Source: Lama guanicoe
Taxonomy: Eukaryota
DNA length: 64,000 bases
Reading direction: 5' to 3'
Assembly: GCA_013239625.1 (NCBI GenBank)
Contig: MU053792.1
Span: 886,112-950,111, forward strand
Part shown: positions 1-64,000 of the stretch, in pieces
Layout of the letters: each line of letters begins with the position of its first letter
Numbering within the stretch: position 1 is the stretch's first letter
Translations under genes and position numbers: made by a program
Notes under the pieces: generated by a model
Seen by the model: the letters and a program-made list of their open reading frames with translations, nothing else
Databases searched by the model: none
What the model was told of the DNA's origin: nothing

Positions 1-157
1 AACATGCCTCAAATGGTTTAATTGAGTTATTGTTGTGGGTAAAGATGATCAACACTGAAGAGAAATAAGAAAATGCTGCTAAAACAACTGAAGTCTGAAA
101 TGTACATGGGAGTTGAAGAAGATGAGTGAAAAGTAATGTTATAGGGTAGATGTCTTT

Positions 158-811
158 TTTTTTTTTCTTTGATCAGGGGCGGGCAAGGAATAGCAACTTT
201 ATTTGGCAAGTAGGCAGACCAAGATGGCAGACTAATGTCCTGGAGAATCATCTTTCCCAAGCCAGAACTCAGGCTCCTTTTATACTAAAAAGGGGAAGGG
301 GTGGTCGGTTGTTGCAAACTTCTTCGTGTAGGAATTCTTTGCTCTTGGAATCCTTTGTTCTTACAGCTGTCCACCTGGGTCAGGTCATCGTGTCCCTGTA
401 AAACCTCCACAAAACAAATGTGATTTTCTATTCTGCAACTTGCTGTCTTTATATGAGTGCAAAAGTGTTAGTATCCTTAAAGGTCAGAGCCTTGAGAATA
501 GGCTCTCCTTAATATTGCAGGCTATTGGCAACATTCTTTTACAAAAGGTACTAAGACTAAGCCTAGGAAACAGGGCACAGGGTTAAAGCAAAAGGAACTG
601 ATCTAATATGGAGTCAGATGTGTTCTTTTCTATTACGGTTCCCCGCTGTCAATGTCCGTTCCACAATCTTGTGGGAAAGGGGGCGACGACCGTTCTGGCT
701 ACTTCCTGCTGAAAAGGGGCACTGAGGGTTATGGAATGGAATTGATCAGCCAGGGAACATTCCCGGGCATCTTTAGGCAGCAATATAATCTCTCTCTTCT
801 TTTTCTCTCTT
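158..811 (-). mobile_element. Processed (retroposed) copy of the 3' end of an ERV1-class transcript: internal 3' region, PPT, U3-R, poly(A)
   Basis: Homologous to the LTR at 57121-57646 but lacking its U5 end. AATAAA on the minus strand at 198-203, then a poly(A) tract (T-run 155-170). Flanking direct repeats at 142-157 and 812-827 match 14/16. Confidence 0.75.
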
Positions 812-3140
812 TAGGATGGATGTCTTTAAACAACCTTTTAAAACATTCTAGAGGCTTCATACTCTATGTGGGTCTCGGGATTTCAGTGTACATGATTAGC
901 ATGTTAAAGTCTCTAAAAATTCCTACAGCAAAGAAGCCCCTTAAATCTTATTTAACTTAGTTTCCAGCAAAAGTAGCCATAGAGCTTTTTTTTCCCAATC
1001 ACCTCTATGCATTCTATTTGCTTGGAAAATAAAATAACATATTTCAAAGAAAATAAGGGAAGTTTTGAATTAAAACTAAGAGAGAAAAGAATGTTCAGAT
1101 GATGATATTTCAAATAAATATGATAAAGAAGAGAAATACAAAAGTAAAGATATAGTGGTGGGAACATGATAACTTAACAGAAGTCTCCCATAATGAGAGG
1201 TTCATGCAATTCTCAAAGCTGGAGATTCACAGAATTATAGACCTTCAGGTTGACTGGATTTTAGAGGTCCTCCATCCCATGAACAACATGTTCACATGTG
1301 CTTATGCAGGCCACGTTTGAACAATTTGATCTTGAACATCTTTGATATATAATTCAGCAGATAATTTCTCATATATCCTTTTACAACATATGTGATCATA
1401 TGTGACATTTAAGTATAATCTTTATTCCCATCATCACTGTCCCCTCAAGTTTTCTATATAAACCAAAATAGATATTTATTCATTGATGATATATTTAGTT
1501 AGGGACATCTCAAGAAATGAGATATTTTGATTAGTAGAAAGTTATCTCTACATATTACCATTTATGAAGTTCCCATTTTCAAAGAAAACACCATAAAATG
1601 TATTTAACACTGAACTGTACTCTACGTAGTTTGACCTTTAAATGAGCATTTAGAGCTTGTCACATAAATAGATTATATACTGGATTGAGTTGGATCTGCA
1701 TTAAGTTTAGCATATACACTTGAACTATCATTTTAAATTTACTGAATCCAAGTTACTTGAGCTTTGCTGGTAATTAGCTTTATTACAGATAGATGAAGAT
1801 TTTTGCAAAACTAGGTTTGGGCTGTGTTAAATTTTACCTGATAATTTTCCATCTGTGCGTCGCTACCTCAATCTGGTGTAGGATGGAATTGGAAACATCT
1901 CGCATGTGTGCTGTTATTCAAATAACAATATGTTCAGAGAGATTATTTGAAGAAAAGGAACCGTGTCTTCGTTTCATCGTGCAAAAGCTATTTTTTCTCA
2001 TAAACAAATTTGGCATTCATCAAATATGTAATGATAAAGAATGTCACTCTCACAAGTATCTATTTTTTTCATTTTCTTCTTAGGAAAGATATATTCATAT
2101 TGGCTTAAAATATGTCATTTTTCTGAATCGCTATGGCCTAAAGAAGGCAACAGGATGTAGTGGAAAAAAGAATGAAAATTATAGACAAAAGTCCCAGGCT
2201 TTATCACTTAATGACTGTATTTATTCTACATGTTTGTTTATGAATGCAAAGGATTACCCCCTCCACCTACATCTCATTAAATTATTTTTAAATTGTTTCT
2301 TATAAAATGTCTCTTTAATTAAAGAAAAGCATGCTGTTCAGTGATTCTTTCAAGCAGTTATGTGCATTTCAAATTCATAATCACAAACTCCACAGAATCT
2401 TTCGTGCCCCTTTGCAAATATTTTAAATCACTAAACTGAAATGCTGTTAAATCAAAATGGATCTCTGCTAAGATATACTCATAGTTAACATGATTAGAAA
2501 CATTTTAGTAAAGCTTTGTGGGTGTAGAATTTTAGAACCACTACAATACGCAGAGAAAAGAGTATACCCTTCAATGTGCTTTCCTGGAGCTGTTGGCAGT
2601 TACCATGATGATACGGAGTCAGGGAGTGGGAATTAAACACCCAAATTTCAGCATTTGCTTTTCACTCATATGCTATGACCTTATTCAAATTATATTGCTT
2701 ATAAGGCCCTGAATGAGGGAGAGGTATATATCAAGTGATCTGTGATCTGAAAGGATGAAACGGAAGGATTTTTTTTTAAGATTTGCAATAAAGTCAAAGC
2801 AAACCAGTACTAAGAATGGGTGTCCTTAAGGTATATAGGACAGTATGAAGGGGGAAATTGTGTGTCATGAATATAAAGAATTTATTTAATGAGGGTACTC
2901 ATTCATTCTTATTTACCTATGTAAGAGAATAAAGCTTTTCCACAAAATTTAGATATCTAAATAAAAATATTTTATGAAATTTGGGTCCTTGATTAGACAT
3001 AGAGATTAGAGACTTAGAATATAACATAGATGTGTTACACTACAGAGATGGAAGCTTGGGACAACTAGCCAACAAAAGTAACCATTTTTTACATTATCAA
3101 TTTCACTACCCCATTGGTAATTTTTTTTTAATTTGGAGGT

Positions 3141-3619
3141 TGTCGTAGTTCAGTTTCCCTCAGAAACAGATCCTAAGACAAGGATTTACATGTAATTAGT
3201 TGGCTTAAAAGTGAAGAACACACTGGAAAGGGAATAGAAGAATGCAGTCAATAAAAGGTGCGTTTATCTAGGAAATTACCATGTGGATGGCAGGGGCTTA
3301 ATCTCATTTGAAATCAGTGTAAACTGATTATTGTAAAGGACTGTAGAACATACATGTCAGAATCATCTCACTTGATGGGCAAACGGACTGGAGGGAGGAT
3401 TCATGTGCCCGCTCCTGTCAGTCATTGTATTGAGAAGGGCATTCATTCCCTGGCACTTCTAGCCTGATCTCCTCACCACTAAGGGCAAAGTGGGTTCTAG
3501 AGACCAGAAAAGACCCTGAGCTAAGGAAATTCAAGTGCTGGCACTTAGAAGGTGAGTGAGTTTGCACTGAAATAGTCAAAGGGAAAGCATGGTTGGAGCG
3601 TCAAATAGCGTCTGTTACA
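3141..3619. mobile_element. Old ERVL-type solo LTR (LTR16-like)
   Basis: TG...CA termini. The start tgtcgtagttcagtttccctcagaaacagatcctaagacaaggattt and end gcgtctgttaca resemble the LTR16 consensus as recalled. Confidence 0.6.
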
Positions 3620-6600
3620 TTGACTAACAATACAGACGTAGGAATTTAAGTCTGCACAAGCTTCTAGAGCCCAAAGAAGGATACCTCAAAATCTTTTACT
3701 GGTAATCAGCCTCTGCTAAGAGCTTCCAGTGAGAGAAAGACAGATCAGTGATTTGAGAGGCAGCCATCCCTTCATGGACACCTCTCCCTGCCTCCCTTTT
3801 CTCTAAAAAGAGTTTGCCCTAATTAGAAACTTTTATAAATTCTAACATTTCCAAGTATAGAAAAAAAATGCACATGTGTGTACCTATTTATCTTAAAATA
3901 TATGAAGAGCGTTCTCATTCCTTCACTTGTCCCTGGATCTCTTCTCTCACTAAACAGACTTCGTCCTTTTGGTCAGAGAGTCTTTATTTTCCTCTTGCCA
4001 TCTGTGCCTCATCCTAAAGACCTGCTGTTACCTTGCAAAGTTGTAGTTTAAGGAAGTCTACAGCTTGTTTGCAAAAGTTTACTTCTGATGGAACTGAAGT
4101 AAACTTTAAAAACTAACTAGACAAACTAAAGCTTTTATTTTTACTTATAATAAAATATTTTGAAACATCTTAAAAATCAACATTCAGGGGAAATTTGGGA
4201 GTTTGGAATGTCTATAGAACAAAAAAAAAAAAGGTTTAGTGATAGTGACTGCTCACTATAATAAGTTCCCCACATTTACCAGGCATCATTGTCCCTACCA
4301 CCACCAAATATATTGTGCTGTTTTTTCCAGGTCACTGAATTCTCTGGACCATAATAATAACTAACAATTCCTGGGAGAGGAATTTCCAACTGACTTATAA
4401 AGCTAAATTAAAAGGAAACTAAAATCATTCATATTGGAATGTGCATTGCAAGTCTTTAGCTTGAAGACAGTGCTCAGTATAATGGCTGCAGCTCTGTAAA
4501 AATAGTTTGAGGTGATATACATCAGCCCTTACCTAGAAAGCCATCTGAGTCCCGTATAGGTCATTGATACATAAAGGATTAGTGTAAAATTAGTTTATGG
4601 ATTGAAGGCTGAACTATTATTCATTCAATGTTTGTGATATTTATATGCTTATTAACTTCATTATTCATCCATTCATTCAGCATTGATATCTGTTCTCTTT
4701 AAAACTACCTTGTTGTCCTAACCAAATGATACCACTTCTTAAAATCATGGCACTCCCTTTCCTCTGCCCTGCATTTCAGTCATTTCTGTTTAAGTCTTAC
4801 CCCCTTATGAGATAATAAACACTTGTCACAGCAGCACTGACTTACTTTATAGTCCTTGAATCTCCTTACCCTAGACTTGTACATTGGTAACATTTATTGA
4901 ATTAAATTTATTTAAATGTGGAGTCAAGGTGGAAAAGTGTCCTGGATCCATTTTTTTCTTAATTTTACTAAATGAATAAAGACTTAGAAGTCATATTCAT
5001 GAAGATTGATTATGTCATAATTTGTTAATAAAACAATTGTGATCACATCTGTAGTTTACCATGTTAATATACATAAGCCTGATTTTAGAACTGATTCATT
5101 TGACCAGCGCAATAGATACTTCTAAACAACTGTTTATTTCCTAAAGAACAAGAAAATATTAACTAAAGGAGTCAATTAGTCACTTTTTGTAGGCATTTTA
5201 TTCTTGGAAAGATGGGCTCCTTTGAAAGTGTATGATCAATACAACTTGTTTGTCTTACTAACACATTCTTTGGAACTCTAAACAGACACGTGATCAACAT
5301 TCTTTGTCTAGCTGCTTCCTCTATGTCTTTTAAGAAGATAAAAAGAATGGAGATGCAGATTCTCTACTCCTATATTTTTCTGTCTCTGTGAAAGTCCATA
5401 ATTAATGACTGCAACCAAGCCCTCACCCTAGGGCGTTGTTTTCTCTTAACAATTTGGCCAAACATACTTGTATGAAGGTACTGCTATGTTACAGTCATAT
5501 CTTTCACCTCAAGCTGTTTATTTTCCCTCTTTGTAGAAGAATAATTTCAGAAATACAGAGACATGAGGTTTGGTCTACATCCAAAATCAAATCACTCAGA
5601 TTTGGGTTTTTTATGAGATAGTCTTCATTTTGGTTGTGATGAAAAACTACACCCATGACATTGTCAGTTTTACACAATCATTAAAAAAAAAAAAACCAAC
5701 TTAGACAAATGACCCTCTAGGTATAGGACACTTCACAATGGAGTATAAATTAGATTTTTTTCACAAAGAAATTCCCATTTAGTGGTGGATGCTTGGCAGA
5801 GGGACTGAGATCTGGCCTTACACCAGGCCACACTAGGTCAGGGTGGTGAGTGTTCAAAGGCACTGAGGCCTTGGCATTAGTTTGTCTGGCACATTTGTTT
5901 TTTCCCAGCCAGGATCTGGCTCAGCAAAAATGGTATTCCCCAACCAGGTAATAAATCTTCAGAGCATTTTCCCTTGAGACTTCCAGTTTCCAGAATGTTG
6001 ATCTACCTTCAGCTCTGCAGAGCCTTTTCTGCCAGAATTAATGTCACTTTCAGTTCTTTGTGGTTTTGACAAGTCCTCACCTCTTGAAAATGTATCTCAT
6101 TAGCTTTAATTTATTATAGTTCTTTGCTAGGAAATCTAGAACTAAGAGTGATTTCTTCATGGAGACGCCTAGTGCAGAATTTCCACTGGTTGCCCTTTTT
6201 TTTTTTCACGTTTACAAGTGTTTACACTTTAAAATTAATTTAAAAGAAATCAGAGGTTATTGAGGACTGCCACACAGAAATTACAAGCTGAGAGTGACAA
6301 GAAGAGGCAGGATGTGTATGGGGGCTTAAGCAGTATGTATAAAAGGCTAAAATAGCCACACAAGAGAAACGTTATAGTGCATCAGCAAGAAATAAATAAT
6401 GGATTGCCGAGTGACAACAATCTCTGCTGAGGTCAAATATCACGAATCTTTAGTAAGACTTAGTAATAGAGTATGCAGTTTCCCAAATGAGTACCACCCA
6501 TCCTTCATAACTGTCTGTGACAAGCTTTACCTGCAATTCCCAGAGAATAAGAGGGCTACAGCCCAATCAGCTCATGCTAAACCACTCAGGCTTGCATTAC

Positions 6601-7058
6601 CCAATAACATAATTAATTAAGCGGTTTATTTACCAAACTTTCTTTATACTCCTGTCTATTCATTGCTTTGTTCTCATCTTTATGGTGAGACTGTAAAGGG
6701 AGGTTTTGCTTGAGATAAATTATGCACTGCATAAATCTGGCAATATAAGGTATGTAGAAATGCTATGTAAAACGTTACAAATGCATAGCTTACCTTCCAA
6801 GAAAGTAAAAGCTCTTCAGGGGCCACGAAGGAAAGCTGACTGTGCTGAAAGAAGTTGTCAGATTGGGTAGCCTGACTGGGGATTTAATGCTCACCCAGGA
6901 ATGGGAACTTTGGGCTCAGTCAAGGCAATCAGTTAGACCTGAGATGCCATCTAAAATCAGACTCTTGAAGGGCAACACCTCAACAAAAACAGAAGAGTAG
7001 GGGGAAAATCTACCATTTATACACAGAGTCAACAAAATGTCTTCTGTCTTGGCCTGAG

Positions 7059-7470
7059 GTTAGTGTAGGGAGGGAGGTATCTTCCATGAGAGTTCGTCAT
7101 CACAGCCTTCTTCAGGCAGATTGTAGTTTGAATTTATGTCACACACAGTCATCTGGGAATCTGGAAACTGAGAAATTATCATGAAACTGACCCTGAGGGT
7201 AGTGATACCAACACTGTGGTTATCTGTTAGAAGCAAACACGAAATATATTTGAAGGGATATTTAAAGTTAGTGTAGGGAGGGAGGTATCTTCTATGAGAA
7301 TTCGTCATCACAGCCTTCTTCAGGCAGATTGTAGTTTGAATTTATGCCACACACAGTCATCTGGGAATCTGGAAACAGAAATTATCATGAAACTGACCCT
7401 GAGGGTAGTGATACCAACATTGTGGTTATCTGTTAGAAGCAAACACGAAATATATTTGAAGGGATATTTA
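7059..7470. repeat. Direct tandem duplication, two copies of about 205 bp
   Basis: 7059-7264 and 7267-7470 differ by about 4 substitutions and one 2-bp indel. Confidence 0.95.
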
Positions 7471-7645
7471 TGGGATATTGGCTGAGGATTTCCCAGAATT
7501 ATTCACATGCAATCCTCACAGTCAAGAAGCACAACAAATCCTGAACAAAATAAACAAAAAGTGAAAATCCAAATTCGTTGTAATGAAATTGCAGAACCTT
7601 TAATACAAAGAGAAGGTCTTAGATGTAATCAAAAAGAAGAGATGA
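7440..7645 (+). mobile_element. Ancient L1 ORF1 fragment
   Basis: gaaatatatttgaag...ctgaggatttcccagaatt...caagaagcacaacaaatcc...aaagagaaggtctt resembles decayed L1 ORF1. Confidence 0.5.
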
Positions 7646-8692
7646 GCAGAGATTCCATTCCACCAATAGCCATGTATGAAAAACTCTTGTTTTCCAACAT
7701 AATTCATTTATTCTAGGTTTAAAATAAAAGAGTTTTCCTGTGTTTCATACAGAAGTCACTAATTTACAAATAATTATTTTTAGAAGACATTAAAATACTA
7801 AAAATAATTCAATTTTTCTTTAATGATGTAAGTACATGAAAATCTTGTGTTATCTTTAAGGACACAAATGAGGCTGCAAAGCTGCTCATTAGTATCTCAT
7901 TAAAGGAATTTTCACTTTTATGAAATAAGATTTTTGATTTCTAATATAGAAATAAAGTTATTTTTTAAATCCTCTTTTTCTTAAAATTTGTTTCTAATTT
8001 CCGAAACACTCCTAAAAACATTCATAGAAAAAAAATGAATCTAGCAGAAAGAAAAGTCTCTTGATGTAGTTTTGCCCTCATTCTTTTTATTTAATAAAAT
8101 ATTTCTACACCCATCTGCAGTTGAGAATTAACTAAGTATTTTGTGGCCTCAGAGGCATCTAAAAGCAGAAATTAGGCCTTAAAAATATCTTAACTTGCTT
8201 TTCAGGACAACAGTCCAATCGACTCACAGATCATTCTCACCAGTTGGGTACACCCAGCAGTCTACCATCAATTTCTATAAATTACCAATAAATTTCAGTA
8301 CATCTAAATTCTTGGAGCCAAAATAACTTTATTTCTTATGTTAAAGTATTCTTTTTTAGAAATATATATAAGGTATTGTCTTTTTCATAACGCTGTCATT
8401 CTCTTTGAGGGGATTATAGTATAGTAGTTTTCTGAACAAAGTATTGTGAAATGATTGGTCATTTATACAATGTGATTGAAATTAGAGGGTTTTTTAAACT
8501 TCAACTATTTAATTTCTAATGTGGCTTATGAATTTGTTTTAATTGGGATAGATCGCTTTTATAAGAAAAACTCATCATTTTTTCATCATGTTTCTACATG
8601 GAATTATGCTAGAATAGTTAAAATTGTTTCTGTTAATATAATCATTCAGTAAAGTTAAATTGGTTTTCTCATATTTCCTTATCTCTTTACAG

Positions 8693-8746
8693 ATTGTGAG
8701 TGTTGGAAAGCATGTTAAAGGCTACCATTATATCATTGCAAACTTG
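8693..8746 (+). CDS. GRIA4: GRIA4 internal coding exon (about exon 6), IVSVGKHVKGYHYIIANL
   Basis: Polypyrimidine tract and acag acceptor at 8691-8692, gtaag donor at 8747. 54 nt, phase 0. The translation matches the GluA4 amino-terminal domain as I recall it. Exon number is inferred. Confidence 0.97.
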
Positions 8747-8894
8747 GTAAGAACTCTTTATTTTCTATCTTTAATAAGAATTGCTCATACAGTCAAGATT
8801 ATTTTAACTGAGCCTTAAAATAAATCTCTAATAAATTGTTAGACTATATTAATTACTTACTGAGATTTTTATAACACATAGGATAATATTTTTA

Positions 8895-9407
8895 TGTGGT
8901 GACAAAAAAAATAATCAATGATCAATCAAAGAAAGAAATGGAAAATTTTATTCAAGCCTTTAAGCCTATCTGAGGGTTATTACCCGGGAGACACTCAGAA
9001 AACTCTGAAGACTGTTCTGCCCATTAGAGGTCAAAGCACAAGTTTTTCTGCACAAGTTAGGGGCCAAAGCATAAGATCTTGAGATAAAGGATTTTGCATC
9101 AAAGTAACATACTGACAGTTTACATATTCCAACAAGGCCAGCAGTGGATCATTGTGACATCTTACAGGATTGCGAAAGGAATGTCATCTCCCAACGCTTT
9201 ATCTTGTTGGGAGAGGAGGAAACTGCTTTGTGTGGGGTGTGTGTGTGTGAGTAGGCATTCTTGTATCTTTTAAGGGGTTCTAATTAATTTATTAATATAT
9301 AATGTAGATGCACAATGCACACTAAAGGGGAGGAGGTAGTGGCACAAGTGGTAGAGAAAGTGTTACATTATATTTCTCTTGTCTTGCCTTAAAACAATTT
9401 TATTCCA
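8895..9407 (-). mobile_element. ERV1-type solo LTR
   Basis: TG...CA bounded, about 510 bp, with tttatt (minus-strand poly(A) signal) near the left end. Resembles artiodactyl ERV1 LTRs. Confidence 0.55.
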
Positions 9408-10255
9408 TTAATTGCAATAATGATTATATTTCTAATTCAGTATATTTTGATGTAGATTAGCTAGCTTGATAGCTGTCAAAGTGACCTTCAAAGCTAATTA
9501 TAATGTTTGTTTTACTATGAAATTATTTAACAAATTAAATAATGGCCTTTTCTCTGTGTATGGGTAAAGACGGTCAATACTTAGGAGTATTAGAAGAATG
9601 ATTGAAACTAGGGACTCATATTTCTTAATTTTATGAAAACCAAGATTGAAGTGGCTATTTAAGGAAGCTTTTTTGATTGAGAGTAATCCAAATTTTTAAT
9701 ATCATGTCAACTTTCACATATATAAATGGCTATTGAACAAGATACAGGCATTAGCATAACATTCTTAAAGGTGTAAAGCAAGTCCTTTTACATTTCTTGG
9801 CAAGACTCAAGTATTTCTTGTTAACTTTGCAAGTATGAGCAAAAACTAACTATGCAGGGGGCCATTCTTGTTTTTTTAAAGTACCATCTGCCCTAAGGGC
9901 TTGATCTCAAAAGTTGTTTACCCTAAAGAAATCAGGAATGTGTTCTCCTTTTTCTTTCTTCCCTACCACGTATATCTTTGGTGAGGATCTTGTGCTCGAA
10001 GCAGGGAAAGAACCAAAGGCTGCATAAAAGATTCATATTCATCCAGTCTTTTCATGTGGCAAGTGAGCTATCACACTTTGAGACAGGAATTTTCAGACTT
10101 TAGTGAACTACGTTTCACTATGAAGTTGAGATAATAAACTGTAAAGTCTTATTATATTGTGTTTCTTAAATAAAGCATAATTCTGTTACTTAATATTATC
10201 ATGAAAATACTGAGAAATTTTGAGTTGTTTTTTCCATTGCTTTTAGCAGACCTAT

Positions 10256-10353
10256 AGTATAGATATTTAATATTTAATATATTAAATATAAAAATATTAA
10301 ATATATTAAATATAAAATAGTATATATTTAATATTAAATATATAAAAATATAA
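10256..10353. repeat. AT-only low-complexity repeat
   Basis: Repeated atattaaatata-type units with almost no G or C. Confidence 0.85.
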
Positions 10354-10713
10354 ACCTGAAAGCAAATATATTCTGATATGAATCACTATAAGAGAAAAAC
10401 AGAGATTTATTTATGTGACATATAATGTCAATGACACGATATGAGGAGACTCTAGAAAATAGCGGGTTTTACTAACATCTATTCTTTCCAAACAATAGGT
10501 TTCAGAAGGAAAGAAAGACAATATGTTACAGACTATGATGCCAGAAAGGAATTGCTGACATTGACAAACCAATACAAAATGAAAAAAATTAATATTTGTA
10601 ACACCCTAAAGGGTATAACAGCCAATATTAAACAGCTAGTAGATGGCAACATATTCCAGTTATCTATATAATGACTAAGTAACAATATATGAAGTAGAAA
10701 AGATTAGTTTAGT

Positions 10714-13700
10714 TGGAGGGATTAAAATGGAGACATAGGAAGCTTCTTGACTTCCTTCCTCCCACAAACACACATACAGAGCAATTCCCCAAAGAGAACT
10801 TGAGAAACTAGCTGAATGACTCCCACACACCAAGCAACCAAGAAAATACCCACATAAAAATGGGTAGGAAAGACTGAGACACATTCTTTCCATAAACACT
10901 ACTGCCTGGCACAATCAGGAGAGACCCCTCAAAGTCCAGCTTCTCCGTGAAAAGCAAAGGATTTGGAGCACACATTTAGCACCTGTTTTTAAGGCTGCCA
11001 CTCAAGAGACAGCCAGCCCCCTTAAAACACCTAGCTCTGAAAGCCAGTGGAGCATGCATCCACAAGACCCACATGCCTGTAGAAAACAAAGAAGCCATTC
11101 TTAACAGGCACATGAGCATCCACTGCACCTCTCCCCACAGGCCTGTGCTCAAAGGGAGCAGACAAAAACACTCATCTGCCAGTCTTTCCCTGGGAAGGGA
11201 TTGACTGTATACTTTACAGCCCACTATCTGAGAGTTCATCTTCAAAGGGTCTGACTGCACACATCTAGGACTGGGCTTTGCCCTCCATGGAGCACAAGGG
11301 AGACAATGGGCATTTCTGCCACCTTATCCCTCCAACCTGTAATAACTGTAAAACCAAGTTGCCAGCATGTCTCTAGAAGGAGGTTGTACACATGCTTGGC
11401 ACCCTCCTTTTGCTGCTGCTACCAACAGGACAAGTGGATCTGTTGCCAACAGAACTTGCATTAGCAGTTCCGCAGAACTGCAGCAAACAATAAAGCAGTT
11501 CTTAACAGGTGTGCATGAGAATACTCACCAAGGCTATCCCTTCAGGACTCATATAGAGGGAATAGGCAAAATGTCCACATTTCAGTCTTTCCTCAAAATG
11601 GGTTTGACTGCATATTTTACAAGCTGCCGCCTGAAGGTTAGGCTTATAATCAGTCTGCCCATAGATGCTAACTGTGGCTCTCTCCTTTAGGACACTGACA
11701 GGTCTTGGCACACCTTCCACTACTGGGAAACACTAAGAACAAAGAAGGTGGCTTGGCCAATTACATAGGTTTCAGAGACAATAAGGAATTAAGTCCAGGC
11801 TGATTAACTATGTTTATCTCCTATACAAGACCAATCTATTTGGACTAGGAGAGGTGGCTATTTTATCTAATGTACAGGAACCAATCCAGAGAATCAAGAA
11901 AATATGAAGAAACAGGGGAATATTTTCCAAACAAAAGGACAAGATAAATCTTCAGAAAAAAATTCTTAATGAAGTGGAGATAGTGATTTAGCCAATAGAG
12001 AGTTCAAAATAACAATCATAAAAACGCTTACCAAGTTCTGGGGAATAATTCATGAACAAAATGAGAATTTCAACAAAGACACACAAAATAGTAAAAAGTT
12101 CCAAACAGAAGTCACAGAGCTGAGGAATATAATAACTTAACTGAAATATTCAATAGAGGTATTCAACAAAAGATTTGATTAAGTAGAAGAAAAGATCAGC
12201 TAACTTGAAAACATGGCAATGGAATTCATTCAATCAGAGAAAGTAAAAAGAATGAGAAAAAATGAAGATAGCTTAAGGGACTTATGATACACCATCAAAT
12301 GGATCAATATATGCATCATAGAGGTCCCAGAAGGAGAAGAGAGAGAGAAAAGGTCAGAAAACATGTACAAAGAAACAATGGTGGAAAACCTTTCTAATCT
12401 GAAGAAATCCAGATCCAATAAGACCAAAAAAATACCAAATAAGCTGAATGATAAAATTAAAATTGTGAAAAATTAAAGACAAAGAGATAGTTTTAAAAGC
12501 ATCAAGGAAAAAACAACTTGTTATGTGCAAGGGAACCACCACAAGACTATCAGTGTGTTTTTCAGCAGAAACTTTACAGGGAAAAAAGGAGTGAAACAAT
12601 ATGTTCAAAGAGCTGATGGGAAAAAATTGCCAACCAAGAATAATCTACTTGACAAAGTTGTCCCTCGGAATTGAAGGAGAGAGAAAGAGTTTTCTAACAA
12701 ACAAAAGCTAAAAAAGTTGACCACCATAAGTGACTTTACGAGATATTTTAACATTTCAAGCTGAAATAAAAGGATTCAAACTAGTAAAATGAAAGCATAG
12801 GAAAGTATAAAACCCATTGGTAAAGGTAAATATACAGATAAATTCAGACTACTCCAACATTGTAATCATTTCTAAGTATGTGAGTAAATGTAGGTAAATC
12901 ATTTCTAAGGTTACAAGACAAAAGTATTGAAAATAATTATAACTACAGTAATTTCCTAATGGACACAGAATATAAAAAGATGCAAATTGTGACATCAAAA
13001 ACATAAAAAGTGGGAAAGAACGTGTAAAACTGTAGAGTTATTGTATGTATTCAAAGTTTACTTGTTATCAGTTTAAAGTGGACCATGACAATATGTAAGC
13101 CTCATGGTAATCACAAGGCAAAAACCTATAGCAGAAACATAAAAAAGGAAGAAAAAGGAACTAAAGTGTATCACTACAGAAAATCATCAAATCATAAAAG
13201 CCAAGAGCAAGAGTGGAAGAAAGGAATAATAGAACTACAAATCGTCTAGAGAACAATTAACAAAATGTCGATATTTATTATCAATTTACACCAATAACTA
13301 TTGAAATGTAAATGGGCTAAATCCTCCAATCAAAATGCATACAGTGGCTGAATGGATAAAGAAAGTACACCCAACTATATGATGCCTACAAAAGAATCAT
13401 TCCAGCTTTAAGGACATACACAGATGAAAGTAAAGGAATTGAAAAAAGTAGCCCATGCAAATGGAAACCAAGGAAAGAAGAAGATAGACTTATGCCAGAC
13501 CATATCAACTTTAAGCCAAAACTATTACCAGAGATGAAGATCATTGTATAATGATAAAGGGCCAATTCATCAATAGAATATAACATTTATGCACCCAGCA
13601 TGAGAGTACCTAAACATATAAAGCAAATATTAACAGTTTTGAAAAGGGAAATAGACAACAATACTGTAACAGCATCATTACCACATTTTCAACAATGGAT

Positions 13701-16700
13701 AAATCCTTGAACAGATTATCAGTAAGGAAGCATTGGACTTAAACTGCCCATTAGACTACTTGGACCTAACAGACAAATACAGAATATTTCATCAAACTGC
13801 AGAGTATACATTCTTCTCAAGGGCATATGGAACATTCTTCAGAAGAGATCATATTATATAGGCCATAAAACCAGTCTTAAGCAGTTTAAGAATATCAAAA
13901 TTACATCAAGCATCTTTTCTGACCACAATGGTATGAAACTACAATTCAGTTACAATAAAAAAAATTTTTAAATCTACAAATATATGGAGATTAGCCAAAT
14001 GCTCCTGACAACCAATGGGTCAAAGAAGAAATCAAGAGAAATCAAAAATTACCTTGAGACAAATGAAAATGGAGATGGAAACACCATACCAGAACATATG
14101 GAATATACCTAAAGCAATTCTAAAATAAAAGTTCATAGCAATGCCCACACTAGTATAAGATGTTCACATTAAATAAAAAGAGAGAACTAAAATAAACACC
14201 TCAGAGAAGTGAAAATATAAGAACAAACTAAGCTCAAAGTTAGGTGAAAGAAGGAAATAACAGAGTGGAGATAAATGGAATAGAGACTAAAAAGACAATA
14301 GAAAAGATCAGTGAAACTAATTCTTGGGAAAAATAAACAAAACTGATAAATCTTTGACTAGCCAAAACAAAAGATGGAAGACTTTTAAATAATCAGAAAG
14401 GTAAGCAGATCCATTACAACTAACACCACACAAATACTAAAGATCATAAGAAACTGCTCTGAACAATTATAGCAACAAATTAGATAACCAAGAAGACATG
14501 GACAAATTCCTAGAAACATATGACCTACCAAGCATCAATTATAATTAAAAGGAAAATCTGAACTAACCAATAACTAGTAAGGAGTTTAAATCACTAGCCA
14601 AAACATTCCCCCACAGAAAAATGTCGGGACCATATGACTTCCTGGATAAATTCTACTAAACATTTAAAGAAGAATAAATATCAAAAAATTATTCCAATAA
14701 ATAGAAGCAGAGAGAACACTTCCAAACATATTTTACAAGGCCCACATTACACTGATACCAAAGCCAGACAAGGACACTATAAAAAAACAAATTTCAGACT
14801 GATATCACTGTTGAACATAGATGCAAAAGTCCTCCACAAAATACTAACAAAAAGAGCGAAAAATACATTAAAAGGACTATACTAAGATTATACCAAGATC
14901 AAGAGGGATTTGCCCAGATATGCAGGGATGGTTCAGCATCAGCAAATCAATCAATGTGATACACCACATTAAAAAAAGAATAAAAATCGTATGATCATCT
15001 CAATAAATGTAGGAAAAGCTTTTGATAAAATTTATGTCCTTTTATTGTAAAAACTCTCAAGAAATTGAGTATAGAAGAAACATATCTCATATAACAAACT
15101 CCATGTGTGACAAGCCTACATCTAACATCATACCCAATGTTGAAAAGCTAAAAACTGTTCATTCGTTTTTAATTATTTTATTTTGTACCGTTATTATTTT
15201 ATTGTGGGGGGTTTACTAGGTTTGTTTGTTTGTTTATTTATTTATTTATCTATTTATTTATTTTGGGAGGAGGTACTGGGGATTGAACCCAAGGCCTTGA
15301 ATATGCTAAGCATGCATTCAACCAATTGAGCTATACCCTTCTCCATCAAAGCTGTTCATTTTTAAGATTAGGTACAAGACAAGGAAGTTCACTCTATCCA
15401 CTATTTTTCAATATAGTACTGGAAGTCCTACATGGAGCAATGAGACAATAAACAAACAAACAAACAAACAAACAAATAAATAAATAATTAGCATTTCACT
15501 TGGAAAGGAAGAAGGAAAACTGTGTGTAGATGACATGATTGCATATACAGAAAAATTCCACAAAAAAGGATTCCACCAAAAACTTATCAGAACTAATAAA
15601 TGGCTTTATTAAATTTTCAGGATACAAAATTTATATGCAAAACTTAGTTGTGTTTCTATACAATGACGACAAACTAGATAAATTCTGAATAGCTGGAGGC
15701 ACTACATTTCCTAATTTCAAACTCTATTACAAAGCTATAATAATCAAAACACTATGGCATTGAAATAAAAATAGGCTTATACATAAATGGAACAGAAGTA
15801 TAGAGCCCAGGAATAAACTCCAACATACGTGGTCAGTTAACTTTCAACAAAGGGCCAAGAATATACAATGGGGAAAGAATAATCTCTTCAATAAATGGTG
15901 TTGTACTAACTGAATTTTCACATGCAAAAGAATAAAAATGGACTCATACTATACACAAAAATGTTAACTCAAAAATGGATTACTGAAAATAAGATTTGAA
16001 ACTATAAAACTCCTAGAAGAAAAACTACAGGGTAATCCCCTTGACATTGGTCCTGGCAATGAGTTTTTGGACTTGATACCAAAAACACAAGAGACAGAAA
16101 GAAAACTAAATAAGTGGGACTACATCAAATGAAAAAGCTTCTTCACAGCAAAAGAAATCATCAACAAGACAAAATGACAATCTGCTAAGTGTGAAAAAAT
16201 ATTGGCAAACCACATATCTAATAATGGGTTAATATCCAGCAAATACTAGGAATTCCTACAACTCAACAACAAAAAACAAATAACTCAATTTTAAATGGGC
16301 AAAGAGTCTGAGGAGACATTTTTGCAAAGAAGACAACCAAATGGCCAACAGTGATGATGCAATGCTCAACATAAATAATTATCAGAGAAATGTAAATCAA
16401 AACCACAGAGAGATAGCACCTCACACTTGTTAGGGTGGCTATTATCTAAACTACAAAAGATAACAGATACTGGTGAGAAAGTAAAGAAACAGAAATACCT
16501 GCACACTGTTGGTGGGAATGTAAGTTGGTACAGCCACTATAGAGAACAGTATGAAAGTTCTCCTATAAATTTAAAATGGAACTACCATATGATCTAGCAT
16601 TCCAACTTCTGGATGTATATCCAAAGGAAAAGAGATTATCTCAAAAAGATATCTGTACTCCCATGGTTATTGCAGCATTATTCACAATAGCCAAGGTATA

Positions 16701-17231
16701 AAAAAAACCCATGTCCATCAATGGATAAATGGAAAAAAATGTAATACACACACAGGAATATTATGCAGTCTTAACAAAAGAAAGAAATCCTGCCCTTTGT
16801 GACAACATGATTGAAACTAGAGGGTATTATGCTAAGTGAAATAAAATAGTGTAAAACAAGTACTACATGGTATCACTTATATCAGAAATTTTTAAAAATT
16901 AACTCATAGAAACACATAGAATGATGGTTGTCTGGGGCTAGAGGTTGGGTAAAATAGTAAAGGGGTACAAATCTTCAATTATGAGATCAAAAGATCTTAG
17001 GATAAAATGTACAACATAGTCATTATAGTTCATAATACTTTTATTATTGACATTCTCTAAGAGAGTAGAACTTGTGTTCTCATTTTTTTTTAAAGGTAAA
17101 CATCACAAGTGATGGATGTGTTCATTAAATTGATGGTGGGCGCAGTGAATACGTAAATCATCATATTGTTCAGCTTAAATATATTGCAACTTTATTTGTC
17201 AATTATCCCTCAAAACAGGTGAAAAAAAAAA
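10714..17231 (+). mobile_element. Near-full-length decayed L1 (L1MA-like), sense to GRIA4
   Basis: 5' UTR, ORF1 remnant (about 11900-12770), ORF2 remnant (for example ISLLNIDAKVLHKILTK), L1MA-type 3' UTR and A-tail. Many stops and an internal deletion near 15680. Confidence 0.93.
15164..15347 (-). mobile_element. tRNA-derived SINE (Vic-1-like, camelid) inserted in L1
   Basis: B-box (ggggattgaaccc) and A-box (ttgagctataccc) reverse complements, (TTTA/TTTG)n tail. TSD aaaactgttcatt (15151-15163) and aaagctgttcatt (15348-15360). Confidence 0.85.
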
Positions 17232-17460
17232 GACTGATTCAACAATAATAGTAAGAGCTGATTCCTAAAATAATAATTCTTACTGGTTACTGGAGGTGAC
17301 AAATATTCCAGAAAATTTAAAATAATCTGTAGTCATAGTTGAAAATAAAAGCAGAAAGTATCAAATCCAATTCATATGTACCAAAAAGAGAAGAATGAAG
17401 CAAGTCAGATATCAATATATAATTTTTTAATTATATCACGAATTTACAAGCATACCTTTT

Positions 17461-20400
17461 TTTAACTGAAGTATAGTTGATTTATAATGTTGTGTTAATA
17501 TCAGGTGTACAGCATAGTGATTCAAGGATTTTTGCAGATTACATTCCATTATAGGTTATTAAAATTTATTGAATATAATTCTGTATGCTATACAGTAAAT
17601 CCTTTTTGCTTATCCATTTTATGTATAGCAGTTTATATCTATTAACCCCATACTCCTAATTTGTTCCTTCTGCCTTCCTTTCTCCTTTGGTAATCATAAG
17701 ATTATTTTCTATGTTTGTGAGTTCATTTCTGTTTTGTATATAGTTTCATTTATTTGATTTTTAAGGTCATTAAAATAAGTAATATCATATAGTACTTGTC
17801 TTTCTCTGATCGATTTCACTAACCATAATATTCTTTAGTTCCAACCATGTTGCTTCTAATGGCAATAATTCATTCTTTCTTACAGCTGAGTAATATTCCA
17901 TTGTGTATATATATATATATATATATATACACACCACATCTTCTTAAACTAGTTGCCTGTTGATGAACATGTGGGTTGTTTCCATATCTTGGCTATTGTA
18001 AACAATGCTGTATGAACATTGGAGTGTGTGTATCTTTTCAGATTAGAGTTTTCATCTTTTCTGGATATATGCCCAGGAGAAGAAATGCTGGATCATATAG
18101 TAGCTCTATTTTTAGTTTTTAAAAAAATCTTCATACTGTTTTCCATAGTGGCTGCAGCACTTTGCATTCCTGCACTCTTTCCTCTACACCTTCTCCAGCG
18201 TTTGTTATTTGTAGACATTTTGATGATAGTCATTCTGATTGGTGTGAGGTAGTACCTCATTATGATTTTGTTGTGCATTTCTCTAATAATTAGCATTTTG
18301 AGAACCTTTTCATGTATCTGTTGGCTAACTGTACGTTTTCTTTGGAGAAATGTCTATTTAGGTCTTCTGCCCATTTTTTGATTGGGTTGTCTGGTTATTT
18401 TTAGATATTGAGTGATAAGAACTGTTTATATTTTGAATATTGACCCTTTTCATCAGTTGCATCATTTGCAAATATTTTCTCCCAGTCTATAGATGGTCTT
18501 CTCATTTTGTCTATGGTTTCTTTTGCTGTACAAAAGTTTTTAAGTTCAGCTGGGTCCCAAATGTTTATTTTTGCTTTTATTAATTTCCCTTTGGGAGACT
18601 GATCAAAGAAAATTTTGCTATGATTATGTCAAAGAATGTTTTGCCTGTGTTTTTTTCTAGGAGTTTGTGGTGGCATGTCCTACATGTAGGTCTCTACACC
18701 ATTTGGAGTTTATTTTTGTCTGTGGTGGGAGGGAGTGTTCTGATTTCATTCTTTCATATGTGGCTGTCCAGTTTTCCCAGCACCACTTGATAAAGAGACT
18801 GTCTTTTCTCTGTTGTATACTAGTCCTTTCTTCGTCATAGGTTAATCTAGTGTAGGTGTGTAAGTTTATTTCGGGGCTCTCTATTCTGTCCCATTGCTCT
18901 ATGCCTGTTTTCATGCTAATACCACATTATTTAGATTACTGTAGCTTTGTAGTCTAGTCTGAAGTCTGGAAGGATTGTACCTCCAGCATAGATCTTTTTC
19001 CTCAGGGTTGTTCTGGCAATTCTGGGTATTTTATGTTTCCATATAAATTTTAGGATTATTTGTTCTAGTTCTGTGGAAAATGTCAGAGATATTTTGATAG
19101 TAATTGCATTAAATCTGTAGATTGCTTTGGGTAGTATGACCATTTTAACAATACTGATTCTGTTGATCCAAGAGCATTGGATATTATTCTATTCAATTTC
19201 AGGAAATGTTCAATTTCCTGTACCAATGTTTTATAGTTTTCATCATATAGATCTTTTATCTTCTTGGTGAAATTTTATTCCTAGGTATTTCTGACATTGT
19301 TTTATATGAGATATTCATTGTTAGTGTAAAAAAAAGGCAATAAATTTCTGTAGATTCACCTTGTATCTTGTTACTTTTTTACTGAATTCATTTATTATGA
19401 TATTTTTGTTTGGAGACTTTACAATTTTCTAAATAGTCTGTAAATAGTGACAGTTTTACCTCTTCCCTTCCAGTTTGGATACTTTTAATTTCTTTTTCTG
19501 GTCTGATTTCTGTAGCTATGATTACCAATACTGTGCTGAATAGAAGTGGTGACAGTGGGCATCCTCTCTTGATCCTAAATTTAGTGGGAAGGCTTTCAGC
19601 ATTTCACCATTGAGTATTATGTTGGCTGTGGGTTTATTGTAAATGGCCTTTATTGTGTTGAGATATGCTCCCTCTGTACCCACTTTGGTGAGAATTTTTA
19701 TCATGAATAGGTGTTGAATTTTATCAAATGTTTTTTCTGCATCTATTGAGATTATCATGTGTTTTTTTGTCTATTACTTGTGTGTATCACACTGATTCAT
19801 TTGCTTCTGTTGAACCATCCTTTCAACCCTGGAATGAATCCAAGTTGATTATGGTGTATGATCCTTTCTATGCATTGCTTGATTCAGTTTGCTAATATTT
19901 TGTTGAGGATATTTGCATCTATATTCATCAAAGATATTGGCCAGTAATTTTCTTTTTTTGTAGTGTCTTTGTCCGTTTGTTATCAGGGTGATGATGGCTT
20001 CATAGAATGACTTTAGGAGTGTTCCGTCTTCTTCAATTATTACTACATCCTTCTGCTGACTTTGGGTTTTGCTTATTGTTCTTTTTCCAGTTCTTTTAGG
20101 TGATGTGTTAGGTTGGTTGAGATTTTTCTTGTTTACTGAAGAATGCTTGTATCATTATGAACTTCCCTCTTAGAACTGTTTTTGCTTGATCCCATAGATT
20201 TTGTAAAGTTGTGTTTTCATTTTCACTTTTCTAGAGGCATTCTCTAATTTCTTCTTTGATTTCATCATTGACCCATTGGTTTTTTTAGTAGCATTTTGCT
20301 TAGTCACCACTTCATTCTTTTCCTGTTCTTTCTGTAGATGATTTCTAGTTTCATACAATTGTGGTCAGAAAAGAAGCTTGATATAATTTCTATCCTCTTA

Positions 20401-22029
20401 AATTTGTTGAGGCTTGTTTTGTGACCTAGCATTTTGTCTATCCTAGAGAAGGTTCCATGCACACTTGAAAAGAAAATGCATTCTGGTTTCTTGGATGTAG
20501 TGTCCTATAGATATCAATTAAGTCCAACTGGTTTATTGCATAGTCTATTATCTCTATTGCATTATTGATTTTTCCATCTTGGTGACCTATCCATTGATGT
20601 CACTAGGGTGTTAAAATCGCCTACTAATATTGTACTATTGTCAGTTTCTTCCTTTATGTCTGTTAGTATTTGCTTTATATATTTAGGTGCTCCTATTATG
20701 GGTGTGTATATGTTAACAATTGTAATATCCTCTTCTTGTATTGATCACTTTGTCATTATATAATACCTTTTTGGCTTTCGTTATAGCCTTGTTTTAAGGC
20801 CTGTTTTGTCTGATATGAGTAATTCTACCCCCATTTTTATAATGTCCATTTATATGAAATATTTTTTCCATCTTTCACTTTCAGTCTGTGTCTTTTGCCC
20901 TGAAGTGAGTCTCTTAAAGGCTTGCTTGGTTCTTGTTTTTTTCTTTTTAACCAATCTACCAGTCTGTGTGTTTTGATCAGAGTATTTTTGTTTATTAAAA
21001 TTTAAAGCAATTTTTGACTGCCATTTTAATCCTTGTTTTACAGGGGTTTTTTGTAATTCTTCTTTGTTTATTTTTCCTTTTTGTTTTTCCTTTTGGTGAT
21101 TTTCTTTTGTAGTATGTTTAAGTTCCTTTTTTTTATTTTTTGGTTTTTGTGGATATATGGTACGTTTTTTATTTTTGTTTACCATGGAGTTCAAATATGT
21201 TGACCCATACTATATCTAATTTTTCAAGCTGATAGCCATTTAGTTCATATATATTCTATAATATCTACATCTTTATCCTTATCTCTCCCACATTTTGAAT
21301 TTTGATGTCCTATTTTACACCTTTATGTTTATTCTCTTCTCCATGGCTGTAGCCACATTGTCAGGGGCGGGGGTTGCTGAGACAAATAAGGCTTGTGCAA
21401 TCACAGAGAACCTATGTGCTCCCTATGTTGGCATCTGTGGTTCTACTCAGAATCAGCTCAAAGTCTCATCTATTTCTGTGTTGTGTTTGTCCCCAATGTA
21501 GCACAAGTCTGTGGTGTGGAGTGAGTGGGGCCAGTGGGTTCGCCCTGTTCAGATTGGAGATTGTGGTGAGGTGGCAGCCACCAATGCAAGACTCTCTCTG
21601 CTCTGATTGTTGGCAAGCCAGCTTGCATGTACTCCTCACAAGTACAGTTTAGTCTTCTCTAGCCCTTCTGTCTGTCCCAGCAGTTCTTCCTGCAAGCAAA
21701 GTTCTTGTTTCCTCCTTGCAGGACACTAGGACCAGAATGCCCATGTTGTGGCTTGAGCTACTTTCTCCCCAGGGTGAAGGTCTGCCCATGCAGAGCTTCT
21801 CTTCCATACAGATCCCTCCCAGGGGTGCAGGTCCTAATCTGATGCCCTTTTTTCCCTTCCTTCCAGTTATATGGAGATATTTCTTGCAACTTCAGTTGTA
21901 TAGGAGTTCTGCAAGTTTCCAGTTAGTTTTCAGGGAGAAATGTTCCACAGGCAGATGTATTTTTGATGTGTTTGTAAAGTGGGAGGTGAGCTCCATGTCC
22001 TTCTACTTCATCATCTTGATCCCAGTCTC
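17461..22029 (-). mobile_element. L1 with both termini but internally deleted (ORF1 absent, part of ORF2 absent)
   Basis: ORF2 peptides ([34 protein letters not shown]). 5' end at 22029. TSD ttacaagcatacctttt (17444-17460) and ttacaagcgtgcttttt (22030-22046). Confidence 0.92.
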
Positions 22030-25000
22030 TTACAAGCGTGCTTTTTTATATAATTCAGGGACCTCCCTTATTTAAACAAGGTTAATTCCCTGAAGAAGCT
22101 GACATTTTAAATTTGGTTAAGGAATGACACAGAAATATTGGCTTAATGGCTATTAAATTATTTTGCTGAAATACAGAAGGCAGATTCCATGTATTTAAAT
22201 AAAGTAATATTCAATTTCATTATGATTAAGAGGATTCACATAGTTTATAAATGCTCTTCAGTGTTATTCAAAATTGTTTTTTCATTATCTGTAGGTTAAA
22301 TTTATCTTCTTCAGTTAACTACAATTCAATCTCATGCATCCTTTTATCCTGATGAAATAGGAATAAATTGATGTTTTCTATGTTCACTGAATCTCTTAGC
22401 CTTTACAATTATTGTAGTGCACTGAGATCTCTCCTCCAGCCAGGCCAAAAGAAATGAGGATCCCTACCCTTTTATTATTCAAACCTTTTGTTGTTGAGGA
22501 TCCAAATAGACCCACAGTGACTTGATACCATGTAAATAGCAAGAGTTGTGCCTGATAGCTAACTGGATGGATACCTCCTTTTTAAAAATTGAAGTATACT
22601 TTACTTACAATATTATAGGGTTTCAGTTATACAATATGTTCTTTCAATATTTTTACAGATTATACACCACTTAGGGTTATTATAAAGTACTGGCTATATT
22701 TCCTGTGCTGTACCATATGTTCTTATAGCTTATTTATTTCACACATAGTAGTTGGTACATCTTAAATCCCTACTCCTCTCTTGCCCCTCCCCACTTTCCT
22801 CACCCCACTGGTTTGTCTCCATATCTGAGTCTGCTTCTGTTTCGTTATACTCGTTCATTTATTCTTTTAGATTCCACAGAAAAGTGATAACCTACAGTAT
22901 TTGTCTTTCTCTGTCTTACTTATTTCACTAAGCATGTACCCTTCATGTCCATCCATGTTGTTACAAATAGCAAATTTAATTCTTTTTTGTGGATGAGTAA
23001 CATTTCATTGTATATATATACCATATCTCCTTTATCCACATACGCTTATGGGCACTTAGGTTGCTTCCGTATCATGGCTACTGCTGCTATGAACATTGAG
23101 GTTCATGTATGTTTTGAATTAGTGTTTCTATTTTCTTTAATATATAGCCAGGTGTTGAATTGCTGGATAATATTGTTGTTGTATTTTATATTCTTGAGGA
23201 ATTTCCATACTGTTTTCCATAGTGGATACATTAATTTACATTCCCACCAGCAGTGAGGCACTGTTGCCTTTTATGAACATCCTTGCCAACATATGTTATT
23301 TGTGATCTTTTTTACAGTAGCCATTCTGAGAGGTATGAGATATTTCCTTGTGATTTTGATTTGCATTTCTCTGATAATTAGTGATGTTGAAAATGTTTTC
23401 ATGTACCTGTTGAGCATACCTATGTCTTCTTTGGGAAAATGTCTATTCAGGTCTTCTACCCATTTTTTAATTGAATTGTTTAGTTTTTTAGTATTGAGTT
23501 GTGTGAGCTATCTATATATTTTGCATATTAACCTTTACTAGTCATATCGTTTGCAATTATTTTCTTTCATTCTGTAGGTTGTCTTTTTGTTTTGTTGATG
23601 GTTTCCTTTTCTATGCAAAAGCTTTTAAGTTTCACTAGGTCTCATTTATTTCTTTTTGCTTTTGTGTGCTTTGCATTAGGAGACAGATCCAAACAAATAT
23701 TCTGTGATTTATGTCAGTGAGTGTTCTACTTATGTTTTCTTTCAGTTGTTTTATGGCTTCTAGTCTTACCTTTAGGTCTTTCGATCAGTTTTGAGTTTAT
23801 TTTTGTATACAGCGTGAGAAAATATTCTATTATTTTGTACATGTAACTGTACAGTTTTCCCAAGCACCATTGTTGAAGAGAGTATCTTTTTCCCATTTTA
23901 TATGCTTGCCTCTTTTGTCAAAGATTAATTGACCATAAGTTTATGGATTTATTTCTGGGCTCTCTACTCTTCCATTGATCTATGTGTCTGTTTCTGTGCC
24001 AGTACCATATTCTTTTGATTACTGTAGCTTTGTAGTCTAGTCTGAAATCAGGAAGCATGATATTTTCAGCTTTATTTTTTTATTTCATAGCTTTGGTTAT
24101 TCAGTCTTTTGTGGTTCCATTAAACTTAAGGATTTTTTTTTTACTTCTGTAAATAATATTGTTGTATTTTGATATGGATTGTATTAAATTGCTGATTACA
24201 TTGCCTAGTATGGTTATTTTAACAATTTTAATTTTTCCAGTTCATGAATTTGGAATATCTTTTCATTTCCCTGTATCATCTTCCACTTCCTTCATCAGTG
24301 TCTTATACTTTTCTGAGTATAGGTGTTTCATGTCCTGGGTTAAGTTTATTCCTCGGTATTCTTTTCTTTTTGTGTGTGTGATTTTAAACAGGATTGCTTG
24401 CTTGCTTGCTCCTTCTAAAAGCTCACTATTAGCATAAAGAAAAGCAACAGATTTATGTATATTAATCTTGCATTCTACAACTTTACTGAATCAATTATAT
24501 ATAATATTGTTTATGATGTAGACTTTAGTGTTTTGTATATATGGTTTCATATCTACATGCAATGATGGGTTTTTTTTTCCCTTCCAATCTGGGTGCCTTT
24601 CATTTCCTTTTTTGTTTGATTGCTCTGGTAGAGACCTCCAATATGTCAAATAGAAGTTGAGAATAGGCATCCTCGTTTTGTTCCTGATTTTAGAGGAAAA
24701 GCTTTCACCTTTTCACCACTGAGTATGTTGTTTGTTCTTATTTTGTCATATATGGCCTTTATTATTTTTAGATAAGTTATCTCTATGCCAACTTTATAAG
24801 AGTGTTTATCACAAATGGATGCTGAAGTTTTCAATTTTTTTTTGTGGGCCTGTTGAGATGATCATGTGATTTTTATCCTTCCTTTTGTTAATGTGGTGTA
24901 CCATATTGATTTATTAGTAAATATTAAACCATCTTTGCATCCCTGGAGTAAATCTCACTTAATCATGGTGTATGACGCATGATATATGATTTTATATAGC

Positions 25001-25606
25001 ATTGAATTTACTTTACTAATATTTGTTGAGGATTTTTGCCTTTATATTCACCAAAGATACTGATCTATAACATTTTTTTTGTAATGCTACTGTCTGGCTT
25101 TGGTATCAGCATAATTGTAAAGTAAATTTCAATGTGTTCCCTACTCTTCAATTTTTTGGAATAGTTTGAGAAGGATAAGTATTAACTCTTCTTTTTATGT
25201 TTGGTAAAATTCTCCTATGATACCGTGTTTGTCCTGGACTTTTGTTTGCTGGGATTTTTTTTGGGGGGGGATTACTAATTCAACTTCATCACTAGTGATT
25301 GGTCTATTTATATTGTCTATTTCTTTCTGTGTCACTCTAGGAGGACTATATGTTTCTAGAAATTTATCCATATCTTCTAGGTTGTCCAATTGATTGATAT
25401 ATAACTGTTCATAGTATTCTCTCATGATTCTTTTGTCTCTTTGATATTAGTTGTAAATTCTCCTCTTTCATTTCTTGTTTATTTGGGTCCTCTCTCTCTT
25501 TTTTCTTGATAAAACTGTCTAAAGACTTATCAGTTTTGTTTATCTTTTCAAAAATATCTCTGTTTTTTTAATATTTTCAATTATTTCTTGGGTCTCTGTT
25601 TTATTT

Positions 25607-26046
25607 TTTTAACTTTTTTTATTGATTTATAATCATTTTACAATGTTGTGTCAAATTCCAGTGTTCAGCACAATTTTTCAGTCATACATGGACATATACA
25701 TACTCATTGTCACATTTTTTTTCTCTGTGAGCTACCATAACATTTTGTGTATATTTCCCTGTGCTATACAGTACAATCTTGTTTATCTATTCTTCAGTTT
25801 TGAAATTTCAGTCTATCCCTTCCGACCCTCCACCCCCCTGGCAACCACAAGTCTGTATTCTCTGTCCATGAGTCTATTTCTGTCCTGTATTTATGCTTTG
25901 TTTTTGTTTGTTTGTCTGTTTGTTTTTGTTTTCATTTGTTTAGATTCCACATATGAGTGATCTCATATGGTATTTTTCTTTCTCTTTCTGGCTTACTTCA
26001 CTTAGAATGACATTCCCCAGGAGCATCCATGTCACTGCAAATGGCA
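25607..26046 (-). mobile_element. Young 5'-truncated L1 3' end nested in L1
   Basis: Closely matches the young 3' ends at 27266 and 35113. TSD tctgttttattt (25595-25606) and tctattttattt (26047-26058). Confidence 0.88.
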
Positions 26047-27265
26047 TCTATTTTATTTATTACTCTCTATTCTTAGTTATTTCCTTCCTCTGTTAACTTT
26101 TGGCTCTATTTATTCTTTTTCTAATTCCTTAAGATGATAAGTTAGGTTGTTTATTTGAGATTTTTCTTGTTTCTTGAGATAATCCTGTATAACTATAAAC
26201 TTACCTCTTATAACTGCTTTTGCTGTGTCCCATTTTGAAAATGTGTATTTTTATTTTCACTTGTCTTGAGGTATTTTCTGATTTCCTCTTTGATTTCTTC
26301 ATTTACTCATTGGTTTTTAGTAGCATATTATTTAGTTAACACATGTTTGTGGGTTTTTTGTCCTTTTTTTTTCCTGTAATTGATTTCAGGTTTCATACTG
26401 TTGTGGCCAGAAAAAATGCTTGATGTAATTTCTATACTCTTAAATTTGTCGAGGTTTGTTTTGTGGCCTAACTTGTGATCTGTTCTGGAGAATGTCCCAT
26501 GTGCACTTGAGAAGAATGTGCATTCTTCTGTTTAGAAATGAAATGTCCTGTAGATAGCAATTAAGCCCAACTGGTCTACTGTGTAACATACAGCCTCTGT
26601 TGCATTATTGATTTTCTGTCTGGTTGATCTGTCCATTGATGTAAGTGAGATGTTAAAGTCCCCTACTATTGTTGTGTTATTGTCAGTTTCTTCCTTTAGG
26701 TCTATTAGTATTTTTTAATATAATTAGGTACTCCTATTTTAGTATATACACATATACATATATATGTTAACATGTTATATCCTCTTCTTGTATTAATTTC
26801 TTTATCATTACATAATGTTTATTTTTGTCTTTTCATATGGATTTTGTTGTAAACTCTACTTTGTCTGATATGAGTATTGATTATTATTCCAGCTGTCTTG
26901 TCATTTCCTTTTGTCATGAAATATCTTTTCATCCCCTCACTTTCAGTCCGTGTTATGTCTTTAGAGCTGAAGAGAGTCTCTTATAAACAGCAAATATATG
27001 GGTCTTTTTTTTTAAATCAGCCATCCTTTTTCTTTTGATTGTAGCATTTAGTCCACTGACACTTAAAGTGAGTACTGATAGGTATGTACTTATTGCCATT
27101 TTGTCACTTGCATTTTGTATTTTGGGGTTTTTTTGTTTTTTTGGTTTTTTTTTCCTTGTCTGAGCTATTTTATATATTTTTTTATTGAAGTACAGTCAGT
27201 TTACAATGTTGTGTCAATTTCTGGTATACAACACAATGCTTCAGTCATATAAGAACACACATATA

Positions 27266-27474
27266 AGATACTGACAGGCATATGTAGAATAGATAAACAA
27301 GATTATACTGTATAGCACAGGGAAATATATACAAGATCTTGTGGTAGCTCATAGCAAAAAAAATGTGACAATGAATATATGTATATTCAAGTATAACTGA
27401 AAAATTGTGCTCTGCACTGGAATTTAACATAACATTGTAAAATGACTATAACTCAATTAAAAAATGTTAAAAAA
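27266..27474 (+). mobile_element. Short L1 3' end, third-level nested insertion
   Basis: TSD aagaacacacatata (27251-27265) and aataacacacatata (27475-27489), A-tail, orientation opposite to its host. Confidence 0.9.
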
Positions 27475-29812
27475 AATAACACACATATACTCATTTTCAT
27501 GTTCTTTTTCACCATAAGTTACTAAAAGATGTTGAATATAGTTCCCTGTGCTATACAGTATGAAATTGTTTAACATATACATATGTGTTATATATATATA
27601 TATATATATATATAAATATTAGTTAGTATCTGCAAATCTTGAACACTCAGTTTATCCCTTCCCACTCCCTTCCACACTGGTAACCATAAGTTTGTTTTCT
27701 ATGTCCATGAATCTGTTTCTGTTTTGTAAATAAGCTCATTTGTCTTTTTTTTACCCAATTCCATGTATAAGTGATATCATGTGGTATTTTTCTTTCGTTT
27801 TCTGGTTTACTTCACTTAGAATGACAATCTCCAGGTCCATTCATGTTGCTGCAAATGGCATTATTTTATTATTTTTTATGGCTGAGTAGTATTCCACTAT
27901 AAAAATGTACCATAGCTTCTGTATCCAGTCATCTGTCAAAAGATATTTAGGTTGTTTACATGTCTTCACTATTGTATATAGTGCTGCTATGAACATTGGG
28001 GTGCATGTAACTTTTTGGATTAAGGTTTCTCTGGATATATGCCCAGGAGTGGGATTGCTGGATCATATGGTTAGTCTATTTTTAGTCTTTTGAGAAATCT
28101 CCATTCTGTTTTCCATAATTGTTGCATCAAACTACATTCCCACCAACAGTGTAGGAGGGCTCCCTTTTCTCCACACCCTCTCCAGCATTTATTGTTGGTG
28201 AACATTTGAAGGATGGCCATTCTGACATATGAGATGATACCTCATTGTAGTTTTGATTTGCATTTCTCTGATAATTAGCAATATTGAGTATTTATATGTT
28301 TATATATTATGGAGTTTAAGCCCTTGTCAGTCTCATCTTTTGCAAATATTTTCTCCCATTCCATAGGTTGTCTTTTTGTTTTGCTTATGGTATCCTTTGC
28401 TGTGCAAAAGCATATAACTTTAATTAGATTCCATTTGTTTATTTTTGCTTTTATTTCTATTGCTTGAGTAGACTGCTCTAGGAGAACATTGCTGAGATTT
28501 ATGTCAGATAATATTTTGCCTATGTTTTCTTCCAAGAGGTTTATAGTGTCTTGTCTTATGTTTAAGTCTTCAAGCCATTTTGAGTTTATTTTTGTGTATG
28601 GTGTAAGGGAGTATTCTAACTTCACTGACTGACATGCTGCTGTCCAGTTTTCCCAACACCATTTGCTGAAGAGACTGTCTTTTTCCCATTGTATGTTCTT
28701 GCCACCTTGGTCAAAGATTAATTGACCAAAAGTTTGTGGGTTTATTTCTGTGCTCCCTATTCTGTTCCATTGAGCCATATGTCTGTTTTTGTACCAGTAT
28801 CATGCTGTTTAGATTGTGGTAGCTCTGTAGCATTGTCTGAAGTCAGGGAGAGTTATTCATCTAGCTTCACTCTTTGTCTTCATTCTGGGTCTTTTGTGAT
28901 TCCATAAAAATTTTAAGATTATTTGTTCTAGTTCTGTGAAAAATGTAATTTGATAGGGATTGCATTAAATCTGTAAATTGCTCTGGGTAATATGACCAAT
29001 TTAACAATATTAAGTCTTCCAATCTAAGAGCATGGGATATCTTTCCATTTCTTTAAATCATCTTTAATTTCCTTATTCAATGTTTTGTAGTTCCCCATGT
29101 ATTTCTTTGACTTCCATGGTCAGATTTATTCCTAAGTATTTTATTTTTTGATGCAGTTTTAAAGGGGATTGTTTCTTTATTTGCCTTTTCTGGTATTTCA
29201 TTGTTAGTGTAAAGGAATGCCACTGATTTCTCCATGTTAATCTTGTATCCTGCTATCTTGCCAATTTCCTTTATCACCTCTAATAGCCTTTGTGTGTAAT
29301 CTTTAGGGTTTTCTATATATAATATGTCATCTGCATATAATTAAAAATTTACCTGTTCTCTTTCAATTTGGATACCTTTAATTTCTTTTTCTTGTCTAAT
29401 TGCTGTGGCTAGGACTTCCAAGACTATGTTGAATAGACGTGGAGAGCGGGCATCCTTGTCTTAATCTAGATTTTAGCAGGAAGGCTTTCAGCTTTTCACC
29501 ATTGAGTATTATGCTGGCTGTAGGTTTGTCATACATATTTTATTATGTTGAGATATGTTCCCTCTATACTCATTTTGGTTAGAGTTTTTATCCTAAATGG
29601 GTGTTGAATTTCATCAAATGCTTTTTCTCCATCTATTGAGATGATCATGTGATTTTTGTCCTTTCTCTTGATGTGGTGTATCACGTTGATTGATCTGTGT
29701 ATGTTGAACCATCCTTGTGTCCCTGGGATAAACCCAACTTGGTCGTGCTGTATAATCTGTTTTATGTGTTGTTGAATTCTGTTTGCCAATGTTTTGTTGA
29801 GGATTTTTGCAT

Positions 29813-29978
29813 CTAAGTTAATCAACATTATTGGCCTGTAGTTTTCTTTTTTGGTGGTGTCTTTGGCTTTGATATCAGGGTGATGGTGGCTTGCCTAAGT
29901 TAATCAACATTATTGGCCTGTAGTTTTCTTTTTTGGTGGTGTCTGTGTCTGGCTTTGATATCAGGGTGATGGTGGCTT
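29813..29978. repeat. Tandem duplication of about 80 bp within L1 ORF2
   Basis: ctaagttaatcaacattattggcc...ggtggctt occurs at 29813-29892 and again at 29895-29978. Confidence 0.92.
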
Positions 29979-32900
29979 CATAGAATGAGTTCAGGAATAT
30001 TCCCTCCTCTTCATTCTTTTGGAAGAGATTGAGAAGGATTGGTATGAGTTCTTTTTATGTTTGATAAAATTCCCCAGTGAAACCATCTGGTCCTGGACTT
30101 TTGTTTGCATTGAGGTGTTTTATTGCTATTTCTACTTTACTTCTAGTCATTGGTCTGTTCAAATTATCTATTTCTTCTTGATTCAGTTTTGGTGGACTGT
30201 ATGTTTCTGCTTGTTTTTACAGTTCTTCTCTGTTCTCTTCTTTTAGTTTCTTCCCTTGTGGTTTGATGATTTTCTTTTGTATTTGCTGGTGTTCTGTTCT
30301 CTCTAGCTTCTATGTATCTACTGCAGATTTTGATTTGTGATTACCATTGGGTACATACACATTGACCTATAAATATATCTACTCGTTTGAAACTGATAAT
30401 CATTTATGTTCAACACATTCTAAATGATCTATGTTTTTTACTCCCCTTCCCCACATTTTGGACTTCATATTTTACATCTTTATGTTTATTTGTTTACTGT
30501 TCATTGTAGTTATAGTTGATTTTCAATTTTTTCTCTTTTAACCACTATCCTAGCTTATTTGATCCAGAGCTTTTACAGCTTTACTGTATACTTTTCTTGA
30601 CTAGTGGAATTTTTTCCCCTATAGGTCTTCTTTCTGTAGCCTTTTTTTTCCCCTCTTAGAAATGCCCCTCTAACATTTCCTGTAGGGTTGTTTTAGTACT
30701 GATAAACTTTCAGTTCTTGCTTGTCTGGTAAGTTCTTTATCTCTCCTTTAATTCTGAATGATAATCTTGCTGATTATTGTATCCTAGACTGTACAGTTTT
30801 CTCTGTTCAACATTTTAAAACTATCATCACACTGCTTTCTGAACTGCAAAGTTTCTGCAGAAAAATCAGCTGATAGCCTTTTTGAGGTTCCATTGTATGT
30901 GACTATTCACTTTTTTCTTGCTGCTTTTGAATTTTTCTCTTTATCTTTAGATTTTGTCATTCATTTATGATATGCCCTCATGTGGATCTCTTTGGATTCA
31001 TCTTATTTAGGTCTCTCTGTGTTTCCTCTACCTGAGTATCTATTTACCTCTTCAGATTCAGGAAGTTTTTCAGACATAATATCATAAAATACATTTTCAA
31101 CTCCTTTCTCTTTCTCTTCTCCTTCTGATATCCCTATAATGCCAATGTTAGTATATTTCATATTGTCCAAGAGGACCCCAAAATTTCCTCATTTTTAAAG
31201 ATCTATTTACTGTCTGATTGGGTGATTTCCATTTTTCTGTCTTTCAGATCACTTATGTGTCCTTCTATACCAGCTAGTCTCCTGCTAATTCCTTCTAGTG
31301 TATTTTTCATTTCAGTTATTGTATTCTTCAGCTCTGACTAGTTTTTTTTTCTAGTTCTTTGTTAAAATTTTTCAGTGTGTTCATCTATTCTTTTCCCATA
31401 TTCAGTTAGCATTCTTATTACTAATGCTTTGAACTCTTTATCTAGTAAATTATTTATCTCTATTCCATTAGTTGTTCTTTCAGGGTTTTTTCTTGTTCTT
31501 TCTGTTGAAACAAATTCCTCTGTCTTGCCAATTTGCTTAATTTTCTCTTTCTTTGTGATATTTCATACCACAGTTACCCATCCTGGCCTTCAGGGGATGT
31601 CCTTGTGAGGGAGCATTTCAGTGCAGCCTATGTGTGCTCAGTGGCTTTGTGGGGAGAACTGGATCTGAAGTTATCATGTGTCATATTCTTCCCATGCCAG
31701 AGTGTACTAGCAGCTATCATGTGAATGGGAAGTGGGGCTGGTGATGGAGACTTGAGCCAGGTGAGCAGGGCTTCTCATATGCTTAGTGGCTGATATTACC
31801 TTATCATGGGTAGGATTGGGGACCAAGTTGCTGGAGCAGATGCTCCAGGTTTGAATCAGAGCTGGTTCTATTCCCTCTTAGTGTGTGCTCTCCCCCTCCC
31901 CCAAACCATGGCTCCTTCACCCCCCCGAGAAGAAAGTGCTAGAGAAGAGGGACATTATGGGTGCCTGGTGCATGTTGGTATGTGCCCTGGGATGATCTCA
32001 GCACACCAATAAGAGTTCCATATTTCTCCTGATATGCCACCTCCATGAACAACACCAGCAATGGCCACCCTTGCCTCTTTCAGATACCATGCTGGCTCTG
32101 TCCCCACCAATTGTGCACCCGCCTGGCTATGGCAGGCTTTTCCCTAGTTGGGAGTTGCCCAGGGCAAGAGAGGCTGGAGCAGGCGCTTGTTGTGGGCCAG
32201 GGCATATGCTAAGGCTGTCATGGGTAACCAGCCAGAGTCCCAGGTAGTTTCAATTTGGTTTCCTCTGTCTTGTTCCCACTAGTAAGCAAGTGTGTATGTG
32301 ATGTTCATGAGCAGAATCTTGGTTTCTTACAGCTCTCCTGTTAATCCCACTGCTTCTCACATTAGCTAAGGGGACTCATCTTCCCAGAGCCAGTCCCCAG
32401 GGCTGGGGTGTGCAAAATGTGGTTCAAACCCCTCAATTCCCCAGGGAAGTATGTGAGGCTGTGGAATCTCCTCCTCTTATGTATCCCCTCCTAGGGACAC
32501 AGGTCCTGACCTGATCACTTGTCTTCCCTTCCTACCCAGCTCCATGTGGATCTTTCTTTACAGCCTTGGTTGTAGAAGAGTCTTTCTGTCGGTCTGTAGT
32601 TTGTTTTCAGTGAGAATTACTCCAGTATATTTTTAATGTGTTTATGGGAGGGAGTGAGCTCCACATAGTCCTGCTCTGCCATCTTGATCTCTTTATGCCC
32701 TTCCTTGATTCTTGAAAATTTTCTATGATTATCACTGCCACCATCATTAACAACTGCATATTAAAGATGAGTGAAATTTAGAAGTAATGGAAGAGTGATG
32801 AAATCTTTCTTTTTTATGTCCCATTTGTGGTTTGTATGTGAGTACATATATGTTTTATTTACATACCTAGAAGTACTAGCGAAAGAATATGGTCTCTCAA

Positions 32901-34714
32901 TAGATTGAGTTTTGTTCTAGAAACTTCCAAGAAACTTAGAGGCATGAAAACTTTGCCTATTTGTTGGTTCACTGTAGTCTGTTTTTCAGATATTTAAATA
33001 AGAAAATTACTTTCCTACTTCGCCCCAGGAGTTTCTTTTCCAGTTATTGGTTCACTTTGCTCCCGGTTATTTTTTAAAGGCAGGTATGATTTTATCATTT
33101 CCCTATTTAAATTATTTTTTATTGGCTCCAGGCTGCAAATACAGTAAAAGAACTCATGTCCTTCGTGAAAGGAAAAGACCTTGTGATCTTTCCAACCCTA
33201 CCTGCGTGTCATTTCATCCTACCACTGAATTTCTTACATTTCTCTCAAAATGACATACTGCAATTACATCAGTTGTTACCATCTTGTATCAGAGTAAGCA
33301 TTCTAAATCCACACTCCTAAAATCCTTTAGGATAGAGTATTACACTATTAACCTTCATGCACAAAGTTCTTTAAGATTTACCCCTGCTTAACCTTCGGAG
33401 CGGGAGCCTCTCTCCCACTCCAACCTACATGTGCCAAACTGAAATTAAGCTAATCCCCAGACTCCTAATGCTGCTTTTATGTTTGCAGCTTTCTCTTATG
33501 CTGTTTCCTCTACCAGGACACACTTACCCCACCCAGTCTTAATTAACAATTACTTCTTCTAGAAAGCTGTCCTTATGCACTAGGTCTGATAGCCACTCTT
33601 CTGGGTTCACAAGTCCCCCAGTACACCAATAGTGTAGAATGCATTCATTGTTTTCATTTATGAAATTATTTTATGCTTTCTGTGTATCAGGTATTGTCCA
33701 ACTTCCTGTAACACAGTTGCTAATGAGACATTAGCAATTGCAAGTTCATTAAGGGCAGGAACAATGTATTTTTTGACCTTATAAAAAGGGCCCTTATTCT
33801 TACTTTTCATCTGTTGAATGGCTTCATATCCTCCAGCACCCAGCTTATGTTATTGTATTTATTTTGTTTCTATAATTGTTCTAATTAATCCTGAAAATGT
33901 ATGTTTATTCTATAGATCAGAAAATGAGGTTCATTGTAATTTTCCCAAGATCACAGACCTCCTAAACCTCAAAAACAAGACTGAAGCTCTGTCCCATCTG
34001 GTTGCAAAGAATAAATAAGTTCAAGTAAACAGACTCAAAATTAGTAAATAGCTTATATAGCCACAAAGTGACCATTCATTTAAGCACTTCTTATATCACC
34101 CTTAAAGGGGAATTTGGGCTTACAAACATTCTTTGTATTTATATTCAAATCTTTCTTCATCTCTCCTCCATCAGTCAGATGATTTAAATATGGTCGCCAA
34201 AAGCAACTAGTAATTGTTGATGTTTGTTCCAAGGTAATTTTCCTCAGGGCAAATTCTTAAAATCTTACTATCATTTAGATTTTAATTTTTAAAATATATT
34301 CAGTTCACATCTAGGAAACCACCTGGCTCTTTCACAAAGTAGTATAAATCTGTAGAATGTTCAAGTTATATCATTAGAAGTTAACTGAACCTATTCATTA
34401 CCTATCTTGCACCACACTGCACACAGAGACACACATGCACACATCATGTATGCCTCGTGTAGAAAGTATGGAAATTAAGATACAGAAAGTGACTTGTCCA
34501 CATTTAGTTGTCTGGTTAGTGTAAGAATGGGGACTAAAACTCAATTCTCAAAATTTGCACATTTTTTTACTCAAGTGCAATGACCCCAGCTAAAGATTCC
34601 ATGAACTTGGAGATATTGTTTTACTTTTTTCTTTTTCATTCTTATATTTTTCAAGTTTTCTGCATTGAGCATGTCCACTATCTATCTACTTGACTATCGG
34701 AAATGCATACTTTA

Positions 34715-34791
34715 TGACTGGGACATTGTGCTGTACACCAGAAATTGGCACATTGTAACTGACTCTACTTCAATTTAAAAAAAGACTAAAA
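34715..34791 (+). mobile_element. Very short L1 3' tail insertion (about 77 bp)
   Basis: Perfect 14-bp TSD aaatgcatacttta (34701-34714 and 34792-34805). The body matches the end of the L1 at about 52665-52720. Confidence 0.88.
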
Positions 34792-35112
34792 AAATGCATA
34801 CTTTAAGTCAATTTTAAAAGGAGTTAACAGGGAGTCTCTCCCATTCTGTTTCATGTTCCTTCTGTTAACCGCACTAGAGCTGTCTCAGTATGATTTAGTC
34901 AACCTATGAACCTGAAATACAAAGGGGCAAAAATGTTATCTGAATTAGGTAAACCTTAAAGATAAGCATTTATTAAGCACCCAAGATGTGATGGATCTAT
35001 AGATTTGCATCAGTAACCATTAGGATATCTGAAGTTTCATAATTTATTCATTTTACTTTCCCTCTTATTCCCAGAGGATTATGAATTCTAAATGAAAATT
35101 AAAAAGGAAATT

Positions 35113-35300
35113 GTAGAATAGATAAACAAGATTACACTATAGCACAGGGAAATATACACAAAATGTTATGATAAATCACAGAGAAAAAAATGTGACAATG
35201 AGTGTGTATATGTCCATGAATGACTGAAAAATTGTGCTGAACACTGGAATTTGACACAACATTGTAAAATGATTATAAATCAATAAAAAATGTTAAAAAA
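35113..35300 (+). mobile_element. Young L1 3' end fragment
   Basis: Near-identical reverse complement of 25610-25790, with aataaa, A-tail and an aaggaaatt/aagaaatt TSD-like pair. Confidence 0.88.
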
Positions 35301-36435
35301 AAAGAAATTAATCTTTCCTGATCACTAACCATTGTGAAATGCAAGCATTGTTGAATAGCCTATTTCAACAAGCAGAAAGCCTTTCCCTTGGTCTCCCCTC
35401 ATAGTTTACTCAGTTACTTAACCATGGTCCACCTCCCCCTTCTGTCCCAGGACTATAGAGTTATAATTTTATTAAAACCTTTCCCAGAACTTTCAGTTCC
35501 ACAGTATTCTCTGGGTTACACTGCCTCACAGTCTAGATCTTATCAATGTTCTGTGTAATAATTATTTTTAAATATATGAAAGAAAAAACATTGCCTATAC
35601 TCCTACAGACATAGTTAAAATTAACTGAGCCACCCACAGTTCTTTCAGATCATAACTAAAAGGGGTTTATAATCAGATTTGGCAATATTTTTTCCTTTAC
35701 CCTCAGCATAGCAACAGAATGGAGTGAGAGAAACGTGAGCCATTATTTATCAGTTAGACCTTACATCAGATGATCTTTTTTGTATATATCTTTTTATTGA
35801 AGTGATTTTTCTGAAAGCTGCAGCTTTGCCTGTGTGTCGTGCAGCTATGGGATAATGCTACCAGAGAAAATTTGGCAGGACTTCTATCTCAGCCACTGTT
35901 AAAATAAAATAATAATGTCATTGATTTAGTAACTAATGCAATAGTTGAATCTCTGTGGCTTTTAGAAAGTTGAAATTATTTGCCTGTCTGTAGGTCTGCC
36001 CTATCTTCTCATAGAAGCAAACAAATGTTCAACTGACATTTTACTAGCTAGAGACTGATAGACAGTGTTTTTCCCATTTCAGAAACATAAATGTGATTTC
36101 TGGTGCCTAGTTTCTTTCCAAGTGAAATGAGAATATTACTGATGAGCTGTCAAATTAGGTGGTGTGAAATAAACATTTGCTGATTAAATGGATTAATCAT
36201 AGCTGCTATTTACTGAATTCAAACCAGATGTGCTAGCTATTTTAGCATTCATTCTTATTGGCATGTAGGAAACCTAAGGCTAGAAATTTACAGAGGTGGG
36301 ATTGAGAACCTGGGCTGTTTTCTACAGTATCTCCCTGCCTCTCCTAGGGACATTATAATAAATACCAAAACTGAAAACACACATATTTGTGTAAGAATAC
36401 ACAAGAGTATGGTGTTAAAAAAGCAAACTTGATAC

Positions 36436-37085
36436 CGATGATCCCCCAATCCTATTCCTGAGTGTATATCCAGAGAAAATTCGAATTTGGAAAGATACAT
36501 GCACCCCACTGTTCATAGCAGCACATTTTACAATAGCCAAGACATGGACGCAACCTAAATGTCCATCCACAGATGACTGGATAAAGAAAATGTGGTATAC
36601 TTATACAATGGAATACTACTCAGCCATAAACTGGAATAAAATAATGCCATTCATTGGCAGCAACACGGATGGACCTAGAGATTATCATACTGAGTGAAGT
36701 AAGTCAGTCAGAGAAAGACAGATATCATATGATATCACTTATATGTGGAATCTTAAAAAAGGACACAATGAACTTATTATTTGTGAAACAGAAAGAGACT
36801 CACAGACAGAGAAAACAAACTGATGGTTACTGGCAGGGGGAGGAGGGAGGAATAAATTGGGAGTGTGGGGTTGGCAGATAGAAACTGCTATGTACAGAAT
36901 AGATAAACAACAAGGTCCTACTGTATAACACAGGGTATTATATTCAATGGCTGGTAGTAACTTGTAATGAAAAAGAATATGTATATTTAAATGTATATCT
37001 ATGCATGTGTATAACTGAATTATCATGCTGTGCACCAGAAACTAATACAATATTGTAAATTAACTGTACTTCAATAAAAAAGGAA
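36436..37085 (+). mobile_element. 5'-truncated L1 (end of ORF2 and 3' UTR)
   Basis: ATRMDLEIIILSEVSQSEKDRYHMISLICGI is the L1 ORF2 C-terminus. Ends cttcaataaaaaa. Confidence 0.9.
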
Positions 37086-37344
37086 GAACAAAATAAAGAC
37101 AAATTAAAAATAAAGCTGCCCTGTGAGTGAAAAAAAATTACCAAGGAATCTTTAAGGCTGCTTAGCAAAAATGTTCTCTACAAAAGTGTTGTAGGCAAGA
37201 GGAAATGATGGATATACATAGAACAAGAAATTTTTTAAAAGTCTGATTTTGGAAGAAGAGGATACTTTTTATCAGATTAATTGTCATGAGAATGTATAAA
37301 ATAAAAATGAAGAATGTTTATTCTCCAAAAAAAAAAAAGGCAAA

Positions 37345-37555
37345 CTCAAGAATCTCTGGGTTCTAATATGTATTTGCTGGGAAATTTTGTGTAGTTTTGC
37401 TTTGGCCCATTGATCTTTGGTTTCATTTGTAAGATAAGGCAAACAATAAGACCTATCTCGTAAGTTTGTTATGGGAACTAAAGTAGGTTGGTCATGTATG
37501 TAGTGTGCCTAGCACAGCGCCTGGTACATAATAAGCCCACCATTAATTAACTATG
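37345..37555 (+). mobile_element. MIR SINE relic
   Basis: Core-like sequence and MIR 3' end gtgcctagcacagcgcctggtacataataagc. Confidence 0.65.
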
Positions 37556-37956
37556 AATACACACACCCAGGGCTCTCTACAGCAACTTTGCTTCGTTGCC
37601 AATAGACTGGTCTGTTTTTTCTTAAGTAGCTAGACAGTAACGTGCATAAGTTGGCCAGTAAGACAGTCTTCTTTGTTATTTAAAGGAAAATACAGAGAAG
37701 TTTCCAAAATAATGGCGGAGACTCCCTCAGGAGGATAGGGACCACTACATCTTCCTCTTCTCCCTGGTTCCCACGATTCGTGCAGGTCATTGCTGCATGT
37801 TTGACTTTTACCAAAAACAAAATAAAATAAACAAAACACTTTTGCTTAGTTCCCTTGGCACGATTGAATCAAATTCACATTTTCAAAAGAAACTTTACTA
37901 AATACTAAGAGGGAACATAAAAGAAAGCAAGTACAGATGCTACAAACTAACGTGCC

Positions 37957-38038
37957 CGTGTCTGTGTGTGTGTGTGTCTGTGTGTGTATGTCTGTATGTG
38001 TGTGTGTCTCTGTATGTTTGTGTGTGTGTGTGTATGTG
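37957..38038. repeat. Imperfect (TG)n microsatellite
   Basis: Directly visible in the sequence. Confidence 0.9.
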
Positions 38039-38782
38039 GTTGACTTTTCTCTGAGCTATTATTCTTGGTTTTATTAATTCAGTTCCATAATATGTTTTTT
38101 GCCCTCTTTCTATAATTGTATTTGTTTCCAAAATTGAGTATGTATTTTTGTAAGGCATCTTAAATACTTAATGGAAAAAAGAGAGTGGAGGCATAAAATA
38201 AACTGAATAGAAGATAGCTAGATAGATGACAGATAAATATAGATAGAAAATAAATAACTTTCCAGAATTTTTTAAACTCAGATAATACCTCTGGACCAAA
38301 TAAGGTGACACCCTTTCCTCCCAGATTCCTCACCCCACCTGGTGGGCACGATCTTTTTCCCCACCACGCGGGAGTCCATCTCTGTTTCTTCTCATCCACT
38401 GCCATTTCCCAGGATTGTGAATGCTGTAGTGACAGATACAATCAGTTTTCACCCTTTCTGGCTTAAATGTCCTGCTCTGTCTGCTTTTAAACCACTTCAT
38501 AATTACAATGAACCTCCCTAAAAAAGTGTTACCCATCACAGACTCAAATATCTCAGACAATAATATCTTGATATTACTTTCACATAACACACATTTCTGC
38601 TTTTATTTCTTATATCAGAAGGCAATTATGCTCTCAACAGAAGACATTTTGATGCTATCGTGTGAATCTCCTATATCTTCCTCCATGCTTCATAAAATGC
38701 ATTCAGAGGCATTTAAGAACTAGTTTTTAAATTGACTTGAACTGAACTGGAAACATTTATATCCTTTTCTCATATATTAAAC

Positions 38783-41187
38783 TTTTTATTGAAGTATAGT
38801 TGATTCACGATGTTAGTTTCAAGTGTACGGCAAAGTGTTTCAGTTATACATACATATATGTATATACACACCCATATATATATTCTTTTCATATTCTTTT
38901 GCATTATAAGTTATTTAAAAATATTGAACACAGTTTCTTGAGCTATATAGTAGGCCCTTGATTTTTATCTATTTTATGTATAGTAGTGTGTATTTATTCA
39001 TCCCAAACTCTTAATTTATCCCTTTGGTAACCATCAGTTTGTTTTCTATGTCTGAGTCTATTTCTGGTCTGTAAATAAGTTCATTTGTATCATTTTAGGT
39101 TCCATATATAAGTGATATTATGTGATATTCGTCTTTGTCTGATTTATTTCACTTAGCATAATGCCCCCCAAGTCCATCCATGTTGCTGCAAATGGCAAAA
39201 TTTCATTTTTTAGGCTGAATAGCACTCCACTGTGTACATGTGTTTGTGTGTGTGTGTGTGTGTGTGTATACACACCACATCTTCTTTATCCATTGATCTG
39301 TTGAAGGACACTTAGGTTGCTTCCATATCTCAGCAATTGTAAAAAGCACTGCTGTGAATATTGGAGGGCACGTATCTCTGAATTAGTTTTCTCCAGATAG
39401 ATGTCCAGGAGTGGGCTTGCAGGATCATATGGTAACTACATTTTTGGTTTTTTTAAGGAAACTCCATACTGATTTCCATAGTAGCTGCACCAGTTTACAT
39501 TCCCATCAACAGTGTAGAAGGGTTCTCTTTTTTCTATACCTTCTCCATCATTTGTTATTTGTAGACTTTTTGATGATGGCCAGTCTGACTAGTCTGAAGT
39601 GATACCTCATTGTAGTTTTGATTTGCCTTTCTCTAGTAATTAGCAATGTTAAGCACCTTTCCGTGTGCCTGTTGGTCATCTGTATGTCCACTTTGGAGAA
39701 ATGTCTATTTAGGTCTTCTGCCCATTTTTGGATTGGGTTGTTTGGTTTTTTCTTACTAAGCTGTATGAGCTGTTTATATATTCTGGAGATTAAGCCCTCG
39801 TCAGTCTCATCTTTTGCAAATATTTTCTCCCATTCCATAGGTTGTCTTTTTGTTTTGCTTATGATTTCCTTTGCTGTGAAAAAGCTTACAAGTTTGATCA
39901 GATCCTATTTGTTTGTTTTTGCTTTTATTTCTATTATCTTGTGAGACTGACCTAAGAATGCATTGTTACAATTTATGTCAGATTGTTTTGCCTATGTTCT
40001 CTTCTGGGAGTTTTATGGGGTCATATCTTTTATTTAAGTCTTTAAGCCATTTTGAGTTTATTTTTGCATATGGAGTGAGGGAGTGTTCTAACTTCGTTGA
40101 TTTACATGCTGCTGTCCAGTTTGTTCAACACCACTTGCTGAAGAGACCGTCTTTTCTCCATTGTATATTCTTGTCTCCTTAATTGAAGATTAATTGACTG
40201 TAGGTGTGTGGGTTTATTTCTGGGCTTTCTATTCTGTTCCATTGATCCACAGGTCTGTTCCTGTGTCAATGCCACACTGTTTTGATTTCTGTAGCTCTGT
40301 AGTATTACCTGAAGTCTGGGAGGGTTTTGCCTCCAGCTTTGTTCTCTTTCCTCAGGATTGATTTGGCAGTTCAGGGTCTTTTAAGTTTCCATATAAATTT
40401 TAGGATTGTTTGTTCTAGTTCTGTGAAAAATGTCTTGGGTAATTTGATAAGGAATACGTTAAATCTGTAGATTGCCTTAGGTAGTATGGCCATTTTAAAA
40501 ATATTGATTCTTCCGATCCAAGAGCAGGGGGTATCTTTCCATTTCTTTGAGTCATATTCAATTTCCTTTATCAATGTTTTATAATTCTTAGTGTATAAGT
40601 CTTTCACCTCCTTGGTCAGGTTTATTCATAAGTATTTTACTTTTTTAATGTCATTTTAAAAGGGATTTTTTTTTTACTTTCTCTTTCTGATATTTATTGT
40701 TATTGGGGAAAATGCACCAATTTTCTATATGTTAATCTTGTATCCTGCTACCTTTCTGAATTCATTTATCAGTTCTAATAGCTTTTGCATGGAGTCTTTA
40801 GAGTTTTCCACACAGAATATTATGTCATCTGCATATAATAACAATTTTACCTCTTCCCTTCCAATTTGGATCCCTTTTATTTCCTTTTCTTGCCTGATTG
40901 TTGTGGCTGAGACTTCCAAAGCTATGCTGAATAGCAGTGGTAAGAGTGGGCAACCTTGTCTTGTTGAAATTTTAGTGGAAAGTCTTTCAGCTTTTCACCA
41001 TTGAGCTTTTTGTTGGCTGTGAATTTGTCATAAACATCTTTTATGATGTTGAGATATGTTCCCTCTATACCCACTTGGTAAGAGTTTTTAACCATTAATA
41101 GATGTTTAATTTTATCAAATCCTTTTTCTGCATCTACTGAGATGAGCATATGGTTTTTATCTTTTCTTTTGTTGATGTGGTATCACG
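38783..41187 (-). mobile_element. 5'-truncated L1 of about 2.4 kb
   Basis: ORF2 peptides ([31 protein letters not shown]), 3' UTR at left. Ends about 170 bp before the 41356 acceptor. Confidence 0.93.
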
Positions 41188-41355
41188 TGTTAGATTTGGA
41201 ATGATGGAATTGAACAGCTAAATTGACGCAATTGGATCTCTTACCTTTTTCTAGCCGTCACTTAATTAGAAATCATATTGGTTATTAATTTATGTTATTG
41301 AACAGCTGAAATGTGTAATAATGACCTAAACTTTAAAAACTCTCTATTTTTATAG

Positions 41356-41553
<198 letters not shown>

Positions 41554-43326
41554 TAAAATCCTTAAGGTTGAAATTTAATTATGCAATTCTTCTAGTAATA
41601 TTTTGTCAGACATGTGGCATAGGGAAGAAATATTTTGTCACTATCTCTGCATTATACATGCCCTTAATAATTTCTAAATTTCTATGTTATAGAGTAGAGT
41701 TGTTAGACATTAGCTCAAGTAGTTTATTATTATTATTATATTATTATTACTTTGTATGTGAATTTCCATGAAGAAATTGTATGCTTTTTAAAAAATTTTT
41801 GATAACTAGACATTTCAAATGTGAACAATCACTGGTAACTATTCCACTCAGATAAAAACTATGTTTGCAAAGTGATTCACAGTGAGTAGGGACATTGGGA
41901 AATTAGCAGAAATGTAAAAATGTACAAAATTCTCAAAATTTCTCTTTCAAATTAACAGTAAAAGGTCAATTTTTTTCTGAGAGACATTGCAGAAGTATGT
42001 TATCAGTATCTGCAAAGGAAGCTGTTAAATTTCTGATCATAAGGACATTTTTTTTCCTCACCTGAAAAGATAGATTACTTCCTTAGATGTCGTGTAAATA
42101 ATGGCATAATGTTTCTTAAACTCCAGCTTAGTGGTTCTGAGCTCCTACATAAAAGGCATAATATTTTTGATAATTTTTACTAATAGCTAACTGACAGTGT
42201 ATTCTAGTGAAAAGTTTTCAACTATAATTTGGAAACTCAAGCCTAGAAAACTGTGATCTATGGGAAGAGAAGCTTTTTCTTTTCTTCCATTTTCTAATTA
42301 TAAAATTTTCCTTACTAGCTATGTCAATTTCCTCTCTGTGATATAGTAATTTGGATAGTCATACCATTTTCACTATACTATAGAATCATGAAATTTCAAA
42401 ACAAAGTATTTATTTGAGTATCCATTGTGTAAATCACTGTAATCCAACCCTCTGATTTAAAGATTAATAAGAGCAAGATATTAAATGGTATGTTAATTGG
42501 CTTTCTCTGACTCAACGTCCAGGTTTGTGGAATGCTCAGGACCAAGTCATGGGCTCCCTGAGTCTTAGACAAGTGCTCTGTTCACTGTATTACACCATTT
42601 TACACCATTTCTCATGCTTAGATAATACATATGAAAGCATATTAAGAAGAGAACACATTTTCAAGATGCAAACCACTTTCAGGATTAAAAGGACCTTGAG
42701 AAATCTTTTAGTCTTCTTTTTGCCTTCAAGCTGGTTCAGAGAAAAATCATCTCCAAAGCCCAATTATATCAAGTATTAATACACAGAGATAAAAACATAA
42801 AGCTTTCTTCTGAACTCATTTCTAATCTGGACAGTTTGCTCTACAGCATGCTCCCCTCATTCTGTCATCAGTGTATACAGAGACTCCCTTGTCCTTCTCT
42901 TCCTCATGATAAACTATCATATGTCTTCCTTCCTGACATTTTATTTTATCAGCCATTACTTATTACAACACTTTTGTAAACCATCTCTTGAAGTTCCTTT
43001 TCCCCTTAGAGTTTTAGTATCCAGAATGGGCTTCAAACTTCTTAGCAGAGTTTTGTAGCTCCTTGCAACAATTTTTCATCTCAGTGATAATATATAATAG
43101 CATGTGTCCATTGTGGTCCTCCTGTCTGACACTTGGGTGTAGTTAGTTCTTCCCTGTCTTGCCTTTAGCCTATCACAATGTTTGCTATTCGATAATCTCC
43201 AACCAGACTTATCTATGTCATAGCTTTGGGCACTTTGGTTTATATATAATTACATATAATTTTCTAACCCTTTACAGAGCTCTTAGCATGATACTAAGCA
43301 TTCAGTGGTCATTTAATAAATGCATA

Positions 43327-44552
43327 CAGTCATTTCTCATTATTCATGGTAGTTCTATTCTATAAAGTTGCCATAAACACTGAATGAGTGAATACTGAAT
43401 CCTTACTTCTATGGGAAATTACAAGGTTAGGTCACAACATTTTTGTCAACCAATCTGTTGCCGATGGATGCAGCCGGTGTTCCAGGTTCTTGTCCCATCC
43501 CAGAAAGAATTCAGAGACAAGATGTAGTGGTTAAAAAAAGTGAAGTGAGGATTTATTAAAGGATGGGTAGTGCACTCTCAAGGAGAGAGCGGGCAGGCTC
43601 AGGGGACCAGCTGCCCTGAGTTTCTTTGGCAAGTTAGTTACATAGAGTGTAAAAATGAATGGGCGGAATATTTATTGGGGAGGGAAGGGCTTGGAGTCAT
43701 ATTCCCTGATTTTCATCCCAACTCCACCTTCCCAAAGGGAGGAGGGAGTTTCGTCCTTATTTAGACTGGATTAGAAGTGTCATGGCCTCAGTGCATGATG
43801 GGTACTTCTGATCTGTAAGGCTAATCTTACTGAAATGAGGGCATAATGAGCAAAGGGTTACATTCGGACACTGGGAATTCCTGCCTTTTTTTCACCTTTC
43901 TTTGTTGGTCTCCAGGCCAAAAGGTGTGGCCCTTTATCAGCCCCAAGGTTCCTGCTTTTCTTCCTCTGCCCAGGGACCCCTCGTGCTTACATGATGTGTG
44001 GTTTCCTGCATTTGGCCTGTGCCCCTCCTTTCTGCCCAGTTCCTGCCATTTGGTCTGTGTCCCCCTTTCTCTGCTCATATCTAGCTATCTGCCTGCTCTC
44101 ACAAATCAACACATAACACATTGTTATTTATGTGTTTCTGTTTAAAGACATCTTATTTAAGACACTGTTGACTCATTAACATTGACTTCATGACCAACAA
44201 CATGATAACTCATGCCTCAACAAAGTCCATCTAACACATACTTTCTCCATGAGCCACATCACAGCCTTCCTGCACTGAGGAACACTAGACAGTGCTTCAA
44301 GCACTACACCTTGGGGCCATTTTAAGCAGTGAAATCATCAGCAAAAAACACAAAACTGTGAAAAACCCTGCAGTAACTAGATCACAAAATGACACTTGTT
44401 TATAGTATGAGAGCTGAAACAAAAAAGAGCACTGCCTTGCTTGACTGCAGCTGGGAATGTACTTGTGGGGCAACGACTTGTGGGTCACGAATAAATTTTA
44501 GCAAGTAAGCAAATTTGCAAACATGGAAACCACGAATAGTTAGGATTAAATG
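43327..44552. mobile_element. Tigger-family DNA transposon (Tigger4/Zombi-like) split by an LTR
   Basis: TA-flanked, with degenerate inverted termini cagtcatttctcattattcatgg and ccacgaatagttaggattaaatg. Confidence 0.75.
43456..44103 (-). mobile_element. Young ERV1-type solo LTR, 648 bp
   Basis: TG...CA termini, perfect 4-bp TSD AATC (43452-43455 and 44104-44107), minus-strand AATAAA at about 43552, CpGs retained. Confidence 0.9.
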
Positions 44553-44576
44553 TACCTAATAAACGTGTGCTTCTAT

Positions 44577-44602
44577 TGTGTGTGTGTGTGTGTGTGTGTG
44601 TG
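44577..44602. repeat. (TG)n microsatellite
   Basis: Directly visible in the sequence. Confidence 0.9.
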
Positions 44603-44664
44603 TTTTAACCAAGATTTAAAGCATGATTTCTGATCTTGTCAGTTCTTGCTTTAAAAAAAAAAAA

Positions 44665-45520
44665 NNNNNNNNNNNNNNNNNNNNNNNNNNNNNNNNNNNN
44701 NNNNNNNNNNNNNNNNNNNNNNNNNNNNNNNNNNNNNNNNNNNNNNNNNNNNNNNNNNNNNNNNNNNNNNNNNNNNNNNNNNNNNNNNNNNNNNNNNNNN
44801 NNNNNNNNNNNNNNNNNNNNNNNNNNNNNNNNNNNNNNNNNNNNNNNNNNNNNNNNNNNNNNNNNNNNNNNNNNNNNNNNNNNNNNNNNNNNNNNNNNNN
44901 NNNNNNNNNNNNNNNNNNNNNNNNNNNNNNNNNNNNNNNNNNNNNNNNNNNNNNNNNNNNNNNNNNNNNNNNNNNNNNNNNNNNNNNNNNNNNNNNNNNN
45001 NNNNNNNNNNNNNNNNNNNNNNNNNNNNNNNNNNNNNNNNNNNNNNNNNNNNNNNNNNNNNNNNNNNNNNNNNNNNNNNNNNNNNNNNNNNNNNNNNNNN
45101 NNNNNNNNNNNNNNNNNNNNNNNNNNNNNNNNNNNNNNNNNNNNNNNNNNNNNNNNNNNNNNNNNNNNNNNNNNNNNNNNNNNNNNNNNNNNNNNNNNNN
45201 NNNNNNNNNNNNNNNNNNNNNNNNNNNNNNNNNNNNNNNNNNNNNNNNNNNNNNNNNNNNNNNNNNNNNNNNNNNNNNNNNNNNNNNNNNNNNNNNNNNN
45301 NNNNNNNNNNNNNNNNNNNNNNNNNNNNNNNNNNNNNNNNNNNNNNNNNNNNNNNNNNNNNNNNNNNNNNNNNNNNNNNNNNNNNNNNNNNNNNNNNNNN
45401 NNNNNNNNNNNNNNNNNNNNNNNNNNNNNNNNNNNNNNNNNNNNNNNNNNNNNNNNNNNNNNNNNNNNNNNNNNNNNNNNNNNNNNNNNNNNNNNNNNNN
45501 NNNNNNNNNNNNNNNNNNNN
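44665..45520. other. Assembly gap (856 N)
   Basis: Run of N. Confidence 1.
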
Positions 45521-46182
45521 TTTTTTCAAACGCAGGAAGTGCTTTTACTTTTCTGGTGTCATCTCTTCTCAGCTTTTTTCTTCCTATTAAAAAAGCATCA
45601 ATATTTTTCTTTTCTTCTCTCTTGATCCTAAAATACAAGCATTGCATTTTTTTCCTCTTTTCCTTTATGCCTTATGTCTTTAATTCTACTTTATTTCTTA
45701 TTTTTATTTTCTTGCCATCTATAAAGATGATGTAATGGCTTTCTCTACTCAGAGGTGTGTTGGTCTAGGCAGGGAAGGATGCATATCTATGTTTGGCTTG
45801 GTACCTTGCTTAAGTACCTCAGTTTCCTTTGGTCATCCCCTTCCAATTATGAGGGTGCTTACTTAACCTTAAGCCTATCTTGTCATGTACTTGAACAATA
45901 TATAGTAAAGCTTTTAATATGGTAATGCTTTTTTTTATTTCTCAATGATTTTACTCAAGAGAAAAGACATATTGTTAATCATAATTCTTTTTGCTTCAAA
46001 CTAAAAACCCCAGAAAACTAATTGTCAAGATTTCCAACCAAAAACATTAGTTGTAAAATGAATTTATATTGCTTTGTTCTTGCTGTAGGAAAAGTGAAGA
46101 ATTTTTTTGTTACTAATAACTAAATATATATTTCATGAATCAATACACTAGGAGTGTCCCTAGTGAATCCTCATTTTAATCT

Positions 46183-46385
46183 TTTTTTTTTAGATTTTTT
46201 TTCAATTGAGGTATAGTCAGTTCACAATGTTGTGTCAATTTCTGGTGTACAGCACAAGTCTTCAGTCATACATTAATATACATATATTCATTTCATATTC
46301 TTTTTCACCATAAGCTACTACAAGATATTGAATATATTTCCCAGTGCTATAAAGTATAAACTTGTTTATCTATTTTATATATAAT
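46183..46385 (-). mobile_element. Short L1 3' end fragment
   Basis: T-tail followed by ttgaggtatagtcagttcacaatgttgtgtc, the same family as 27180-27570. Confidence 0.85.
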
Positions 46386-47672
46386 AACGCTTTTAATTTA
46401 TATGTCACACATAAATCTTTCTAATGAAACTTTAATTAGATTCTCTACCATTGAAATGTTCCCTGTTGGAGTTTATACTCTTTATCTTACCCATGTTTTA
46501 GTCCTTCTCTTCCTGGGAATGCTGACAGCTATGCTTAATGATCATATTGCTTGAGTTTACTTTCTACAATTCAAATTTCAAAAGATTTTTCTTAATTTAT
46601 GAGCAACAAGTCAAGGAGATCATTTTCCATATTCCACAGCACAAAAGTGCTCCTAATACAGGCTTAGCATGTGTTCATCATATAGAATTGTCCATATAGA
46701 ATCCTGGAAAGAGATAATGTAGTTTTTTTGTCGTGATTAGCAGTTGATGCTCTGCCATGCCTCACGAAAATTGTGCCATGCTTTTCATGTGTTTAGGAAT
46801 TTTCCAATCAAACTCTACAAGCATTCTATGTTCTTTTTCTTTAAACAAATCTCATTTTCTTCTCAGTTTTTTCCTCATTTCCTCTCCTAATCTTAATAAC
46901 CTTTTCCTGAAGGCTTTGTGTTTTCTCAACGAGAAGCATAGGACAATCATCAGAAAGCCAGTGGTCTAGACTGCACTTCTCCACTTTGATCCTAGGTTAC
47001 AGGGGAAACAGAAATGACTTAACCTTCCTGAACACTCTCAGCAGGCATGGGCATCACGTGCACGCTTATTTAGCACAGAGACTGGTGCGTACACATTTGT
47101 TAAATAAGTAGATGTTATTTCTGGCATCCTATATCTGAGCAACAATCAACATTCCCATTCATTCTTCTAAGGAACTGGACAGCTATTACACTTCAAAGTC
47201 AATAAGCATATATTAAATCTAAAGGAGCCCTGATGGGCATTTGGAGGAGGAAAGAGTAGGACATCCCAGCCCTCCTGGGGCTCAGCCACAGCAAGAGACC
47301 ACAGGCAGCTTGTGGCAATACTGAACTTAGCCTTTTTTATACTTTAGCTGTTTCTACTTGGACACAACAAAAAAACTTCATCTAGAGGTCTTGCTTCTCC
47401 CAACTGTTGGAAAACTGTGCATTGGAATTTCTATTTTTCAGAGTGTGTTTTCTCCTTTTAAAATCAGAGTGGTAGGAATTGATATACACTCTTCGTAATA
47501 AAGCAACAACAGAAATTTCTGAAGCTACAGGCAATTAACTATCAATAATTTGTGCTTCAGACAGGATGATACTTTATGTCACAGAATACACTAACTCACA
47601 GAGCTCCCAGACTTTTCCTGGTGATTTATAGGAATTTCACATTTACCATTATAATTATTTTTATTTTGTTAG

Positions 47673-47858
<186 letters not shown>

Positions 47859-48029
47859 TAAGTTCAATTTATTTCATAGTCCTTTTTAAATGGAATAGTC
47901 AAGGAAATAGAATAATCTATCTGAGAATAAACATATATTACAATTATCATTTTAATATGTCGAACCATTATTATTTCTGAAACATTTCTAAATAGAGTAC
48001 TGGATGGGATACTGTTCATATTTTATGTG

Positions 48030-48415
48030 GTGGCTTAGCCAGTATGAGCTAGGTTATGGCACAGTAATAAAGAGCCCCAAGTCTCAGTGGCTTAAAACAC
48101 TCACACAGACACTGGATTAGTAGGGGCATTCTGCTTTTTGTAATCACTCAGGGATCCAAGCTGACAGAGCAGCTACCATCTTGAAGGCTACGAAGGGAAA
48201 CAGAATTGTGGGGACGTTTCTAACTGGTGATTAAATTACTCTGGCCCAGTAGTAATACACATCACATCTGTTTACAACTTATTTGTCAAAAAGAGTTCAC
48301 ATAGACCTAGATAACCAAAAAGAGTCCAAGAAGTACAAGCTTAGCTTGGGTCCAGAATGAGGAAGAACCAGAAATACTTGATAAACGCTACTAATCTACT
48401 AATCTAATGGCTACC
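48030..48415. mobile_element. Old MaLR LTR (MLT1-like)
   Basis: ctaggttatggcacagtaataaagagccccaagtctcagtggcttaaaaca resembles the MLT1 consensus as recalled. Confidence 0.65.
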
Positions 48416-49073
48416 TCAGTAGACCTTTAAATTGCCTTGTAACCTTGAATTGAGTATGTGTTTATTTTAGTCTTTTATAGTTATACTAACACTGATTCAA
48501 ATGATTAATGTAATGTGTGTATATTTTTCATATTACATTTTAAATTGTTCTAAAATGCCGTGGGTTCAGAACGTAAGTTAAGTAAATGAATTAAAAGGAA
48601 ATTTGGAATAAAGTACACTTGAATATTTTCAACAATACATTATTTTTCTGAATCCCTTATATAATATTTGCAAAGAGAAATACAATCTGGTGTGGTTATC
48701 AGGGTTATTTAATCTATTATGTAGATATGTAGACAAAATGGAAAAGTAACTATAAAATAAACCATATTTCCATTCCTATAAATAATATTTCAGCATTGAG
48801 GAAGCATTCTGTTAGTTACAATGGAAACATCATAATAAAAAACAAATAAAACTTGTACACCTTTCAAGTATACAGCAGAATTGCTTGTATATTACTTTGA
48901 TATTCCTCTTTCAGATTCTAGTCCAGTAACTCAATTAATCCTTTTTTTTTTGCAAATTGTTTATAGATTATAGTTCCACATCCATGTAAAGTCATAAGCC
49001 TAGCAGATGAAGTCACTTTCTGTAAGTAAAATGGCAAAAGATAACATGTGTGGATTTTTTTTTTCATTCATAG

Positions 49074-49190
<117 letters not shown>

Positions 49191-49281
49191 TGAACTGTCT
49201 TCTTAGTTTGTATTTGACATTTTTAAAGTCTTGTAGGTGAAAGGTTTATGGATAGTCTATATTTTTTTCTAAATGTGAGTA

Positions 49282-52200
49282 CAGATGACCCTTGAAAAGG
49301 GTGAATTAGGGGCTCTGATCCTCCATGGAGTAAAAAACATCCAAGTATAAATTATAGTGGGCCCTCCAAGTATGTGGTTCCACCAGTTCTACATCCAAGG
49401 ATTCAACCAACCACAGACGGTATAGTACTGTAGTTTTTAATATTAAAAGGAATCTGACAGAATCACACAAAATCTATGGGATGCAGCAAAAGCAGTCCTA
49501 AGAGGGAAGTTCATAGTGACACAGGCCTTCCTCAAAAAAGAAGAATGATTGCAAATAAAGAACTTAACCTACCACCTAAAAGAATTAGAAAAAGAAGAAT
49601 GAGCAAAACCTAAAGCCAGTAGAAGGAAAGAAATAATAAAGATCAAGGAGGAAATAAAGAAAATAAAGATTAAAATAATGGGAAAAAATCAATCAAACCA
49701 AGAGATGGCTTTTTGGAAGAATAAACAAAATTGACAAACCTTTGGCCAGGCTCACCAAGAAGAAGAGACCACACAAATAAACAAAATAAGAAATGAAAAT
49801 GGAGAGATTACAACCAACATCACAGAAACAAAACAAAACAAACAAACAAAAACCATAAGAGAACACTATGAACAACTATATGGCAATAAATTGGACAACT
49901 TAAAAGAAATGGACAAGTTCTAGAAACTAGTCCACCAAAATTGAATCAAGAAGAAACAGATCAATCACTAGAAATGAAATAGAATCAGAAAAAAAAAAAA
50001 AAAACCTCCTTGTGAACAAAAGTCCAGGACCAGATGGCTTCACTGGGGAATTCTATCAAACATAAAAAAAAACTCATACCAATCCTTCTCAATCTCTTCC
50101 AAAAGAATGAAGAGGAGGGAATACTCCCAAACCCATTCTATGAAACCACCATCACCCTGACACCAAAGCCAGACAAAGACACCACCAAAAAAGAAAACTA
50201 TAGGCCAATAATGTTGATTAACTTAGATGCAAAAATCCTCAACAAAATATTAGCAAAGAGAATCCAACAACACATAGAAAAGATTATACAGCATGAGCAA
50301 GTTGGGTTCGTCCCAGGGACACAAGGATGGTTCAAATACACAAATCAATCAATGTGATAAATCAATGTGATACACCACATCAAGAGAAAGGACAAAATTC
50401 ACATGATCATCTCAACAGACCGAGAAAAAGCATTTCGTGAAATTCAACACCCATTTAGGATAAAAACTCTAACCAAAATGGGTACAGAGGGAACATATCT
50501 CAACATAATAAAAGTTGTGTATGACAAACCTACAGCCAGCATAACACTCAGTTGTGAGAAGCTGAAAGCCTTCCTGCTAAAATCTGGAACAAGACAAGGA
50601 TGCCCACTCCCACCACGTCTATTCAGTATAGTATTGGCAGTCCTGGCCAGAGCAATTAGACAAGAAAAAGAAAAAGAAAAGGGATCCAAATTGGAAGAGA
50701 AGAGGTAAAATTGTCATTATACGCAGATGACATGATGCTATATATAGAAAATGCTAATAGCTCTACACAAGAACTTTTAGAGCTGATTAAAGAATTCAGC
50801 AAGGTAGCAGGATACAAGATAAACATGGAGAAATCAGTGACATTTCTTTACACTAACAATGAAATATCAGAAAAGGAAAGTAAAGAAACAATCCTTTTTA
50901 AAACTGCATCCAAAACAATTAAATACTTAGGAATAAGTCTGACCAAAGACGTGAAAGGCACATGTGGAGAACTACTAAACACTGAATAAGGAAAATTAAA
51001 GATGACTTAAAGAAATGTAAAGATATCCCATGCTCTTGGATTGGAAAAATTAATATTGTTAAACTGGTCATATTACCCAGAGCAATCTACAGGCTTAATG
51101 CGATCCCTATCAAATTACCCAGGACATTTTGCACAGAACCTGAACAAATAATCCTGAAATTTATATGAAACCACGAAAGACTCAGAATTCCCAAAGCAAT
51201 ACTGAAGAAGCAGCAGCAAGCTGGAGGAATAGCCCTCCCCAACTTCAGACAGTTCTACAGAGCTATAGTAATGAAAACAGTGTGGTACTGATACAAAAAC
51301 AGACATATGGCTCAATGGAACAGAACAGAGAGCACAGAAATAAACCCACAAAGTTTTGGTCAGTTAATCTTTGACCAAGGTGGCAAGAATGGAGTAAAGA
51401 CAGTCTTTTCAGTAAATGTTGTTGGGAAAAGTGGACAACCACATGTAAATCAATGAAGTTAGAATACTCCCTCATACCATACACAAAAATAAACTCAAAG
51501 TGGCTTAAAGACTTAAACATAAGACAAGACACTATAAACCTCTTGGAAGAAAACATAGGCAAAATATTCTCTGACATAAATCTCAGCAGTGTTCTCCTAG
51601 GGCAGTCTACCCAGACAATAGAAATAAAAGCAAAAAAATAAACAAATGGGACCTGATTAAACATATAAGCTTTTGCACAGCAAAGGAAACCATAAGCAAA
51701 ACAAAATGACAACCTACAGAATGGGAGAAAATATTTGCAAATGATGAGACTGACAAAGGCTTAATTTCCAGAATATATAAACAGTCCATACAACTTAATA
51801 ACAAAAAAGCAAACAACCCAATCCAAAAATGAGCAGAAGACCTAAACAAGCATTTCTCCAATGAAGATAAACAAATGGCCAATAGGCACGTGAAAAAATG
51901 CTCAATATCACTAATTATGAGAGAAATGCAAATCAAAACTACAATGAGATATCACCTCACATCAGTAAGAATGGCCATCATTCAACAGTCCAAAAATGAT
52001 AAATGCTGGAGAGGCTGTGGAGAAAAGGGAACCCTCCTACACTGCTGGTGGGAATGCAGTTTGTTGCAGCCATTATGGAAAATAGTAAGGAGATTTCTCA
52101 AAAGACTAAAAACAGACTTACCATATGATCCAGCAATCCCACTCCTGGGCATATATCTGGAGGGAACTCTAATTCAAAAAGATACATGCACCCCAGTGTT

Positions 52201-52844
52201 CACAGTAGCACTATATACAACAGCCAAGACATGGAAGCAACCTAAATGCCCATCAACAGATGACTAGATAAAGAAGCTGTGGTATATATTTACACAATGG
52301 AATACTAAAAGAACAAAATAATGCCATTTGCAGCAATATGGTTGGACCTAGAGATTGTCATTCTAAGTGAAGTAAGCCAGAAAGAGACAGAAAAAAATAC
52401 CATATGATATCATTCATATGTTGAATCTTAAAAAAAGAGTACACTAATGAATTCATCTACAAAACAGAAACAGACTCGCAAGCATAGTAAACAATTGTAT
52501 GGTTACCGGGAGAAAGGGGGTGGGAAGGAATAAATTTGGGAGTTTGAGATTTGCAAATATATATAAATAGATTAAAAAACAAATTTTCTCTGCATAACAC
52601 AGGGAACTATATTCAACATCTTGTAATAATCTTTAATGAAAATGAATATATTATGTATATGCATGACTGGGACATTGCGCTGTACACTAGAAATTGACAC
52701 ATTGTAACTGTACTTCAATAAAAAATTTTTAAATAAATATATATATATATATATATCAAAAAACAAAAACATTTAAAAAAAAAAAAGAATCCATGTGCAA
52801 TTGGACCCAGGCAGTTCAAACTGGAGTTATTTAAGGATCAACTG
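49282..52844. mobile_element. MER8/Tigger2-like non-autonomous DNA transposon (49282-49454 plus 52782-52844) split by an L1
   Basis: Inverted termini cagatgacccttgaa and tttaaggatcaactg. The halves join at the L1 TSD. Confidence 0.75.
49455..52781 (+). mobile_element. Young 5'-truncated L1 of about 3.3 kb, sense to GRIA4
   Basis: ORF2 peptides ([47 protein letters not shown]), A-tail, TSD aaaaggaatc (49445-49454) and aaaaagaatc (52782-52791). Confidence 0.95.
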
Positions 52845-53571
52845 CACTTACAAATTTTTCTCGATAATTTGTGCTGAAATAAATTCTTGTGTCATATGAT
52901 TTATATTTAATGGTGTACCAGAGCTGAAATGAACTAATTTATATGCTGCTCAGATCCTTTATTCAAATAGAAGCAATTTTTTTTTAAGGCTTAGCAAAAA
53001 GAATCCTGCAAAACAAAATGTACTCTTCAGGAAAGCACACAATGTAAGTAAGAGACATACTCCCTTCCATGTAGTCACTTAAGAAACCATTAGAGGGAGA
53101 ACAAATAAAGCTACTTCTAACTGGTGGGCATATTTAGAACAGGCTGAATGTTCCTGAAATAAACAAGTAAACACATTCAAATGAGCAATGGAAACAGCAG
53201 ACGGAAGATGATACTATTAAGATTATTGTTAGGTTGGAGAGGGAGAGAAATACCTAAGAAACTTCACCCGAGGTGGCAGGGAGGTTGTTCAGAGAGCTGC
53301 TGGTGCCAGATTTTTGGATTTTGGAGAGTAACTCTGTTACTTTTATGATGTAACTGGGCATATTAGTAGTCATAGTGAAATTATGCAGTCCCACAGCACC
53401 AATTGGCTGTAAACATTTTATACCTAACACATTATAACTTTCAACATTCCTCTTCTCTTGCATTAGCTAGGATGCTCAAGGAAAGACATGACTTCCCTTA
53501 CCTAAAAATTCTTATTTATTTCAAAGCTTGGCTGTTTTAAAATGTTCCTAAATATACTTCCTTGTTTTAAT

Positions 53572-53805
53572 ATGATAATGATAGCTACAATTTATGAAAT
53601 GCCTGTTGTGTTCCAAGCTTTGGACTTGGTGTAATTTGATCCTCACAATAAACCTATTAACAGAGCACTATTATTTCCCTTTTTCTAGTGAGAAAAGTGT
53701 GGTGCAGTGGGTTATGGTTACTTGTCTAAGCCATAAAGTGAGAAAACAAAGTTTTTTTAACTCAAATATGTCTGACTCCAGAACCTTCCTACGTCATTAC
53801 CAGGC
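53572..53805 (-). mobile_element. MIR relic
   Basis: ataatgatagctacaatttatg...tttgatcctcacaataaacc...gtctgactccagaacc. Confidence 0.65.
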
Positions 53806-55174
53806 CTGAGTAGATCCTGCTCTAAAGGAGTTTATTTCCTTGTAGAATAGAATATAGTAAGTTCCAGACAGCAGTTAAAGAAAAAACATGTGAAAATTCT
53901 AAAGATGAAGAGATCATTTCCAGCTGGCAGAAAGCAAATCAAAGAAAGCTGCATGGAGGAGGTGAGATTTAAAGTTAGCCATGAACTTAGGAGTTTAGAT
54001 AGGTAGAAATGGTAGAGGCAAAAAGACAAGGGCTTTTCCAAGTTGTGCTTTGCTCCAGTCTGTCATAGCATGTGCTTCTGTATAGGAGTGAGCAGGAGAG
54101 ATTTAGAGCTGCCATGAAAAGGTCTCTTGCTTTTCAGCCTCTTGTGGCATCCCCCTTGAGGGCAGGCTGCCAGCTAATACAGGGTGGGCGGGAGCCTACC
54201 TGATCCAGATCAGGTGGGGCGGGAGATGGATGGCAGCCTGGAAGCCAAACTGAATGATGGATCCTTCTAAGAGGGACTGAGACATGCTCCCAACGTGAAA
54301 TTTAAGAGGTCCTATGGAAACACTAATTTTACTCAACCTGTTAGCACACAGCCAGCAACAAGAAAGAATGAGGCCCATTTTTAAGCAAAGTACATCTGCT
54401 AGCCATGGCGTAGACAGCATAGTCATAGGCCCCTGAAAATATTGGCGAACTGGTGACCAGCCTGCCACAAGCAGACCCGGCAAAATTAGCCACTTAAGCA
54501 GAACCTTTCCGAAGCACAAAAGACAATTCCGTATTTCACAAAACAGTAAGTACAAAAAGTAAAATGATCTTTATACAAAAGAAAGAATAATGGGAAAAGG
54601 AAGCTGGTAGTAAATTAGTGGTAATAGTAAGTGGGCTGTTTACAGCACTGAATCTTTTCCTGGCTTATTGAACCACGATGGTAACAAAAATTAAGGTTTT
54701 TAGAGGAGAAAGTTAAAGAGTAACTTAAGAAAGCACTTCACACTCAGTTGACGTTTGTCTACGATTCTTAATAGAAATATGAAATGTGAAACAGTGAAGA
54801 TTCATGTCTTTGTTTTTCTGGGTAAATGAACAACTCAGGCATTCTATCAGGAATGTTAAACTTAAAAATGAGCTACCATGAGAAAAAATGTGCTGGTGAG
54901 ACTCAGTAATGTATCTGAAAAGTGAGCAATCGTTCTTGTAAATTGCACATTTGCCAGTAAGGGAGCTATTTTTTGAAAATAGAGAGTTAACTCATCAGTT
55001 TGTCTGACTTGCATGACAGAAAGACTGAGTGAGAGCCTCCTTAAGCTGAAGCCACAAAGCTCCTTCTGAAGCCTCAGCTCCTAAGGATGGTGGAATCTTC
55101 TTACCATTCCAGGGGTCTTACAGGGACGTTCTAAAACCAGACTTGTATGGTTTCTCGAATTCTTAAATGTAAAA

Positions 55175-55410
55175 ATTATATTTATTGAGAGCAGGTTATA
55201 TGCCAGACATGTAAAGGGAAAGTGATGTGCATTTTAATATTTAATGCTTACAACAACCTGAAAGTAAGATCTATTTTTCTCATATGATAGAAAAGTAAGA
55301 ATAGATAGAAACTAAGTAACGTGCCAAGGGATGTTCAAGCGGAAGGAGACGGAGATGGGGTGGACACCAAAGCTCATCTAGCTTCAGAGCTACTCTCTTA
55401 ACTGCTACGC
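55175..55410 (-). mobile_element. MIR relic
   Basis: tatttattgagagc...tatgccagac...atttaatgcttacaacaacctg...ctcttaactgcta. Confidence 0.6.
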
Positions 55411-57120
55411 ATTATTATCAGTCCCAGGGCAGGCCCAGAGATGCTATCTTCAGAGCTGGTGTGAGAAGTAAGCCATATTTTTTAGGACAGGTCTGGCAAA
55501 ATCAGCTCTCCCCCAGGAACTAACTTTGAGCAGAACGGGGGCTTCTCACAGCCCCTCAGTCTCTATCCAATCCCTGCATTACAGGCAAAGGGCACCATAA
55601 ATAGAGATGTTTACTCATACATTGTCTTATGCTCGTATTTGTGTACAGTTCACCTCTAGGAATCCAAAGAAGACAAATGTTTTTTCTCATTTCCTGCAAG
55701 TTTACTGATTTAAATGCTTCCATATTTTTATCCTACCATTACAGAACTATTTTTCACCCAATTTTTGTCTCTAGGAAAAAAAAATGCCTAAGTTCCCTGT
55801 CTGTTTAAACGAGATCAGTTGTGGGAAGAATTTTTAATAAATAGTAAAATGTGAAAAATTAGAGGAAAAACTCTATCTCATGTGAAGTTCTAGATACAAA
55901 TGTCAATATTCTTTTCTTTAGGAAATGACCTTTATTTTAGTGTTCACCCCATACAGCCTTACTTCCCAGTAAGTCCACGACCCACATGAGATTTATTAAT
56001 TAGTTATGTATCACGAATCATTGCTTTCTTTGTCACCAGAGTTGCAAGTAGATATAAGGCAAATATAGATAGAGCTGGGTAAAACTTTGCTTCTTATTTT
56101 AATTTGCCAGCACTTCTAAATCATTTATCTTTGAGGGGTACATAGTCATGAACCCACAGGCTGCTCTTAAATGCAAAACACGCAACTGAAGCCTCTCCAG
56201 AATGTGTCCTAGATCTGGGGTTTTTCTGTTGTGGGAACTCATTAATAAAGAACAATTGCCTTTCCCGGAGAATGGGCCGCTGAGATCTGGAAAGTGGCTG
56301 CATCTTAACGGAGTACTGAACTGTGAAAACGATTTCCATGTTGTATAGCTGTCATGTGGAAAGAGTTAACAGCAGCTGACATGGTTTTTACTTACTTTTT
56401 AAGTATATGTAGTTATTGAGGAGAGGGTAGGTCTCAAACATTGTTTTTCAAGGGGGCATATTTGAGTTTTTTAAATTAAATTTTTCACTGCATTATTAAA
56501 TAAGTGTTAGCTATAAATAAATTCATATGAACAATTGAAAATAATTGCTGAATTAATTTATACTCATAATTTTGGATCAAACTAAGCAGTATTGCAAGCC
56601 ATATTAATGAAAATTATTTTTCTCTATCAATTTTGTGATTGAATTATACATGTAGTATTTGTGAATAATATAGTGTTTCCTTCTGACATATTAATGCTCA
56701 TTGAATTTTAGTATGTTCACAGTTACATGATAGTCAAGAACTTGGAGGAAGCAAGAGAGACTTTCAAGATGTTAGAATAAGTAAATCAGCTATACTTCAA
56801 TAAAAAATAAAAATTTAAAAATAGTTATGTAGATTTCAGAGGCGATCAAATTTTGGAAATTCGTATAGCTTATAAATAAATAATTATAGGATAGTCATTC
56901 AATAACAAGCAAGCTGTGTAAATACTGCTTATTTTGAGGCTTCAAGAGTAAGAAGTATGTTTTCATTTATATTAATAAAAAGCAATGGTGATTTACCAGT
57001 GTGGCATAACTGCAACATGTACTTTTCTGTAATATAAAGCTCTGCCATAGAAATCCCAGTTGCTAATCACTCCAATAAATATGTTATGAGATTCTAGAGG
57101 TCAAGATAATCTTGAATCAT

Positions 57121-57646
57121 TGTTACCGAGTCCAAACTCATTCTTCGTGGCACTAAAGGCTAATAAATCAGGAGATGAAGTATTGGGGCAAGGAATAGAG
57201 ACTTTATTCCAAAAGCCAGCAGACCGAGAGGATGGCAGACTAATGTCTTGGAGAACTATCCTGCTCCAGTCAGAATACACGCTCCTTTTTTACAAAAAAA
57301 AAATGGTGGGGGGGGGGACGGGGGTTCGTTGTTGCAAACTTCTTGCTGCAGGAATTCTTTGTTCTTGCAGACATCCACCTGGGTCAGGTCATGGTGTCCC
57401 TGTGAACTTCTAACAAAACAAAGGTTATTCTCTATTTTGCAACTTTCCATCCCTACTAAATGCAGAAGTGCTAACATCATTAAAGGTCAGAGCCCCCAGA
57501 AGAGGCTCTCCTGTCTATTTCAGGCTAAAGGCAACATTGTTTCACAAAAGGTGCAGAGCTGGCAAGACTGAGCCTAGAAAGAGGGGCACTGTGGTTAAAA
57601 CTAAAGGAACAGATCAAGTGTAGAGGCAGATTTGTTCTCTATTCCA
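57121..57646 (-). mobile_element. ERV1-type solo LTR (complete U3-R-U5), related to the element at 158-811
   Basis: TG...CA termini, 4-bp TSD tcat/ttat, minus-strand AATAAA at about 57203. Colinear similarity with 179-637. Confidence 0.88.
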
Positions 57647-58981
57647 TTATTGGTAGCCTTTTACAGCAATAGATGAATTGCTCTCAGTACACTGTAATAG
57701 TGAGTCAGTGACTTTCTGTACAAACAAGCTTGGACATTTTTAATCACTTTCAGCCTTTGACACTTGAAAACGTGATAACCAATACTTGTATTACTCACCA
57801 AAATACTACTATGGGGGATACAGTCGTCTTTTCGCTGAAGGAGATTCAATGTGTATATATTGATCTTTATATTAATGAGAATGTCCAGATAGTTCTTTTT
57901 GAGGAAATAAAATTTAAATCTTTGTTAGATTCAATTTAGTATATTTGCCTGAAGAAATATTTCTTTATTTAAAAAAACAAAAAAGAATTAGAACAAATAG
58001 TGAATACTGACCAGTGAGCAATTACATACATTTTTACTGGAGAGATGAGTTTTACCAACTGCATCCAGAAATTAAAGAAAGTTTGGCAAGCATCTAATGA
58101 GCATCCATCTGGGGAGGTTATGTAGCGTAATAGCATAGTACATGGAATTGTAGTTGCACCTACCTTTACATTTGCTGTGTGTATAAACTTTAAGATGCAT
58201 ATGTTTTTGTAAAGCACTGAGTTAGTGTCTGAGAAAGAGCAAGCAGGCAAGAAGTGGTGGCCATTACTATTACTTAATGGTCTGTGTGGCAAAAAGAACC
58301 CAACATTTCCTTTAGGATCCCTGTAATAGTTTGTTACTTTGTAAAGTGCTTAACTAATTATTTAATATATTTTATGGAAAGGAGTTTATTCCATGTCTAA
58401 ATAGGAAGTAACATAAGGATTTAAAAATGAAAATAATACAAATTTAAAATGTTCAAAAGTGAAAATGTTAAGTAATCATTCATATGAACATCTGATTTAT
58501 TTAGCATTTTCAGAATGGTAAGATTGTTACCTGGTGGCTAGGTTATGTCACACCAAAACCTATTTCTATATTGCTTTTAAAATGCACAGTCTTTTTTGCT
58601 TGAAAGCATCCTGTACATGTGCTCTTTGTAAATCTGGTTATTCCTTTTACCATAAAACCTGTAACATTATCAATAAAATTATGTAAATTAATTATAGAGG
58701 GTGCCAATCAATCTCACCACAAGAGGATCAGCACAAAATGGTATTCCATCTGTGTCCATATTCTTTTTTGAACCTACTCGTTTTCAATGTCTTGGCTACC
58801 CCATGATTGTAAACTGTAAAGTCGCCAACTATATACCCAGGCAGCATCACTAACATCAGGAAAACTGGCTTAATATCAGTTAAGAAAACTCCCAAACACA
58901 TTTTTGTGTGCTTTATAAATTTGTATGCTTACTTATTAATACCTCATTGTTCCCAATAAGAGCTAGAGAAAACTCTTCTAA

Positions 58982-59176
<195 letters not shown>

Positions 59177-60447
59177 TAATCCCCCAGCTACAGTGCACAG
59201 GCAAGATGAACGGGGCATCTTAGTGGCAGTGGCATGGTGGTTCTATGCACAAAACTCTGCTGAGGCTTTGAATAAGTTTGTCCTGAACTTTGAGTGCATT
59301 CGGTATTATTCTTTATTTGTATTATCTTTTGTTGCATTGCTGTTCTTGGAAAAATGATTGGATGTTAAACATTGAAACTGTCTGGTTGGAAATGGATGAA
59401 ATGCTAAAATTCCAAAGGACAAAAGAATGAACATGAAAAAAAAATCAACAACGAATCCCACAAAAATATCCAATAATAAACACCGTATCACTGTTGTTAC
59501 ATTTTTACAACATCAATGTAAATAGTAGTTAATAGTGTCTAAAATTATAATTTCAGGTAGTTTAATTATTTGCATTGTCTGTTTATAATAGTGGGTAAAG
59601 CACTGTTTTAATGAGCATGTTTCATACAACTGAATGCTTTAGAAATAAATTTTGTTTTATATTTATTTTTAATGCAAAAAGAGGTTTTTGTACCGATTCT
59701 TTTTCTCATTGACCTGTGGCAGATACACAATACAATTTATTGAAATTCTCCTAAGACTTAAGAAAAATGTGATCTTCATTCGGTCACATCCTAAGATGGA
59801 AAATACTGTAAATTTTAAGGCTCTTTTTCAAAGAGATTCTCAGAAAATTGGCTTTTAAATAATATAATATCTTGTATGTTTTGTCTTCTAAATGCAAACA
59901 TGCCTTTAAGCGTCAACGCTAGTCAAAGGAGATCAACAATCGGTGACCTTTTCTATCTAATTTAAAGTCATATGCCCTCAGCTCAGTGTCTCATTAGGCA
60001 GAATCTTTCTTAAACTAATTATGAAGCCCTTACTCTAAATAAAGTGGAAGTATTTTCTGTAATGTAGTTTTTAGCTTATGTGATTTTAATTTTCGGTTTT
60101 TATCAATGTCGAGTTATTTCCAAAATTCTGACATGGACGTCCAAGTATGAAAATGCCAGAGAGAAGCTTTCACATGCTGTCGTTAGTTCTGTCTGCGTGC
60201 ATCGCCACCTAGCACTTTAATGTAAATCTGCCTGCCCTTAATTGGAAGTTTTTGATTTTAGAACGCGAACCAACTAACAGCAGTTTTGGTGTGAGAATGC
60301 AAAATATCTATCTTCTAACTTAAGTATGTAATATTTGCATGGGACTTAAATATATATGTGTATAAATACACACACATATATATATATTTTCCTTAAAAAG
60401 ACACAGTAATGGAAAGTCATACTTCAGTACAGTCCTCCTCTTTTCAG

Positions 60448-60480
60448 CCTCTGATGAAGAATCCTATTTTAAGGAATTGA
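60448..60480 (+). CDS. GRIA4: Coding part of alternative terminal exon of the short GRIA4 isoform, PLMKNPILRN-stop
   Basis: Strong acceptor tcctcctcttttcag, then 10 codons in phase 0 and TGA. The peptide matches the C-terminus I recall for the truncated human GRIA4 isoform. Confidence 0.88.
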   Translation, partial: PLMKNPILRN

Positions 60481-61640
60481 TCAAGAAAGAAATGAGCTCC
60501 GCGCTGTTCGGCATTCCTAACTAAGGCTCAAGTCTTGTTCTTCCATGTAGTAAATTTAAGCTAATTTTTCATGTGGGATTCTTCTTGGATGATCAACTCT
60601 GGACTACCAGAAAAAAATAAAATAAATAAGTTCTGTGACTTTCCTGAGATACTAGAACAAAAGAAGAATTAATGCTCATCTTTTTTCGAGAACATAGATG
60701 TTGAAAAAGAATCACTTAACAATTCTGACATATCAACTCCCGTATCTTGAAATGAGGTCATTGTACATAAAAAATGGAATTATAACTCTTCTAATACTTA
60801 GCGCAGATTTTCTAAAAGTAAATATCTATGAATTTGTGTGCTTGTTTTCTGAATACACACAGTTGTTTTCTTTAAAGTTTTTTTTTTGAAATTTTGCTTG
60901 TTCTGTGTGAAATAAAGGTTTTTCAATGTGCATTATAAATAGAATGTAGAAAATCACCTTTCCATTCCTGTTATTAAAGGGGCTGAAGATACATTTCTTA
61001 AAACCAAAATACTGAATTAATTTTGCAAGCATGGCTAGTTTGCAGGAAGCATGCTGTCAAAAATATCAGTAAAAATGATTGAAAAATCCAATTGTTTCCT
61101 ATATACATAAAGAATATTTTGTAAAGTTATCTGTTGCTTGACAGTGATATCACCAATATTTTTGCTATCAAATAGTGCAATATTAGTATCTGTCCTTTGT
61201 ATCAAAATGTAATCTCCATATAAATAATACCTCTGATCTTAGCAGCTTCAATACTTTTTTTTTTTAATGCTACAAATCCCTTTGCTGGAAGTGTTCCTTG
61301 TATCTGCTTTTGTTGAAAATGGTATCCCAGGACTTACGACATCTCCATCATCTCATTCATTTTGAAAGAAAAATGACTCTTTGTAGATGAATGAGATATT
61401 GGTACCAGTGTATAATGATTCCTCAAATTCAATTGAAATTGGTTAGACATTAAATTATGTGCAAGACAGATATCTAGACACAGAAGGCTGAGAGGGTCGT
61501 GGCCCTGGAAATCGTATATTTTGGTCGAAATTGATATGGCATTGCTGTTCTCCCGTTTGTCTTTTCTGTGTATGTTGTTATTTATATGTTGATACACTGT
61601 AATGATATATGGTGTCATTAAATAAAGTTGATTGAGAAAT
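60481..61640 (+). other. Probable 3' UTR of the short isoform
   Basis: AT-rich sequence with no recognisable repeat after the TGA. AATAAA at 60616/60621, 60911 and 61621. The true end cannot be determined from sequence. Confidence 0.5.
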
Positions 61641-61790
61641 TCATTTATTATTCATAAATATTTATTAAGCGTCTGCTATGTGCTAGGCACAGTTATAAGC
61701 CCAGGGATATGTGAGTGAAGAAAACAGACAAAAATCCTGCACTCGACTGAACTTCATTCTAGTGAGAGAAAGCAGACAAGTAACATAATA
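61638..61790 (-). mobile_element. L2 3' end relic
   Basis: attcatttatt...aaatatttattaagcgtctgctatgtgctaggcac...acagacaaaaatcctgc...cattctagtg is the typical reverse L2 tail. Confidence 0.75.
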
Positions 61791-64000
61791 TGTATAGTAA
61801 ACATCATTCTTAAAATGTGGCTTTAGATTTTTGTATTGCTGACATCTGTTTGTTCTCATAACAGTGTTTTACATCTACGTGTGATCTTCATTTTAATGAC
61901 TAATTTAGTCTTCCTGAATATAGACATACTGAATATAACTTAGCCAAATCTAAATAAAAGTAAACTTGACAATATAATGCTATGAGCCTCGTGACTACAA
62001 AGTTGAAAGTTCAAACGTTTAGGATTCAGATGCTCATCATTTTTTATCTTTAGGTCTTAGTAACCCAAAATTTTTTAAAATGTGTAAAATTTACAAGACT
62101 GTGACGGCACGAGGTTAATTTCTTGCATTCAATAAACAACGTGAGGAAGCTAAACCTGTGCCATGAGGTTTGGACAAGTGCAGCAACTGAGGAAAAAAGT
62201 GGTTTACAATAGACACTGGGGGAAGAGAGGGCGGTGTTTTCCTTTGTAATATCAATACTTTCTTTGGCTGAACTCTCTGGAAAGGGAGAGGTGATCCATT
62301 TCTATTTCAGTCAAGTCCATTTTCCCCAAATCTTTACTCCTGAAGGTAAACGATGCTTATGACGCATTACCAAACCAAGAAGATATTTCTTACCAGCCTA
62401 TGAACGTAACAGTCCTTTTGGAAACGTTTCCATAAAATCCAAATTTATTCGCTGTGGCATCAGACTTACTTATAAACCTTAAAGCAGCTTGACTTACAAT
62501 GCTTAATCTTTCTAGGAATAACATGTATCAATCATTCAATATTTTACCTTCTCTGTGTAGAATTTTGTAAATGCACTATACATATACACATGCGTGTCTG
62601 TGCATGTATATGTACATCCATATACAGAAAATACAGATTTTTTATTTTCTTCCTTCTACCAAGTATTAATTTCCCCCATAAATACATCTGCCTCCAAAGA
62701 GCTTATAACCCAATACGTTTTTAAATAAGTTGCTTTTAATAAACTTAAAACTGTGTAGCCATTAAATTTACTCATTTCTTTCTGAATTTAATCATAACAT
62801 TTTAATGTCCAATTTTAAGAATTTTACCAATGGGATAAATTATCTACATTAAGATTCTTTGGAAACAACCAGATATCCACATAGCAAATAACAGTTGTCG
62901 ATACTACTGATTTTTATTGTTTTAACTGTTTTCCAAGAGTAATTTTAATGATTATATTTGTGATGTGTAGAAAATCTTAAATCCTCTCTAATAAATAGCT
63001 TGTTCAACAGTTTCACTTTTGCTAAATACAAAGAATCCAAACCAAATTTCCTCAGTAGGAAAATGATACTTTACTAATTTTTAAAAAATCATCTTAATTC
63101 ATTTACACAAACATTTTCATAAGCAAGCTCTAACGTAGGAGCTTTAGATAAGAGATTGATTTCTCTCCTGAAATAGCAGAGCAGATGTAGAACACTGCCC
63201 ATTATGGAAATTGTAGTAATAAAACTCATAATCACTAAGAAGTAATTCATTTCAAATAACTTCTAAGAAATTACTGTCCCACCGAGCACAGTAGTTGATA
63301 ACATGGATGGTACCCAGTCTTCCATTCCTATTCACAATTGGCCACCTGGGGCTCCATAAGGCTGCTTACCAAAGATGGCCCACAAATATCCCTTAGTGAT
63401 TAGTTAGAATTCATTTTTCACTAGATTCAAAAGATTTGGTACTTTCTTTACGTAGTCCCAAAATTTTGTATTAAATCTCCTCAAGTATGCAGTGTTTGAA
63501 GGGCTACTTTTGGACAAACTGTCAGATCAAGGATGGGGCAAAGGAAGAGGCTGGGAGAGTGTGAGAATTTGCTGGTAATTTGGATTTGATGTGAAAGAAA
63601 AGGAAAATGAGACACACTCAAAGGTATTGGGAAGAGCTGAGCAAGTCTGAGAGCTTTTAAGAAAAAGTCCAACTTTTCCCTCCCTTTGTTCTTCAGTCTT
63701 CCTGAGCGTAGTCCTCTTATTTCTCTTAATCTTGCATACACCGCTCATCTGAATCTCAATAATTATACGTGCCCTTGGTTGTGCCAAAAGCCTAGCCAAA
63801 TTTCTAGTCAGCATCTTTGGTAAGCTGAAGTTTTCTCTAGCCTTTGTTGGTTGGTTTGTCAGGAAAACAAAGACCTGATGGATCCCTGCTGCCCAAAAAG
63901 GAAACTGAAAAAAATCAAGGAAGATGCTAAATAAATTTATACTTATATATACATATACTTGTTTCAGAAGAGATGACCTGGCATGTTTAATATTGACTTT

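Follow-up and report, generated by a model that had tools for sequence, protein, structure and literature searches.

Retroviral integrase produces target site duplications (TSDs) of 4–6 bp and complete LTRs, whereas target-primed reverse transcription by L1 produces longer TSDs, poly(A) and 5′ truncation. ERV copies of the second kind are represented by the processed pseudogenes of HERV-W. According to the cited passages of two papers, processed pseudogenes account for 135 of the 213 human loci of HERV-W (HERV17/LTR17), a group of catarrhine primates (PMC5016936, PMC5537654). The definition published for them, as excerpted here, combines a 3′ LTR consisting of U3-R, a poly(A) tail, a TT/AAAA site and a 5–15 bp duplication (PMC5016936). 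One passage calls HERV-W the sole human group mobilised in this way and states that the determinants are unknown (PMC5537654). For platyrrhine ERV-W, the cited portion of the literature reports no L1-made processed copies (PMC6995185), and thus the trait is not fixed even within the ERV-W group. Two retrocopies of HERV-K(HML-2) rec mRNA, ERVK-30 (2q32.1) and ERVK-31 (5q15), appear in the excerpted part of another study (PMC4351823). In Hippotraginae antelopes, a retrocopy of ARTenvV is described, in the section cited, as L1-made, with a 14-bp duplication, a TTAAAA site and a short A-run (PMC9604959).

The locus described here is an insert of about 650 nt at positions 158–811, on the minus strand, of a 64-kb stretch of Lama guanicoe contig MU053792.1 (hereafter the window; Table 1). 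It shares the 3′ half of the HERV-W definition, namely a U3-R end, a poly(A) tail, a duplication and a TT/AAAA-like site. The R region is also of like size, approximately 90 nt in HERV-W and, as the position of a TATA-like box implies, approximately 85 nt in the insert. The host and the LTR family are different, however, the 5′ R-U5 end is absent, and a single copy stands against the family-wide pattern of HERV-W. The insert works like L1-made ERV copies, and we do not claim that it belongs to the ERV-W lineage. The HERV-K rec copies are the best model for a one-off event, being sporadic, L1-made, tailed, bounded by an L1-type duplication and, in ERVK-31, 5′-truncated. They derive from a beta-like ERV, however, and their splice joints and their empty sites in monkeys have been demonstrated. 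ARTenvV is likewise an artiodactyl ERV-derived RNA copied by L1, but its source is a domesticated, spliced env gene and, in the part of that study cited, its empty sites have been demonstrated and no U3-R end is described. The SINE-R/SVA elements of hominoids also carry an ERV 3′ end and an LTR up to the poly(A) site, and are moved by L1. SVA, however, is composite, occurs in many copies and includes Alu-like and VNTR portions, none of which were seen at 158–811.

A search of the main texts of freely accessible papers gave no report of L1-made ERV copies in camelids. The main text of a camelid TE survey contains neither "pseudogene" nor "solo", and its LTR set, by the section cited, requires two LTRs (PMC8605555); ERV surveys built on paired LTRs in this way miss such copies. 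The preliminary description of this DNA knew of no account of the event in camelids, and this stands within the search, but an L1-made ERV-env retrocopy from an artiodactyl has already been published in the excerpt cited (PMC9604959). The insert provides one clear example of an event that is known but rarely documented.

Table 1. Features of the insert and of the sister LTR (positions in the window).
Feature	Positions	Strand	Remarks
TSD copy at 5′ end of insert	812–827	−	TTT precedes on the minus strand, giving a TT/AAAG L1-type cut site
Purine-rich 5′ end of insert, point of 5′ truncation	787–811	−	23/25 purines, 15 A
Segment upstream of LTR, 174 nt	638–811	−	50% G+C, 6 CpG
Degenerate polypurine tract adjoining LTR start	638–650	−	10/13 purines, weak
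LTR, U3-R part only, 467 nt	171–637	−	starts CG, not TG
TATA-like box	280–284	−	81 nt upstream of AATAAA; putative function
AATAAA poly(A) signal, single in LTR	198–203	−	ends 27 nt before the tail
A-tail, 13 nt (12 A and one G)	158–170	−	runs into three A of the target duplication
TSD copy after tail	142–157	−	14/16 match to 812–827
Complete solo LTR of related family, 526 bp	57121–57646	−	TG...CA ends

The layout given in the preliminary description, with about 170 bp upstream (174 nt as measured), the LTR, AATAAA and a tail after 27 nt, was confirmed. The insert is bounded by TAGGGTAGATGTCTTT on the left and TAGGATGGATGTCTTT on the right, and both of the differences between these two copies are transitions. 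The duplication is 16 bp long, or 13 bp without the shared A's. Across the 64 kb and both strands, these two are the only sites within two mismatches of the left copy, so that the flanking pair noted earlier is the sole such pair in the window. Its borders are sharp, with 8/30 and 6/30 matches in the adjoining 30 nt. When the first 13 bases are shuffled, 3.3 × 10−4 such matches are expected by chance per 700 bp. The window is rich in repeats, and random queries drawn from it found a partner within 700 bp in 15 of 2965 cases and within 8 kb in 117 of 2955. There are 30 A-runs of at least 9 nt; three have a partner with at most two mismatches within 8 kb, and only the A-run of the insert has one within 1 kb. 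The sense-strand site TT/AAAG is one base off the L1 consensus, for which 5′-TTTT/A is given in the passage cited (PMC4476161), and the L1-type cut site TCTTT/AA of the preliminary description is upheld. That description had also considered that the T-run might predate the insertion. This is contradicted by the copy at 812–827, which has only three T; the long T-run was therefore not part of the target. The two differences in 16 bp amount to 12.5% (95% interval 1.6–38%). At 2.2 × 10−9 substitutions per site per year, the implied age is approximately 28 million years, with a range (4–87) too wide to use.

Within the 64-kb window, nothing but the sister LTR (57121–57646) is related to the insert. 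The sister LTR carries the marks of integrase, with complete ends and a 4-bp flanking repeat, TCAT/TTAT, that matches at 3/4 positions. The insert at 158–811 has neither complete TG...CA ends nor a 4–6 bp duplication. The LTR ends and the stretch after AATAAA presumably resemble MER4-group or MER34- or MER41-like ERV1 LTRs of laurasiatherians. The two LTRs are identical at 351 of 447 aligned bases (78.5%, K2P 0.26), and thus the sister LTR is only a distant reference for the R/U5 border. It extends 45 nt (57121–57165) past the last base of the element and has no A-run at that point. The alignment reaches the element's last base only with a 10-nt gap (57176–57185), after which 7 of the 10 final bases match. 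The earlier claim of a lost U5 therefore holds in that the sister LTR's end is absent from the element, although the size is 45 nt plus the 10-nt gap and not 60 nt. In the sister LTR, 37 nt separate AATAAA from the point matching the element's end, more than the usual 10–30 nt between signal and cleavage. Thus, either R was shorter in the insert's parent, or the alignment of the last 10 bases is wrong. The missing U5 end is absent from the flank after the tail (local score 17.0 against a shuffle mean of 17.4, with 52% of 500 shuffles as high), and we found no displaced or diverged U5 elsewhere in the 64-kb window. A 16-bp doublet lies in the U3 of the element (331–362). The sister LTR shows a 16-nt gap there, and the doublet was therefore gained or lost after the two LTRs split.

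The segment upstream of the LTR is similar to the LTR in being rich in G+C and CpG, and is unlike the flanks, which have 31–33% G+C; the window as a whole has 4.9 CpG per kb. Given its position and composition, and a presumed resemblance to ERV1 env tails, the segment probably derives from an ERV1 internal region, at its 3′ end (env tail). One of its three frames has 53 open codons and reaches a stop immediately ahead of the LTR. As 912 of 5000 shuffles do as well, we rejected the open frame as proof of env. The purine tract of the preliminary description does adjoin the LTR, but it is weak, as the plain flank beside the sister LTR has 8/13 purines in the corresponding comparison; it was likewise rejected as proof that the segment is internal. 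Within the 64-kb window, the 638–811 segment occurs only once.

With the 16-bp duplication, the tail, the cut motif and the LTR that stops at its poly(A) site, the L1-type retroposition proposed for this locus is well supported. We are highly confident that the insertion was RNA-mediated and of L1 type, the part of L1 being read from this signature and from the setting. Remnants of LINE reverse transcriptase belong to this setting (RVT_1 in 4 of the 7 frames scanned, in long repeats), as do short LINE 3′-end copies, 2 of the 4 examined having A-rich flanking repeats (12 and 17 bp). Almost certainly, the insert is a 5′-truncated retrocopy of L1 type, made from an RNA whose 3′ end lay at the poly(A) site of an ERV LTR. 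Its template was rather likely the transcript of an ERV provirus, probably ERV1 and gamma-like, either genomic or spliced, that was copied in trans by L1. In such a sequence of events, a provirus elsewhere would have been transcribed and its RNA cut and polyadenylated 27 nt past the AATAAA of the 3′ LTR, so that U5 would never have been in the RNA. The L1 ORF2p would bind the poly(A) and nick an A+T-rich target at 5′-TCTTT/AA-3′, and the freed T's would prime reverse transcription. Copying would halt after approximately 650 nt, and a second-strand cut 13–16 bp away would duplicate the target. The copy would have been dead on arrival, with no 5′ LTR, U5 or gene, while retaining the poly(A) signal and a putative U3 promoter.

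The choice of template is where other readings have to be weighed. The insert begins 174 nt before the LTR and includes no part of a 5′ LTR, whose R-U5 would mark a whole proviral RNA. Because its 5′ end is lost, the provirus's own RNA and a host or L1 read-through RNA are indistinguishable. The same L1 chemistry may thus have acted on a host mRNA or lncRNA, or on an L1 transcript that had passed its own weak poly(A) site (an orphan 3′ transduction), where the RNA ran into the 3′ end of a provirus or a solo LTR and ended at the poly(A) signal there. The ERV would then be a passenger, truncation would have removed everything upstream, and the ERV family would have no special link to L1. Such an RNA would leave the same U3-R end with its tail and duplication, L1 is abundant in the window, and ERV loci are frequently transcribed from outside according to the excerpt cited (PMC11359688). 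The composition of 787–811 agrees with this as well, the abundance of A in these first 25 nt being what the tail of a source element would show; the stretch may be ERV sequence or the decayed remnant of an A-rich tail. Proviral RNA as the template is further weakened in that there is one copy, that the R/U5 border is judged from an LTR that differs by 21.5%, and that the prior for L1 copying of ERV families other than HERV-W is low, given the sole standing of that group among human ERVs in the passage cited (PMC5537654). On the other hand, one frame is open across the purine stretch to the stop just before the purine tract, a weak point against read-through. Read-through also needs a sense-oriented promoter or an L1 upstream of the ERV end, and a transduction cut exactly within the source's tail would be a coincidence. 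We regard a read-through template as a real but rather unlikely source of the insert.

The insert could also belong to a recurring, non-autonomous ERV-derived retroposon that multiplied from a single master locus or a small number of them, in the manner of the SINE-R part of SVA. The order of env end, U3-R and tail equals that of SINE-R. SVA holds HERV-K10 fragments and is thought to be mobilised by L1 (PMC2912911, in the part cited), and clusters of short ORF-less ERV1 elements occur in alpaca, although with two LTRs, in the section cited of PMC8605555. We consider this very unlikely, as the upstream segment occurs once in the 64 kb and the insert has no VNTR or SINE head, the only repetition being the doublet in U3 and no tRNA gene being present. 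An origin with no RNA step is exceedingly improbable. Deletion would have stripped an ordinary provirus of its 5′ part and U5, and the T-run and the 16-mer pair would be due to chance or to an unrelated tiny insertion. Deletions are frequent in old ERVs, the repeat contains 2 mismatches and its borders were chosen after the fact, and 2 other A-runs of the 30 have 2-mismatch partners approximately 3 kb off. This would demand four coincidences, however: a break 27 nt past AATAAA, an A-run at that break, a 14/16 repeat at the other break (15/2965 in the null) and an L1-type cut motif. A 5′-truncated copy of a proviral transcript is the reading that we favour.

The locus shows that both L1 and this ERV were at work in one germ line, and the insertion might serve as a presence/absence marker in camelid phylogeny. 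The broader claim of the preliminary description, that the ERV1 family was mobilised in trans by L1 in this lineage, rests on one copy and is as yet unsupported. One of the two family copies in the window is of L1 type, in a window picked for that reason. We think it doubtful that the HERV-W pattern is repeated here, i.e., that a camelid ERV1 family has tens to hundreds of loci spread by L1 from RNA, all ending at one R border and perhaps derived from few master loci as a SINE-R-like retroposon. A bulk pattern, if true, would add a second, independent instance of an ERV captured in bulk by L1, and a comparison with HERV-W could then address what turns an ERV into a substrate for L1, be it features of its RNA or germ-line timing. 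The passage cited names HERV-W as the one group copied in bulk (PMC5537654), which makes a genome-wide count worthwhile. A pattern around the poly(A) signal had 0 loci in viral contigs. One locus with the pattern on a metagenome contig was rejected as chance, since it matches over only 22–26 bases in microbial-looking DNA; the collections scanned were viral and metagenomic, not mammalian genomes. Among 24 listed sequencing runs (4 organisms, 9 studies), 20 contain 0.65–0.77 of the sampled words of 120–2600. The element makes up 28% of that interval, so that flanking sequence by itself could account for approximately 0.72, to which further copies of the family might contribute words. The flank could thus nearly explain the share of words, and the run data are not evidence for presence or fixation of the insertion.

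Several other features of the window were observed. A LINE 3′ end of approximately 200 bp occurs in four copies, at 27280–27483 and 35108–35305 on the plus strand and at 25597–25800 and 46180–46382 on the minus strand. The copy at 27280–27483 is flanked by the 17-bp repeat (2 mismatches) and that at 35108–35305 by the 12-bp repeat (1 mismatch), and the other two have candidates of 8–9 bp only. The four copies are of like length, which points to preferential truncation at one position or to a short derived element. Two further A-runs on the minus strand have 14/16 partners. The pair at 17091 and 20222 lies 3.1 kb apart around an L1 fragment and is possibly the target duplication of that fragment. 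The pair at 26372 and 29664 lies 3.3 kb apart, and its partner is inside an L1 fragment and probably due to chance. L1-to-L1 paralogy was rejected for both pairs, as their flanks match at only 8–10/30 positions; they may be true duplications or chance.

The right flank of the insert (~840–990) is presumably an ancient hAT (MER5-type) DNA transposon remnant and, if so, would be a good anchor for the empty site in other mammals. A tandem duplication of a 208-bp unit, 97% identical, is present at 7059–7470 and is either recent or an assembly artefact. An 82-bp tandem duplication (95%) lies within an L1 reverse transcriptase region (29813–29978), and an assembly gap of 856 N occupies 44665–45520. 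A tRNA-derived SINE with an AAAT-repeat tail, which resembles the camelid Vic-1, is located at ~15190–15345 on the minus strand.
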